A stretch of DNA of 64,000 bases from positions 12,958,001-13,022,000 of the forward strand of contig NC_087257.1 of NCBI RefSeq assembly GCF_037042905.1. Direction: 5' to 3'. The DNA comes from Lytechinus pictus (lineage: Eukaryota). The translations under genes and the position numbers were made by a program. Below, piece after piece: positions 1 to 64,000 of this stretch. The notes beneath the pieces are model-generated. The model made no database searches. It saw only the letters and a list, made by a program, of their open reading frames with translations, and was not told the origin of the DNA. The stretch's first letter is position 1. Each line of letters begins with the position of its first letter.

Positions 1-1168
1 ATTTATCTATCCACCCCTCTCTCTCTCCTAATAATATTTCATGGTTTGCTCTGTTTGTTTCCCTATCACATGAACTTTCTTCCTGATTAAGGTCACTTCT
101 ACCTTCAAAAATAATATGTATCACTAGCAAGATAGATCAGCCATCAAACTTTTAGCACTTTTTACCAAATGACGTAATCAAGAGAAAAATAACTCCCACT
201 TCAAAGCCACAAACACCATAACAACTCTATACAATCAATCTCTTCCAGACACAAACGTCATCACTATTTCTAGTCATTTATTGATGAATGTGTCTTTTTT
301 TGGGCTACATACTGTACTAAGCTGCCTTCACTTGGAAATGTCAAGCTGCCATGCCAACAGGCTTGTTTCAACTTAAAATTGAGACAGAGAGAGATTAAAA
401 AGAAGAATGACAGCGGCATCAACTCCTTCAAGACATGAAATGCTATGGTAAAAAATGTTGTATTTCAATTGCACATATTAAAGCAGATGATCTAATTCAG
501 TGGCATACAAGGGGGGGGGGACTTTTTCATGACAAAGAAAAAAAAGAGAAAAGGATGGAGAGAAGGGTGAAATACGATAATTATTTTCTGAATTTTATGT
601 GAAAATTTTTCTCAAAATTTGATTTTTGTAATAAAAATGTTGAAATTTTGCTTGCTCGATTCACTCGCTCGCAGTTTTCTATAAATTTTGACCGATACGC
701 CATATCTTGATTCCTCAAATTTTTTGGCTCATTACACCACTGGTCTAATTCTCAGATCGTCTATAAACATCATCGCTTAACCTACTTTGTAAACTATAAG
801 TTTGGGGTGATAACCATTTGATCCAAGCCTCTCTTGGGGCCCGTAACACAAAGCTTAGCAATGATCGTAGAACATATTTCTGCGATTAATTGCATTGGCT
901 ACAGTGTACAATCAATCATGAAAATCAAATTAGCGATCAATCGCTTACCTTTGTATTACGGGACCCTGGTCTAATTACGTCTTACACTGTAAAGTGCATA
1001 GAGAGAGCCTTTTTATTATGCACTTTAATAATAAATCAATCTTTATTATGACTATTATTATACCCACTTATTCTAACTCATTTCGTCAAATGCCCATGTG
1101 ATGTATACTATATAACACTTTTCAAATTTTGTTCATAAATAAGTTTGGTCCATGTCTATGAACATCTG

Positions 1169-1384
1169 GGGGTCTTTCACAAAGATTTAAGTATGACTTA
1201 CAGTCAGAATTAAATGAATTAAGACACATACATTGTATGCAACACGCAATCTTATGGATCAATACGCTGTTGCGCGCGTCCTCTTTGCATGATCTAACCA
1301 ATGCGGTCATGCCTTTTATACCAAACGCAACTAGGCATTTAAGTGCGACTCTAAGTCAGACTTAAATCTTTGTGAAACACCTCC
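1169..1384. mobile_element. ~215-bp palindromic Harbinger-type MITE
   Basis: TIR GGGG(G)T(G/C)TTTCACAAAGATTTAAGT, CTG TSD. Other copies at 1611-1822 and 50801-51012. Confidence 0.75.
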
Positions 1385-1610
1385 CTGATCATACAGAATA
1401 TGTTTGTATCAGACCAAAATGACATTCGATGAATGGGTTTGATTTCTTTTCAATGGTAAATGGGCAAAATGTCAATTAAATCAAATGATAAGTTGGTTGT
1501 AGATGCATGAACTAAGATTTAGACCATGTGGATAAGATCAAACGAAAAGAACACAAAGTACTGTTACAGGCATTCATTCTTCTTCAACAGATTTTAAAGA
1601 TGAATTTCAG

Positions 1611-1822
1611 GGGGGTGTTTCACAAACATCTAAGTATGACTTAGATTCACACTTAAATAACTAGTTGCGTGCAATATACAGGCATGATCACATTGGTCAG
1701 AACATGCCAAGAGGATGCGCACTAATGCGTATTAATCAATTAGATCGCGCGTTGCATATCATGTATGCGCCTGCATTTAAGTGTGACTCTAAGTCATACT
1801 TGAATCTTTGTGCAACACCCCC
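1611..1822. mobile_element. ~215-bp palindromic Harbinger-type MITE
   Basis: Same TIR family as 1169-1384. Confidence 0.75.
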
Positions 1823-2272
1823 TAGATGTGGTAACTATCGTAAAATGAGTTTGAACAGAATCCAATTCATAGATGATCGCTAAAGTATTTGTGTATAAAA
1901 TGCGCCAAATAATTCTGGTAGAAAATTTGTAATTGCTGAGGAATGGATAAACTAAAAAGCATGGCATTCCAGTTAGATGTTGGGTCTTTTACCAAGCAAT
2001 AGATATACACAGTCCCACCTGTGCTCATCTGTCTAAGTGATCTTCAGTATGATCATTTTCAGCAAATGATTTCATGATTTCACAAATTTAGGTTTAATAA
2101 TGGACATTTTAACTGGACAAGATCTAGATCGATGATGGTATGATGAAAATTGACCTCGATTTTAAGAACTTTCTCATGACATAACGGTTTGCTGCATCTA
2201 CATGTACATGCACTTAGCTTCAAAATCCTCTTGAGAAACATGAAATGTAATTGTTATTATAAAAGCAATTAC

Positions 2273-2415
2273 CTGTGCTGCATCATCTCTCCACTGGTAG
2301 CCTCTATCCAGGAGAAATCGAATAACGATCTTGAGATCGCGGAACCCGTTTCGGCTTACATCGTAAAAAGGGAGGGAAACTGAATCAGGACTAACACACG
2401 TACCAAATAAATTAT
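2273..2415 (-). CDS. PTPRN: IA-2/phogrin-family PTP, coding exon 3 (DNLFGTCVSPD...LLDRGYQWRDDAAQ); gene continues beyond window start
   Basis: 143-nt exon with TTTCTTTGCAG acceptor and CAG|GTAATT donor. Matches the IA-2 motifs DGLFGQC and GLSWHDDLTQ. Confidence 0.88.
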
Positions 2416-3057
2416 CTGCAAAGAAAGAGACAGAGACAGGGAAACAAATAGTCAATTACATTCAAGTTTTGGTTTTTCAAACATAATGATCTAATTACTT
2501 TGTATGATGAAATGAGCGGCACTCCAAATTTCAAGTATCTACAGTGACTTTGTATAGTGACCAATGATAGCTGGATATAACATTGTCAATCCAATAAGGA
2601 TTTATTTTTCTATTTAAAAAAATCTCTGCATTAATTCATAATAACAAAAACGTCTGTACATTTTCCTTAACTCTACAAGCATAAAATAAATTCCAGACTA
2701 AAATGCAAACATCATTCAATATCAAGGACATTACATGTGAGTGCCTGAAGTATGCATCATCCTCAATACAATAATTCCAAAGATCAAGTACAATCAGGGG
2801 CAAATTTCATAAACACTTGTGATTAAATGGTTTATGCTCAATCATTTTGATGACTAAAATGGAAAAAAAATGATCTTGATTGGCTGCTGAGCCTTGTAAC
2901 CATGGCAAATAACAATAGAACAAAGCTTATATAACCATTGATTAGTTTTTTTAATGAAATTGACCCCGGATCTTCAGTAGATATTGAACTACGAGAGTAA
3001 AAGAGGTACATGTATGTACCGGTACCATAAAAATACAATAAATGTTATGCTTTATTG

Positions 3058-3460
3058 GGTTCATTTCCAATTCGTCTAATGCCAATTTGTCCAATTGCCA
3101 ACTCATCTACTATCATCTGGTCTACCATCAGTTCGTCCAATCCACATGGTCTAATTGCCAGTTTGTCCACTCACCAATGGTCTAATAACCAGTTGGTCCA
3201 ATAGCCATTTAGTCCATATACCATTTGGTTTAATTGTACTAAGTGTTAATTGGGTAAGATGAATGAAAAAAAAATTGGTTTCAGACGAACTGGTTATGAG
3301 ACGAAATGGTCACAGACGAAATGGTGATTAGACAAAGTGATTATTGGACCAAATGTTTATTGGACTAAATGGCTGTGATGGACAGAATGACATTAGACTA
3401 AATGAAGGTAGACCATGTGATGAGAGGATGAGTTGGCAATAGACGAATCGGCAATTTACC
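3058..3460. mobile_element. hAT-type MITE
   Basis: Imperfect TIRs (GGTWMATTKCCRATTCGTCTA) and exact 8-bp TSD CTTTATTG. Confidence 0.75.
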
Positions 3461-6400
3461 CTTTATTGTAGCTATCTATTTATGCAAGATCTTCAGTAGA
3501 TGTGAAATCAACCATGAAAATACAACATACACAGTCAATGTTAATAATGAAAAAAATCTACGTTTATTATAATATACCTAAGATAGCCACTTCAATTAAT
3601 TAACTGATCAAAAAGGGGCCCTGCATATTAACATGGCATCATATTATCACCCTTCACTGATCAAAATGATGAGCACCTACATTGTATAGCAAGAAGGCAG
3701 AAGGTCCCATTGTTTAAGTGTTTGTTATGAATCAACCACTGAGCTATTATGGCCGCTAATGGTACAATCAATTGTAGCTATTATTAATCTTATTTATGTA
3801 AACAGGTTATTCATAAAATATCAATTGTATCTTTGACATGTTACAACCCAAGATCTTATGTACGCTGCAAGTACAGGGCCATTTAACATGAGAATATGAA
3901 ATTGATAGTAAAATCAATTGTAACTATAAGTCTGTGGGGGTGTTCGTTGCAAGAAAATATGCAAGAAAATATTTGCAATCAATCGCAAATTTCGGATGAA
4001 AATTTACAAGAGAAAGATCAATTTAAAGAAAATCAATTCATATTTGTTGATGAAAGAAGCAGACCATCAATCAATTGTAAATTTGTAATGAAATAAATGA
4101 CTTTCAATTGAGTTTGGGACCTGAAATTGACTTGCGATCAATTGCAGGTTTCTTGCAACATCCCAAAGACAAACATGTACATGCAAGATGTAAAAATGTA
4201 ACAATCAAGTTTAAATGTCAATTGTATCTAATTCCATTACACCTAAAGATCTTAAGTAGAAAACTACTGTAACTTTAGGGCCCTGTAACAAAAATACCAT
4301 AATCAATATCAACTGTGTACGATCAATTACAATTGATTATAGATATTGATTGTAATGCTTCATGAAACAGGGCCCCAAAGAGACAATCAAAAGAACAAGG
4401 CTTTATAAGTAAACTCAATTTATTTAAAAACGATAATAGCTTAAATGGAAAGATAACCAAGTGCAGTCTACNNNNNNNNNNNNNNNNNNNNNNNNNNNNN
4501 NNNNNNNNNNNNNNNNNNNNNNNNNNNNNNNNNNNNNNNNNNNNNNNNNNNNNNNNNNNNNNNNNNNNNNNNNNNNNNNNNNNNNNNNNNNNNNNNNNNN
4601 NNNNNNNNNNNNNNNNNNNNNNNNNNNNNNNNNNNNNNNNNNNNNNNNNNNNNNNNNNNNNNNNNNNNNNNNNNNNNNNNNNNNNNNNNNNNNNNNNNNN
4701 NNNNNNNNNNNNNNNNNNNNNNNNNNNNNNNNNNNNNNNNNNNNNNNNNNNNNNNNNNNNNNNNNNNNNNNNNNNNNNNNNNNNNNNNNNNNNNNNNNNN
4801 NNNATTGGAGACAGAGAGATGTACTTGAGAGAGAGACAGCGAGAGAGAGATCTGAAATTAAATATTTATATAAAACAACCTTGATACTAATACTCATTAC
4901 ATTTGTAATCCACTCTAAACAGGCCATCCGAACAATAACCCCAAAAATCACCAAATTACACTGGTGATTCACGTCAGCATTTTTATTATGGCAGGCTACC
5001 CTCAATTTCAGTCTCAACCAACGGAATTGACCGCAGAAGCATTATCAAAGCACCTACATGTACATGTAATGGCCTCAGGGATTATTCTCTACTCATATGG
5101 ATAGAATTGACTTCATTGCCTAATTTTTTCTCCTAGCCACCCTTCCTTTCCACCACATCTAATTCCAACAACCAATAAACAATATACTACCGTGCGGCTC
5201 CGTTTTACCAATATACGATAATGGGGCCCAGTAACGGTGTGTGTGTACAAATTAAAGCTTGGCGGTCATTGATTACGACCGAACTAAAGGTCAAGCTTTC
5301 GATTTTTTGGCGGCCAAAACACGTCAGGCCTCGGCTGCAGGTGAGGGTCTTTAATACCCGATTTGCATATTTCGTGGGCGGCGGATTACCGTAGGTGGCA
5401 AATAATTGTAGATGGCAAATAATCGTAGGTGACAGATTATAGCGGAATTGGTGCAGATAATAAGATATGAATAAGGCTAACAAACATGTACTGGGATTTT
5501 TCATACATGTACATGTATGGGAAAGGAAAACAGGAGTAGAAAATGCTGATATACATGTATGTAGCTTCACAGATAAAAAATGGACTGTTTTCAATATGGG
5601 AATTTAGTCTAGCTAGTAAAGTCTATGGTGCTAAAATTTTACAAACCCTGTGAGAGGAGTCCTTTGAATATGTCAGAATATTATCCAATCATAAAAAAAC
5701 CTTACATATCAGATAAAGCTGATTTTATGAACCTCAAGAAAGGAGTCAACTACAAACGTCAGAAAGTTTTATATTTGTCAAATCAACCCTTATGGAAAGA
5801 ACTGTGTCACACAGTGTGATCACAGTGTGATCACAGTGTGTTCACAGTGTGGACTATGTGAAAATATTATTCACACTGTTTCAATGCTCAAATTCAACAG
5901 TATGAAGATATTTTCACACTGTGGACACCTCGACAGTGCGGCTGCTCACAGCATGTTCATATGGTCGACTATGTGAATATGTGATTCACACGGTTGAAAT
6001 GCTCAAAATTGAACAGTGTGGAGTTGAATTAACATTGTGTTCCACACTGTGAACTAAAATAGTGTGAACGCACTGTGGTACACACTGTGGGGCACTGTGT
6101 TCTTTCCAGTAGAAAAATAAACTAACAAAAAACACAAAGCGTTTTCTTTACTGATGACCTACATGAAACGGTCTCCAAGATGAACATGTCATCTGTCAAG
6201 TTATCAGATCTTTCCTTGATTCTTATTGACTCAGAAGCGCAGGTGTCTGACTGTTATGAACTTATGATGGTCACTGTCAGATGAAACAACTTTGTCAGAT
6301 AAAATGTCTGACAAGCCCTCTCATGACACACTTCCCTAAATTAAACTTCATGGGTGATATCCTGATAGGCATGGTTTAATTAACCCTGGAATAACTTAAA

Positions 6401-7188
6401 CCCAGCGCACACTACACAATCCGCTGTATTACAATAATTTAATAAATAGCATTTTGCATTAAATGTGAAGGTTCCAAGAAGTAAAATTATTTTACTTAAA
6501 GTTCGGCATTATGTTTATAGGAATAATAAAATCATAATTTTGCTTTGCAGCAAGCCCTGTGGTTGGAGTGAAGTCCAAATCGGCTTCAAGTCGCAGCCAA
6601 TGATGAAGTCAATAGGATTCGAAATTGAAACTGCTTTTATTCTTAAAAAGAGGCCTGAACTAGACTTAATTTCGATTTCAGTAGTCCTACCACTATTCTG
6701 AAATCTGATCACTGATATCTTATCGGTTGGAATTACAATTTCTTTTAAATTTGGATCACAACGAGTTGCATAGTGTGCACCAGGTTTTGGACCACACTTT
6801 TATGGAGTGCCATATGTCGACTTATCCATAAAGTAAAAATTATTCTAATCCTGCGGTAAGAAGTTGTCAAAAATGTAATTGTATCATAAAATGAAAATAA
6901 GAAAATACAAAAATATAATGAATCAAACACAATATCTTTGTCATGAAAGGCATATAATGGAAATATGTGGAAATGTATAATGAAAAAGTATTATTAAAAC
7001 CGGCAGTCTATAGAACTGTGGTCTAACATTATAATTTTAGATAGGGTTAGACCAAGGTTTCTTATTCAAAGTACATGTACCACCCCATATCTTTATGCCA
7101 ACAGGTCGGTAATCCATGGATACTGGTAGAAATACCTGTACCTATTTCATTCTCTACAAAATGGGGATTTTTTTTTTTTTTTACTCAC

Positions 7189-7236
7189 CTTCTATACAAT
7201 CTTCAGATTCTTTACATACTTCACTGAAGTGGCAAC
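7189..7236 (-). CDS. PTPRN: IA-2/phogrin-family PTP, coding exon 2 (GCHFSEVCKESEDCIE)
   Basis: 48-nt phase1-1 exon with TTTTTTTGCAG acceptor and GTGAGT donor. Cys spacing resembles the RESP18-homology region of IA-2 as I recall it (GCLFDRRLCSHLEVCIQD). Confidence 0.85.
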
Positions 7237-7609
7237 CTGCAAAAAAAGGGGACAAAAGTGAAATTGTAAATTATCATGAAATATAATCAATAAATTATGG
7301 ACAACATAAACATTTCGTTAGGAAAATTTGATTAAGATAAATATATTAAATCAGTCCATGTAAATTTTTTTCTTACAATATTCAGGACTTCTTTGTTGTC
7401 TTAATCACATCATCTTAATTGTATGCCTGTTTAGAAGAATATTCATACTGTATACGAAAAGTATTTTATTTCTGGTTCGAATATATGCATCATACACATA
7501 TATTATTATATACCACCCTTTGATAGTTTGATACTACAATGGGCAACATTCATGTCGTTAGAATTGTAACGAAAATGATTTTATCCTCCCCAACATCATC
7601 ATATAGCTA

Positions 7610-7790
7610 TTCCCATCATCCTCCCAATATCATCATCATTGTCATCATCAACATTTCCATTATCTTCATCATCATCATCCTCCTCATTAGTATCACCATC
7701 ATTATCACCACCACCGTCATCATCATCATCATCACCATCACCATCATCGTCACTATCACCTTCATCATCTCCACCATCACCATCATGAAA
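7610..7790. repeat. (CAT/CAC)n microsatellite
   Basis: Direct reading. Confidence 0.9.
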
Positions 7791-9002
7791 GCGGCCATCG
7801 TTGTCCATATAAACTTTATCTACATTTCTTTTGAAACTGTACATAGATGTACAGTAGTTCACTAGCAACTGCCTTCAGAATTATATAATCCTATACTTGA
7901 AAAAAAAATCCAATTTAGAATTTATTTCTCATAGCATTCAATATCCCATCATCCAAGCCATTTTGTTCTATCTTACTCCATCTCCTCATCAAAAATTCCT
8001 TGAGATACTTCTGCCTTGAGACAACCTATGTGCGTACTTAGGTCGAAATTAGACAATACTGTTGCCACGGAAACGCAATCCTCGCTTGACAATACAGGAA
8101 TGACCTCACAAAAACTCAGTGCCCAGGAGGCCAGGGGAGAGAGATGGAGAAACAAGGAGGTGGTAATAATAATAGAGAGAGAGTGGGAGATAGAAAGAGA
8201 AATATAAAAGAAGGAAAAGAGAGATTATTAGAAGATAGCCGAAGAAGGAAGAGAACAGATAGAGGGGTAAATATTAATCAATGGCTTGTCACACAAGCAA
8301 CATCCTGCCTTGCACAAGCCTATTCGTATATATATACCAAGCTACACATGAGCATAACAAACCGACCACCAACTGCACAAGCAGTTTTAACGAAGAGCCG
8401 TGCTCATGTACTTGCGGCCTGTACAAATGGCCGTTTATGTACACAACACCTAGCTCAAATCTCATGCATTAAAGCATGCTCTGCAAAGTCCTGCTGGAAA
8501 CCTGACACACACACATCGGATTGCCTTTAATGCATAATGAAGATCGAACCCGCTGTACGCTGCGTGTAGCAAATTCAGGAGTGTAACGCAAACTAGTTGT
8601 ATTATGTAAACATGCATTAGGGAAATCACACAAACTCACAATAATCAAGCCTTTGTCCATCTTTTTTAGGTGAGGAAAAGGTAAAATTTTCTCCATAAAA
8701 AACAAATCATGACTTTCTTTTATAGAAAAATGATAAAATTAGTATACAAAATTATAAGGAAGCCCTACAAGAACCTGCCTGGGTGTGGGTGCATGGACAT
8801 GTACATGATTACGTATCATGTCAATATTTTGGCGATTTCAATAATTCAATACAGGGCATCTGTTGTCCTATGACACAAGCCACTCTAATCTTCACAAGAC
8901 AATGTAGACATCTTCTTTCTTGTATGGTGTGATACTGATTGTATAGTGAAGATACTAATAATTTCAACACATAGTTGTATTTTGAATTGAAAAGCAAGGA
9001 AA

Positions 9003-9005
9003 GTG

Positions 9006-9039
<34 letters not shown>

Positions 9040-9127
9040 ACTAGTAGTAGTAGAAGTACAACAGTAGCATTAGCTGTAGTAGTAGAGGTAGTTGTAGTAA
9101 TGGAGGTAGTACTTAGCAGTAGTAGTA

Positions 9128-9167
<40 letters not shown>

Positions 9168-9237
9168 AAGTAGTAGCAGAAAAACTTAGTAATAGTAGAA
9201 GTAGAAGACGTAGTAGTAGGAGTAGTAGTAGTAGTAG

Positions 9238-9270
<33 letters not shown>

Positions 9271-9310
9271 AAACAACAGTAGTAGTATATGGTAGTTGTG
9301 GTAGTAGTAT
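9003..9310. repeat. (TAG)n microsatellite
   Basis: Direct reading. Confidence 0.95.
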
Positions 9311-10179
9311 AGTTACTACTTCTACTTTTACTACTACCATCTTCTTTCTTCTCCTTTTTCTCATCGCTGCCGTCCTCCTTCCATCTTCCCATCCCCATCC
9401 ATACATCTCCCCTCTTTGACTTTATACATTATATATTCTCTCCTCCTTCATTTGAAAGGAACACACACTCTCTCTTTCTTCTCTCCCTCCCCTCTCACCC
9501 CCCCCCCCCCACCCTCCAATACCTCTTTCCCCCTCTCCTTCCCCCATCCTAATCCTCTCTGATATTCCGAATCTGCTCACAATTCAATTACATCCCACCA
9601 TCAGACATCATCTGAAAGGCATACATTCGTAATAAAACAATTGGCTACCATCCACTCATCTATCCAACCTATGCCGGGCCTTGGGGAAATTATTGATAAA
9701 TGGATTCAGAAATTAAGGCTACATCCTTGTATGCCCCAGTTACGGTACTCAATGGCAAGGCTGATTTAAAGTAACCCAAAATCAAAATGCCATGCGGCAT
9801 TCTCCGATCTTCATAATCCCTTAATATATGGATTGTATCAGAGTAAGAAACAAACAACAACAAGCCAGAAGGTTACTGTGGAACATGGTTTTCCAAGTCA
9901 TATACATGTTGATCAATCCACAGTCGCATTCACGCAATTTCTTGTTCATCATAAACAATCTAAACAATGGCTTTTTACTACTCCTTTATTCATATTATTT
10001 TATGTGTTATTTTTTGTATTTGTATATTCCTATTAATTTACCTTTGCATCGTACTTTGCACTTTTTAAGATATGTGGAATATAATTCGAATTTGAAAACA
10101 CTGAGTGATTCATGCCAGTTTTCACTGAAAACCACTGAAAAAAAATCTGAAATTCATGAAATGCTCCCCTAATGCTCCC

Positions 10180-10788
10180 TTAAAGGACAAGTCCGTCCCA
10201 ACAAAACCTTGATTTGAATAAAAAGAGAATAATTCAACAAACATAACACTGAAAATTTCATCAAAATCGGATGTAAAATAAGAAAGTTATGGCATTTTAA
10301 AGTTTCGCTTCATTTCACAAGATAGTTATATGCACATCTCAGTCGGTATGCAAATGAGGAACTGATGACATCACTCACTCACTATTTCTTTTGTTTTTAT
10401 TATCTGAAATCTGAAATATTTCTATTTTCTCGTCATTGTCATGTGAAATGAAGTCTCATTCCTCCCTGAACACGTGGAATTCCATTATTTTAACATTTTG
10501 TGCTTCAGGCAAGGAGGTCCTAATCGTCAAATTCGTAAAAATTGAAATATTGTATAATTCAAACAATAAAAAACAAAAGAAATAGTGAGTGAGTGACATC
10601 ATCATTTCTCTCATTTGGATGTAACTGACTCGTTCATATAACTATTTTGTTAAAAATAAGCAAAACTTTGAAATGTCATAACTTTCTTATTTTACATCCG
10701 ATTTTGATGAAATTTTCAGCATTGTGCTTGTCTGATTTTTCTCTATTGATTCAAATCAACATTTTTCTGAGGTGGACTTGACCTTTAA
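10180..10788. mobile_element. Kolobok-type (TTAA-AGG, T2-like) MITE, family A
   Basis: TTAA TSD, TIR AGGWCAAGTCCACC, long internal inverted arms. Confidence 0.85.
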
Positions 10789-13700
10789 AAACTGTTCTCG
10801 CTTTAAGAAGAACACATGAACTGGAAAGTTGGTGTTTTTTTAAAGTGTTTTCTATATAAAGGAATAATACGATTTACAAGCAAGCATAATTCTATTCTGC
10901 TAATTTTTTCAATTTATAAGAAAAGAGTCCTACATGTACATCAAATCATATCTGTTTTCAGAAGAAAATTAGATGAAATTCGTTTTAGTGAAGCAGAAAA
11001 AAGAGATGTGAAGTGGAAATGTGCAAACAACATGAAAAAGAGGTAATTTGCAACTGGTCATACATGTACAGTATATACCAGTAGGCTTTACAATGACAAT
11101 GTAAACTGTACACAGTATCAATAAGGGTAGGATATATAGGTCTACTGCAGTAAAAGATAATCGCACAAAGAGTGGTATTGCATTCATAAATCTGAGCAAA
11201 AATTTTGACATGAATAAAAAATTATTTCTTGATGCCACCAAATCTGCAGATAAACAAAAGTTCATTCTGCTACTTTTAAATATAAGATGTGAGCGGGATG
11301 ACAAAAAAACCGCATATACATGTACTCTATGCACATGCCATGCATTGCGCTGTATGTATGCATGTGTTGTAACTTGTAAAAAAGGAAAATATACAGCATC
11401 ACCTATAATTATGCTAATGTTGGCACTAATGAGCAGATGACCCACTGACCATCTCATTAAGAAAACAGGCAGTAGTGGTGATAAGTGGACAGTTTGGGGA
11501 TTCAAACTGACCATTAATGAGTCAGTGACTCAGCTGCATTGTATCACAGACTCACTTAAAATTTGTTGGTGTTAATCTAACACCATAAGAAGACACCTTC
11601 AACACCATAGATAAACACCTCCAACACCATAGGTATGTGTGGACACCTCTAACACCATAGGCAAACACCAGGAAAGTGCTGAAACAACACCTGCTATGAT
11701 GTGTGTGAAACACTGACTGGTGTTTTTAAAATGCCTCTCTGGTGTTAAGCCATAGGCTACACTGGTGCGGTTTCAGCACCTCTGTAGTATTTTCCTGTCA
11801 TAATAATAATACAGATAATAATAATATCAATCATAATATCATAATAACATAACCATTACACCAGTATTTTTGCAGTACATGAAATACAAAATAAAAAGGC
11901 ATTGATTTCATAAATCTGAGCAGAGATTTCAACATGAATCATTTCACTCTCATGGCCAAAACTGCAGATTAACAAAGGTTTTCCCTCAGAAATCCTGGTA
12001 GTTCTATATATTCATAAACACACAGGATACATCATGCTTTATGAAAGTTCCGCAAAAATAACTGCATGCCAGCAGAAAATACCACTTACCATGAGGTTAT
12101 TGAAATATGTAAGAGTGAATTTCACACTTACGTGATGCTCAGTTTTATCAATGACTTTTAACAAGGGGGTGATTTAATAATTTAGTTCTCATCAGATATC
12201 GCATTGACAGAACAAAAACAAGGTTGAAATTGAGAGATTTTCCTATCTCAAATTCAGATGGGGGGTAAAGGGATGACCATAGATTCTGTTCTAAACTCAA
12301 CTGCATGAATCCCATTAAGCTCTTATTCTTAGGGATGCCACTTAAAATTGCTGAAAAAAGTCTGAAAATTATGTAGAATGTCCTATTTCCTACATGAAAA
12401 ATGAATTTTCTATGGCCGAAAATATGTGTATTCTACCTACATGTAGTGTTCCTTGATTCTACAAACAGAAACTGATATTCTAGAAAAAAATCATGATGTA
12501 ATCTTTTTAAGAATCTGATTGTATATGGCAAAATAAAGTGGTTGAAATATTGCCAAAATGTTTGTGGATGATGAAGGTTATCTTCCCACACGTCGACCAG
12601 CTGACGATATACCCATGTTCAGCTTTGACCTTTTCTTTATTCATTTTTGTGTAAAGTCTTTAAGTCCCCAGTCAAAGGCTTTACATTCAAGAATCAATGT
12701 TTGACACCCCTTGTTCAAATTCAGCACTGACCTTTTCACCGATGCATGATTTCGGAGGTATTTTGTGAACGGCTCATGGGGGAAAATTTGAGCTCATCAA
12801 TAATTCAAGCGCTAGCTTAAGTCAGTAGCAACTATTTACCAGGACTTCTCAATAATAAAACACTCGACAGACACAGCTGAACATGACTGCATAATGTTTA
12901 TACTGACATGGAGAGTATGCTAAAAGTAATATAGTCACTAGTTATATCTGATATTTTGAGGCTTCAGAGCCAAATAATGTTTGAACTCTATAATTATCCA
13001 GCAAAAATTTGGAATTTAATTCTTGATATTGTTCTAATACGCATTTCTTGTTAGGAAAATCTATCAGTGATTAAGCATGTACATGTGGTAAGGTTGCCAA
13101 TTTGACAAATAAAAATTTATCAAATAAAGCTTCAAATGATATATTGTCCTTTAAGGGTCAATATTTGACTATTATCAGATGCAAAGATTTTGCTGCACCA
13201 GCAACAATGCGTACATTAATGTGTAAAGTACATGTACATATAGTTCTAAAGCAAAACATGTACACAGTGTACGTCATCAGCAAATTTTACAAGCTGCAAA
13301 ATGAGAGGAAAAAAAGTTTCGAAAATTAAAATGAATTGACCTCAATATTATTCTTATGAACCCTATGAATAAACATGGTTTATAAATGACATCTAAAGAA
13401 GATGTGAAAGTAGCATATGTGGGAGAAATTGAGATTGGAGATCAGTCCTGCAAATGAGTGATCAAGGGGTCTAATCCCCACATCCCTACGGCTGCACTGC
13501 ACTGTGCATCTTATTTCACTGTCCATCTTATCTTACTAAAATGTTAAATAACAATTTAAAAGTCGGGAGGAATGACCATACAAAAAGGTTCTAAGAATAT
13601 ACTTTTGAACCTGGATGGCAATCGGGGGGGGGGGGGGGGGCTGGAGGATTCGTCCCATCAGACCCATCTCTCATATTTTGAACTTTTAACAGCAGCTTTA

Positions 13701-14710
13701 AGGGGGTTTTCTCATCTCCCCCCCCCCCTCCCCTGCCATGAAAAGAAATCTCAAGAAATCCTTGCATAATTATTAAAAATGCTAGATTCAACACATTAAT
13801 CGTTGGATTAAGCACAACAGTTGAATATTCCACATAAAAACTTAAAAGGTGTTCATCTAGCATGTACATGTAGTCACTCTCCTGCCATTATAAATAGCGA
13901 TTTACCATTTTAGTACTTGGGGTGTATATTCCAGGATTCCGGGAGATTACTTCAAAAGACATTGCAAAATAAACAAGCAGGCATGGATTTGGACTCATGA
14001 ATACATGTCAAGAAAGATTGATAATGAGCCCGTGGGCTCGATGGTGATTGCCCAAGACAATCTGAAAAACAGAAAAATTGAAATAGACGGCTTGTCTGTT
14101 GAGAAGCAAAAGGGTTGAGGAGGTTAATCAGTTGTGACTTTCTTGCTCTCAACTGATGATTTCTCCCATAATCCTCAAACAGAAAATGAATTGGAGCAAA
14201 TGATGAGAGACAGACTGCAAGTAAAGAGTGTAATGTTCAGTCAGTGGTATGTGCAAAAATTACAGTTCCAGGTTTTCAGCAATTTGGGAAACTGGACAAT
14301 TCCATGGACTTTGGAAGATGAAATTCACTTCATTTCATAGAGAAAAAAAACGTTTTCAAGCCCAAAATTTTGAATTGTGAAAACAAATGCACTGAAAATC
14401 GTAAATCGAAGCACTATCCAATATAAACACAACAGAATATCACTAGAAAATCTGATTCTCAAACACTCGAATCTGGTCAGACAAGATAAAAAAATATTTC
14501 AGAGATACGTGTAGATTAAGAAGAAAAAAGTGAGGTACTGTAGTGAGATAAAATATAAATGAGAAAAAAGGGTATCAAGGTGAAAGGAAGCTCTAGATAA
14601 AGAATGAGACATGGCAGCATTATCAACAGTGATACACGTAAAAGGACAAACATGTGGTTTGACATTTCAAAAGGAAAAACATGTCCAAGGAACAGTTATC
14701 AAAGATGTGC

Positions 14711-15538
14711 TTAAAGGAGAATGAAACCCAATAAACAAGCAACTTGCATGAAAACAGAAAATAAAAAAAAGAACAAAAGTTTGAAAAAGAATTTGAGAAA
14801 CAATAAGCATGATATTTATAAGCATTTTATTTCAAAATTATATCCCTTTGACAATGTGACCAAGAATCATGATGTCACAGAAGTACAACTCTCCCCTTTG
14901 TAGTTGTACACTGAAAAACAATCCTTTTTTTTTATTCTAATCATAGTAAAAACTCTTTTTCCATGATATATGTCATAGATGCTTTTATTACTCCATCCCT
15001 CGGATAGGATGTTAAATGGAGGCCCCGTGTAGAGGAGAGTCACCACCTTGGCATGTTAAGAACCTACTGCACTATTCGTATAACAGTAGGGGGAAACCCC
15101 GGTGAAGTGGTCCACCTGCACTCCCCCTAATCAGTTATATGATCGGGAGGAGAGACCTGCGGGTCACAGTGCTTTTTGCCTCCCTGGCACAGGTGATGCC
15201 AAACAAATAATAATAATGATAATTACATATTCTCCCATGGAAAAAACACCTGACCTATGGATATACTTGATATAAGTGAGAATTTAAGTAAAATTTCCAG
15301 AAATGTCATTGGGGCGTTTGTACAAACTTGTGTAACATCACACATTTTGGTCACTCACATTGCCAATAGGAGGATGTCCCCATCATTCATCAGTGATCTC
15401 AAAATTCGAACCCACACAACTTTCTTATAAGCATGTATTTGTTCATTGAAATCTCCTTTAACTTTCGTTGATTTGTTTAGATTTGTCTATTTTTACATAA
15501 TCTAACCTGATCCCATGCATGGTTTCATACTCCTGTAA
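14711..15538. mobile_element. Kolobok-type MITE, family B (diverged; interrupted by a SINE)
   Basis: TTAAAGGAGAATGAAACC ... GGTTTCATACTCCTGTAA. Confidence 0.65.
14991..15215 (+). mobile_element. 5'-truncated Deu-domain-like SINE
   Basis: TCCCTCGGATAGGATGTTAAATGGAGGCCCCGT...GCACTATTCG...AGGGGG resembles the DeuSINE core; (AAT)n tail. Confidence 0.55.
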
Positions 15539-17053
15539 ACTTGAGGAAACGCAATACCAAGATGCTAACCAAGAAGGACAACATCTCAATGATGTATCAG
15601 CATCAGGTGTTCAGGACCGCATCCACTCTCAATGCTTCCTTCTCTCTTCCTCCAAATGCCATCAGAAGTCAGAATGGAGAGGAGGAGGCTTGGCCAATGT
15701 GCTGTGACATTTCAAATGCTTTAATGGAGGTTGGAAGTTCCTTGAACTTCATCTCAAGACTGTCAAATAAGAGTAATGGTTTCGCAGCCTATGGGGTATG
15801 ACAAGCAGCTTTTTCCTTCTCTTTATACTGAATATTTTATGTACAATCATCAAACTGAACAAAAATGAACATACACGTACTTGACGTCATTGATGCCCAT
15901 AAGTCCATTTAGTTAAATATGCCACATAATTATTGACTACTCATTAATTCCTCGCCCCACCCATGCCTCCATCTCTTATAATCTGGTTCATGCTCCCCCT
16001 TCTTTGGTACCCCACATCCATTCATTCCGCCCCATCTATCAGGTCTTCTTACCCCTGCTACTCCCCCTCCTCCTCCTTCTCCATCTTTCATCTTTTTCTC
16101 CATCTTCCATCTTTTTCTCCATCTTCCATCTTTTTCTCCATCTTCATCTTCCTGTTCTGTTCATCCTTTATCATCCGTTTCTCCTATTTCTTCTTCTACT
16201 TTTTCCTACACACTCTCGCTCTCTCTTATTATTTTCCTCCTTGTCCCCTTTCTTCTCCTTCTTCCATCATCTTTGTTCTTTCTTCCCCACCCCCCTTCCC
16301 TCTCTCTCTCTCTCTCTCTTTCTACTTTCATGTCCACATGATGAGTTACTGAATATATCCTGTTTTAATAGATGTTGCATGGTTAGTCAAGGGTGCTATG
16401 TGCACATCACGTTGTGGTAGGTCCATGAGCGCAGCTGATAGAAACAGCATATTCTTCTTCTCCTCCTTCTTTCTCTTCTCTTTCTCCTTCTTCTCACCCC
16501 CTCCCCATTATCTCTAACTCTCTTCTTCTCTCAATGATGAGCTACCAACCTCCTTCGTTTCATTTGCATGGTCAGCCAAGTGTGCTCCGTGTGAACATGC
16601 CCAGCAATGAACGCTGCTGATCATAGTTCACACCATAGACCATCTATTAGAGACTTTGTGCATATTCTTTATCCCCTTCTTTCTCCATTTTCCCTCTTCT
16701 TCTTCTTCATCATACTCTAATATTGCTCTTTTCCTTTCTCTCTCCCTCTGTCTTTTCTCCTTCTTTCTCTTCTTCTTCTTCTGAGTCTTTTCCTCTCTCT
16801 CTTTCTCTCTCCATCTCCAAATGATGGGCTCCTAATCACCTTTGTTGTATAAGCTTGCATCAGTTGCATGGTCAGTCAAGGGTATTACGTGTGAACATCC
16901 CCCGCAGTGAACACAGCTGATCAATAGAAACTGTGCATTAATATGAATGAGCCCTACAACTACATGTACCAAGCTTCAATGTATACCAGTTACCACCAAC
17001 AAAAAAACCCACTGGGGCATAGGGCGATATAGAACTCTATTAATAAAAACCCT

Positions 17054-17666
17054 TTAAAGGTCAAGTCAATCCCAGAAATACGTTGATTGGAATAAATAGA
17101 GAAAAATCAAACTAGCATGACACTGAAAAGTTCATCAAAATCGGATGTAAAATAAGAAAGTTATGACATTTTGAAGTTTCGCTTATTTTTCACAAAACAG
17201 TGATATGCACAACTCAGTGACATGCAAATGAGTCATTCGATGATGTCCATCACTCACTATTTCTTTTGTTTTTTATTGTTTGAATTATACAATATTTCAT
17301 TTTTTACAGATTTGACAACAAGGACCAACTTGACTGAACCATATAGTATTAAACAATGCTAATTCCACATGTTCAGGGAGGAATTAACCATTGTTTCACT
17401 TGACAAAGAGGAGAAAATTAGAAAATTTCATATTTCATATAAAATACAAAAGAAATAGTGAGTGGATGACATCATCAGTCTCCTCATTTGCATACCGACC
17501 AGGATGTGCATAATAACTGTTTTGTAAAATAAAGCGAAACTTTAAAATGTCATAACTTTCTTATCTTTCATCCGATTTTGATGAAATTTTCGGTGTTATG
17601 CAAGCTACTTGGATTTTTCTCTTTTGATTAAAATCAACTTTTTATTTGGGTGGACTTGTCCTTTAA
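17054..17666. mobile_element. Kolobok-type MITE, family A (opposite orientation)
   Basis: Same TIR and TTAA TSD. Confidence 0.85.
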
Positions 17667-17814
17667 GTTGTAAAGATAGCCACTGTACAGACAAATTGGT
17701 GGATTTCAATTTAGTTTTTAAAAATGGTTTGGAATGGACCCATGTATGTTTGTGCAAGAGGAAACTAGCCTGGCACACAAAACAAAGAAGGCTCCAAGTA
17801 CAAGTCCAGAACAT

Positions 17815-18041
17815 ACACTTGTGCTAAAAAAGTTAGAAACCGCACCACAAAATGCACTCCATCATGCTGAATGTTGAATGTAACAACACTATTGGCGAGC
17901 CAAGAGAAAAAAAACTGTATTGAATAAAATTTTGTATCACCCGACTTAACAATTAAATATCTAAAACATATATAGCAGAACTTGAACACTTTTATATGTT
18001 CATTTTCTGGTGGGGTTCGCTAACTTTTAAGCACCACTGTA
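17815..18041. mobile_element. Tc1/mariner-like MITE (partial copy at ~23205-23370)
   Basis: Imperfect TIRs, TA flanks, second homologous copy. Confidence 0.55.
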
Positions 18042-18458
18042 CATGCATAATTTTTCCTTAATATCTATTAAGCATGAATGATATTACTTAGTGGAAGGGG
18101 GCTAATTTTCTTTTACAAGGTCATTTTGAGATCACTTATTAAAATTCGCTATACTGTACATTTTAGATACTAATTTGTTAGGTAGTCTTTAAATTAAATC
18201 TAACATACATGTAGAAAATAATGCTTTAGAATTATTTTGGTTTATCTTTCCTCTGGCAGCAACGTACATCATGTACATATAGGCATGGAGGTTCACTATG
18301 TAATAAATTACTGAAAACTTAAACCACCATGTACGGTGTGTATAGATCTACTCTTTCTCAGTTCATATTCTGTATAATTAATTACTTTCATGCATCCTAC
18401 ATACTGCAGGTCTATATTATTATTAGTAAGACGGAGATAGTATACACGTACACTCAAT

Positions 18459-18634
18459 CTATGGCCAATTGGAGTGCCTATTACATGTACAGTCATTATA
18501 ACCACTGAAATAGAATTGTATGCACTGTATGCCGGTCAATATTACAGTTCTATGGCCAATTGGAGTGCCTATTACATGTACAGTCATTATAACCGCTGAA
18601 ATAGTAATTTTATGCACTGTATGCCGGTCAATAT
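18459..18634. repeat. Tandem duplication, ~91-bp unit x2
   Basis: CTATGGCCAATTGGAGTGCC at 18459 and 18550. Confidence 0.9.
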
Positions 18635-21600
18635 TCCAGTTCAATAGCCTCCATGATGCAATTATTGTGGTACATGATTGAGGCTGGGTGTCACAGGAAT
18701 AATTCAAAGGTCAAATCTTCCCAAAATATGAATGAAGAGCATAAAATGACCATTGAAAAATTATAGGGTGAGTGCCTGAGTGGACTTCATATTTAGTTTT
18801 ACTGTACAGCACATGTATGAAAATATGTAGCCAAATATTCAGACTGCTTAGTCACACAGCAATGCAAACATTCAAATCGGATACTATACAAATAATGAAT
18901 GTTTATGAGTGCAATGGACAGAATACTTCTTGAGGTAAAAGATGAAAAGATCCATTCAACTCGTCTACGCCTTGTCGAATGGATCATTCATTTCATCTTT
19001 CACCAAATGAAGAAGTATTCTGTTCATTGCACGAATGAAGGAACATTCATTATTTGGTTTATATGACACTTAAAACTAGATTATTTTTCATAGGAAAATT
19101 ATCAATTTCGATGCAAAATATGACCATTCAGTGCAAGCTCAGTCTGTTGATTGTGGCTTGTGTCGCGTACAAAATCGTATAGATCCAAAATTGCATGATG
19201 AATGGATCCTAAATTGCACGGTCGATGACGTCATTGTAAAATGGTCCAAATGATCGATATCAAACAACCAATCAAATGCCAAGGATCTATCTAGGTGTCA
19301 TATAAAAGTCAATATACTGTGGACCCATAACAGAGTTAAATTTGCTTCATATATGTAATTGAATAATTCCTATACAAGCTATGATAAATTGCATGTGCTG
19401 TACATGTACAATGTATGGGTAAAAAATAGTTAAAGGTGGTTTAGAGTCATTTTTTAATATTGTTAAAATTTAAAAACATTTTTAAAAATACAGTGTTAAA
19501 ACTATCCCTAGAGGACCACACTCTGTGATGTTGAAATTACACCCTACAAATTGAACATTACACCAGAGTGTTAAACAACCAAAGGTGTTGTGAACTTGTG
19601 ATAAAATCAATAGGTGTTGAACTGACACCAGAAAATTAACACCAGAGTTCAATGTTTAATGTGGTCCACTATACACTGTAATGTACACCAATCAACAGCA
19701 TAGTTCTTGCTGTGAAGTTTCTGAAGTATTATTCATGAGGTCAGTATGCCTAAAGTTGCTCAATAACTACATGTATAGTGCAACATAGAGGATGAAATAT
19801 CCCATTTTACACATATTGCAAAAGACAATGGTTGATCTCTTGCTTGTACGAAAGTATGGATTATATATAAATGCAGATTCTCTGATCTCCTTGCATTGCA
19901 TGTGTACAGACAGTATCTATAATTTATGAGGTTTACAAGTCATTTACCATACTTGAAATTTGAAGAGAGTTAGTGCAAAATTGGCAAAAGATAGTAAGAC
20001 AAAAGGAACCAAAATCATATTTGGCTCAGGCATACATGATAATTAACAAGTGAATACTCATGGATGAGTGCATTCTAATAGTGTTTTAAATTTTTTTTTT
20101 TTAATTTGAAAGTAAATATTTGAAAAAAAAGGTTACACATACTTCCTTAAAAAACACTTAGATTTCCCCCATAAATCCAAAATGACAAAACCATGTTATA
20201 GTTTAATTTTTTATCATGTTAGAATTTGACATTGAAACAATTATTTTTCATAAATTTGTAATAAATAATTTGTTGTTATTAAACTATTTCAGTGAATGAC
20301 TGACTGAATCTGATAACTGGGCTAATTAAAAATCTTTATTCTGTAGTGTAAGCAATTTTATAGAATCTATACAACACCTTATAAATAGCCAGATGATGAT
20401 GATTATTATTATTAATCTTAACAGAACATATTCAGTAAACAGGCTTTTATTTCAATATTAATTAACAAATTAAGACTTAACTCAACATTTTTTTTTTTTT
20501 TTGGTTGAATTTATGTTTAAAAGTGTATTTTTTTATATATTGAATATGTTTGTTTTGTAAATTGGAAAACATGTTTTTTATGTATATGTGCATTTTTATG
20601 CGAATAAAGAAGACTTTGAATTGAATTGAATAACCATTACCATCCATTGATTAGTTCCATATGAATCAAAACAAGGCCAATCCAAATAGGCACTTCAGGA
20701 AATCACTACATCGTGATGCAATATGTCAGAATCAATACACTTTTACACATGTACAAGTATATCCTTGTTACGCGCAGGTTTTGCAGATATATACTTTATT
20801 CAATCTCTTATTAAGCAAATCAATACGGCTTATTAGCTTAACCTTTGTGGTGAAAGGGTCCCAGCTAGAGAATCAATGAACCTGCCAAATCTGTTTCCCA
20901 TGCATAGAGAATAGATTCAATGACATAATTTGTGCTCAAAGGTGACATGTTCTCCCGTGCAAAATCTGCATTTTAAAGCCTGGTCAATAATGTGAATTAT
21001 CACCCGTATCAGACATCTGAGCTGGTCATTTACAAAACCGTTTTTCCCTGTATTTTATTATTATCAGGAAGGGATAGGTATATTGTTTGTATTTTCCTCG
21101 GTCTCGATGTGCGTATTGACTTTGCATGCAGAGACGACGCAAAATATACCTTTGTATTTTCCCTGGTCTCACATCCGGGCCTTTGAGGATGCGAATGAAG
21201 TGATACGCTTCATAATGTTCCGCGCACCAACAATCTACGTCATAATAAAGACAACGCTGGATCTGGGCGCTTGCAAGTACGTCATAATGGTAAAGTGCAG
21301 AGCCTAGACAATGATATTATCATGACACAACAGAACTCTATTCTTAAAAGATGTCATTGACGTCTAAAGACTCGGGCCAATATGATTCTTTTGCTGGCAA
21401 TATATTTGATGTTCCCCTCAAGACCAGTCAATATTATATAATTATACCTGACTTGAGTATTATCATGGATCCTACTACATTATCCGATATTCCAAAGTTT
21501 ACACGGTACAGTTGCCTGTGACTCTTTTTTTTTCTGCCCTTTATTCTTGGTTGAAAATTTATATTTGTTTTATATTGTAGCACCCCCCCCCCTCTCTCTC

Positions 21601-24600
21601 TCTCTCTGTAATCTTTTTATTTTCCTTTAAAAATCACAATTTGAACACTTACCTGTATCTTACAAATTTAGCATGGGATACCACAAGCTACATAGATCTT
21701 GAGTGGGATTTTGAGTCCATTTTACAAAAAGAACAAAATACGAGGATATCTCATATTTTTTCAATATTTTTGTCATGTACATGCTCAAAAGGTGAAGGAT
21801 GGCATGATTCAAAATAAAATGTTCCAGTAAAATAGTATACACTGAGTAAAGCATATTATATGCATCATCCATAGTCCATTTTACTATACACAGCAGTTTT
21901 AGGGCATACAGTATAATGCAATGCAATTCAATTCAATGTACACGTATGGAGCAGCCCAAAAGCTAAATTGTGCCTGTTTGCATTGGATTACATGTACATC
22001 ATTGGCGATGTACTACATAAATACAGGCACAACTTAGAAATGATCTGGAATGACAGTCACTTTTGGGGCATTTACCAGAACCTAAAGAAGAGGCTCTATT
22101 AAAAAACGAAATCTTCAAAAAAAAATTCTGTGTGTGCAAGGGAGACAAATTATCCCATGTTAAATCTGCACATTGAGAAAAGCATTGATGGGCAAGTATA
22201 TGAAAAGTATGAAAAGTATATGATTTGTTTTTAAATAGAAACAAAACTGACAAAAATAAAACAATTTTAAAAAATCAGGTGTTAGAACCACAAAATATAG
22301 TATGCTGAAAATCTAACTGCTAAAAAATATCCTAATTTGGAATTTTTTGCAATTCCAAATATGGCGGCTGGTCCACAACTCACAATAGAGGATAGTACTT
22401 AGGGCCAGGGGGTGGGGTATTTTGTGTGGCCCGCCCCCTCGGACAGTCCCCCTTCAATGTCAATCAGATAGGTCAAAGGGTTAAGTAATATCACAGGGTA
22501 TTGATATCAAGACTAGCACGACAGCACAGTTGCGTATTGAGAAGCCATCCACTGTCTTCTTGGACGTCAGTTTCCAAATTAAAGTCACAATAATAGGCCT
22601 ACTAACAAAGAAAATAAATTATTTTCTATTTTTATTTCCATGCAACTATTGATTTGATCCTTTGATGGTCATTTAGATTTAAAGTGAAATCTTACAATCA
22701 CACATATGTATGTTCATGTCAATGACTATTATGGAAAAGGAAAAGCACAAGAAACATGAAATGGCTTTAGTTTTAAAGTGTTGTACAAATACCTCTCTTT
22801 TAGTTTTGGTAAATTCCTCCAAAAGTGCATTATACTGAGTCCTATTCATTACTAGATTATATATTAATGTGTTTCCTAAAACAGATATGAAAATATGAAC
22901 TAAAGATGATTTATTAGATAAATTTACCAAATTAACATCAAAATTTAATTTGATCAGGTCCCTGATCAAAATTTATTTAAACATAAAACCCCTTCTCGAG
23001 CATGGAATATGATGAAAAATTTCAGGATTTGATAATTGTCAGTAGTATCCAATTATATGTAAAATAAGTGTTCAAAAAGCTTATCTTTATTTTTTTTTCA
23101 TCATTGCAGAGAGAGGGTGCTAGATGCAGACATGCAGCCTTGGATCCAGGATTTTCCAATGGGGAGGGGCAACTTGGTTCAGGAAAGTTTTGACAAGCAA
23201 AAAAACGTCTTCACTTACATACAACAACACTATAATGTTCTGCAAGTCCAGAGAAAAAAGTATTGAATGTAATATTCTATCACCTGACTTCACGATTATA
23301 TCTAAAACATGGCAGAACTTGAAGACTTTAAACATGTGCATTTTCAGGTGAAGTTCACTAACTTTTGAGCCCCTGTCCCCCCCCCCCCCACCCCTCTTTG
23401 AGAGGAAGGCATGGGTCAAATGTGCCCCAACCTAGATCTGCCACTGCCACTGCTAGATACCACGTTCATACTTGAAAAGATGCCCAATTTAAATTGTAAC
23501 GGTTGAAAACACATTCAATGACTTAATATCTATACTTTTGCAATATTAGAATGTCAGATGATACTCGCATAGAATTCTCATTACTGACCTTTTACCACAG
23601 GGGTTGTAAATGGTTTTAAAAGTGAGGGGAGGCTGACCATGCAAAAAAATCACAATTAGATGGTCATTTTTTACATTTTTGAGCACCATTATTTTTTTTT
23701 TATGGGAGGGCTAGAGCCCCCCCCCCCCCCCTCGGCCCCTTGACCAAAGCTCACGACAAGCATTCATTAACAATGGGTTCAACAAGAGATTTAATACACA
23801 CATGTAAAATGACTGGTGTTGTCCTCTGCAGTACCAATGTTTTTGCAGTGTACAACAAGTTCTAAGGCTTTGATGCTTCAGCCAAGTCCACTACAATCTG
23901 CGCTTCAAGTAATAAGCCTCTAGCAGTAATTTTCTCCACAGACAAAAGAAAAAGAACTTGAAGATCAAGTTTTCATGAGGTATCTGAGATGCTAAATAAT
24001 ATTCTTCAAGTGTGAAGGACACAGGATAACCCTGAAGAAGAATGCATATATAGCCTAGGTTTCGAAGCCAGGTTTTAGAAGATCATTAGGGCCATCCGAC
24101 ATCATTCATAATTAGGCCTAAATCTACTTGCCAGCCAAGTTTACACAGTTGAGGTGTCAATATATAGCATCAACCTTCAACATTTAATATTTTTTTATTG
24201 CTCAGATGGCATTGCTATTTTGGCCATCTGTGAATGTATTTTGATTGCTTCAGAAAATAAGCAACTTTACTTTATGTATGAAATACTGATAATACGGCTT
24301 GCTGGAGAAGTTTCATATTTGACATGACAATTTCTGACTTTCATTCAGTAAATAAGAACATATATCATTGTATCTGAAAAAAATTTCAGAAAAAACATCT
24401 TGGACCCTCTCACTACTGATTATCTAGGCCTAGAGTTTTTTAGACAAAAATACCCCCTTATATTGCAGATTTTAAAAATTGTGACTACCACTACTACTGC
24501 AACACTCCAGATAGATCATTTTCCTTCTAGAGGCTAACAGGCACATAAATAAACTGAGAAGGAAAATCGGAGATAGATCTCCTCCCACACACATACTCAT

Positions 24601-24735
24601 AAGCAGCACAGACATCTCCATCACACGACCACCCATCCCCATCTCACGAAACACATCTATTTGCTCCGCCAACGCCACGGCAGCCTTCCTAACATCCACA
24701 CCGTTCGACAACAACCTGTTCGAGCTGCGACTTAC

Positions 24736-24814
24736 CAACGTTCCCATATGGACTGGAAAAAGAGGGGGATATGGCGCTTAAAAGCCACGCCAGGCGAAGG
24801 AAATTCCACAACAT
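24736..24814 (-). CDS. PTPRN: IA-2/phogrin-family receptor-type PTP, coding exon 1 (signal peptide MLWNFLRLAWLLSAISPSFSSPYGNV-G)
   Basis: ATG at 24814, hydrophobic leader, 79 nt ending at a G|GTAAGT donor (phase 1). Splices in frame to 7236-7189. Could be a PTPRN/PTPRN2 co-ortholog. Confidence 0.75.
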
Positions 24815-25457
24815 GTCTCCTTCAACTCCTCTTCGCCATGTTGATGTTATGGTCCACTAAAATGGTCCTTTTTACTATCCTAAAACATGGGTGATTGTCA
24901 AAAAGAAAACTGAAAACCTCACAAGATCCTAGCAGTCCGCCGCTCCGCGACTGCCCGTATGTATACCAATGGTGTATAAAACTTGGTATACCCCGTACCG
25001 AATCACAATGATGCGATGGAAATGGCTTCATCCTATAGTCTATATTCAGACCCTCAATCTCAATCTATACATTCATACCTCAATAATCACTCTCTTAGTA
25101 AATGATACAAGGATATTTAATAATATTTTCAATACTGTATCACTCGTGTATTCAAAAAGTTAGGTCTAATTACATTGTCTTAAGATTTAATCAAATTTTA
25201 ATCACAAACTTCCAGTAGATTTTCGAAATGAGTATAGAACATAAATCTACGGAAGGGTACAACCGGTCTAACAGCTGATTACCCATGCCCAAACTCTCCT
25301 CCTTTATCAAATCTATTATCGTCATTTTCATTTTTTTTTATCATTCATTTAAAGCATTATATCATTAAGGCAGCCATGCCTTAATGTATTTTAACACTGC
25401 AAGGAACAAGAATGTTTTTCTAGACCTCCATGTATCATGAATTATTTTTCTATGCGA

Positions 25458-25465
25458 TGACGTCA
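25458..25465. promoter_or_regulatory. Perfect CRE palindrome TGACGTCA ~650 bp upstream of the PTPRN-like start codon
   Basis: Exact 8-mer outside any recognised repeat; function is inferred only. Confidence 0.35.
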
Positions 25466-25780
25466 GAAAATAAATATGCGTGGGAGAATTACGTTCGCAA
25501 AATAATGCTTTTGATGTCGGTTCCTCCGCTCATTCCCCTTTATGTCTTTCGATTTCTTTCTCTCACTCCCCCCTCCCCCTTCTCTTTCTTTCTATCTTTC
25601 TCTCTCTCTCTCTCTCTCTCTTCTCTCTTTTTAGGGCCTTTCCCTTGCCTCTACATCATCCCCCACTAAAGAAGTTCTCTTTCTTAATGCACAATTTATT
25701 ATTTATGATATTCATTGCTCTGAAATTGTTCATCTCTTCATCATGAACGACACTTTTTTTCTGAAGGGATGCTGTTTTAT

Positions 25781-26457
25781 TTAAAGGACAAGTCCACCCC
25801 AACATAAAGTATATTTAAATAAAAAGATAAAAATCCAACAAGCACAACACTGAATATTTCATCGAAATCGGATGTAAAATAAGAAAGTTATGACATTTTA
25901 AAGTATTGTTTAATTTCACAAAACAGTTACTAGTATATGCACATCCTGGTCGGTATGCAAATAAGGGTACTGATGACGTCATCCACTTACTTTTTCTTTT
26001 GTATTTTATTATATGAATTATGTAATATTCTCATTTTCTTCTTAGCATTAGCATTGTTTTTTTTATACTATATGGGTCAGTCAAGTTGGTCCTTATTGTC
26101 AAATCTGTAAAACAATGAAATATTGTATAATCCAAACAATAAAAAACAAAAGAAATAGTGAGGGACATCATCAACTGTCTCATGTCCATGTCACTGAGTT
26201 GTGCATATCACTGTTTTGTGAAAAATAATCGAAACCCTAAAATGTCATCACTTTCTAATTTTGTGTCCGATTTTGATGAAATTCACGCATGTACAGTATA
26301 TGATATTTATCTATAAGTAAAAGCAAAACAAAACAGTATTATATGTAAGCAAAATATCTAAAAAACAGTGCTTGTATTGTATGTTCGGCGTTATGCAAGT
26401 TTGATTTTTCTTTATTTATTCAAATCTCCATTTTTCTGGGATGGACATGACCTTTAA
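25781..26457. mobile_element. Kolobok-type MITE, family A, with ~100-bp internal insertion
   Basis: Same TIR and TTAA TSD. Confidence 0.82.
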
Positions 26458-28789
26458 GTACAATGGCTTCCTTTGTTTGCTCACGCGTTACATACATCTT
26501 CACTTCTTTTTTTTTTTACATCAGCGTATTATTTTTTATGGATTCTACAAAAGAAGATGAAATCCCCATAGGCCTAACCATATCATTATCATGATTACTA
26601 CTGATATCACTATTATCATCGTTAACAATATATAATTTAACCTTCATAGTCGTTATCAGTATCACCATTATAAACACTTTTTAATTCAGATTTATGAGTG
26701 GAAAGTGGAGGGGTCCACGAAAAGGCTGAAATTGCGGGATTACAAAACAAATCTTAAACTAAACACGACATGATGTCGTTATTGCTTCGGCTTGTCATGT
26801 CGTCTAACGATTTTTAAACTGCATTTTTATCTAATCGTAACTGGAAATAGGAGTTCACATTTTCATGGCAATACTTACCACGGTAACTTTAAGATGTATA
26901 TATATGATTAATTCTGTTGCAATAACTTGATTACAAAATATCTTTATTTTATAACTTCATAATGCAAATCAAATCTGAATGATATTTCTGACCCTTTTGT
27001 TACCTACTTTTAAGTTCAAAACAGATTTTTTTCCCCACTACATAATTATTCCAATCCCAGGCAGGCACTTTTCCATACAATGTAATGTCTCATTCAATCA
27101 ACCGTTTTCCTCTTTCAAATGTAGATGATTTTAAGTGTATACAATCTTTGAATGTAAATCAGTTTTTAATGTAAACATTGCACCGTAAGTCTGCAGACAA
27201 CAGCGCTGCATTGTTTGCATATATATGTTTTGTATCTATAATAAACCAAAATTGAATTAATCTTAATTTGAATCAAATTGAGTTGAATTAAATGGATTTG
27301 ACTGCATGGGTTTATTAACCATTAGGTATAAGTGTACTTTTTTTAAAGATTATAAAAAAAAACACAAAGAAACAAAATAGCAGCAAGAATGGTTTAAAAT
27401 GACTGATTTGTTTTCTCTCTCTCTCTCTCTCTCGTAGAAGTGTGAATGAAATAAGGTGCCTTATGCTGTATAAATGCAGTCTACGAGACAACTATTTATA
27501 CTTTTAAGTTTTCTGAGAGAATGGCATGTATATTAGTTAATAAACCACTATATATCACATGTCATAGGGGAGAGATACACACATGAGATGTCATAATTAA
27601 AATTTCTTTAGAAAACAAAAACAAAACAAAGCAAAAAAATATATATAATTGTTTTCTAATTGATTTATACTGTTCTTTTGTTGTTGTTGTTTTTCTTGTT
27701 TCTGCTTCATCTTTATCGCAGCTGTCTCTTAAAATTATCAGTTGTGAATTCTATGAAATAACAACAAATTCCTGTATACACGTGCAGAGAATACACCTGC
27801 AACCAGCCAGTGACATATACCCCTGTTTTCTTCTTCTCAAAATCACAAAGACAAACCAAATATTTGTCTTGACTTATGAATAAATGAATAGATATGAAAT
27901 TCGATTGATAAGCTTCACAGTTAGGCGATCCACGCAGTCGCATTTTTTTATTATTTTAATCCAGAAAGGACGAATTACGCAAAGTGGAATACGTGATGGT
28001 ATCACTGCATGAGTAATTAACGAACTTTTTTTTCTTGTTTCGTTAAATTATCTAGCTCGAACCCGAAGCTCAAGAGGGGGTCAATAATATTGGGGGTAAT
28101 CCTTATCGCTTGCTTTATCTTGGTTTGTAATCAATAAATTAACATGAAAAAATCAGAATAGATCTTCCATTGAACACTCTATGAGTTGATGATTTCATGA
28201 CCCAGCCCAAATTTCCGGATTGATATTTCACATTTTCGTCAAAAATAATAAGCCAGCAGGATATTTGTATATCAAATAGGGCTTATTAATTGATGAAAAC
28301 ACTAATAAACAAAGTTCCATTGAAACACACTAAGACAATTAGCCAAAACCATCACCAATCGCACAAAATACCTTTTATTTTTTTTCATTAATCTTTTTTG
28401 TGGGGGGGGGGTTCATGTAGGGAAAGGACTTCTTATATATGAAAGCAATATGTGCATGTTGAAAAATAAGAACTGCACGTTCTTTCTTCCATTGACTGCA
28501 TTTTTCTTTTCAACGATCACTCACTTTAACAACAATAAAAATAACGTTTTATTTACCCGGGGTAGGCAATTTGGTTCTATGACATTTGCTCCGGCGGACC
28601 GGCGACAATTGTTGCTCCGCCGTAAATTCCACACACCAATGGAATGACCAAATTTAACCCTGGATTCAACCCTATACCCTACCCTAAACCTTACCCTAAA
28701 CCTAACATAAAACCCTTATATCGCAATCCAAACCCTTTATATCGTAGACGAAATAAAGCCCGGAACAAAAATTAATATAGTGTCACCAG

Positions 28790-28996
28790 CCAAGTTAGTT
28801 ATGAAATTGCCCTACCAACGTCGCTACATAAAAATATGATCATACCCTTTTCTAATGTACTATACTGAGAACCTGTAGCAACAAGGCAGAAGTTACCTTT
28901 TTGCAGGTCTTTGGTATGACTAGGATCGAACCCCGGCGACCTTCTGTTCATAAAACGGCTTGCAGCCGCTCTACCGGGCGCTCTACCACCGAGCCA
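28790..28996 (-). mobile_element. tRNA-derived SINE remnant
   Basis: Reverse-strand A-box (GGCTCGGTGGTAGAGC) and B-box (GGTTCGATCC). Confidence 0.55.
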
Positions 28997-29989
28997 ACTC
29001 CGTGAAAGCTTCCCCCATAATGTAGGCCCATGGACGCTACTCTATTCCAATTTGTAAAAATTATCTGAATACTCGAACAAATACAAAATCCTTGCACTAA
29101 CCCAAAAAAAATATATTGATGACAGTACATTAATAAATTTACCTAATTTTTTTTCTCGGTTATTCACTGCAGCCTAATTAATTAATTATCATCATGATCG
29201 TAAACGAGTCAATCAATTCACAACCAGTCTGCAATCACCAATGATCCAATGCGGTCCTCTGATTGGTTGCAAATGGAGTTCCGCTCAGAATAGCGCTTTT
29301 TGATTGGTCAAAAGTTCAGGGGGTTGACAGAGATTCCACGTTTTCTTCGTTCGATGCCTGCTGTTGTACAAGGTTAAAAATAGACCGCCCTAGATATAGC
29401 CAATTTCGATTTAATGACAAACTTTCAGATTTGTATCATCATGATATGACCGAAATGTTTATCTCCAGATTGTTGATGAAGATAAATTGTTCAGATATTC
29501 AGGGGCACTTAAATCCGCAAAAACAATCATGAACGCTTCCCGTGAGCGCTTTGATTGATTTGCAGTAAGGGGCGAAATCTTTCATTTTTTGGTCATCACG
29601 GGGCTGGTTTAAATTCTTTGATGAAACGTTGCAATTCCAAGCACAATGGGCGATTTGGAATGACAGATTAAAACAACAATGTTTATTTTAATAAAATGAC
29701 CACCAATCAATATAATTTGGTTTGAGATTAGTACAGGGGGTGTGGAACGGTTTGAAAACGTGGCGGGGTTGACCCCCCCCCCCCCCCACCTTCTCCCTCC
29801 CCCAAGAAAATCAGCTGTCCTGTTTACGTTTTTTTTTTGGTAAACAGTTATTGAAAAAAAAAATGGAGGAGCTTGAGCTGAGGGGATTGTTTGTCAAGAA
29901 AAAAAGAGGATTACATAATTTATTGGACATTCACGGTCGAAGAAGAGAGAAAATGTAATGAGAAAACTAAGATTGAAATGAAAATTGAG

Positions 29990-30211
29990 AAAGGGTCTCC
30001 GCAGGTTCGAGGAGCTCGAGCTGAGGGATTTTGGGCCCGGTTGGGGCGGGCGCGGCGATGCTGGTATCATAGGCTGGTATGCTTACGCGCTTTTAAGTTT
30101 TGCGCGCATAACTTTTCTGACCAGCCACGCGCACTGACCTCCATTGCCGGATGCCTTTTTGGCAAAAAGAAAAGACAAATTCAAGATGGCAGCTTTCAAC
30201 TTCGAGACGAA
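29990..30211 (+). promoter_or_regulatory. Putative promoter / 5' exon of the LRR-TM gene
   Basis: Local CpG-rich patch, GC box GGGGCGGG at ~30042, YY1-like CAAGATGGCAGC at 30182, donor AA|GTGAGC at 30211/30212. Confidence 0.5.
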
Positions 30212-30462
30212 GTGAGCGTGGATTTTGTAACATGCTTATTATAAGTCTGCCTCATTAATCAAGTTGTAACAAATTTGGTCAGGGTGAGTGGGCATAACTT
30301 CATATCTTATGTCGTTGATGATAAAGTAAGGAGNNNNNNNNNNNNNNNNNNNNNNNNNNNNNNNNNNNNNNNNNNNNNNNNNNNNNNNNNNNNNNNNNNN
30401 NNNNNNNNNNNNNNNNNNNNNNNNNNNNNNNNNNNNNNNNNNNNNNNNNNNNNNNNNNNNNN

Positions 30463-30615
30463 GGTGATAATAATCATGATAGTGATGATTAAGGTGGTGT
30501 TGATGATGATGATGATGATGGTGGTGTCGGTGATGATGATGATGATAATGAAGGTGATGTTGATGATGATGATGGTGATGCTATTGTTTATGGTGAGAGT
30601 GATGACATTGGTGAT
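30463..30615. repeat. (GAT)n microsatellite beside a gap (also 31646-31770)
   Basis: Direct reading. Confidence 0.9.
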
Positions 30616-31251
30616 GCTGCCAGCGGAAGTTTAATGTTAGGATGGGGGGTCGGGTGTCCGGACACTTTATATTCTCGAAGCCTTCTATTTTGTCTTTAGA
30701 TTACACTAAAAATATGAATTCAATAGCCTAGTTATAATCATCTTCTATTTTGTTCTCTATAATATTTCCTAACATTTTATACTAAAAATTGACGAAACTT
30801 CGCTTGTAAATTTTTCCAAATGACTTTCTAAAATTGATCGTCCGGACACACCACCTGTCCGGACACACAACATCTTGGTATACACGTCAATTTTTATTAA
30901 GATTATGCAGAGTTTCTCGAAATAAAATTAGAGAGTGTTATATGGGGCTGATAATCTTTTAATGAGAGAGAAAATGAAAAATGGTGGGGAAAAGGGCAGA
31001 GAGTGAGTGAGAGAAAAGGGGAGTTGGATAGAATGGAAGAGGCAGAAAGAATGAGTGAGAGAGAGGGAGAGAGGGAGAGGGGGAGAAGAGGAGGTAGTGA
31101 GAGTCACAAAAGAAAGAGAGATGGAAGGGGAGAGAGCGGAGGGTTGGCGAAGAGAGGAGAGGGGTGGGATACAGGTAGATGAAGGTGCATTAATTGAATT
31201 ACCTTGCTTTTAATGAATTATCAGGTGTTTGGCTGAGAAAATGAGGAAGAC

Positions 31252-31466
31252 ATGACACTTTCCGAAGCTACAAGCTGGATCTTGTATCTAGTCTTTGTTC
31301 AATGCGTTATCTCCTCGGACCATGATCACTGCATGCAGTCAGCGTGCATCTGTGAACGGACAAGATTGATCTGTAATCCACATCACATGGGAGAAGAACA
31401 GCAGGAACTGCTTGATGAGATACCAACTCCTCTTCGTGAGCAGCATTTTCCAGCGTTCGAAGAGGC
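31252..31466 (+). CDS. LRR-TM gene exon: signal peptide + LRRNT
   Basis: MTLSEATSWILYLVFVQCVISS then CMQSACICERTRLIC. Acceptor at 31224, GC|GTTAGT donor. Confidence 0.85.
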
Positions 31467-34400
31467 GTTAGTATTACACGGATGATGCTGGTGATGTGAG
31501 AGAAATGACCATGNNNNNNNNNNNNNNNNNNNNNNNNNNNNNNNNNNNNNNNNNNNNNNNNNNNNNNNNNNNNNNNNNNNNNNNNNNNNNNNNNNNNNNN
31601 NNNNNNNNNNNNNNNNNNNNNNNNNNNNNNNNNNNNNNNNNNNNNTGGTGGTAATAATGATGATGATGATGATAATGTTCATCATCATTATGATGATGAA
31701 GAAGATGATGAAGATAATGATGATGATTATCATCAATGATCATCATTATTATTGTAATGATGATAATTAGATTAAGTGATGATAGAAATGTTCAAATAAT
31801 GACGAATGTAAAGATGATAATCCCGACAATGAAACTGATGCTGCTATTTATNNNNNNNNNNNNNNNNNNNNNNNNNNNNNNNNNNNNNNNNNNNNNNNNN
31901 NNNNNNNNNNNNNNNNNNNNNNNNNNNNNNNNNNNNNNNNNNNNNNNNNNNNNNNNNNNNNNNNNNNNNNNNNNNNNNNNNNNNNNNNNNNNNNNNNNNN
32001 NNNNNNNNNNNNNNNNNNNNNNNNNNNNNNNNNNNNNNNNNNNNNNNNNNNNNNNNNNNNNNNNNNNNNNNNNNNNNNNNNNNNNNNNNNNNNNNNNNNN
32101 NNNNNNNNNNNNNNNNNNNNNNNNNNAATGATGTCATTGTTATTTATGTCATGTTGATGTTGGCCGACATGTCAATAATAGAATAAATTGATGCGGTATG
32201 TATTTGTTTTAATTCTCCTCACTTATCCCAGGAAAATAACCTCCCACTTCCCTGCTTATCCCACCTTACAGAGATTTCAGATACAACAACATTGGTGATG
32301 TAAAGACGAAATCATTTCATGGCCTTCACAATCTGAACATACTGTAAGTACATAGATGAATAAGGACGAAAAGTTAAAACAATAATAATAGTAAATGTTC
32401 ATCGTGTGAAACCTAGGAATAAGAACTTTAAAGAAGAAGAAGAAGATGAAGAAGAAGAAGAAGAAGAGAAAGGAAGAAGAAAATAAAGAGTAATGATAAT
32501 AATAATCTAAAGAAGAAGAAAAAGAAAAAGAAAAAGAAGAAAAAGAGAAAGGAAGAAGGAAAAAAAAGAAGAAGAAGAAGGCGAGAGAATATCGATTGCA
32601 TTGTATTGTATTTAATGTGTTGTATCTAATTAAAGAGAAAGGAAAATGGGAGCTGGGAATTTGTATTCAATGGTCAATGCAATCATTGTACTATTGTGTG
32701 AATTCCATGTGATTTTTAATCAATGTTACAATAATTGTTATTTTTCTATAATTTTCGTTATATGTTCTTCCCAGATGGCTCTCTCACAACCAAGTATCAA
32801 TGCTAGACGCTCATGCATTCAGTGGTGCTACGGCGTTACAGATTATGTAAGAACCATAATGGTTGTATTTTCTCGTCTAAAATTATGAGATGAAGGGAAA
32901 TTAAAAAACAAAATCATTTAAAATGGGTTCGTGATAGCAACATGACTAGTATAGAGAGAGGAGAGGGGGTGGTATAGGGGAGGGGGAGGAGGATGTATGA
33001 TCAAGAACCAGGGCTAAAATAACGGGTTCCCTGAAAGAAAAAAAAACCTGATGGCTAAAAGCGTATCTTTTGAAATGTGTTTGTTTAAATAAATAAAACA
33101 AAACTGATTATAAGAATTTGATTGGTCAACTTGATGTGTCCGACCAGAATATTGGTAAAAATATCAATTTGATGGTTATTATCACCAGATATTGTTAATA
33201 TTGATGGTCATAGTTATGCTGTTTGTCTCGTTTTTCTTGGCAACGATGATACAATGATGGGGAAAAAATTAAAGGGGTGTGGGGTGCAAGAAATATCTTT
33301 AAAAATCACGTGGTGCTTGTTTTATGTGTTTGTTTTGTTTGATCCAGAGACTTATCTTACAACCGATTGGAGATATTCGAGACAAGGGTGCTTGCTTCGG
33401 AACCTCATTTGTTGAATTTACATACCATGTACGTATCATACCGAACATTATATCTAACAAAGTTCCTGTAAGAATAATAAAAATGAATACAGAATATGTT
33501 CAGTCCGTCCCAGCATTAATTTTAGGATGATAATTTTTCTTATCGAGATCAGATTAATAAAATAAAAAAGAATTTCCTTACGATAGTTTTAACAGTAATT
33601 TAAAATGTGCCACAATATTTGTACATCAACTTCAGTATTCATATTTACACTATTTCTTATGATTGATTTACACTATTTACACTATTTCTTATGATTGATT
33701 TACACTATTTACACTATTTCTTATGATTGATCTTTTACTCCAAAAGAAAGATATTCGTTTGTGTGCCGACGCTGGTTATTATGAAAATACTTGTCCCCTC
33801 TTTAACCGTTTCAAGACTTTAAAAATTGATAATATACTAGTACATACATTTCAAATTGCTTTGTTTTTTGTTAAGGTTTCACTGTCGCCAATTACCGATA
33901 ACATTTGATCATATGTTCCTTTAAATTCATTTATTCATAATTATCCTATACGAGAACCTCAACAAATTTACATTTATCAAACCCGCTAACCACCTTAGCC
34001 CATATAGGTCAATAAGACATACTGGTCCAGATACCCGGGATGATATACCCTTAACAATACGTGGTGCTCCTACGGAATAAATTTAAGTTTGAGTTTAAGC
34101 ATTCCATTATTAGTGCTTATGACTGTCCCCTCCCATGCAATGATTGTTTATTGTTATTTTATCGTGAAATATTGTCAATAAATTTTATGTTGTATGATCA
34201 ATTTTTGCATGGAAATAAAGAATCAATCAATCAATTTATTCAAATAAATCTTAATAGAGAAATTATTTGTTTTAGGCATTTTTAAAAAGCTATATCTAAT
34301 CATATAACCATATCCCTCAACAGCATTANNNNNNNNNNNNNNNNNNNNNNNNNNNNNNNNNNNNNNNNNNNNNNNNNNNNNNNNNNNNNNNNNNNNNNNN

Positions 34401-37400
34401 NNNNNNNNNNNNNNNNNNNNNNNNNNNNNNNNNNNNNNNNNNNNNNNNNNNNNNNNNNNNNNNNNNNNNNNNNNNNNNNNNNNNTGTTGCCACCTAACCA
34501 AACCACTATTTTTAATTTTTTTTTAAATGTTTTCTTTTTCTTTAACCAGTGATCTCTCCCACAATAGCATAAAATCGATCGAGGCACATTCGTTTATCGC
34601 CACCCCTAATCTGAAACAATTGTAAGTATATTCTACCATACCAAAATAAAAGTAAGGTTGAGTTTTTGCTGATAAAACCAGGGTCTGGGCCGACATGTTT
34701 TGATATTAGTCTGGTCTGTTAGCGGAATTATGTGGACACGGTGGACAAAAGCATGATTTTTTCTCCAGACCTTTGTTTATGTATAAGAATTAAAAATGGG
34801 GTATGCTCCAAAAAATCTGGCTGCAGGAACAGTGAAAAAATGGGTGAAAATGTCAGAATTTATGAGTTTAGATTGGTCTGATATATAGACTAGCGCTAGT
34901 GCAAAACTCAATAGCAGTGCATTATTTTGCATTGGTTTAGTTCTTGAATTCAGACCCTTTTTGAACAGATATTCTGTTTGTCCTCACATCTCAATGCACT
35001 AATACCCTTTTTACACAGGATTTTCTTAACCCCGGACTATCGCTAACCCCGTACTATCCTTAACCCCGTACTATTTTTTTTCCTTTTTACACATGCCAAA
35101 TTGTTATTGCTAACCCCGGATAAGGAATGCTTGCTTTTTACACACGAAACTCGCTAACCCCGGACTAGTGGTTTTTGTCGATCATTCGTAGTACAAGTAC
35201 TTCACTCGTACCATTTTACACACGCTACAATTTCCTTAACCCCGTACTATAGGTGGGGCCAAATTGCCATTTAGCCCCACCTATAGTACGGGGTTAAGCT
35301 TAGCCCACTTTCGTTTTACACTAGCGATCTTAACCCCGTACTATCGCTCTTAGCACCGCAATTGCTGGGATAACCCTGCTTTTTTGCAGGGCCAAATAAT
35401 CCCGTACTAAAGGTGGGGTTAGCCCACTTTGCAAAAATGCTGTGTAAAAAGAAAGTGGGCTAAGCTTAACCCCGTACTATAGGTGGGGCTAAATTGCCAT
35501 TTAGCCCCACCTATAGTACGGGGTTAAGGAAATTTTAGCGTGTGTAAAAAGGGTATAAATATCTGAATGCAGATGCTAAACAAGCCGAAGGGTGGTGATG
35601 GAGGGGGTTGAATGTTGGTGTGTATGTACATATTTTGGTCTTGGGGTAAAGATGTGCAAGACACATTTTTTTGCATGTGTTGGAAATTGTGTTGCCATGG
35701 TAACAGTGTATTATGGCAAAAATAAGGTACAAATCTTGCAGTTAGAACTACTTCCTCTGTTGTCACCCGATTCTCATGAAATTTGGCACACACATTGGTC
35801 TTGAGGTGAAGATGTCTAAGACACATTTTGTGTGTCTTTCAAAAATCTTGTTACCATGGTAACAACATATTATTTAGTGAAAATTGGGGAAAAAACCTTA
35901 CAATTCAAACTGCTTCATCAGTTTTAAATCAATTCTCATGAAATTTGACACACACATTGGTATTAGAGTAAAGATGTACAAGGCACTTTTTGTATGTGTT
36001 TCATAAATTGTGTTGCCATGGTAACAACATATTATATGGCAAAATTTAAGTAAAAACCTTGCAATTTGAACAACTTCGTCAGTTTTGAACCATTTCTCAT
36101 GAAATTTGGCTCATACATTTGCTTTGAGGTAAAGATGTGCAAGAACCATTTTATGTGTGCATTTGTCAGAGTATATTGCCATGGTAACCACATATGATAG
36201 CCAGAAATGCAGGAAAACTCATTGTCGATCAAACAACTTCCCCTTTTTTTAGTCAGTGCTCATAAAAGTTGGAAGAAATATTCATCTTTGGGTAAAGATT
36301 CATATTAAATTCTAAACTGCATTAAAATATATGAGTGTGGGGGTATTAATCACCTTCAGTAATATTTCTAGGTTTTGGGGGAGGAGCGGGATTGGTCCTT
36401 AAAATCTGACCTCAAAATAAAGGTTAAAGGCGGTGTCCATTAACACTCTTGAAATAAGCATCCCCTCAAGGGCATAGGCTGGGGGTACACTGGGTGAATG
36501 TGAAACCTTCCGCTCTGGCAAAGGAGTTCCAACACTGGCAAGCAAAACAAAATGTGTACCCCTTCTACTTTCAACGGCTGATTTTCCAAACCTTAGTTCC
36601 ACCTTCCCAAGATGTGTACCCCTCCCCATACCACTTCTATGTCCCTATGCTCAACCAGTCTACGCCTTTGCCCCTCAGGGGTCTTTGTATTTTAAAGCGA
36701 GACATGACTCCCTTTTTTTTTTGGGGGGGGGGTCTTTAGAAAATGACCTCATAAAAGTAAAAGTTAAAGGATTATGACTAAGAACTTAACCCCCCCCCCC
36801 GCAAACAAATGGGGCTGATATATTTTTTGAGCAGAAAAATGCCCCCCCCCCCCCCCATTAAAAGGTAAGAAGATTCATTTGCACTTCAGAGTTCAGACCA
36901 TTCATTTGATGTTTAATGCATTCTGCTTTGGTAAAAAATTTTTTACAGTAGCCAATTAATCATTGTTTATTTATATACTCATAGTCTTTTATTCATATTC
37001 CATTCCTACTCTTTCTTTTTAACTATATCACATCACTCTTGATTTTGAGCTTCACCATACCATCTTATGTTTCCTCTCTCCTTTTTTTACCCTCTCTTCT
37101 CTCCAAGTATATTTTTTCTGACATATTATAAAGTGAACCTTTAATCATGCAACTAATTATAGAAATATATATATATATATACAAAAATCTCTGCACTTGT
37201 TTTAGAAATTCACTTGCAAATCCATGACTCAATAGCATACCATATAAAATATATGCATATGTGCACAATAATTTTTTGCCTTCAATTTTATTTCATTTAA
37301 TTTTTTCAGTATAATTGTCAAAAAATGAATATTATGTTTCAGTAGCAAAATTGTTGGATGCAAGATCTGACTGTCACAAAAAATGCAAATAATTTTGCAT

Positions 37401-38190
37401 TGGAGTAAGGACGAACGTATTCACTGTTCATTGAGCAAATGATGACTTTTATTTCTCTACATATATTCTAGTCATATCCCTTTCAGATGGTGGTAACTGC
37501 AGGAATGGGAAAACTCAGTGATATAACTAAAATTTTCACAGAGGATTTTCGGAAAACAACTAAATCCATTTTTTTTCAAGCAACAGTTATTCCATTCTGA
37601 ATGCTGCAACTATGAATTTGATGCACCTTTACCGAAATATAATATCATGACAGCCATTTCTTCAATTCTTTAAACTAGACATTAAATATAGCTAATAGTA
37701 TTATTTAGGACAGAGTGTAGCCAAAATAGAGTTTAGAAGATTATGAAGAAAAGAATAAATGTCATGGTATTATATTTCAGTGTAGGTGTAAGCATTCAAA
37801 ATGGAATAATTGTTGCTAGATAATAATGAATTAAAATAGCCAAAAAAATGTACTTAGAGAGGGAGAAAAAGAGGGGGGGGGGGGAGGAAACAAAACAAGA
37901 AGGTATGGTAAAGCTCTAAAGTGCAAAAAGTGATGTAAGAAAGTCAGAGTAAACACTGAAATGAACAAAGACTGAGTAGAAGGAGATAAATAAAACGTTG
38001 ATTAATTGGGCACCGGAAATTATCTTTTATCAAACCAGAATGTTTTAGGCTTGAAATTAATACGCTGAAGTGTAAAGGATTTTTCTTCCCCCCCTTTTTT
38101 TTTTTTTTTTTTTTTGGGGGGGGGGGTCAGTTCCTAGTTGTAATTATTTCCTTTTACTCTTTATGTGGCAATTTTCTAAAGGCCCCCCCC

Positions 38191-38227
<37 letters not shown>

Positions 38228-41200
38228 AAGGGGTGCTTTCTTTAAGAGTGTTTAAGTTCCTAATGGCCATGTCCTTTAACCTTCTATATTTTTATGTTGT
38301 CAGTTTTTAAGGACCTCCTCCGCCCCCCCCCAAAAAAAGGAACATATAGATATTATTGAAGGTGATTAATACCATGAATACCCTGCGCTATTTTATGATG
38401 TTAAAGGGGAATCCAAATAAACACTTGTTTTTATGAGGAAAAGAAAAAATCAGACAATAGGTCAAAGTTTGAACAATATCGGACAAACCATAAGAAAGTT
38501 GTGAATATATAAAAGTTGTATAAATTGGTAATCACTATATACCCATGAAGACTTCAAATTGGCCGCACATGTGATGTCATAATGATGTAAGGGAAGGACC
38601 ACTCTTCCATGTACAGAAATAATTAATTGACTAAAATGTATTTTTCAAAAGTTTTACTTCAAATTGTATCTTTCTTTCATGAGGACATAAAGCATTATAC
38701 TAACAGGTTTATATTACGGCCCCAATGAAATTTAGGAGAAAACCAAAAATCAAAGTACAAGGCCAATGGGAAAGTTGTCCTTGCGGCCTCACCCCTTGTC
38801 ATAATTTACTTACCCATTATCAATTTGAAATCTACATACTAGTAGCCTTAGGGATCTTAATTTTAAAGCAGTCATAACTTTATTTTGCTTGTCTGATTGC
38901 TTTCAAACTTTCACCATTCTTATTTTTCTCCTTTTCCACACAACATTTTATGACCAAGGCTGGATTCCCCTTTAACACTGAATGTGAATCTTTACCCAAA
39001 ATGAATATTTGTGTAAACTTTTCTGAGCACAGGCTGAAAACTGAGAAGTAGATTGATCCACAATTGATGAGTTTTCCCTGCATTTCTGGCTATATGTGGT
39101 TATCAAGGCAATGCACTCTCTGACAAATGAAAAAAAAAAGGTTCTTGCACATCTTTATCTCAAGGCCAATGTGTGAGCCATATCATGCATGAGAATAGGT
39201 TTGGAACTGATAAAGTAGTTCAAATTGCAAGGTTTTTACCTAAATTTTGCCATATAATATGTTGTTACCATGGCAACACAATTTCTGAAACAATCACAAA
39301 AAGTGCCTTGTACATCTTTACTTTAATACCAATGTGTGTGCCAAATTTCATGAGAATTGATTTAAAACTGATGAAGCAGTTTGAATTGTAAGGTTTTTTC
39401 CCCAATTTTCACCAAATGTTATGTTGTTACCATGGCAACAAAATTTCTGAAAGACACACAAAATGTGTCTTAGACATCTTCACCTCAAGACCAATGTGTG
39501 TGCCAAATTTCATGAGAATCGGATGAAAACAGAGGAAGTAGTTCTAACTGCAAGATTTGTAACCTTATTTTGCCATAATACACTGTTACCATGGCAACAC
39601 ATGCAAAAAATGTGTCTTGCACATCTTTACACCAAGACCAAAATATGTACATACACACCAACATTCAACCCCCTCCACCGCCACCCTTCGGCTTGTTTAG
39701 CATCTGCATTCAGATATTTAGTGCATTGAGATGTGAGGACAAACAAAATATCTGTTCAAAAAGGGTCTGAACTCAAGAACTAAACCAATGCAAAATAATG
39801 CACTGCTATTGAGTTTTGCACTAGCGCTAGTCTATATATCAGACCAATCTAAACTCATAAATTCTGACATTTTCACCCATTTTTTCACTGTTCCTGCAGC
39901 CAGATTTTTTGGAGCATACCCCATTTTTAATTCTTATACATAAACAAAGGTCTGGAGAAAAAATCATGCTTTTGTCCACTGTGTCCACAAGTAGGGTGTT
40001 TTTGACGCTAACAGACCGGACTATATGGAGTGGGGGCAAAAAACGTAATATTGGTGCATAAATTTGTCACGAACAAATATTAGGAGTATTTTCTTCGGAT
40101 TTTTTTTCAGGGGGGGGGGGGATTTCCCTTTTCCTTGTATATTTTCCCTTCTCACATTTTGTTCTTTCTATTATTATATCACTTGGTACTACATTATGGG
40201 GGCGAGCGCCCCTGCCCCCTTTTGGTGACATCCCTGTATGTAACATTAAAATAGCAAGTAGAACCTACGTTTCCCTCAAGTAGTTTTTTTTTTGCACAAA
40301 GGGATTTTAACGACCATAAAGGGAAAGCAGATAACAAAATATCAGTTTGCACTTTCATGTAACAAACATCTAAGGTTACAAAGTTTCCAAACTTAAAAAA
40401 GGAGATTTATAACTTTTTTACGAACAAAAAGTTTTCATGGATTATTATTTCATTTTTCTTTCCAGGTATCTTCACAATAACCCACTCACTTCACTAAATG
40501 GAGCACCATTTGTTCATTGTAGGTCGTTAAACACATTGTAAGTATAAACAGGGGCCGCAGATAGATTTTTGATAGTGGGGGCTGTGTGCCACAATTGGAT
40601 GGGGCTGAATTTGCCTTAAATCATAATTTTGATGGTCATCTTCACGGTTTTGGAGACGTTTATTGAATAAAATTGAGAAGGCCGAGGCCCTTGTGAAATG
40701 TTAAAATCAGAATTACTCCATTATGATTAATTAGCTTCTCTATTTATAGGTTTAGTTATGGAGGATAGCATAAAACCGGTGCTGGCATTCGTGTTTGGAG
40801 CACAGTGAGAATTGCCTGTCATAGCTCCAGGACCTAATCTGACTTTACAAATACATGTATGAGACAAATCACAAGATTTATGACTATATTTGCAAGATTT
40901 GTCCTATGTGAGTTCAGTGGTATAACTTGGTATTTCCATTTCGTTAACATGATGGTGAACTTATCGTGAGGGGCAGCGCCAGGCTATTTCAAGTTTGAGA
41001 GGAAAGTGGGGGCGGCCTATTATTATTTTTTATTTGAATTACATGGGTAGTATAGAATTACACATCATACATGCATGCAGGCTCTCTCTTGTATACTTTT
41101 CTTTCTTCTCCCAATTAGTTATTCCCCTTTTTTTGTTTCACTACTTAAATTCTTAAGGAAGAGGGGGGGGGGTCAACACCCCCCTTTAGGTCGCCCCTGC

Positions 41201-44200
41201 TTATCGCATAGTGATAACACTAATGATGGAATACCATAATGTCTCTTTTATATAATTTTGTGGTTTTCTACCTATGCCAGGTCTCTCGCACACTCAACAC
41301 CACGGGAATCAACCGAGATGATGTCACTCGTGGAGCATTTACCAAGCCTGCGTCTCATGTACGTCATAGTTTCATACGATGCGTCAGCTCATTGCGCCAA
41401 TACATTTTGCCAACATAATTGTATTGCGTAGTCACATCGCGATGCGAGGGCAAAACCGATTCCCTTGGCTTCAGTTGCATAAAAGTTTCTCTGACGTTAT
41501 TAAACTTTGCCATCCAATGGTATAGAAATTCACCAGCACTTTTTTTTTCAAGGATAAAACACACCATTTTTAAAATGGTAATGATAATAGGGTGAAGGTG
41601 GGGGGGGGGGGGGGGGTGATGAAAGATAAGGGTTGGTCATACAACTATATACATGTAATACCCATTATTTAATTGAGAAAAGAAAATCACCACCCCCATA
41701 TTTATCACAATGCGGAAGGGCAATACAAAACCATTGTTGACCATTATAAACTTAAATTTTGCATAAAATTATTTTTGTTTATTTTTGCAGATTTATAGAT
41801 GGAATCATAAAGGATTGTGAATGTGATTGGTTGGAAACCATGGAAACCTTAAAAGCACGGACCATTGATATCATGGACGAACACCATGTAATGACGCATT
41901 GTATCGATGAGTGGAGGGCCCATTGTGACGGTAATAAGGGGCACTTCTATTTTTAAAATAATCTAATTCTCGCCACCCCAAGTAAAAAAAAAAAAAAAAA
42001 AAAAAAAGAAATCTGTCACATCTATTTTCTTTTTCCCCCGAGTTCTTATATATTCATTAATTTCCACAGAAAAAAAATAAATTGCACTCATGCAACCCGT
42101 AACTACGGGGTACCGATGGGGCGGGCGGGGGGGGGTATCTTCAACTTCAACATTGCAGTGAGCAACGTCATAATTACGCAAGGCGACCCCCCCCCCCTCC
42201 TCGAAATAATGAAATGTCGCTGTCAAAATTGAATTTTCTATTTACCTTCTTCCCTTTCATTTTCTATTTTGTATTTAATTTCTCGCCTTATTTATAATTA
42301 TCTTATCATTGCAATCCGTAAAATGACAAATGTATCATCGTCCATTGAGCCATTGTCCACCGATGGTAGTTGTTGTAAATCCTAAAAAATATGTTATTAA
42401 TGGCCATCCCCCTTGACAACCATTTTAGAAGAGACAGAAAAAAAGAACATCCCACAAAAAGATTCATGAATGCCTAAGTTTTCAGAACTTGAATCCCTTG
42501 TAAAATGGTATACCTGTAAACAATAAAAACTTAAATTTTCAACATAAAAGTTGCAATGTGTGTTATGTAATCCTCTAAAAGCTTGGCGTCGGTTTAATGT
42601 TTTTTTTGAGCTAATTCACCTAAATATTTGTCTTTGTTTTTTGTTACAGTATCACATATCCATCAAATCACCTTGGATGCCCTCCGTCATCATGCTCCTC
42701 ATACTGACGAAATCACTTTCGATGATCTGCAAGCTCCCGTTGTCAATGGCAACGGGACTTTGGTCTTTCCCGATGGATACGGCGAGCAATACCCACTAAA
42801 CTCTGTCGACGGTAAGAGGGCGCTATACCAATACGATTGGATTACGCGAGAAAGAATCGGACAGATCGAGGATGACGAAAAACGGAAATCTTTCCAAGAT
42901 GTTTTTAGGAAGAGGATGACCGATTTCATACGGAAACATTATTTCCTGAACGGGTAATTTTCTAGGCCAGACTTTCCCTAATTATGAAATTTGTTGATTT
43001 TAAGTTTTGGATGTGACTATTTGTGATTTTTTAAATCCAAATCTCATATCAATAAGTCTCTTTTCATGCAGATGCCCTAAAAATGCAAGTAAGTAAAAAT
43101 GTAATAATTATCAAACTCTTATTTGCTTTGACTATAGAGATCGGCCCGACAAGAAATGCTGAATTAAAAAAAAAACAAAAAACATACAAAATATCATAAA
43201 AAGTCGCTCTAATCTATAACAGGTTCCTAGAAATCTCTGAAAACACTTTATAACTAATTAATTCATTTTATGGTTATTTCATTTTTGTGCACACTGTATA
43301 AAATTGTATTATTATACTTTAAAATTCTTTTTCCCCCATAGCATCGTTAATGGAACCAACCACAATATGGTAAGTCGGTTTTTGTATATTAGGGTTGTAT
43401 AAGGCACAATACTTTGAATTACGGGTACTGTACAAATGATCAACTTTCATGAAGAAATAATAGGGGACCAATAATTGAACCTTGAGGTATTCCACATGTT
43501 GCAATATTAGAATCTGGGGCCCGTTGCAGAAAGAGTCTCAATCAATCGCAACTCTAAAAATCATACGCAACTTGATTTTCAACCAATTAACAGCGCGCAT
43601 TTGGGAGTTGCGATTGATTGATTGATTTTTTTAAACGCAATTCTTTCTGCAACGGACCCCTGATACTTGATTATTAACAATGACATTGATTTCTATTTAT
43701 AAGTTTAACAGTTAATTAAATCTGAGAAACATCATCATATACATCAGGAAATTTAAAATATTTATTGTTAAAAGCAGCTACTTTTATACTGTAGATTAGT
43801 CCCTTTATCTATAAAAATGTCATTATTTTATCTTTTCATGAAAATATTTTTGTGCAGCTATATAAGACCAAGGGTCCGTTTCAGAAATGATCTCATATTA
43901 TTTTAACTTTGCAAATGTGGTAAAAAGCAGGGCTCAGCAGCCAAACAAAATAGACTGTTTCCATGATAGTTACAATATTATATGGCCATAATCATAAATC
44001 TTTGTTACAGGCTCTGTCATGGGATGCATGTTCGAATCCCTCATGGTCCCCTCTATTCAAATTTAATTGATTGTTACATGTATATATAACATATCTGAAA
44101 ATCGCTTAGAGATGTTGTTCTGATGTATTAAGTGCTATATAAAAGTGGATTATTATTATTATTATTTAGATTAATATTATTATTATAATTATTATTCTTA

Positions 44201-46849
44201 TCATTGTTATCACTGGTGTTGATCCGTGACATCAAACTATTCAATGAGGTGGGGGGATGACACAAGATATTATCCCCCCTTGAACAATAGATTCACAACA
44301 AAAATCGACACCCATGATTTTTATTTTCAATATTATATCATTTTATTTCATTGATTTATAATCAATTGAATAATTTTTTTTTCTGTGAATAAAATAGTGA
44401 AATTCAAACTCATATATCATTCTATTCTTTATATGACCTCTAAGACCTTGTCTGACCTATCACCGCATGACTGGGAGACCTCTCTTCAAAAGAAGCCCAC
44501 CAACGGTTCGACGCCTGATGCGTCGAAAACCAAGCAAAAACCAAAAGGGAAGGCGAAGAAGAAGGGCGTGCCAACCAATTTTATCTGGTTGATAGTCGGA
44601 GGATTGGGGGCTGGCTTATTGGTCGTGCTTCTTGTGTCACTACAGGTAATGCAATGAGTATATTATTTGCACTTTTATGGGGTTGGAGTAGCCTTTTCTG
44701 TGCAACTTTGCACTTCTCAGGTGAGAAATTCCACCAGTAAAATGTTTTCCTAGCACCCTATCAGCTATGAACATCCTCCTCTTCTTCCACTTCTTCTCTT
44801 CTTCTTGTCCTTCCTCTTCTTCTTCTCCCTCATCTTCTTCCTTTACTAAGATCTTTGCCTCTCTGTAAATTCCATTCCATTAATTTATCCATTGCCATTT
44901 TTCTCAAACAGTTTTCGTATATCTTTCTTGTTTCCACTCCATATCTTCATTCAAATGCATACATAAATTATCATATTTCTCTCCCATTACACCCGTATAT
45001 ATGGTAAATATTTCGTTCGTCATTTTATTGTGCAGCACATTGACTGGAAAGACCATTCAATAAAAGATCCCGAGAAGGAGAAGAGAAAGAAAGAAAAGAA
45101 GAAGGAGAGATGCTGCGGGTAATTATTCCTGTGATTATCAAAATAATGAATATTTATAAATGAATCATGAATCATTTATGATTATTATATGAATTAGTGA
45201 AATTAATCATTTTGGAAACGGATTGTGATAGAAGATTGGAGATTCAATTATTTTATACACAGTATATTTATGTAAATTGTAAAACGATTTCTTAATGTAC
45301 CCCTCAGTCAGCATGCAAAAGTGGTCTACATGCTATAGCTAATGATATACAAAATTGATATATACTTCGTTCAGAAATTACAATTGCATTTTTCTTCAAT
45401 TTGAAAACATGCAAAAAGCAATCTATATCTTGTGTTGATATTAAACAAGATTATGGCACATGCTGTTGGTTTAAAAAAAATATCAACCAAAACACCAAGA
45501 AGTCCCAAGATTATTACCTCCATGTATCTCGCTTTATCTGTACCTCTGTATGTAGGTCTGTCTCAGCGGTTCCATGACATTTGCTCGGGCGACAATTGCT
45601 CTGCTCTAAATTCCACACACTAATCGAATGACCAACTTCAATACTGGGTTTACACTATACCCTAACATATAACCCTATTGCAAACCTAAACCTAACCCTT
45701 CATCTTAGACAAAATTAAACCCGGAGCAATTGTCGCAGGAGCAAATGTCGTGTCACCATCTCCGCACCCTCCCCTTCTCTCTTTTCTAACTCTGCATAAA
45801 TTTCTCTAACTCTCTCTCTCTCCTTCTCTATCTCCTATATATCTCTCTCTTCCTTGCATGCTTTTTCTATCTATCTCACTCTCTCTCTCGCTCTTTCTCT
45901 CTTAAAAGATGGTTTGGGACCATGACAGGAAAGCTAAGTGTCCGTAAACAGTTTGTTAAGGGAACGACAGAGAAAAAGCATGCCAAACAGAAGTTTGCAA
46001 GATCGACCCAAAGTAACTTTGCTGTTTTGCATGGACAAGCAAAGCAGGTAGGCCTAAGATCTTAATTTTTGAGTAAGCCTATAGGCAAAGGAGGGTTGGT
46101 GGTGGGTTATTTACTCTGAAAGTATGAATATGTAACATAGTCCTCAAATAATTAAGTACATTTTTCGTTGCTGACTTACATGGACTCACAGCAGTGGGGG
46201 GGGGGGGGGTGGGGAATGTTCTCTCACTGCATTGTTGTTAATTATCGTTTTCTGTTTCTGAAATCGGCCCCCCCCCAAAAAAAAAAAAAAAAAAAAAAAA
46301 ATCTTAGTTTCCTTTACACAAAAAATTTCAATTTATAATTGAAAAAAAGTAAACAAGAAACAAAGTAAAAATGAAAAGAAAGTTTCTTGTTTCTATGCAA
46401 CAAAGTAACAAAACAGTGAGCTCATAACTATTGGAATAGAGAGACACACATGATTTTTCATTTCCGTTTTCCCATTTCTAAATGTTTTTCTTTTTTTCTC
46501 CTTTACTAATTATCAGAAAATGGATGAAATAAACGGAGGGCAACATCCACCTTCCCCAAACTTTGGCCGCTACACCACTCCATCCAATCACATCGTGGCA
46601 CCGCAACAAGCCCCGCCCAACCCAAAACGTTCAGCCAATCTAGGCCCGCCACCGGCTCCCCCGGTACCGCCAACCACAGGTCTGCGGAGAATGTCAGTGG
46701 ACGAAGGTGTACGCAAAATGGTGACGTCACAACGTGATAAGGTGACAGGACAGAGGACGCCTTCTGAAGGGTCGACATACTATTTTGATAATTTCTACAC
46801 AGATAGCGAGGACGACATTGATGAGGAAACTGACCTGTTTCGCAGATGA
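31252..46849 (+). CDS. Single-pass type I leucine-rich-repeat membrane protein, ~629 aa, 14 coding exons: join(31252..31466,32272..32343,32775..32846,33348..33428,34550..34621,40466..40537,41281..41358,41791..41930,42650..42953,43342..43369,44445..44645,45036..45118,45909..46047,46517..46849)
   Basis: All introns are GT-AG with consistent phases, totalling 1890 nt. Encodes a signal peptide, Cys LRRNT, 6 LRR exons plus a partial 7th repeat, a CECDW LRRCT-like cap, a stalk, TM helix FIWLIVGGLGAGLLVVLLVSL and a Pro-rich/acidic tail. N-gaps in introns 1 and 4 could hide extra exons. Confidence 0.85.
32272..32343 (+). CDS. LRR-TM gene LRR exon (DFRYNNIGDVKTKSFHGLHNLNIL)
   Basis: 72-nt phase2-2 exon, canonical LRR. 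Confidence 0.92.
32775..32846 (+). CDS. LRR-TM gene LRR exon (WLSHNQVSMLDAHAFSGATALQII)
   Basis: 72-nt phase2-2 exon. Confidence 0.92.
33348..33428 (+). CDS. LRR-TM gene LRR exon (DLSYNRLEIFETRVLASEPHLLNLHTI)
   Basis: 81-nt phase2-2 exon. Confidence 0.9.
33643..33731. repeat. ~32-bp minisatellite
   Basis: ATTTACACTATTTCTTATGATTG recurs three times. Confidence 0.85.
34550..34621 (+). CDS. LRR-TM gene LRR exon (DLSHNSIKSIEAHSFIATPNLKQL)
   Basis: 72-nt phase2-2 exon. Confidence 0.92.
35003..35555. mobile_element. PIF/Harbinger (Tourist-like) MITE with internal TAACCCCGTACTA repeats
   Basis: TIR TACCCTTTTTACAC, TAA TSD; the empty site is visible in the opposite arm (~39716-39725). Confidence 0.85.
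38401..38975. mobile_element. Kolobok-type MITE nested in the right arm of the foldback element
   Basis: TTAAAGGGGAATCCA ... TGGATTCCCCTTTAA. Confidence 0.75.
40466..40537 (+). CDS. LRR-TM gene LRR exon (YLHNNPLTSLNGAPFVHCRSLNTL)
   Basis: 72-nt phase2-2 exon. Confidence 0.92.
41281..41358 (+). CDS. LRR-TM gene degenerate LRR exon (SLAHSTPRESTEMMSLVEHLPSLRLI)
   Basis: 78-nt phase2-2 exon with CAG acceptor and GTACGT donor. Confidence 0.8.
41791..41930 (+). CDS. LRR-TM gene LRRCT-like exon (FIDGIIKDCECDW...HCIDEWRAHCD)
   Basis: 4 Cys including CxC; phase2-1. Confidence 0.85.
42650..42953 (+). CDS. LRR-TM gene exon, ~100-aa extracellular region of unknown fold
   Basis: Open 304-nt exon, phase1-2, good splice sites. 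Confidence 0.82.
43342..43369 (+). CDS. LRR-TM gene 28-nt micro-exon (IVNGTNHNM)
   Basis: Pyrimidine tract plus TAG acceptor, ATG|GTAAGT donor. Needed to bridge phase 2 to phase 0. Confidence 0.7.
44445..44645 (+). CDS. LRR-TM gene stalk + transmembrane exon
   Basis: Hydrophobic 21-mer; CAG|GTAATG donor. Confidence 0.85.
45036..45118 (+). CDS. LRR-TM gene cytoplasmic exon (HIDWKD...KKERCCG)
   Basis: Phase0-2, basic juxtamembrane region. Confidence 0.8.
45570..45757. mobile_element. Short TIR element with CCTAACCCT-like core (second copy at ~28580-28788)
   Basis: GACATTTGCTC...GAGCAAATGTC inverted ends. Confidence 0.6.
45909..46047 (+). CDS. LRR-TM gene cytoplasmic exon (WFGTMTGKLSVRKQ...QAKQ)
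   Basis: Phase2-0, open frame after a CT-rich tract. Confidence 0.78.
46517..46849 (+). CDS. LRR-TM gene terminal exon (Pro-rich, YYFDNFY, acidic C-terminus)
   Basis: Phase 0 acceptor, TGA at 46847-46849, AATAAA at 47346. Confidence 0.85.
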   Translation, partial: KMDEINGGQHPPSPNFGRYTTPSNHIVAPQQAPPNPKRSANLGPPPAPPVPPTTGLRRMSVDEGVRKMVTSQRDKVTGQRTPSEGSTYYFDNFYTDSEDDIDEETDLFRR

Positions 46850-47505
46850 CATCACCAAACATAATAGTGAAGTATAGGCCTCAATGTATATGGACAGTTG
46901 GCCCAAGCAATCTTTCTGGATAGAATTATTTTGTCGTGAGGGTAGAGGTATATATGGATAAAGGAGTGGGTAAATCAACTTTATCACTTCTAGAAGAGTA
47001 GGAGACTTCTCAGAAATGAAGGAGAACAAAGTACACCAATAGAAGAAAGGGGGGGGGGGTAGAATGATAGATAATCTGAATAACCTTTTGAAAAGTATAA
47101 TTTACAGAAAAAATACCATTACAAAGGAAAATTTTAAGTACGTAAGCACACCCTTTTTCTTTGCAGGGTTTTAATTGAGCTTTTACAAAGAAAACCATAT
47201 GAAAATGTTGAATGCAAACCTACTCTATAATACCTTATTTATATAACTTAGCTTCATTATTAGAATCATTTCTTCACAAAGTAAGTTATAAAAATGATTC
47301 ATAAGCAGTATCTACTTGCATGCAGAATTTGAACTTAGCCTTTGAAATAAAAGTTATTTCTATCATTAATAACGATTGTGGTCTTCCCAGGGTCGGGGGG
47401 GGGGGGGGGTGACCCTTTATACACAAATTTGTTACATATTAATTATGTAAGAGATCATTTGTCTGTGTGTGACTGAATTAGAGTTTGTATGATAAATTTA
47501 TATCA

Positions 47506-48097
47506 TTAAAGGGGAATGAAACCCTTGAAACCAGCTGAATCCATATCAAAGAGAAAAATCAAAAAAACATATTGTTGAAAGTTTGAGGAAGATTGAATGA
47601 ATAATAAGAAAGTTATGAGCATTTGAATATTGAGATCACTAATGCCATGTAGATCCTCCCATTGGCAATGCGACCAAGATCTGTGATGTCACACACGTAC
47701 AACTCCCTCATTGCTTTAGTACTTATTTCACTTATATTCTCACTTTTATAGAATCTATCACAAGGTGAGGTGTTCTCTTTATGAGAGGACAAGTACAGAG
47801 GTTTCACAACATTATATCATTGATGAATCGTTTGTCATATGATTAGAAAGAGCAAAAAGAGATGTTTTGGGGTATATTTTCAGTGTCCAAAAGGGGAGAG
47901 TTGTTCATCTGTGATATCATAGGTCTTGGTTGCGTTGCCAATGGGAGGATCTCCATAGCATTAGTGATCTCGACATTCAAATGCTCATAACTCTTCTATT
48001 GGTAGTCCTATTTTACTCAAACTTTTGTTGATCTTATTCTTTGATTTTTCTGCTCTCACAAAAGCTAACTTGCTCCAAAAGTTTCATTCTCCTTTAA
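47506..48097. mobile_element. Kolobok-type MITE, family B
   Basis: TTAA TSD, AGGRGAATGAAAC TIR, internal inverted arms. Confidence 0.8.
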
Positions 48098-49604
48098 AGT
48101 GTAGTTCATGCATGATGAGATGTGTTTTCATAGTAAGAAGCATGAAAGGTTAAAAAACAACAACTAGACAACCAACTGCTTGAGGTCCTCTCCAAGGGAC
48201 CTGGCGATGAGGATAAATGGTTTTAGTACCAAACGGCAGTCAGGCACTTATTTAGTTTAGGACCCTGTCGGATTGCGAGGTTATCGCTCTACCAACTGAG
48301 CCTCTTCCCCGTATCTGTAAATAGGTGGGAGATAAAGACAAAAAATCCAACCTTTTTCTTCACAGAAATAATTTTCATTTGAAATATAAATATTAATGGA
48401 TAAGACAATTTTCTATCATATATCTTCAAATATTACCTTATGCCATTCCACAAATACTTACAATTGTGGTAACTTTGCCATTATGGCAACTGCTACATGG
48501 AAACCTCCATTGTGATAGGCTGTTGAGCCCTCTTACTAATTATAAATCTTTTATTGAATGGGGGCCCTGTTCTTCCGTACCAAGGGATGTTGCTCATAGA
48601 CTAACCAAAAACCTGATTAAATAATACAAATTGTAGGTAGAATCTGAAAATGATTTGTACCATGAAGCTATGACAACACAATGTATAATCACAACTGGTC
48701 AGGGCCCAGTGAAACAAAATTTACTATTACAATATCTTTGCCATCCTGTGCTGACCGCACAGAAACGTTGTTAGCCTAACAGAGCGCTAACAGCAAGCAC
48801 AGTCACATCTTTCGGATTGTGAAGTCAAAACATTTATTTCAATGTGTAAGTAATGCATTGTTGTGACATTAGGCATCGCTGCCACATTACCGATTGTAAC
48901 AGGGCCTCTGTTAGCGCATTTTTTTGTTAGCGCTAACAAATGTTTCTGTGCCCTGTTGCATAAAAGTTTAATACCATTATGGTAACTTTACCAGCCAACG
49001 GACTTGCATGGAATCCTTGATTTTGATTGGCTGGTGATCAGCGTTACCAATTGATGGCAAAGTTACCATAATAGTAATGTTTATGCAACAGGGCCCAGAA
49101 GTAACTACCATGGTAACAATATTCAACAGCCAATCAAAAGAAAGGATTCCATAGACATTGTCAAAAGTGTTATATACTTAAAAAAAGGCTCAATTTTTTT
49201 TTTTACTATTGTTAATAAATGAAAATTGACACAGGTATTGTTTTGTACAGGATATGTTATTTATTGTCAACTGTTTATCTACATAATATATACATGTACG
49301 AAACAAAAAAGTAAATGAGATGCCGCTGATCATGATCATGTAAAACAAGACATACATGAAATGTTGATAGTTCATATTCATTGATTTTAAGACACAAAAT
49401 AAACTGAATCACAAGCAAAACAGAACAGGTAGGTGTTTCATAGAGCTATAAGTTTTTTTTTTTTCACACACGACTGGTGACCCTTTCTTGTGGTCCATAA
49501 TATATCCCAATGTTACTTTTAGAAACAGCTTTATGAAACACCTACCTGGAACCTTGTGACAAGATATGATGAAACGTGAAATAATATAAAAATAGGGATA
49601 GTTC

Positions 49605-50208
49605 TTAAAGGACAAATCCACCCTAACAAAAAATTGATTTGAATAAAAAGAGAAAAATCCAACAAGCATAACCCTGAAAATTTCATCAAAATCGGATGTA
49701 AAATAAGAAAGTTATGACATTTTGAAGTTTTGCTTAATTTCACAAAAGGGTTATATGCACATCCTGGTCGGTATGCAAATGAGGAGACTGATGACGTCAT
49801 CCACTCACTATTTCTTTTGTATTTTATTATATGAAATATTCTAAGTTTTCCTCATAGTCAAGTGAAACAACGATTAATTTCTCCCTGAACACGTGGAATT
49901 AACATTGTTTAATATTATATGGTTCAGTCAAGTTCGTCCGTATTGCCAAATTTGTAAAACAATGAAATATTGTATAATTCAAACAATAAAAAACAAAAGA
50001 AATAGTGAGTGATGGACATCATCGTCTGACTAATTTGCATGTCACTGAGTTGTGCTTATCACTGTTTTGTGAAAAATAAGCGAAACTTTAAAATGCCATA
50101 ACTTTCTTATTTTACATCCGATTTTGATGAAATTTTCAGCGTTATGCTAGTTTGATTTTTCTCTGTTTATTCAAATAAAAAACTTTCTGGAGTGGACTTG
50201 ACCTTTAA
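49605..50208. mobile_element. Kolobok-type MITE, family A
   Basis: Same TIR and TTAA TSD. Confidence 0.85.
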
Positions 50209-50563
50209 GGCAAATTCTTCTCAAAATATGAGTTGTTTTGAATACTAAACAGAAGACTGGACATTTCATCAGAACTTAGGGGGAGGGGGGGGGGTAAAAA
50301 AGTTGAAATTGAGCATTTTAACCAGAAACAGCGATCTAATTACCTGCAGAAAGAGTTGCAATAACATGCAATGCCCCAAATCACACAGTTTTTCAGCCAG
50401 TCAACAATAGGTACATGTATTTAGGACTTGAGCTAGATTTTTGGAATTGTGGTCAAAGCAACATAACTCTTCCTGTAAGGGCCTTTGATCAACCTCATCT
50501 ATATGGAAAGCAATCAATGTCATAATTTTGTGTAGGGATATACACTTTTTTCTTACAAGTTTT

Positions 50564-51217
50564 GGGGGCCTGTTTCATAAAGCTGTTCTTAGGTTAAGAG
50601 TGACTTTCAGAATGACTGGTGGTACATTTAAATGATAATTCACCATTAAATGTTCATTGATTATTATTTAGCACATAATGTTCACCACACTTAAAAAAAA
50701 CGTGATTTTACAGAAAAAAAAGAAGATTTTGCAGAAAGCAATAACAGAATCATTCTGTTAATGCATAAAACAGGAATTTTTCTGCAATTTAACAGAACAG
50801 GGGGGTGTTTCACAAAGATTTAAGTATGACTTAAGTCGCACTTAAATGCCTATGCGTACATGATATGGAATGCGTGATCTTATTGACAGACACGCAGTAG
50901 TGCGCGTCCTCATGACACAATCTGACCAATGCTGTCAAGCCTTTCATACCGTACGCAACTTGGTATTTAAGTGCGACTCTAAGTCATACTTAAATCTTTG
51001 TGAAACACCCCCCAGGTCTGTTTAAAAAGGGGAAAAGGGTGTTTTATTGAAGGAAATTTGTAGGATTCCATACACCAAATACCAATTTCCTGTAAGATTA
51101 CACGAGTTCTCGAGACTCTGCTGCAGGAACTTCTTTTATTTTAAGGATAAATTTTCTAACAGTGCAGTCGTTCTTAAAGTCGCTCTTATCTGACGAACAG
51201 CTTTATGAAACGGCCTC
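50564..51217. mobile_element. Three nested MITEs: Harbinger-type outer, CACTA-type middle (50688-51164), Harbinger-type inner (50801-51012)
   Basis: Outer TIR GGCC(T)GTTTCATAAAGCTGTTC; middle CACT...AGTG with CA TSD; inner with CAG TSD. Confidence 0.75.
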
Positions 51218-51589
51218 CAGAAAGGTTTCAAAGCCTGAGCTAACTACATATACCGGGTTCTTTGACATTGATCAACACAGCATGAATTCAGTTCAGAAAG
51301 CAGTTATCATGGACCTGGGCCCCATCTTACAAAGAGTTACGATTGATCCATTCAACCTCAACTATATGGATATCCATCAGTTCATAATTTTTCCTAAAGG
51401 AAATGTGAACAATGTCCTTTGTAAAAAGAGAACACTGAATTGTCCAGGTAAAGTTGAATGTAAGCATATACATAATATCTAGAGAACATTTTGAACATAC
51501 ATTTTAGATGTTGGCATTGCTTGCTTTCAGTAGTTGTGGTTGATTGGATCAATTGCAACTCTTTGTAAGACGGGACCCAGGGGTATTAA

Positions 51590-52020
51590 AGGATTGTGTG
51601 TTTGAATCCCACTATGGCCTAGCAATCAATCAATCCACTATGCCACTCTCCACCCAGCGCCAGTTGATTTGTATCTGATGTTATAGCGCCACCTGCGCCA
51701 GTTATGTGACAACACGTTTGTCCGACACTCGATTTGGTTACGGTAATTAAAGTATTGATCTTAACTACAAAGTTGCATCCGAGTCTTAATTCATTGTCGC
51801 AGGTGTTAAATGGGTACCCAATAGGATGCGAAGCTTATGTATTATGCCTAGCATAGTCTTGGAACTCTTGTTGGAATACTCCCTAGGGAGTGGAGAAAGT
51901 ACAAACACTGTTTACGGGTATGCCAGGATCTGATGACCAGAGTAATATTATATCTGAAAGGTGCTTTGAGATGTTCTGATGTTTTAAGTGCTATATAAAA
52001 GCAGAAAACTATAATTATTA
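51590..52020 (+). mobile_element. tRNA-derived SINE remnant with internal insertion
   Basis: B-box-like TTTGAATCCC, CACTCTCCACCCAG...GTGTTAAATGGGTACC core, AAGTGCTATATAAAAGC and (ATT)n tail. Confidence 0.5.
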
Positions 52021-53039
52021 GTAGTATGCTTTTTAGTCTTTCCATGATGTGTGAGGATGGCAAACAAACGGCAGTTACAGTAGCTCTATTAGACACTAAA
52101 GGCAACAGGCATGAGCACTTGAAATAAACTCTGTTGTCAAGAAAAGACTGACAAGGACTTGCTCCTTTGGAAAGAGTCAATGGAAAAGCAAAATGAAGAG
52201 GAAATTGTCTGTTGGTGCTAAAATAAGACAATAAACAAACATGGTGTCAGGAAAAAATGTGTCAACTTAGTTTAGTTTTAAGCTAAGTTAGGTAAGTTTG
52301 AGGTTTTGATGTATATGTGCCAATCATGTGAGTCAGTGTGCATAATTCTGACTCAGTCGCACAATAAAACTTGTGTGTTGTTTTTATGCTTGTAACCTGG
52401 TAACCTTGTAGTAACTTGGTAACCTTGTAGCTTAGATCTGTGTAAGTGTGTGGAATATTCTTGGTAGTTAATATGTGTTTGTCAGTGTTGTGGGTATCGA
52501 GGCCAGCCTCAAGGAAGCAAAATCGTCCTCGAGGATGGAGGTAAATCCTCGGGTCAAGGCCGCATAGAGGCCGGGAGAATTTTAGGAAATGCAAATGCCG
52601 AATTGTCAGTTTCTCAAAAACAAGCTATTATTGAAACTATTACAGAGAGGGAGAGAAAGATTTAAGAGAGTCAACTGTTGAGGGTTACGCCCATCCATCA
52701 GTATGAGTGCAACCTTCTTTCTTTCTTCTGCCTTTCTACTCTGTTCTTGATGTCAAAGCCAATTCATGCTGCTGCATTGACAATGACATGACGGAGACTT
52801 TGCAATGCATGTGTGCACACAATACTAGTATTGTAAAAAAATGTTTTGTGCTTGCACCATTACGTTACAATTTACCAATCTCTTGGTATCCTCATTTTGA
52901 AATTCACATTCAGCAAAATTTTTTTTTTAAAGTGTCTTCAAAATATTTTATCCTTCTTTTATTTTATTTGGCAATTGTTGCTACGATAATTTGGCAACAC
53001 TACATATATACATATCAAAGCAAATCAGTGGGTTAGAGG

Positions 53040-53420
53040 AATTGGCTAGAGTCCATACAGGGGATCATAAGGCCTTGATGACGATAGGCATCAATATTTA
53101 TCAAAGTGCTGTCAACCAGGCTCACCGCCTTGGTAAACAATAAAAAAACAACACCAAGCCTCGATCTACCAAGGTCAAATTTGCTACATTACATTAAGAG
53201 TTACTATTCTTTGAAGCCAGAGTAAAGCTCGAAGGTTCTGGCATCTACATTAAAGAGGATTGATATCTAAGAAGATGAAACTCCATAAGAGTGTCAAAAG
53301 CTCTGACAAGACTGTCAGGGCTGACTGTCAGAGCTTGGACAATTGATGGGCAAAATATTTGCTGATCTTCCTACCAGTAAAGGTACCGGTGATCATCTCG
53401 CAAAGAAACTGATAACTTGT
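53040..53420 (+). pseudogene. Degenerate LINE ORF1p C-terminal fragment
   Basis: Encodes LEGSGIYIKE and AWTIDG, homologous to LKGSGISIQED and AWTVDG in the array ORF; frameshifted. Confidence 0.55.
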
Positions 53421-53817
53421 GCAATCTCATCTTACAGGATAGGGCAACAATTTCACATTTAACTGATCAAGTGCAAGCCAAGTATCATTGTTTCTAACTT
53501 CTGACAACATCTTTCCCTTGTGGATAATGCCTGTTTGAGAAACTTTCTTTGTTCGGCCATGACTAGCCTTTTCCTGGATCTCCGGCGTTATATTGGAATA
53601 TTTGATGCCTTGGCTGTGTCCTTTTCCTAAGGAAATCCATCCTTGGCCTTGTCCTCAGGTGATCTGTTCTTTATGGTGGCCCTGAAGGGACATCGCAAAT
53701 AGACCAAATCGCGAATATTCACGACGAAATTGGCGACGAAATTCACGACGTCGCCAATTTGAATATTCACAACGAAATATATATATATATATATATATAT
53801 TTTTCATTTATTTCCAG

Positions 53818-54444
53818 ATGAACGACATTCAAACACAAACGGGATGTAAAATTGAGTACAGAATTATCTCTGCAAGTGGAAGGGTGTACACTAATATGAC
53901 AGCTGAAACTAGAACTGGCACCCAAACTACAGAAGTCGCTCCCGCACTTTGCCCCCAGCCCCTATTACTCACATTCTTTCAACCTTCTGTATAACTTTGT
54001 CCTCCCACACCCCTTCAACCCCAGTGCCCCTTCAACCCACAATACCCCTTCAACATCCCTCCTCAATCAAGAAAGGACAAATTTATCACATTCAGGACAC
54101 CAACCACGTGATTTCGCCAGGCAGCGACAACGACAGTTACACATAATCTCCCAGGAAAAAGAACGTGCCTCTCACTAAAGACCCCACCTCCAAGGACAAG
54201 GACAAATCGCTGCCGAGTTTGTAATTTACTCTATGACTCGGAAGAGGAATTGGATTTTTGCCATAAGCACGGCGTAAGGGGGAAATGGATCGGTTGCGAG
54301 TATAAAGAAGGCCTTAATGACAAGCTTTGTGATTACTGGGCACATATAACTTGTTCAGGTATACCTATTAAAACGCAAAGAGACCTAAAAAACTACACGT
54401 TCTTTTGCCCAAATCATAATCATGATGATGCGAAGGAGATATAA
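53818..54444 (+). pseudogene. Degenerate chromodomain-like (NYLCKWKG) and PHD-finger-like (CRVC..WIGC..CDYWAHITC..FFCPNH) fragment, probably TE-derived
   Basis: PHD-like frame is open at 54112-54444; the chromo-like part has stops. Confidence 0.5.
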
Positions 54445-54460
54445 TATTTTCTTATTTTAA

Positions 54461-54831
54461 CCCATAGAGGTACAGTGTTTCTTTTTAGAGACACTTTTGA
54501 GTTTCTCTTAACTCTGACATGTAGCAAGTACACATGATGTATGATTAAAAAGAGAAAAATGAACTGAAAAATCTGTTACCACTCTCAATACCATAAGTTG
54601 TGCAGTTGCAGCTAATCATTACGCATTGAACAACAACATCACTGTTTAAAAGGCCAAATTGGCAAGTTTTCGCTAAAATTCTGCCATTATTTTTTTAATA
54701 CTTTGACTCATTTTACATCCATATTTATATTGTTCAAAGTATGGAAATTAGTACAAAATTAATGTCTGTTGCAAATTTAATGGGTGAAATCATAGCAAAT
54801 ATAACCTTATAAAGCTCTGTACCTCTATGGG
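54461..54831. mobile_element. piggyBac-type MITE
   Basis: TTAA TSD, perfect TIR CCCATAGAGGTACAG. Confidence 0.8.
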
Positions 54832-55080
54832 TTAAAGGGCAAGTCCACCCCAACAACGAGTTGATTTCAATGAAAAGAGAAAAAGTCAATCAAGCATTTT
54901 TCTGAAAGTTTCATCAAATCGAATGTAAAAAAAGGAAAGTTATGATATTTGAAAGTATCGCTTAATTTCGTAAAAACAGTTATACTGTATGCACACCCTG
55001 GTCAGCATGCAAATGAGGGGACCGATGAGGTCATCCACTGGCTATTTCTTTTGTATCTTATGAAGTATGAAATATCTTAA
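54832..55080. mobile_element. Truncated Kolobok-type MITE, family A
   Basis: Left end only, diverged. Confidence 0.7.
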
Positions 55081-55719
55081 TTTTTTTTATATATTACAAT
55101 TTTTAAAAAGGTTTTATTCCCCACTGGGGAATCCGTTTCTGCAATATATTGCGGCGGCTATTTGGGCAAGATTATGACAAATGTGGGATAATCATGATAT
55201 AGTATAAATACATCTATTATTAAGAAAACAATAAAGGTAAAAGTAGCATTTTTTTTTACTGCAATTGGGCCTGATGCATTAGATGCACATAATGATATGC
55301 AGTATGAACAAGAAAAGTTAAGAGAGAATTCAAACTTTTGTTGAGCTTTGGGATGACCATTGTAAGGGAACAACAAACATTATATAGGAGCACTTTGCAT
55401 TTTATACTCCATACCACAGGGCCAAGATTCATTCGATGACTTTGTAGTCAAACTTACGAAGCAAGTGAAAAATGCAATTTTAGGGACCTACGAAAAGGAC
55501 CTGTGGATCATATCATTGTTGGTTAGAACAAGGTAATCTGCAGATGGAGAGGCGTGTTTTCCGTTCTTGTGTTCAAACGCAGGATGTGCAGTTGGTGCAA
55601 TGGAGCAAGTGCGTTGCATCTCACCTTTGAAGGTGTGCAGCAAATTGTCAAGAGGATCAAGAGCTGATTGTAGAGAGGTAGCAATCAATGACACACCATA
55701 TTTGCAATATACACTCCTG

Positions 55720-56746
55720 GGCCCCGTTGCATAAAACTTTTGCCGGAGTTTTTTACGGCAAAAAATCAGGAAACTACGGCAAAAAAAAATTGCCGGAGTT
55801 TTCCATTGCATAAAACTTTGCCGGAGTTTTATACGGCAAAACTTTTAAAAAACTCCGGCAAATCAAGTGGGTTTTTGCCGTAGCTTCTGTACCAACGGCA
55901 AAGTCCTAAAAACTCCGGCAAAGTAGTTTCAAGATGGCTGCTTTATTGTATGCCATACAGCAGGCAGCTGCCTTGAGACGGGAGCGAGTCTTTAGAGATC
56001 GAACGCATCCCTTGGATATCTATGACGACAGCGAGATGCTGAAGTTGTATAGATTCTCCAGACAGGGATGCGTTCATGTCATTAACAGACTCACTCCCCA
56101 TATCGAGCATCCAACGAGAAGAAATTTTGCTCTACCTGCAAGCTTGCAAGTATTTATCACCTTACAATATTTTGCGACCGGATCCATGCTTACGAACACC
56201 AGTGTAATACATGGAATACATCTGTCAACAGCATCAAGGACGATACGGAGAGTGACCTTAGCCTTGTATCAGCTAAGAAATGAGGTAATTACAGATAATT
56301 TCATCTATTTGATAATTATTAGGGCCTATTTTAAGGTCATCATGGATGAAGGAAAGTTATTGAAATTTCTGTGACTCTCAACACTGCAATTCTCAAAGAT
56401 TATTATTATCGTATCGAGCTTGAAATGTCTAACTTAGGCCTAACATATAACTTAGTAGTAGATCTATACTATATAAGACTTAGATCCAACATATTTCTAA
56501 AAAAAAAAAGGGTTATAAATGATGCCATGAAGCTGTTTTAAGTCTTCAAATTACTTGATTGAAGTTGAACTTCGTGCCCTTTTATTTTTTTTGTTACCAT
56601 GGCCACAGACGATCATTAAAAAGTTTGCCAGAGTTTTTTTGCCATGAAATTTTGACCGAATTTGAAACTCTGGCAAAAACTAAGGTTTTCGCCATAGAAA
56701 AACTATGGCAAAAATAAGTCTGGCAAAAGTTTTATGCAACGGGGCC
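55720..56746 (+). mobile_element. Internally deleted PIF/Harbinger transposon
   Basis: Perfect TIR GGCCCCGTTGCATAAAACTTTTGCC, CTG TSD, subterminal TTTGCCGGAGTTTT repeats. Confidence 0.9.
55934..56284 (+). pseudogene. Harbinger (HARBI1-like) transposase, first exon only
   Basis: RVFRDRTHPLD..YRFSR..LQYFATGS..STASRTIRRVT HTH region ending at a GAG|GTAATT donor; DDE core absent. Confidence 0.85.
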
Positions 56747-56959
56747 CTGGATCTTAGCAGGCATCTACCACAAATATGTTCATAAGGGGCTTGATGCCAA
56801 ACGGAAATTTTAGAGGTTGACTGCATGTTCTGCTGCTCACATAGCTCTCCAAGACATCTTATTCGACAAGAATTTGACACACGACACTTGCCTTATCACG
56901 AAAGCATGCCACACAGGAGAACTCGAGTTGTTTCACAACATGCCTCTCAGCTTCCATCT

Positions 56960-57741
56960 TTGATGTGGTTCATTACCCTGGTATGCAGGCGATGCTACAA
57001 TATATTACTCAGTGTGGTGAAGGACATATCTCAGAAATACGGAAAAAGCTACAACAAATGGGCCACTGCAACAGTCATGTGTGTCTGTGGCAATGTTGTC
57101 ACATGGTGGAATCCCAACCGGTGATCGCATCAGCTTCTGTTGGAAATTTATTGTGTTCTACAAGTGCTCTGGTTTATCGTTCGAGAGCTTGGATTTCTTT
57201 TCTTCGTAGCTTAATATGGAGTTTGTGGGAAGCACACAATTTTTTGATAATCAAGAAGAGCACAGCACTTTAATGCAGCAATCAGCACCGCCAAAGGACC
57301 AACATGGTTGAAGCCAGAAGTCAAGTGAGCAGTAGTGGTACTCCTATTCCCATATGTGGAGATGGACAATGCGATAGCCCAGGTTAAAATGCCAAATATT
57401 GCAGCTACATGTATACTATGATGGAGCCCAAAATTTCAGAGATAGTTGCAATGAATCCTGTACAAGTGAGTGAGGCAACAAGTTATAATGCCATGGAGAA
57501 GCTGGGATTTCAAAGAGCATTAGATGGGCTGCTGGAGGCAGGATTGAACATTGGAACTGTGGCTAAAGATCACCATCGCGGCATAAAGACATTGATGAAG
57601 GAGAGGTACCAGCAAATCGACCATAAATATGATGTGTGGCACATAAAGAAATCAATCACAAAGAAACTACTTGCAAAGACCAAGCAGAAGAAATGTGTGG
57701 GGTTGGTGCCGTTGAGCAGATGTATCACTACTCAACTTTAG
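56960..57741 (+). pseudogene. Kolobok-type DDE transposase fragment
   Basis: GDGQCDSPG*NAKYC, MEKLGF, KDHHRGI and YDVWH motifs; in-frame stop and frameshifts. Confidence 0.75.
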
Positions 57742-58189
57742 TGGGGTGGACGCAACCCCCTTCCAGCTTGGAGATCTAGGGAGGCAGGAAAGCATCTCAA
57801 GCCATTCTTAGCCGAGATGATGGAATCTGAGGGCCAGACTGTATTCAGGGGGGCATCAACTGAAGAGGACAGTGATGGAAGAGGATGAATTCAACATAAA
57901 TAGGTCATTATTTTTATTTAATCATAAAAAAATAATACATTTGGTTTGATTTTCAACTGAAAATCATAAAACAATAACCAATTCTGTATTACCATGGCAT
58001 ATCAAATTCTTTCACATTATAATTTTATTTAGTCATGTTGACCCAACCATTAAAAAAAACAAAAACATCTGAACATTATTAGCTTTACTTTAGTATTGTA
58101 TACCATGTTGATAGATATCAGATAATGCAGTAGAAGTAGGTCATATGATTTTTCATTAATTTTGTACTTTTTTAAAATAAATTTGTAGG

Positions 58190-58980
58190 TCAGATGTGGT
58201 GAACAAACTTCAACGGCCTCTCACCAGGTGCTTTGAAGGTTTGAGACAAGATGAGATGTCTGCAGCAACAACCATCTTGGACACCAGTCAGTGGCCACAA
58301 AGAGGGAGGAATTGGAGCCATATGGGAACACCTCAGCTGACTTCGCATGTAGGCACTTCGCTACAATCTTGCAGCATCACATGTGTCAGCTGGAGAAAGT
58401 AATGTATGTAATGGTGTCTGCCACCACAACCATCTTGGACACCAGTCAGTGGCCACAAACGAAGGGGGGAACTGGAGCCATATGGGAACACCTCAGTTGA
58501 TGTCGCATGTAGGCACTTCGCTACAATCTTGCAGCATCATATTCAGCTGGAGAAAGTTATGTATGTAATGGTGTCTGCCTCCACAACCATCTTGGACACC
58601 AGTCAGTGGCCACAAATGAAGGGAGGAATTGGAGTAATAGGGGAACACGTCGTTTGACTTCTTATGTAGGCACTTCGCTACAATCTTGCAGCATCACAAG
58701 TTTCAGCTGGAGAACGTCATGTATGAGTCGCAGGAGGCTAAAATCTATCAGGTCTCCCAAGGCCAAGGCAGGAGAGTGCATGGAAGGACATCATGATGGA
58801 TGAGGAACTGAAGGCAAAGATACCCAACTTGCTACACATCGTGGAGATCCTGTTTGTCCTTCTTATCTCGACTGCTGCATGTGAAAGGGGCTTCAGCTGC
58901 ATGAAGAGAGTGAAGTCAGACTGGCGTTCTTCTTTGAAGGTCGACATGCTATCCAAGTTAATGTCTGTCTTGCTCCTCAG
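58190..58980 (+). pseudogene. hAT transposase C-terminal fragment (dimerisation domain)
   Basis: PNLLHIVEILFVLLISTAACERGFSCMKRVKSDWRSSL motif. Confidence 0.85.
58257..58725 (+). repeat. Tandem triplication, ~158-bp unit, inside the hAT fragment
   Basis: ACCATCTTGGACACCAGTCAGTGGCCACAAA at 58271, 58429 and 58586. Confidence 0.9.
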
Positions 58981-59099
58981 AATCATCACTAGGAGCAACT
59001 TTAACCAAAACGATTAGAGCAAAGTTTATTTATGTTGTGGACATTTCACCTTAGAACAGTTCAATGAAAACCAGCTCATGATGTGTCAAAATAAGTTCA

Positions 59100-59660
59100 G
59101 AAGTCGCCCCCATATTCTGAAGTTGGATTTAAATCAAATCTCGGTCTACATGTAAGTCTGATTTAATACATTTCAAAATCTCACTTTAGACCGCGGGTTT
59201 TGGAATTCCATTTCTGAAGTACGGTCTAACTTTAAACCCTGGTCAAAGTGGAGTCTAACTTGTGTGAAATTTAGACTGCGCCATGGCGTAGTTTAACTTT
59301 CAAAGATGGCCGATCTACTTGCTGCCTTGCGGCGGGGAGAGCAAATGCTCATGCTGAATAATCGGAGACAAGAAGAAGAGATAGAGCGGCCGTTGGTAGA
59401 AAGAAAGAAAAAAATCATATTTACAAGAACCACAAATTTCTGCATCAGTACCGATTGACCAAGGAAACTGGTTTGCATTCTGAAGTCAGGTCTCATTTAG
59501 ACCATGATATAAGTTAGACTAGAGTCTAACGGATCCACACTTAGACCGCAGGTCCAGTCTAACTCCAGTTTAGCGCGATTTGTGTTTCTGAAACTTCATT
59601 TTAATTAAACGCCGGGTTTAGGCGTAGTCCAACTTTAACCCATGGTCTAAAGGTAGACCA
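59100..59660 (+). mobile_element. Degenerate Harbinger-like element with transposase N-terminal remnant (ATG 59307)
   Basis: TAGACC/GGTCTA subterminal repeats; AAGATGGC start context as at 55934; QYRLTKE motif. Confidence 0.4.
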
Positions 59661-59837
59661 CAGGTACAAGTTGGTGGTCGTGGTGTTAGTGGATTACTTC
59701 GCATGTGCAATTGAAGCAGAAATTTGGTCTGCTTCTATTGCACATGCGCAGTAAATACAGGCTTCTTTGAATTGTGATAATCTTCTGCTACTCGAGATAA
59801 ATTCCTTCAACAAATAAGTTACAATATCCAAATAACC

Positions 59838-60761
59838 ATGGAGGAAAGTCACAAGAAAGCCAGGAAAAGAAACTGGGACAGCACGGAAAAAACCCTCCTC
59901 GTTCACCTCGTTGGTGATAAAATAGATATTATCGAAAAGAAGAGAAACGATTTCCCGGCCAACTCTGCCAAAATCAGGGCCTGGGAGGAAATCTTCAGTG
60001 AATTTCGGGCCCGGTATGGAGAGAGGAGGAGCATGAAAGAAATACGAGATCAATGGAAAAGGATAAAGCTCGCGGGGAAGGCTGAATGGACCGACTTCTC
60101 CAAAAAGAGGAGGATGACGGGAGGAGGAGAGCCACCCCAGCAACCCTCGGACCTCTCTGTCGTTCTGCGGGACATGGTCCCAAATGAGTTTGCGCAGATA
60201 CTCAACGAGTACGATGATGATGCAGGCATTGCCCGTCAGAACGACGATGCAGTGTATGCATTCGAGTACCTTGCAGGAATGCTGCCAGTGTTGGAGAAGG
60301 AAGAATGGACAAAGTACACGAAGAAGAGGAACAGCCGAAGGAATTCTGTCCGTGTATTCGGAATCCCAGAGAAGAAAGGAGAAGATACTGACCAACTCCT
60401 CATCAAGGCAGTGTCTGATGATCTTCCCTGCCCAATCTCTTCTGCTAACATCGATCATTCCCATCGATCAGGGAGGCCAAGAGCTGATTCAAAGAAGCCC
60501 CGCCCCATCCTGGTCAAGTTAACCCACTACAGGAAAAAGGCGGCCCTGATGAAGGATAGACATCAACTCAAAGGATCAGGCATATCCATCCAGGACTTGA
60601 CGAAAGCAAATCATCGGATCCTCTTGAAACTTTCTAACCATCCGAAGGTTGAGGCTGCCTGGACAGTCGATGGAAGAATCATGGCCGCCTTGAAGATGAA
60701 TGAGGAGGGGATTTCTATAAAGAGAGGTGTAACTTCCCTTCAAGAAGTTTCAACATTATAA
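59838..60761 (+). CDS. Chimeric Myb/SANT-like DNA-binding domain + LINE ORF1p RRM/CTD protein, array copy 1 (307 aa, intact)
   Basis: N-terminus RKRNWDSTEKTLLVHLV..KIRAWEEI..EIRDQWKRIK..RRMTGGG; C-terminus SRRNSVRVFGIPE..IDHSHR..PRPILVKL..DLT..AWTVDGRI. Confidence 0.75.
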   Translation: MEESHKKARKRNWDSTEKTLLVHLVGDKIDIIEKKRNDFPANSAKIRAWEEIFSEFRARYGERRSMKEIRDQWKRIKLAGKAEWTDFSKKRRMTGGGEPPQQPSDLSVVLRDMVPNEFAQILNEYDDDAGIARQNDDAVYAFEYLAGMLPVLEKEEWTKYTKKRNSRRNSVRVFGIPEKKGEDTDQLLIKAVSDDLPCPISSANIDHSHRSGRPRADSKKPRPILVKLTHYRKKAALMKDRHQLKGSGISIQDLTKANHRILLKLSNHPKVEAAWTVDGRIMAALKMNEEGISIKRGVTSLQEVSTL

Positions 60762-61287
60762 ACTTTTCTATCAATCCAAGAGGTTTGAATTGAATCTATT
60801 GCTCACATTTGTTTTGCTCTTATTCTCTTTTTCTCTACATATACATGTAAGTACATTATTGTGTGATCAGGTATGATTATCATGTTTTCTGTATATATAC
60901 ACTATTTTTATTTTTTTTGTATCTCATGTTGTGTGTGCTGATGCGGCTGGTTTGTATGTGTGTACATGTATGTGGAGGTTCCTCAACAATTCCAATTGTT
61001 TACGTGTTTGCTTTGTGGCTTACATCCTGTAGATGAACTGCATCTCTATCTCTATCTACCACTGCTGAGGTCACAATGAAATAAATAAATATAAGAAAAT
61101 TGCTTTATTAAGAGAATACCAGCCGATTTCAGATTTTACAAATTAGCATAATAAATCAGTGGTAAATTTGAATAATTTTGGAGATCATAATGTGGGTCGC
61201 ATTCTTGCTTATATCCATTACAAGATCAATTACAAAATAGCCAAGTCAATTTTTGATTCAAACATATTAAATTTTAGGAACTGGCTT

Positions 61288-61623
61288 ATGGGAGCATCCA
61301 CAGACCAGATGAGAAAAATTGGTGTTATTTTTGCCTACAGTGATCCAATATCCCGTAAAAAGAATCCTCCGATTACGAAAAAGTGCCCCTATTGTGGTAC
61401 TTCAGTGCAGCGGTTGGACAACCACCTCCATACTGTGCACAACGTCCCACGAAAATCAGAGGAAATGGTCCAACAACTGAAGGCTGTGAAAAGAAACTGC
61501 ACAGACTTCTCCAAAAAGAGGAGGATGACGGGAGGAGGAGAGCCACCCCAGCAACCCTCAGACCTCTCCGTCCTTCTGCGCAGTAAAAAAATATTTTTGT
61601 GTTATGTTGATTTCTTCTTGTAA
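61288..61623 (+). other. Short ORF with a C2H2-like finger (CPYC-x8-NHLHTVH) fused to a duplicated Myb tail; repeated at 63109-63444
   Basis: ORF track plus nucleotide identity of 61504-61580 to 60093-60169. Confidence 0.5.
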
Positions 61624-61663
61624 ATTAGTTTTGTAATCGAAATAATTACAAGTTTCAATAACC

Positions 61664-62592
61664 ATGGAGGAAAGCCAAAAAAAAAAAAGGACAGGAAAAG
61701 AAACTGGGACAGTTCAGAAAAAACCCTCCTTGTTCACCTCGTTGGTAATAGAATAGACATAATAGAGGAGAAGAAAAACGATTTTCAGGCCAACTCGGCC
61801 AAAATCAGGGACTGGGAGGAAATCTTCGGTGAATTTCGGGCCTGGTATGGAGAGAGGAGGAGCATGAAAGAAATACGAGATCAATGGAAAAAGATAAAGC
61901 TTGCGGGGAAGGCTGAATGGACCGACTTCTCCAAAAAGAGGAGGATGACGGGAGGAGAGCCACCCCAGCAACCCTCGAACCTCTCCGTCGTTCTGCGGGA
62001 CATGGTCCCAAATGAGTTTGCGCAGATACTCAACGAGTACGATGATGATGCAGGCATTGCCCGTCAGAACGACGATGCAGTGTATGCATTCGAGTACCTT
62101 TCAGGAATGCTGCCAGTGTTGGAGAAGGGAGAACGGACAAAGTACACGAAGAAGAGGAACAGCCGGAGGAATTCTGTCCGTGTATTCGGAATCCCAGAGA
62201 AGAAAGGAGAAGATACTGACCAACTCCTCATCAAGGCAGTGTCTGATCATCTTCCCTGCCCAATCTCTTCTGCTAACATCGATCATTCCCATCGATCAGG
62301 GAGTCCAAGAGCTGATTCAAATAAGCCCCGCCCCATCCTGGTCAAGTTAACCCACTACAGGAAAAAGGCGGCCCTGATGAAGGATAGACGTCAACTCAAA
62401 GGATCAGGCATATCAATCCAGGAGGACTTGACGAAAGCAAATCATCAGATCCTCTTGAAACTCTCTAACCATCCGAAGGTTGAGGCTGCCTGGACAGTCG
62501 ATGGAAGAATCATGGCCGCCTTGAAGATGAATGAGGAGGGGATTTCTATAAAGAGAGGTGTAACTTCCCTTCAAGAAGTTTCAACATTATAA
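61664..62592 (+). pseudogene. Myb/SANT-LINE ORF1 chimera, copy 2 (poly-A frameshift near the start; 242-aa ORF from 61864)
   Basis: Near-identical to copy 1; an A12 run shifts the frame, which could be a sequencing error. Confidence 0.7.
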
Positions 62593-63484
62593 ACTTTTCT
62601 ATCAATCCAAGAGGTTTGAATTGAATCTATTGCTCACATTTGTTTTGCTCTTATTCTCTTTTTCTCTACATATTCATGTAAGTACATTATTGTGTGATCA
62701 TGTATGGTTATCATGTTTTCTGTATATATATACACTATTTTTATTTTTTTTGTATCTCATGTTGTGTGTGCTGATGCGGCTGGTTTGTATGTGTGTACAT
62801 GTACGTGGAGGTTCCTCAACAATTCCAATTGTTTACGTGTTTGCTTTGTGGCTTACATCCTCTAGATGAACTGCATCTCTATCGATCTACCGCTGCTGAG
62901 GTCACAATGAAATAAATAAATTGTTTAATTAAGAGAATACCAGCCGATTTCAGATTTTACAAATTAGCATAATAAATCAGTGGTAAATTTGAATAATTTT
63001 TGAGATCATAATGTGGGTCGCATTCTTGCTTATATCCATTACAAGATCAATTACAAAACAGCCAAGTTTATTTTTGATTCAAACATATTAAATTTTAGGA
63101 ACTAGCTTATGGGAGCATCCACAGACCAGATGAGAAAAATTTGTGTTATTTTTGCCTACAGTGATCCAATATCCCGTAAAAAGAATCCTCCGATTACGAA
63201 AAAGTGCCCCCATTGTGGTACTTCAGTGCAGCGGTTGGACAACCACCTCTATACTGTGCACAACGTCCCACGAAAATCAGAAGAAATGGTCCAACAACTG
63301 AAGGCTGCGAAAAGAAACTGCACAGACTTCTACAAAAAGAGGAGGATGACGGGAGGAGGAGAGCAACCCCAGCAACCCTTGGACCTCTCCGTCCTTCTGC
63401 GCAGTAAAAAAAGATTTTTGTGTTATGTTGATTTCTACTTGTAAATTAGTTTTGTAATCGAAATAATTACAAGTTTCAATAACC

Positions 63485-64000
63485 ATGGAGGAAAGCCAAA
63501 AAAAAAGGACAGGAAAAGAAACTGGGACAGTTCAGAAAAAAACCCTCCTTGTTCACCTCGTTGGTAATAGAATAGACATAATAGAGAAGAAGGAAAACGA
63601 TTTTCAGGCAAACTTGGCCAAAATCAGGGCCTGGGAGGAAATCTTCGGTGAATTTCGAGCCCGGTATGGAGAGAGGAGGAGCATAAAAGAAATACGAGAT
63701 CAATGGAAAAGGATAAAGCTCGCGGGGAAGGCTGAATGGACCGACTTCTCCAAAAAGAGGAGGATGACGGGAGAGCCACCCCAGCAACCCTCGGACCTCT
63801 CCGTCCATCTGCGGGACATGGTCCCAAATGAGTTCGCCCAGATTCTCAACGAGTACGATGACGATGCAGGCATTGCCCGTCAGAACGACGATGCAGTGTA
63901 TGCATTCGAGTACCTTGCAGGAATGCTGCCAGTGTTGGAGAAGGGAGAACGGACAAAGTACACGAAGAAGAGGAACAGCCGAAGGAATTTTGTCCGTGTA
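63485..64000 (+). CDS. Myb/SANT-LINE ORF1 chimera, copy 3 (open to window end)
   Basis: Compensating +2/+1 homopolymer indels keep 172 codons open. Confidence 0.65.
   Translation, partial: MEESQKKRTGKETGTVQKKTLLVHLVGNRIDIIEKKENDFQANLAKIRAWEEIFGEFRARYGERRSIKEIRDQWKRIKLAGKAEWTDFSKKRRMTGEPPQQPSDLSVHLRDMVPNEFAQILNEYDDDAGIARQNDDAVYAFEYLAGMLPVLEKGERTKYTKKRNSRRNFVRV

What the first reader, a model, noticed from the sequence alone, without database searches (positions are those of the whole stretch)
59831..64000. The chimera is amplified as a ~1.82-kb tandem array with mostly frame-preserving differences
Seen: ATGs at 59838, 61664 and 63485. Indels in the body are whole codons: the GGA run is 3/2/1 in copies 1/2/3, and IQDL versus IQEDL. 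Copy 3 has compensating +2/+1 homopolymer changes, and only copy 2 is frameshifted, in an A12 run. Copies differ by many substitutions, so simple assembly duplication is unlikely. No TIRs, poly(A) tails or TSDs separate the units. Inference: unequal crossing-over or rolling-circle amplification, forming a coding macrosatellite (DUX4/D4Z4-like in organisation only).
Basis: partly seen in the sequence, partly recalled or inferred. Interest (0 to 1): 0.7.

Follow-up and report, generated by a model that had tools for sequence, protein, structure and literature searches.

The report
Decaying five-copy transposon-fusion gene array
In a sea urchin genome, a stretch holding an accidental in-frame fusion of two transposon genes was copied head-to-tail into five 1.8-kb units that now change like pseudogenes, so it is an ordinary young tandem duplication, not a protein-coding satellite.

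Summary
The tandem array is real. Reading past the window end shows only five units (8.6 kb, window 59831 to 68396 equivalent) on chromosome-scale contig C13 of what is almost certainly the Lytechinus pictus assembly. Each unit holds exon 1 of a PIF/Harbinger Myb-like gene, an internal LINE ORF1 fragment (RRM and C-terminal domain), about 450 bp of DNA unique to this locus, and an 83-nt copy of part of the Myb exon at the unit junction. The array ends exactly where that 83-nt insert would begin. Both junction breakpoints show microhomology. This fits an in-place template-switch duplication that later grew by unequal crossing-over. Only units 1 and 3 keep a 307-codon frame. Unit 2 has a homopolymer frameshift, unit 4 lacks the Myb N-terminus and has a stop, and unit 5 has a stop. 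Substitutions since amplification fit neutrality (31 non-synonymous to 15 synonymous; omega about 0.75). The Myb lineage before amplification was constrained (4 to 11). Unit 1 is a mosaic: its 5' end comes from another Harbinger subfamily. RNA coverage is low, on one strand only, and runs through the spacer. The coding-macrosatellite reading is not supported. Interest is low.

The parts
59103..59469 (+). Fragment of another PIF/Harbinger end. It has a TIR-like ..ATTCTGAAGT.. motif and the first ~30 codons of a Harbinger transposase (MADLLAALRRGEQML.., 59306-59400). This is context to the left of the array.
   Evidence: it matches the far end of the internally deleted C4 element, L007; repeated TTCTGAAGT motifs; the same N-terminus occurs in the transposase genes beside the Myb genes on C12 and C17. 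Pfam finds nothing in the 50-aa piece.
59470..59830 (+). 5' end of the Harbinger element that supplies the Myb exon: a degenerate terminus, the subterminal region and the leader. Only unit 1 has it, so it marks the left edge of the array.
   Evidence: eight other loci share homology that starts at exactly this point, with terminus GGCCCGTATTCTGAAGT. Here the first 7 nt are mutated.
59694..59754 (.). Palindrome with 27-nt arms and a 7-nt loop, conserved in all Harbinger paralogs. The junction-2 breakpoint (TGCG|CAGTAAA) lies inside its right arm, 6 nt from the arm's end.
59831..61656 (+). Unit 1 (1826 bp).
59838..60761 (+). Unit 1 open frame, 307 codons. Residues 1 to about 154 come from Harbinger Myb-like exon 1 (Pfam Myb_DNA-bind_5, residues 9-83). 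Residues 166-307 are the LINE ORF1 RRM and C-terminal domain. The first 170 bp of the unit come from a C4-like Harbinger subfamily, so the unit is a mosaic.
   Evidence: the mosaic; 84% identity to LINE ORF1 on C22; the model's best PDB matches are human L1 ORF1p entries 2ykp and 2w7a.
60087..60169 (+). Q: the 83-nt stretch of the Myb exon that served as template for the junction insert.
   Evidence: family D6.
60331..61051 (+). LINE-derived internal fragment: the 3' half of ORF1 plus the ORF1-ORF2 spacer. It stops 45 bp before the ORF2 start of the nearest relative.
   Evidence: 83% to C22 (L006); an endonuclease ORF lies downstream in the parent.
61052..61497 (+). Locus-specific spacer with a short open frame that holds a CxxC..HxxxH motif. 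Apart from one weak 79-nt match, the genome has it only in the five units.
   Evidence: (only sub-threshold zinc-ribbon hits).
61498..61580 (+). Q2: an 83-nt copy of Q inserted at the unit junction. Junction 1 is on its left (..GAAACTGCACAG|ACTTCTCC). Junction 2 is on its right (..TTCTGCG|CAGTAAA).
61581..61656 (+). 76-bp leader in front of units 2, 3 and 5: a diverged Harbinger leader.
61657..63477 (+). Unit 2. Its frame is lost at the A6 run, 61715-61720. An open frame of 242 codons remains from an internal ATG.
63478..64000 (+). Start of unit 3, cut by the window end. The whole unit keeps 307 codons, but codons 5-19 are read in another frame than in the Harbinger parents. Units 4 and 5 follow outside the window at L021 6147-7720 and 7721-9396 (L021 position = window position minus 59000).
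   Evidence: P0001.

Best explanation
This is a young tandem duplication confined to one locus. It has five head-to-tail units of about 1.8 kb, 8.6 kb in all. The duplicated segment happens to contain an in-frame junction between exon 1 of a PIF/Harbinger Myb-like gene and an internal fragment of a LINE ORF1, followed by unique DNA. Shown here: the make-up of the unit, the five units, their breaks, the mosaic 5' end of unit 1, the junction sequences and the substitution counts. Inferred: the first duplication arose by microhomology-mediated template switching. Replication reached unit position 1674, jumped back into the Myb exon and copied 83 nt. It then jumped to the leader inside the right arm of a 27-nt-arm palindrome, using TGCG as microhomology. 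Unequal crossing-over then raised the copy number. One crossover between the two 83-nt repeats removed the Myb N-terminus of unit 4. Recombination or gene conversion with a Harbinger copy of another subfamily replaced the 5' end of unit 1. Since amplification the open frames have drifted like pseudogenes. The little RNA seen is most simply read-through or background transcription, not mRNA of a gene family.
For: The whole unit occurs only at C13:13017831-13026396, as five units. Unit 3 runs to position 1750 and then jumps to 257. Unit 5 ends at 1674. The array end reads ..GAAACTGCACAG|GTTCAAAG, and every internal junction reads ..GAAACTGCACAG|ACTTCTCC. Junction 2 shares TGCG with both source sequences. 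Q2 differs from Q by about 4%, the same as the units differ from each other. The spacer and the first 455 bp of right flank are unique in the genome, so the array grew in place. Frames: units 1 and 3 have 307 codons. Unit 2 is frameshifted. Unit 4 has no N-terminus and a TGA at codon 155. Unit 5 has a TAA at codon 256. There are 46 substitutions since amplification, 31 non-synonymous (2 of them stops) and 15 synonymous. Neutrality predicts 33.7 +/- 2.9 non-synonymous. Omega is about 0.75, and omega of 0.3 or less is rejected. The branch leading to the array's Myb exon has 4 non-synonymous and 11 synonymous changes, which differs from the later phase (p=0.008). The low divergence of the LINE part holds equally for its non-coding tail, at 3.7 against 4.0 events per 100 bp. 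Parents: the Harbinger terminus, the multi-exon Myb gene and a convergent DDE transposase; LINE ORF1 with an endonuclease ORF downstream. RNA: about 100 reads per run at 6% sampling, all in one orientation, with similar depth over frame and spacer. Wherever units can be told apart, the reads carry letters that are not those of unit 1.
Against: Two units keep a full 307-codon frame. Coding indels are mostly whole codons (p=0.03), and the three A-runs differ by exactly 3 nt. That could reflect some selection on the frame. Omega between 0.5 and 1 cannot be told apart with 46 changes. Copy number and homopolymer lengths could not be checked against DNA reads, because no DNA run of this species was on offer. 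The strand of the RNA was not calibrated. One set of Logan contigs (X1, kind unknown) has about 35-fold higher word depth on the unit than on the left flank. That is more than five copies of background would give.
Confidence: 0.7

Rival explanations
1. This is a young, lineage-specific gene family. The Myb-ORF1p fusion protein is made from at least units 1 and 3. Selection keeps the frame open, and the tandem copies raise the dose.
For: Two frames of 307 codons survive. Whole-codon indels are in excess. The frameshift in codons 5-19 is compensated in units 3 and 5. The Myb exon was constrained before amplification. Both domains still score or fold: Pfam hits in units 1 and 3 and a confident RRM/C-terminal-domain model. 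Some RNA is present.
Against: Three of five units are broken, two of them by stop codons. Substitutions are neutral within the available power. RNA is weak, runs through the spacer, and lacks the letters specific to unit 1, the unit with the parental N-terminus. No full-length relative turned up among 5.8 billion proteins apart from the array's own unit 3. The constraint before amplification is explained just as well by life inside an active Harbinger lineage.
Confidence: 0.12
2. The array acts through RNA. It is part of a one-strand transcription unit, for example a piRNA-cluster-like trap or a read-through tail of the neighbouring gene. Its transcripts are antisense to Harbinger and LINE genes.
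For: All reads over 59980-61656 have the first mate on the + strand. In the usual stranded libraries that means RNA from the minus strand, antisense to the frames. Coverage is continuous over frame and spacer. A WD40-repeat gene on the minus strand lies 3.4-9 kb to the right and is transcribed toward the array.
Against: The library's strand rule was not calibrated. No small-RNA data were examined. Depth is low. Read-through transcription needs no function.
Confidence: 0.1
3. This is partly an assembly artefact. Allelic or mis-joined haplotype copies were stacked in tandem, or a different true copy number was mis-assembled. The homopolymer frameshifts would be long-read errors.
For: Divergence between units (3-4%) falls in the range of allelic divergence reported for sea urchins (my recollection, not tested here). 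The frameshift of unit 2 is a single base in a homopolymer. RNA reads carry letters found in none of the five assembled units, at 60605 and 60667.
Against: An independent contig from another run crosses a unit junction, 61656 to 59831. Every unit carries the composite Q2 junction, and the 3/4 boundary is a distinct recombinant. Five ordered units with unique flanks on both sides are not what haplotype stacking gives. The stops in units 4 and 5 are substitutions, not homopolymer errors.
Confidence: 0.07
4. The array arose by rolling-circle or extrachromosomal-circle amplification followed by reinsertion.
For: The units are strictly head-to-tail with one junction type. The sharing of variants among units is star-like.
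Against: The left end continues without a break into the native Harbinger 5' end. The right end stops exactly at the junction-1 breakpoint and continues into unique DNA. That is the signature of duplication in place. A reinserted concatemer would start and end at arbitrary unit positions and have an empty donor site elsewhere. The genome holds no other copy of the unit.
Confidence: 0.04

Closest known systems
Microhomology-mediated template-switch duplications (FoSTeS/MMBIR-type tandem duplications with templated inserts at the junction)
   Same: The duplication is head-to-tail and collinear with both flanks. The junction carries an 83-nt insert copied from 1.4 kb away inside the duplicated segment. 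The microhomology is 1 nt at one breakpoint and 4 nt at the other. One breakpoint lies inside the arm of a strong palindrome.
   Different: The mechanism is inferred from the scar alone. Later unequal crossing-over took the array to five units, and one internal crossover and one conversion tract have reshaped it.
D4Z4/DUX4 and other coding macrosatellites
   Same: The unit is kilobase-sized, each unit carries an intronless open frame of mobile-element or retrogene type, and the units are arranged head-to-tail.
   Different: There are five units, not tens to hundreds. Only two frames are intact. No constraint on the frames was detected. Copy-number polymorphism was not tested. The frame is a transposon-transposon fusion, not a retrogene of a host gene. 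The D4Z4 features cited are from established knowledge.
PIF/Harbinger Myb-like proteins and their domesticated relatives (NAIF1 with HARBI1)
   Same: The N-terminal 154 residues are exon 1 of such a gene, with a Myb_DNA-bind_5 domain.
   Different: The repeat region and C-terminal coiled coil of the 447-aa parent (P0003) are missing. No transposase partner lies within the unit.
LINE ORF1p and its domesticated derivative L1TD1 (PMC11925450)
   Same: The C-terminal 140 residues fold like the L1 ORF1p RRM and C-terminal domain. They are 84% identical to an ORF1 of a resident LINE.
   Different: The coiled-coil trimerisation part of ORF1 is absent. No Pfam L1 family matches. There is no evidence of host function.

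Membership tests
Coding macrosatellite (D4Z4/DUX4-like) | Head-to-tail tandem units of about 1 kb or more | tested here: met
   1816-1833 bp spacing and a single junction type.
Coding macrosatellite (D4Z4/DUX4-like) | Many units, typically tens or more | tested here: not met
   The assembly has five units and the genome has no other copy. This could not be checked against DNA reads.
Coding macrosatellite (D4Z4/DUX4-like) | An intact open frame in most units | tested here: not met
   Two of five are intact, one is frameshifted, two carry stops and one of those lacks the N-terminus.
Coding macrosatellite (D4Z4/DUX4-like) | Copy-number polymorphism among individuals | not testable with these tools
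   No DNA run of this species was offered. RNA reads do show unit variants that are absent from the assembly.
Template-switch (FoSTeS/MMBIR-type) tandem duplication | Microhomology at the breakpoints and a templated insert from nearby sequence at the junction | tested here: met
   Junction 1 shares 1 nt and junction 2 shares TGCG. The 83-nt insert is a copy of unit positions 257-339.
Template-switch (FoSTeS/MMBIR-type) tandem duplication | Array ends collinear with unique flanks, the right end at the junction breakpoint | tested here: met
   Unit 5 ends at position 1674, which is the junction-1 breakpoint. The flank is unique.
PIF/Harbinger Myb-like gene | A Myb/SANT-like domain, encoded inside an element with Harbinger termini and a DDE transposase gene | tested here: met
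   PF13873 at E 5e-13. The terminus is shared by 8 or more loci. DDE transposase exons lie beside the Myb gene on C25, C12 and C17 (recognised by eye from conserved motifs, no Pfam run). The array holds exon 1 only.
LINE ORF1p | An RRM plus C-terminal domain fold, encoded upstream of an endonuclease/RT ORF2 | tested here: met
   Foldseek best hits are 2ykp (E 5e-6) and 2w7a. The parent copies have an endonuclease ORF downstream. The Exo_endo_phos_2 hit is at E 1e-4, below Pfam's cut-off. The array lacks the coiled coil and ORF2.
Uni-strand piRNA cluster | One-strand long precursor transcript and abundant 24-31-nt small RNAs antisense to transposons | tested here: inconclusive
   Reads lie in one orientation only, but the strand was not calibrated and no small-RNA data were examined.

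The most novel reading that the evidence does not exclude
The fusion of a Harbinger Myb DNA-binding domain with a LINE ORF1p RNA-binding module is a newborn sea-urchin gene. Its frame was kept open through amplification, as the compensated frameshift and whole-codon indels would suggest. At least two units still encode it. It could, for example, tether LINE or other RNA at Harbinger-type DNA sites or interfere with either transposon.
Probability: 0.1. Interest if true: 0.6.

Novelty: new member of a known kind. Interest (0 to 1): 0.25.

Why it matters
The locus is a clean worked example of how a transposon-rich region builds, amplifies and then loses an open frame. The template-switch scar is readable, later crossovers can be traced, and one conversion tract restored a parental N-terminus. 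It matters for annotation. The 307-codon frames of units 1 and 3 look like genes but behave like pseudogenes, and a gene finder would be misled. If the minority reading were true, it would be a rare case of a DNA-transposon and retrotransposon domain fusion caught at birth.

Tried and rejected
- **NAHR between two Harbinger copies as the origin of the array:** rejected. The array would then end in a Harbinger copy, but it ends at unit position 1674 in unique DNA.
- **Standard 5'-truncated LINE insertion, or LINE-mediated template switching, as the origin of the fusion:** rejected. The LINE piece lacks the element's 3' end and stops 45 bp before ORF2.
- **Helitron or other transposon borders between units:** none found.
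- **Lower divergence of the LINE-derived frame as a sign of selection:** rejected. The adjacent non-coding LINE tail is just as conserved.
- **Rfam scan of the array:** no family matched.
- **Identity of the spacer frame with the CxxC..HxxxH motif:** only sub-threshold zinc-ribbon hits and a few weak relatives on C5 and C2. Left unnamed.
- **Literature searches for a known Myb-ORF1 fusion or a described array:** nothing relevant beyond L1TD1.
- **Copy number from read depth:** not possible, because no DNA run of the species was on offer and the single read-laying run went to RNA.
- **The large profile search of 1.84 billion proteins:** not run. The word search already showed no full-length relative, and the verdict on the array does not rest on that absence.
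Full report
**What is there.** Direct repeats with 1816-1833 bp spacing fill 59831-64000. The window is G000:C13:12958001-13022000. A search of the whole 812-Mb genome with one unit finds the complete unit only here, as five units from C13:13017831 to 13026396. Unit 3 runs to unit position 1750 and then continues at position 257 of the next unit. Unit 5 stops at position 1674. The fetched DNA is L021 (window 59001-69000 equivalent) and L022 (right flank).

**Species.** The genome is almost certainly the Lytechinus pictus reference.
- The L. pictus protein LOC129262055 (P0003) maps exon by exon at 94-100% to C25.
- Its recorded contig length of 1,487,000 equals that of C25.
- A second L. pictus protein (P0005) equals the C12 copy over its first exon.

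**Make-up of a unit.**
- Positions 1-467 are the leader and exon 1 of a Myb/SANT-like gene (Pfam PF13873, E 5e-13).
  - Its full relatives are multi-exon genes of 447-452 aa, with a repeat region and a C-terminal coiled coil.
  - They sit in elements that share one terminus, GGCCCGTATTCTGAAGT, in at least eight loci.
  - Those elements carry convergent DDE transposase exons, so this is a PIF/Harbinger family. I recognised the transposase by its motifs and did not score it with Pfam.
  - The fusion point is the end of parental exon 1.
- Positions 501-1221 are an internal LINE fragment.
  - Residues 166-301 of the frame are 84% identical to residues 110-246 of an ORF1 on C22.
  - The parents have a coiled-coil N-terminus and an endonuclease ORF downstream.
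  - An AlphaFold model is confident over residues 170-307. Its best PDB matches are the human L1 ORF1p trimer and its RRM.
  - Hundreds of ORF1 relatives exist in the genome, but the two halves occur together only here.
- Positions 1222-1667 are unique to the array apart from one weak 79-nt match on C5. They hold a short frame with a CxxC..HxxxH motif and only weak relatives.
- Positions 1668-1750 (Q2) are a copy of positions 257-339 (Q) of the Myb exon.
- Positions 1751-1826 are a diverged Harbinger leader.

**How the array formed (inferred from the scars).**
- Every internal junction reads ..GAAACTGCACAG|ACTTCTCC... The array's right end reads ..GAAACTGCACAG|GTTCAAAG.. and continues into 455 bp of unique DNA.
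- The second breakpoint..TTCTGCG|CAGTAAA.., shares TGCG with both source sequences. It lies inside the right arm of a palindrome with 27-nt arms, 6 nt from the arm's end.
- Q2 differs from Q by about 4%, as the units differ from one another.
- This fits one replicative template-switch event that made a tandem duplication with an 83-nt templated insert, followed by unequal crossing-over to five units.
- The 3/4 boundary is a crossover between Q2 and Q that removed the leader and the first 256 bp.
- Shared variants are few and conflict with one another, so the units are related in a star-like way.
- Collinearity with both flanks argues against reinsertion of a rolling-circle product.

**Unit 1 is a mosaic.** In its first 170 bp it is 5% from the C4 Harbinger copy but 11-15% from units 2, 3 and 5. 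From position 171 on it is 1-4% from the other units and 9-14% from C4. The parental-looking N-terminus of the one 'perfect' frame therefore comes from recombination or conversion with another Harbinger subfamily.

**Are the frames maintained?** Frame status of the five units:

| Unit | Status |
|---|---|
| 1 | 307 codons |
| 2 | Frameshifted |
| 3 | 307 codons, with codons 5-19 in another frame than the parents |
| 4 | No N-terminus, TGA at codon 155 |
| 5 | TAA at codon 256 |

- The A-runs of units 2, 3 and 5 are 12, 9 and 6 long. Unit 2 is out of frame because the second run is A6, not A7.
- I took the majority letter of the five units as a counting reference inside the scripts. One script also printed its 307-aa translation. 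On that reference, 46 substitutions have occurred since amplification: 31 non-synonymous (two are stops) and 15 synonymous.
  - Placing the same mutation types at random gives 33.7 +/- 2.9 non-synonymous.
  - Omega is about 0.75. Values of 0.3 or less are rejected, and 0.5-1 cannot be separated.
- The branch leading to the array's Myb exon has 4 non-synonymous and 11 synonymous changes, which differs from the later phase (p=0.008). The exon was therefore constrained, probably inside an active Harbinger lineage, until shortly before amplification.
- The LINE part shows 10 to 6 on its branch.
- The LINE-derived frame diverges less than the spacer, but so does its non-coding tail (3.7 and 4.0 events per 100 bp, against 7-11 elsewhere). 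This is therefore not a coding signal.
- Whole-codon indels are in excess in the frame (5 of 6 against 1 of 7, p=0.03). Three of the five lie in GGA or AGG triplet repeats. The other two are the A-run length differences.

**Transcription.**
- Three ribosomal-RNA-depleted runs from 2026 gave about 100, 100 and 15 reads on 59001-61656 at 6% sampling.
- From 59980 to 61656 every read pair has its first mate on the + strand. Under the usual library chemistry this means minus-strand RNA, antisense to the frames. I could not calibrate this.
- Depth is similar over frame and spacer.
- Where the units differ, the reads carry the letters of units 2-5 (60420, 60562, 60616, 60632, and the AGG insert after 60591). 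They also carry two letters found in no assembled unit (60605, 60667).
- One Logan contig of another run crosses a unit junction.
- A WD40-repeat gene lies on the minus strand 3.4-9 kb to the right and points at the array. Read-through is therefore a simple explanation.
- No DNA run of the species was on offer, so copy number and homopolymer lengths remain unchecked.

**Verdict.** The mechanism 'unequal crossing-over' is supported and can be sharpened to a template-switch duplication plus crossovers. No full-length relative of the fusion exists among the proteins searched, apart from the array's own unit 3. The sequences are transposon fragments, not viral, and no reconstructed sequence is given in this report.

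Noticed in passing
window 55715-56760: A separate short Harbinger-type element with terminal inverted repeats, GGGCCCCGTTGCATAAAAC at one end and its complement at the other. It encloses the N-terminal part of a HARBI1-like transposase frame (MAALLYAIQQAAALRRERVF..).
   Followed up: no
window 58257-58725 and 58793-59017: Three tandem copies of a 157-bp unit (88% matches) lie directly upstream of a hAT C-terminal dimerisation-domain fragment (PF05699, E 3e-8), both on the + strand.
   Followed up: partly
L022 855-1320 (C13:13026855-13027320): A repeat of about 465 bp sits 455 bp to the right of the array. It has over 1000 candidate copies, and the 39 scored elsewhere in the genome are 96-99% identical. 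It is a very young SINE- or MITE-like family.
   Followed up: no
L022 1683-1872: A short element is bounded by TTAACCCTAAAAGGACTGGG and its inverted copy CCCAGTCCTTTTAGCGTTAA, with G- and C-runs inside. It looks like a piggyBac-type MITE at a TTAA site. This is read by eye.
   Followed up: no
L022 3766-9493, minus strand: Four WD40-repeat exons of a host gene are transcribed toward the array. From memory it resembles Elongator subunit 2; that was not tested. It could supply read-through RNA over the array.
   Followed up: partly
G000 C2:52004747-52013245: Five weak relatives of the spacer's CxxC..HxxxH frame are spaced 0.6-1.3 kb apart on one strand, with a distant Myb-like match 3 kb further on. 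This may be another small tandem cluster that pairs the two motifs.
   Followed up: no
window 60050-60068 and 60605, 60667 (RNA reads): In run X17, 12 of 16 reads carry T>C at 60050, A>T at 60066 and G>A at 60068. In the frame, the last two changes turn codon 77 into a stop. All reads of X17 and X18 carry 60605 A>G and 60667 T>C, which no assembled unit has. Other animals therefore hold unit variants or extra units.
   Followed up: partly
L013-L016 (C18, C16, C11, C9): Four near-identical short derivatives share the Harbinger 5' end and the first 23 Myb codons, then switch to unrelated sequence at the same point. They form a non-autonomous subfamily of the same element.
   Followed up: partly

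Follow-up and report, generated by a model that had tools for sequence, protein, structure and literature searches.

Chimeric ORF and its surroundings

The window analysed here is the whole stretch of 64,000 nucleotides from Lytechinus pictus (NCBI RefSeq assembly GCF_037042905.1, contig NC_087257.1, positions 12,958,001 to 13,022,000 of the forward strand), and all coordinates refer to it unless a contig is named. It contains an ORF of 307 codons, intact and in an ACCATGG start context as an earlier, sequence-only reading had reported. The same reading described the product as a chimera of a Myb/SANT domain and the RRM plus CTD (C-terminal domain) of a LINE ORF1 protein (ORF1p), with the ORF1p coiled coil absent, and this composition was confirmed by a profile match, DNA homology and predicted fold. 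The ORF is, however, not a lone gene, but unit 1 and the best-preserved copy of a five-unit tandem array which runs beyond the end of the window (Table 1). An AATAAA motif claimed at about 61080 is present as a set of repeats that are candidate polyadenylation signals; no poly(A)-tailed reads were reported among the RNA reads at the locus. Separately, a truncated transposase-like N-terminus lies 3.5 kb upstream of the array (55934-56374), with an HTH_Tnp_4 match (E 8.8e-4) below threshold.

Table 1. Features of the chimeric ORF and of the part of the array that lies in the window.
Feature	Position	Strand	Evidence or remark
5' flank and 5' UTR that came along with the Myb gene	59467..59837	+	upstream of unit 1 only
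Chimeric ORF, unit 1	59838..60761	+	307 aa
Parent Myb/SANT exon 1 segment, residues 1-153	59838..60297	+	Pfam, LOC129262055 exon structure, model
Myb_DNA-bind_5 domain, residues 9-83	59862-60086	+	Pfam
Junction filler, about 31 nt, residues ~154-164 (KEEWTKYTKKR)	60298..60328	+	
LINE ORF1-derived RRM and C-terminal domain, residues 165-307	60329..60761	+	DNA homology, fold
3' UTR from LINE ORF1-ORF2 spacer	60762..61030	+	LINE homology ends at about the ORF2 start
AATAAA repeats, candidate polyadenylation signals	about 61079..61092	+	sequence
Spacer ORF, in each unit	61159..61623	+	zinc-ribbon-like CxxC...HxxxH and Myb duplicate
Array unit 2	61657..63477	+	start codon out of frame
Array unit 3, first part (protein P0001, open over 307 aa)	63478..64000	+	

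The Myb/SANT half and its parent gene

The proposed Myb/SANT identity of the N-terminus was substantiated by a match of residues 9-83 to positions 1-75 of the 78 positions of the Pfam profile PF13873 (Myb_DNA-bind_5), with an E-value of 4.7e-13 and a score of 49.3 bits against a cut-off of 21.7. Because the combined alignments A1 and A2 misaligned Myb rows against coiled coils, the full-length structural model is unreliable at residues 1-165, and the N-terminal half was therefore modelled on its own. The separate model of residues 1-166 has pLDDT values above 90 over residues 11-80 (92-96) and places helices at residues 15-27, 39-60 and 66-92. Its nearest predicted structures are those of MYPOP, MSANTD4, NAIF1, FSBP and TSNARE1 (probability 1.00), proteins which possess the same Myb_DNA-bind_5-type N-terminal domain, followed by the Zeste and GT-1 DNA-binding domains. 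Unit 1 thus displays the helical bundle with regularly spaced conserved tryptophans and the T-G-G-G extension; W49, W73 and T94-G97, which are invariant or nearly so in the Myb family, are all kept.

Residues 1-153 correspond to exon 1 of an MSANTD4/NAIF1-like Myb/SANT gene and are accompanied by the 5' flank of that family. In the exon-1 alignment with LOC129262055 on C25, homology to the Myb parent ends 5 nt before the splice donor of the parent. The direct parent is a multi-exon gene of cellular type, and the parent genes P0002 and P0003 encode an N-terminal Myb domain and a C-terminal coiled coil, like MSANTD4. The domains of NAIF1 and TSNARE1 derive from Myb-like proteins of Harbinger transposons; for the Myb domain described here, the Harbinger origin given in the sequence-only reading is a putative one at the level of the family, and the truncated transposase-like N-terminus at 55934-56374 is the sole hint of such an element at the locus.

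At the DNA level, homology of the 5' flank to the Myb copies on C25, C17, C12, C3 and C4 begins at 59464-59634, and a palindrome of ~55 nt (59694-59754) is common to at least 10 Myb paralogue copies. The segment 59700-59837 shares 97% identity with the C4 copy, as compared to only 53-55% with the flank of units 2-5, and codons 1-83 of unit 1 stem from a Myb paralogue lineage that differs from that of the other units.

The ORF1p half and the donor LINE

The assignment of residues of about 165-307 to the RRM and CTD of ORF1p also held, by DNA homology and fold and not by profile. This half shows 83-85% DNA identity to a LINE copy at C22:1880804-1881420. A related intact element, L042, consists of an ORF1 followed by an ORF2 of 996 aa with Exo_endo_phos (E 3.5e-8) and RVT_1 (E 5.7e-36) domains. 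The genome holds more than 100 copies of the donor-family ORF1, and these, including those of intact elements, all have an ordinary N-terminal region and a coiled coil; a donor ORF1 that natively starts with a Myb domain, which the sequence-only reading had named as an objection to a fusion, was thus not encountered. The donor is an echinoderm LINE, probably from outside the L1 clade.

In the AF2 model, residues 168-307 have pLDDT values of 80-96, and the top 12 Foldseek matches in the PDB are all human L1 ORF1p, with 2ykp as the best (E 4.5e-6), 2ldy (RRM-CTD) at 6.5e-4 and 2w7a (RRM) with a TM-score by target of 0.69. At the sequence level, this half and human ORF1p are no more than 14-21% identical. 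Whereas the RRM and CTD folds match those of LINE-1 ORF1p (2yko/2ykp/2ykq trimer, 2ldy, 2w7a), the urchin fusion is devoid of the N-terminal region, the coiled coil and the downstream ORF2. The coiled coil that serves trimerization is missing since LINE homology starts at residue 165, just past the parental coiled coil; the preceding residues 112-164 are Myb exon 1 and filler and have low confidence in both models.

Pfam searches of the whole ORF gave no match to Transposase_22 or Tnp_22_dsRBD even at E<=10. Similarly, Transposase_22 did not match any of five parental-family ORF1 proteins (two ORF1 translations from the same genome, P0004, P0012 and P0019) at E<=1; Pfam yielded only coiled-coil noise and sub-threshold Baculo_FP matches for these. 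A feature search of the ESM Atlas scored 0.85 at most, and its neighbours include Transposase_22 clusters with scores of 0.76-0.83; these serve as leads only. A match to eL20 in a sequence search of PDB chains (E 0.43) was discarded as a chance hit.

The ORF1 half keeps 30 of the 36 positions conserved in the family, and two residues that are invariant in the ORF1 family are changed. The motif IDHSHR noted earlier is indeed present, but it has a His in the place of an invariant Arg of the LINE family, a substitution found in all units. The supposed EDLT motif reads QDLT in unit 1, owing to the deletion of a single codon that specifies a Glu invariant in the family.

Junction and origin of the fusion

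An internal LINE fragment was joined at the DNA level, through the filler, to the end of Myb exon 1. The captured fragment comprises the last ~60% of ORF1, encoding the RRM and CTD, and the ORF1-ORF2 spacer. By this join the Ser/Thr-rich repeats and the C-terminal coiled coil of the Myb parent, both absent from the fusion, were exchanged for the RNA-binding module of ORF1p. The unit of ~1.83 kb with the fusion ORF was subsequently amplified to five tandem copies. Simple insertion of a 5'-truncated LINE via target-primed reverse transcription was considered and rejected, since truncation affects both ends of the fragment, which goes no further than the start of ORF2. The filler does not significantly resemble the LINE sequence upstream of the breakpoint (p 0.21), nor intron 1 of the parent (p 0.83).

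Fusion-specific RNA reads over the junction at ~60330, proposed earlier as a check, do exist, and an independent contig of 398 nt also crosses it. Words overlapping the filler occur in 8 samples from 2 other studies, all of L. pictus, and the five diverged units share one identical junction.

Tandem array and state of the units

The five units of 1.83 kb are arranged head-to-tail and form the sole locus with this architecture in the 812-Mb genome. Units 4 and 5 lie beyond the window, with the array reaching the equivalent of coordinate 68396. The promoter-like flank of the parent is kept in unit 1 only, and so is an intact Myb domain. Three of the five units are disabled, and in one more the N-terminus of the Myb domain is scrambled: the start codon of unit 2 is put out of frame with the rest by a poly-A run at codons 6-9 whose length varies, unit 3 has a frame-shifted stretch in place of the first Myb motif, unit 4 is 5'-truncated and contains a TGA, and unit 5 carries a stop codon. 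The T-G-G-G that is invariant in the Myb family is intact in unit 1 only, units 2, 3 and 5 lack part of the conserved Trp/T-G-G-G set, and none of the five units retains every family-invariant residue of both halves. Two open frames out of five at 1-6% divergence is about what neutral decay would leave, by a rough estimate rather than a computed test.

The spacer ORF carries an 83-nt duplicate of Myb codons 84-111 at 61498-61580. The possibility that this zinc-ribbon-like ORF marks a high-copy capturing element was dropped, as it occurs in the array and in a few distant copies only. At the right end of the array the spacer ORF is followed by a splice-donor-like CAG|GT.

Selection and transcription

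Among the units, the Myb half has 14 synonymous and 15 non-synonymous variants, with omega of 0.3-0.4 (p 0.0015-0.012). This synonymous excess could reflect purifying selection, but it is confounded: the signal may have been inherited, since codons 1-83 of unit 1 come from a different paralogue lineage. In the ORF1 half, 2 synonymous, 7 non-synonymous and 1 stop variant were counted (omega about 1.1-1.45), so that on sequence comparison no constraint is detectable in this part. Variation among units is about 2-3% in the ORF1 half as compared to about 6% in the 3' UTR, a difference that constraint or homogenization could produce.

The locus is covered by only 61 and 53 RNA reads, from about 8 million records each. 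Coverage is low and continuous from 59300 through the spacer and is not limited to the gene, with similar depth upstream of the ORF (59300-59830), over the ORF and through the spacer. The reads mostly bear variants of units 2-5, all have one orientation, which would be antisense under the commonest stranded protocol, and their starts and ends do not cluster. Unit 1 can be told from the other units by A at 60301, T at 60306, G at 60420 and the lack of an additional AGG after 60591. No spliced reads with intron-like ends were seen across 2.6 kb of the locus.

Distribution and novelty

The annotated proteins of L. variegatus include none with both halves, and the 31-mers of the junction were not found beyond L. 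pictus, although both the annotated-protein and the 31-mer search are weak tests. Among the best 150 of 4,766 phmmer matches to 1.84 billion representatives there was no second protein with both halves; P0034, P0041 and P0141, which appeared as candidates, are ordinary Myb or ORF1p proteins whose alignments were stretched by coiled coil or low complexity. The exact ORF sequence is not on record in public assemblies. The earlier statement that no such fusion had been described stands for the exact Myb/ORF1p pair and fails for the wider class, because fusions of host genes with L1 ORF1p are published (PMC12129022). The combination of Myb/SANT and ORF1p domains appears to be undescribed.

Interpretation of the array

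The chimera is real and young and its combination of domains is new, but it is probably not an established gene. The explanation that we favour, with somewhat better than even confidence, is that the array is a by-product of turnover in TE-rich sequence, a family of proto-genes or nascent pseudogenes on which selection acts little or not at all, rather than an established domesticated regulator. It would represent a young chimeric gene family restricted to the L. pictus lineage, with weak transcription that perhaps arises by read-through alone. If translated, unit 1 would yield a product whose head binds DNA in a sequence-specific manner and whose tail binds single-stranded RNA. Such a product would be unable to assemble via a coiled coil as ORF1p does, and the tail is expected to bind RNA less strongly than the ORF1p trimer.

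The best-surviving alternative, which we nevertheless consider unlikely, is a functional newborn gene, as advanced in the sequence-only reading with a role as TE regulator or decoy. The Myb-RRM/CTD protein of unit 1 would then link DNA recognition to RNA binding, the extra units being recent debris or copies that add dosage. At the target sites of its Myb domain this protein could tether LINE or other nascent RNA, or it could, as a monomer, be a decoy that sequesters RNA of the donor LINE. The intact 307-aa frame with its good start context, parental 5' flank and palindrome fits such a role, as do a Myb domain above the Pfam threshold with a confidently folded model, the equally confident model of the RRM and CTD with 30 of 36 conserved positions, the omega of 0.3-0.4 in the Myb half and the fusion-specific RNA-seq reads. 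There are precedents in host-ORF1p fusions under selection (PMC12129022) and in the ORF1p-derived L1TD1 (PMC11925450). A functional gene is difficult to reconcile with the disablement of three of the five units, with an ORF1 half that has omega of about 1 and is devoid of detectable constraint, and with the loss of invariant residues (an Arg replaced by His in every unit, a Glu missing from unit 1). RNA coverage is weak, extends past the gene, stems for the most part from units 2-5 and would be antisense under the commonest stranded protocol; no orthologue was found among the annotated proteins of the sister species, and the coiled coil needed for trimerization (PMC12129022) is absent. The most specific form of the proposal, in which unit 1 functions as a gene of very recent birth, with a transposon-type Myb/SANT head that sits on specific DNA and a coiled-coil-less RRM-CTD tail that captures LINE or nascent RNA as a TE regulator or decoy, seems improbable to us.

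It is also unlikely that the array is part of a larger transcription unit, for example a long non-coding RNA or the introns or exons of a host gene lying on either strand, with the RNA representing read-through or antisense transcripts. This explanation overlaps with the favoured one, which already allows for read-through, and differs in that the ORF would never be an independent unit. The even read depth, single orientation and lack of start and end clusters agree with it, as does the CAG|GT at the right array end, but the 2.6 kb without intron-like splicing, the failure to identify any flanking exons and the parental 5' flank that unit 1 has of its own speak against it.

A native gene of a mobile element, with a Myb domain as the natural start of the first ORF in a LINE or a composite transposon, is very unlikely and largely refuted already. 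The TE-related families behind the two halves and the dispersal of the Myb 5' region in at least 10 partial copies would fit it. Against it, the joined architecture occurs at one locus in tandem head-to-tail and not dispersed, no ORF2 follows the fusion and LINE homology ends at the ORF2 start, an ordinary N-terminal region and a coiled coil are present in all of the more than 100 ORF1 copies, and no second two-half protein was found among the best 150 of 4,766 matches. Tandem repeats and TE-rich regions mis-assemble readily, but an assembly artefact joining unrelated sequences is hardly credible and is refuted by the RNA reads with filler-specific variants and the 398-nt contig that cross the junction, by the filler words in 8 samples from 2 other studies, and by the same junction in five diverged copies.

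Were unit 1 a functional young gene of this kind, it would be a hybrid of DNA-transposon-type and retrotransposon protein parts, seen at a point in gene birth when copies are being amplified, in a sea urchin amenable to genetics. A functional product would imply that the RRM and CTD of ORF1p are reusable as a stand-alone RNA-binding module on a DNA-binding head, and the array would be a snapshot of gene birth in progress, with capture, amplification in tandem and unequal decay of the copies, in a species that permits knock-outs. If it is non-functional, which we judge more likely, it is a clean and datable case of TE-rich regions yielding intact-looking chimeric ORFs, and a warning that two good domains within one open frame do not amount to evidence for a gene.

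Comparison with known ORF1p-derived proteins

To our knowledge, LINE ORF1p has contributed to very few known proteins, and all of those published are vertebrate proteins that retain the coiled coil. L1TD1 comprises a duplicated ORF1p. Similar to the urchin fusion, L1TD1 is a host gene made from RNA-binding modules of LINE ORF1p, but it is ancient, conserved, expressed and stand-alone, and is not fused to a DNA-binding domain (PMC11925450).

Vertebrate fusions of host genes with L1 ORF1p are Lyosin (ORF1p-MYL4), L1-RFX5, NUP42-L1 and USP4-L1 (Kitao et al. 2025, PMC12129022). In these, as in the urchin fusion, a LINE ORF1 segment codes for part of the protein and a gene of non-LINE origin for the rest. 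The ORF1p part is C-terminal in NUP42-L1 and USP4-L1, and the partner is a DNA-binding protein in L1-RFX5, both as found here (PMC12129022). Whereas the vertebrate fusions are formed by spliced alternative exons and keep the coiled coil, which is required for trimerization of ORF1p (PMC12129022), the urchin join lies within a single exon at the DNA level and has lost the coiled coil while the RRM and CTD are kept. Lyosin, in turn, has no CTD. The vertebrate fusions are conserved across orders or classes, and Lyosin is under purifying selection and expressed in testis (PMC12129022), unlike the urchin fusion, which is seen in one species and shows no detectable constraint in its ORF1 half. The urchin fusion is further set apart from the vertebrate ones by its Myb/SANT partner, its echinoderm LINE donor and its tandem amplification.

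Origin of the two halves

The 307-codon ORF described in the sequence-only reading, with its ACCATGG start and downstream AATAAA, was confirmed in the sequence (Table), and its interpretation as a two-domain fusion is correct. The frame is too long to have arisen by chance, and each half is derived from an identifiable coding sequence. Pfam places Myb_DNA-bind_5 (PF13873, cut-off 21.7 bits) on residues 9-83 with 49.3 bits (E 4.7e-13). Over residues 1 to ca. 153 the identity is 88-91% to the N-terminal 150-odd residues of two Myb parent-type proteins, P0002 from L. variegatus (LOC121429023, 452 aa) and P0003 from L. pictus (LOC129262055, contig C25, 447 aa), both of which have Ser/Thr-rich repeats and a C-terminal coiled coil further on. 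A model of residues 1-166, predicted from an alignment with 38 family members, has pLDDT values of 92-96 for residues 11-80. Its nearest reviewed-protein models are MYPOP, MSANTD4, NAIF1, FSBP, TSNARE1 and MSANTD3/1 (probability 1.00 for all), and among solved structures it comes closest to the Zeste and GT-1 DNA-binding domains (TM by target 0.59-0.74, with weak E-values). Profile score, predicted model and nearest structures thus bear out the Myb/SANT-like domain; its putative Harbinger origin is a family-level statement from the NAIF1 and TSNARE1 literature.

The C-terminal half has no Pfam match, even at E<=10, and Transposase_22 is also missed in ORF1 proteins of the parental family, so that the proposed profile check succeeded for the Myb half and failed for the ORF1 half. 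Residues 165-307 share 76% identity with the LINE ORF1 protein P0004, 49-66% with most other homologues and ca. 31-35% with the weakest. These homologues (174-327 aa, mostly ca. 250 aa) carry an N-terminal coiled coil followed by an RRM+CTD-type module, and the L. pictus genome holds more than 100 ORF1 copies of the donor-type family. At locus L042 an intact element combines a 283-codon ORF1 frame with a 996-aa ORF2, in which Pfam finds Exo_endo_phos (E 3.5e-8) and RVT_1 (E 5.7e-36). The family was probably active recently, because three copies on three chromosomes (L040, L041 and L042) are 97-99% identical over ca. 4.5 kb. The end of its ORF2, '...LPIFKNSCRKYLFERL', has no Cys-His motif, which would be CR1/L2-like and not L1-like. 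The AlphaFold model of fusion residues 168-307 has pLDDT values of 80-96, and all of its top 12 PDB matches are human LINE-1 ORF1p, including the trimer 2ykp (E 4.5e-6), the RRM-CTD construct 2ldy and the RRM alone, 2w7a (TM by target 0.69). By descent and predicted fold, the half is an ORF1p RRM+CTD that lacks the parental coiled coil, as had been claimed; the support comes from homology and predicted fold, not from Pfam.

In the ORF1p family of P0004 and P0017, baculovirus FP protein domains 1 and 2 match below threshold only (E 0.0026 and 3.3e-4), and Atlas neighbours likewise mix Baculo_FP and Transposase_22 clusters, a hint that FP25K-type proteins and LINE ORF1p may be distantly related.

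The junction

On C25 the parent Myb gene is split into several exons, the first coding for residues 1 to ca. 153. Homology to this exon runs from ca. 360 nt upstream of the ATG through 60297, which is 5 nt short of the parent's GT splice donor. The filler that follows (60298-60328, ca. 31 nt) shows no significant similarity to the LINE just upstream of the breakpoint (p 0.21) or to parent Myb intron 1 (p 0.83). LINE homology starts at 60329-60331, with 83-85% identity to a copy at C22:1880804-1881420, takes in the stop codon of ORF1 and the spacer between the ORFs, and ends at ca. 61030, the ORF2 start in the LINE. The captured piece is therefore internal to the LINE. It is not a product of standard 5'-truncated retrotransposition, since it is cut at both ends and stops at the ORF2 start. 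As to the exact mechanism, we infer that a DNA-level join with filler, possibly following an insertion since deleted, is the simplest reading. Joining Myb exon 1 to the LINE fragment gave rise to a young chimeric ORF family, which was then amplified in tandem.

The junction is genuine, because RNA reads cross the filler, an independent contig of 398 nt bridges it and eight L. pictus samples contain filler words; raw reads over the junction, a check named in the sequence-only reading, were thus found. The words were sought with a 93-nt probe in which every 31-mer overlaps the filler, and occurred in these eight samples (two further studies) and in none of the samples of the second organism compared.

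The tandem array

In the 812-Mb assembly, where the window is C13:12958001-13022000, the fusion architecture occurs at one place only, an array of five head-to-tail units of ca. 1.83 kb each. Its left end lies at ca. 59812 and its right end, outside the window, corresponds to 68396. Transposon debris is found upstream of it (Table).

Table. Features of the fusion locus, its surroundings and related loci
Feature	Position	Strand	Remarks
Fusion ORF, uninterrupted	59838-60761	+	307 codons; start context ACCATGG
AATAAA repeats	~61079-61092	+	3' of fusion ORF
Unit 1	start 59831		fusion ORF, intact
Unit 2	start 61657		start codon not in frame, owing to variable length of poly-A run at codons 6-9
Unit 3 (P0001)	start 63478		open, 307 codons; local frame shift replaces first Myb motif including Trp
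Unit 4	start ~65147		5'-truncated, carries TGA; recombination between two copies of 83-nt internal repeat
Unit 5	start 66721		stop within ORF1 part
Spacer ORF, one per unit	61159-61623 (unit 1)	+	zinc-ribbon-like 'CPYCG...HLHTVH'; 83-nt duplicate of Myb codons 84-111
Palindrome	59694-59754		~55 nt, near-perfect
ORF antisense to Myb half	59694-60464	-	256 codons
Harbinger-type transposase N-terminus, truncated	55934-56374	+	upstream of array; HTH_Tnp_4, E 8.8e-4, sub-threshold
hAT dimerisation-domain fragment	58742-59014	+	upstream of array; E 4.3e-8
157-bp tandem repeat	58257-58725		upstream of array; 3 copies
PHD-like ORF	54112-54441	+	upstream of array; sub-threshold
L042, apparently intact LINE, ~4.5-4.7 kb	G000:C1:43279001-43289000; ORF1 6572-7420, ORF2 3204-6191	-	ORF1: coiled coil + RRM + CTD
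Equal-score Myb-half matches	C27:773467, C1:22879811, C2:23402428, C9:17063793, C8:14328471, C18:6277375, C21:10848385		

Relatives of the spacer ORF elsewhere are distant (54% on C5, 45-54% in a cluster on C2). Since its copy at the right end of the array (equivalent of 68075-68410) is followed by a splice-donor-like CAG|GT, the spacer ORF may represent a resident gene's exon that the duplicated unit took in.

Unit 1 has a mosaic make-up. A dispersed Myb paralogue on C4 shares 97% identity with its 5' flank and 95% with its codons 1-24. The flank of units 2-5 shares only 53-55% with this 5' flank, so that the parental promoter-like flank is present in unit 1 only; from codon 84 on, unit 1 and the other units are 97-99% identical. 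This flank includes the palindrome, which lies ca. 90 nt before the Myb start codon and is kept in at least ten Myb paralogue copies (C4, C25, C17, C12, C3, C10, C16, C11, C18 and C9). Its conservation among dispersed Myb 5' regions (84-97%) exceeds that of parts of the coding sequence, and it may represent a promoter element or the remnant of a transposon end. Truncation points are identical among the Myb copies on C17 and C12 and among those on C16, C11, C18 and C9, as if these had been mobilised as fragments.

Constraint and decay

The chimeric ORF family is young, tandemly amplified and already largely decayed. None of the units keeps the full set of conserved features from both halves. 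The invariant T-G-G-G of the Myb family is whole in unit 1 only, one Gly codon missing in each of units 2 and 5 and two in unit 3. Unit 1 retains 30 of the 36 ORF1 positions that are at least 80% conserved in 39 LINE ORF1 C-modules. 'EDLT' and 'IDHSHR', formerly cited as hallmarks, turned out to be sites of loss: unit 1 alone has lost, by deletion, the invariant Glu of 'IQEDLT', and in all units His stands in place of the invariant Arg of 'IDRSHR'.

With each site variable among units counted once, 14 sites in the Myb half are synonymous and 15 non-synonymous (omega 0.3-0.4, p 0.0015-0.012); the ORF1 half has 2 and 7, with 1 stop (omega ca. 1.1-1.45). The low omega of the Myb half is confounded, because codons 1-83 of unit 1 come from another paralogue lineage. 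Two of five frames open at 1-6% inter-unit divergence is, by estimate and not by computation, roughly the neutral-decay expectation. A functional newborn gene, as first proposed, would be interesting if true, but we regard it as possible and unlikely; more probably the array is a by-product of evolution on which selection acts little or not at all.

RNA evidence

Same-species RNA-seq yielded 61 and 53 matching raw reads from ca. 8 million records each. They cover 59300-61650 at a depth of ca. 1-12, which is alike upstream of the fusion ORF, inside it and through the spacer; over this stretch no clustered starts or ends and no intron-like joints were seen, nor were poly(A) ends reported. At 60301 and 60306, reads across the filler have G and C respectively, as in units 2-5, so that this RNA comes from the fusion and mostly not from the unit 1 reference form. 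The 256-codon ORF opposite the Myb half is probably a side effect of purine richness in the sense strand. The RNA-seq signal may also be antisense: in all matched reads the first mate lies on the plus strand, and most stranded protocols give first mates antisense to the RNA, so the signal would be antisense to the fusion ORF if the commonest type of protocol was used. At 60874-60947, reads of two runs show 38 other letters for 72 nt of the 3' UTR; this replacement is an allelic or paralogous structural variant and not an intron.

Relation to known fusions and transposons

A full phmmer pass over 1.84 billion representatives gave 4,766 matches, and among the best 150 of these only P0001, the unit 3 protein, matches both halves. 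Three long-span matches were rejected as second fusions, each being an ordinary single-family protein, and none of the recorded L. variegatus proteins carries both halves. The earlier statement that no such fusion had been described holds for the Myb/SANT-ORF1p pair, for which no description was found in the literature, but not for host-ORF1p fusions in general, since vertebrate examples are published (Lyosin (MYL4), L1-RFX5, NUP42-L1 and USP4-L1; PMC12129022). Those fusions arise by exonisation and keep the coiled coil, unlike the L. pictus fusion, and Lyosin combines purifying selection with testis expression (PMC12129022); L1TD1 is the classic ORF1p-derived gene (PMC11925450). The fusion is accordingly a TE/host chimera using ORF1p, which is a known kind, with a Myb/SANT partner, the lack of a coiled coil and an echinoderm LINE donor as its new features.

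Seven matches to the Myb half on different chromosomes have equal scores (37% identity over residues 7-134, in a 171-codon frame), and an eighth (C3:76097285) scores nearly the same. This pattern is the signature of a recently active multicopy element coding for a Myb_DNA-bind_5-type protein, possibly a live Harbinger family.
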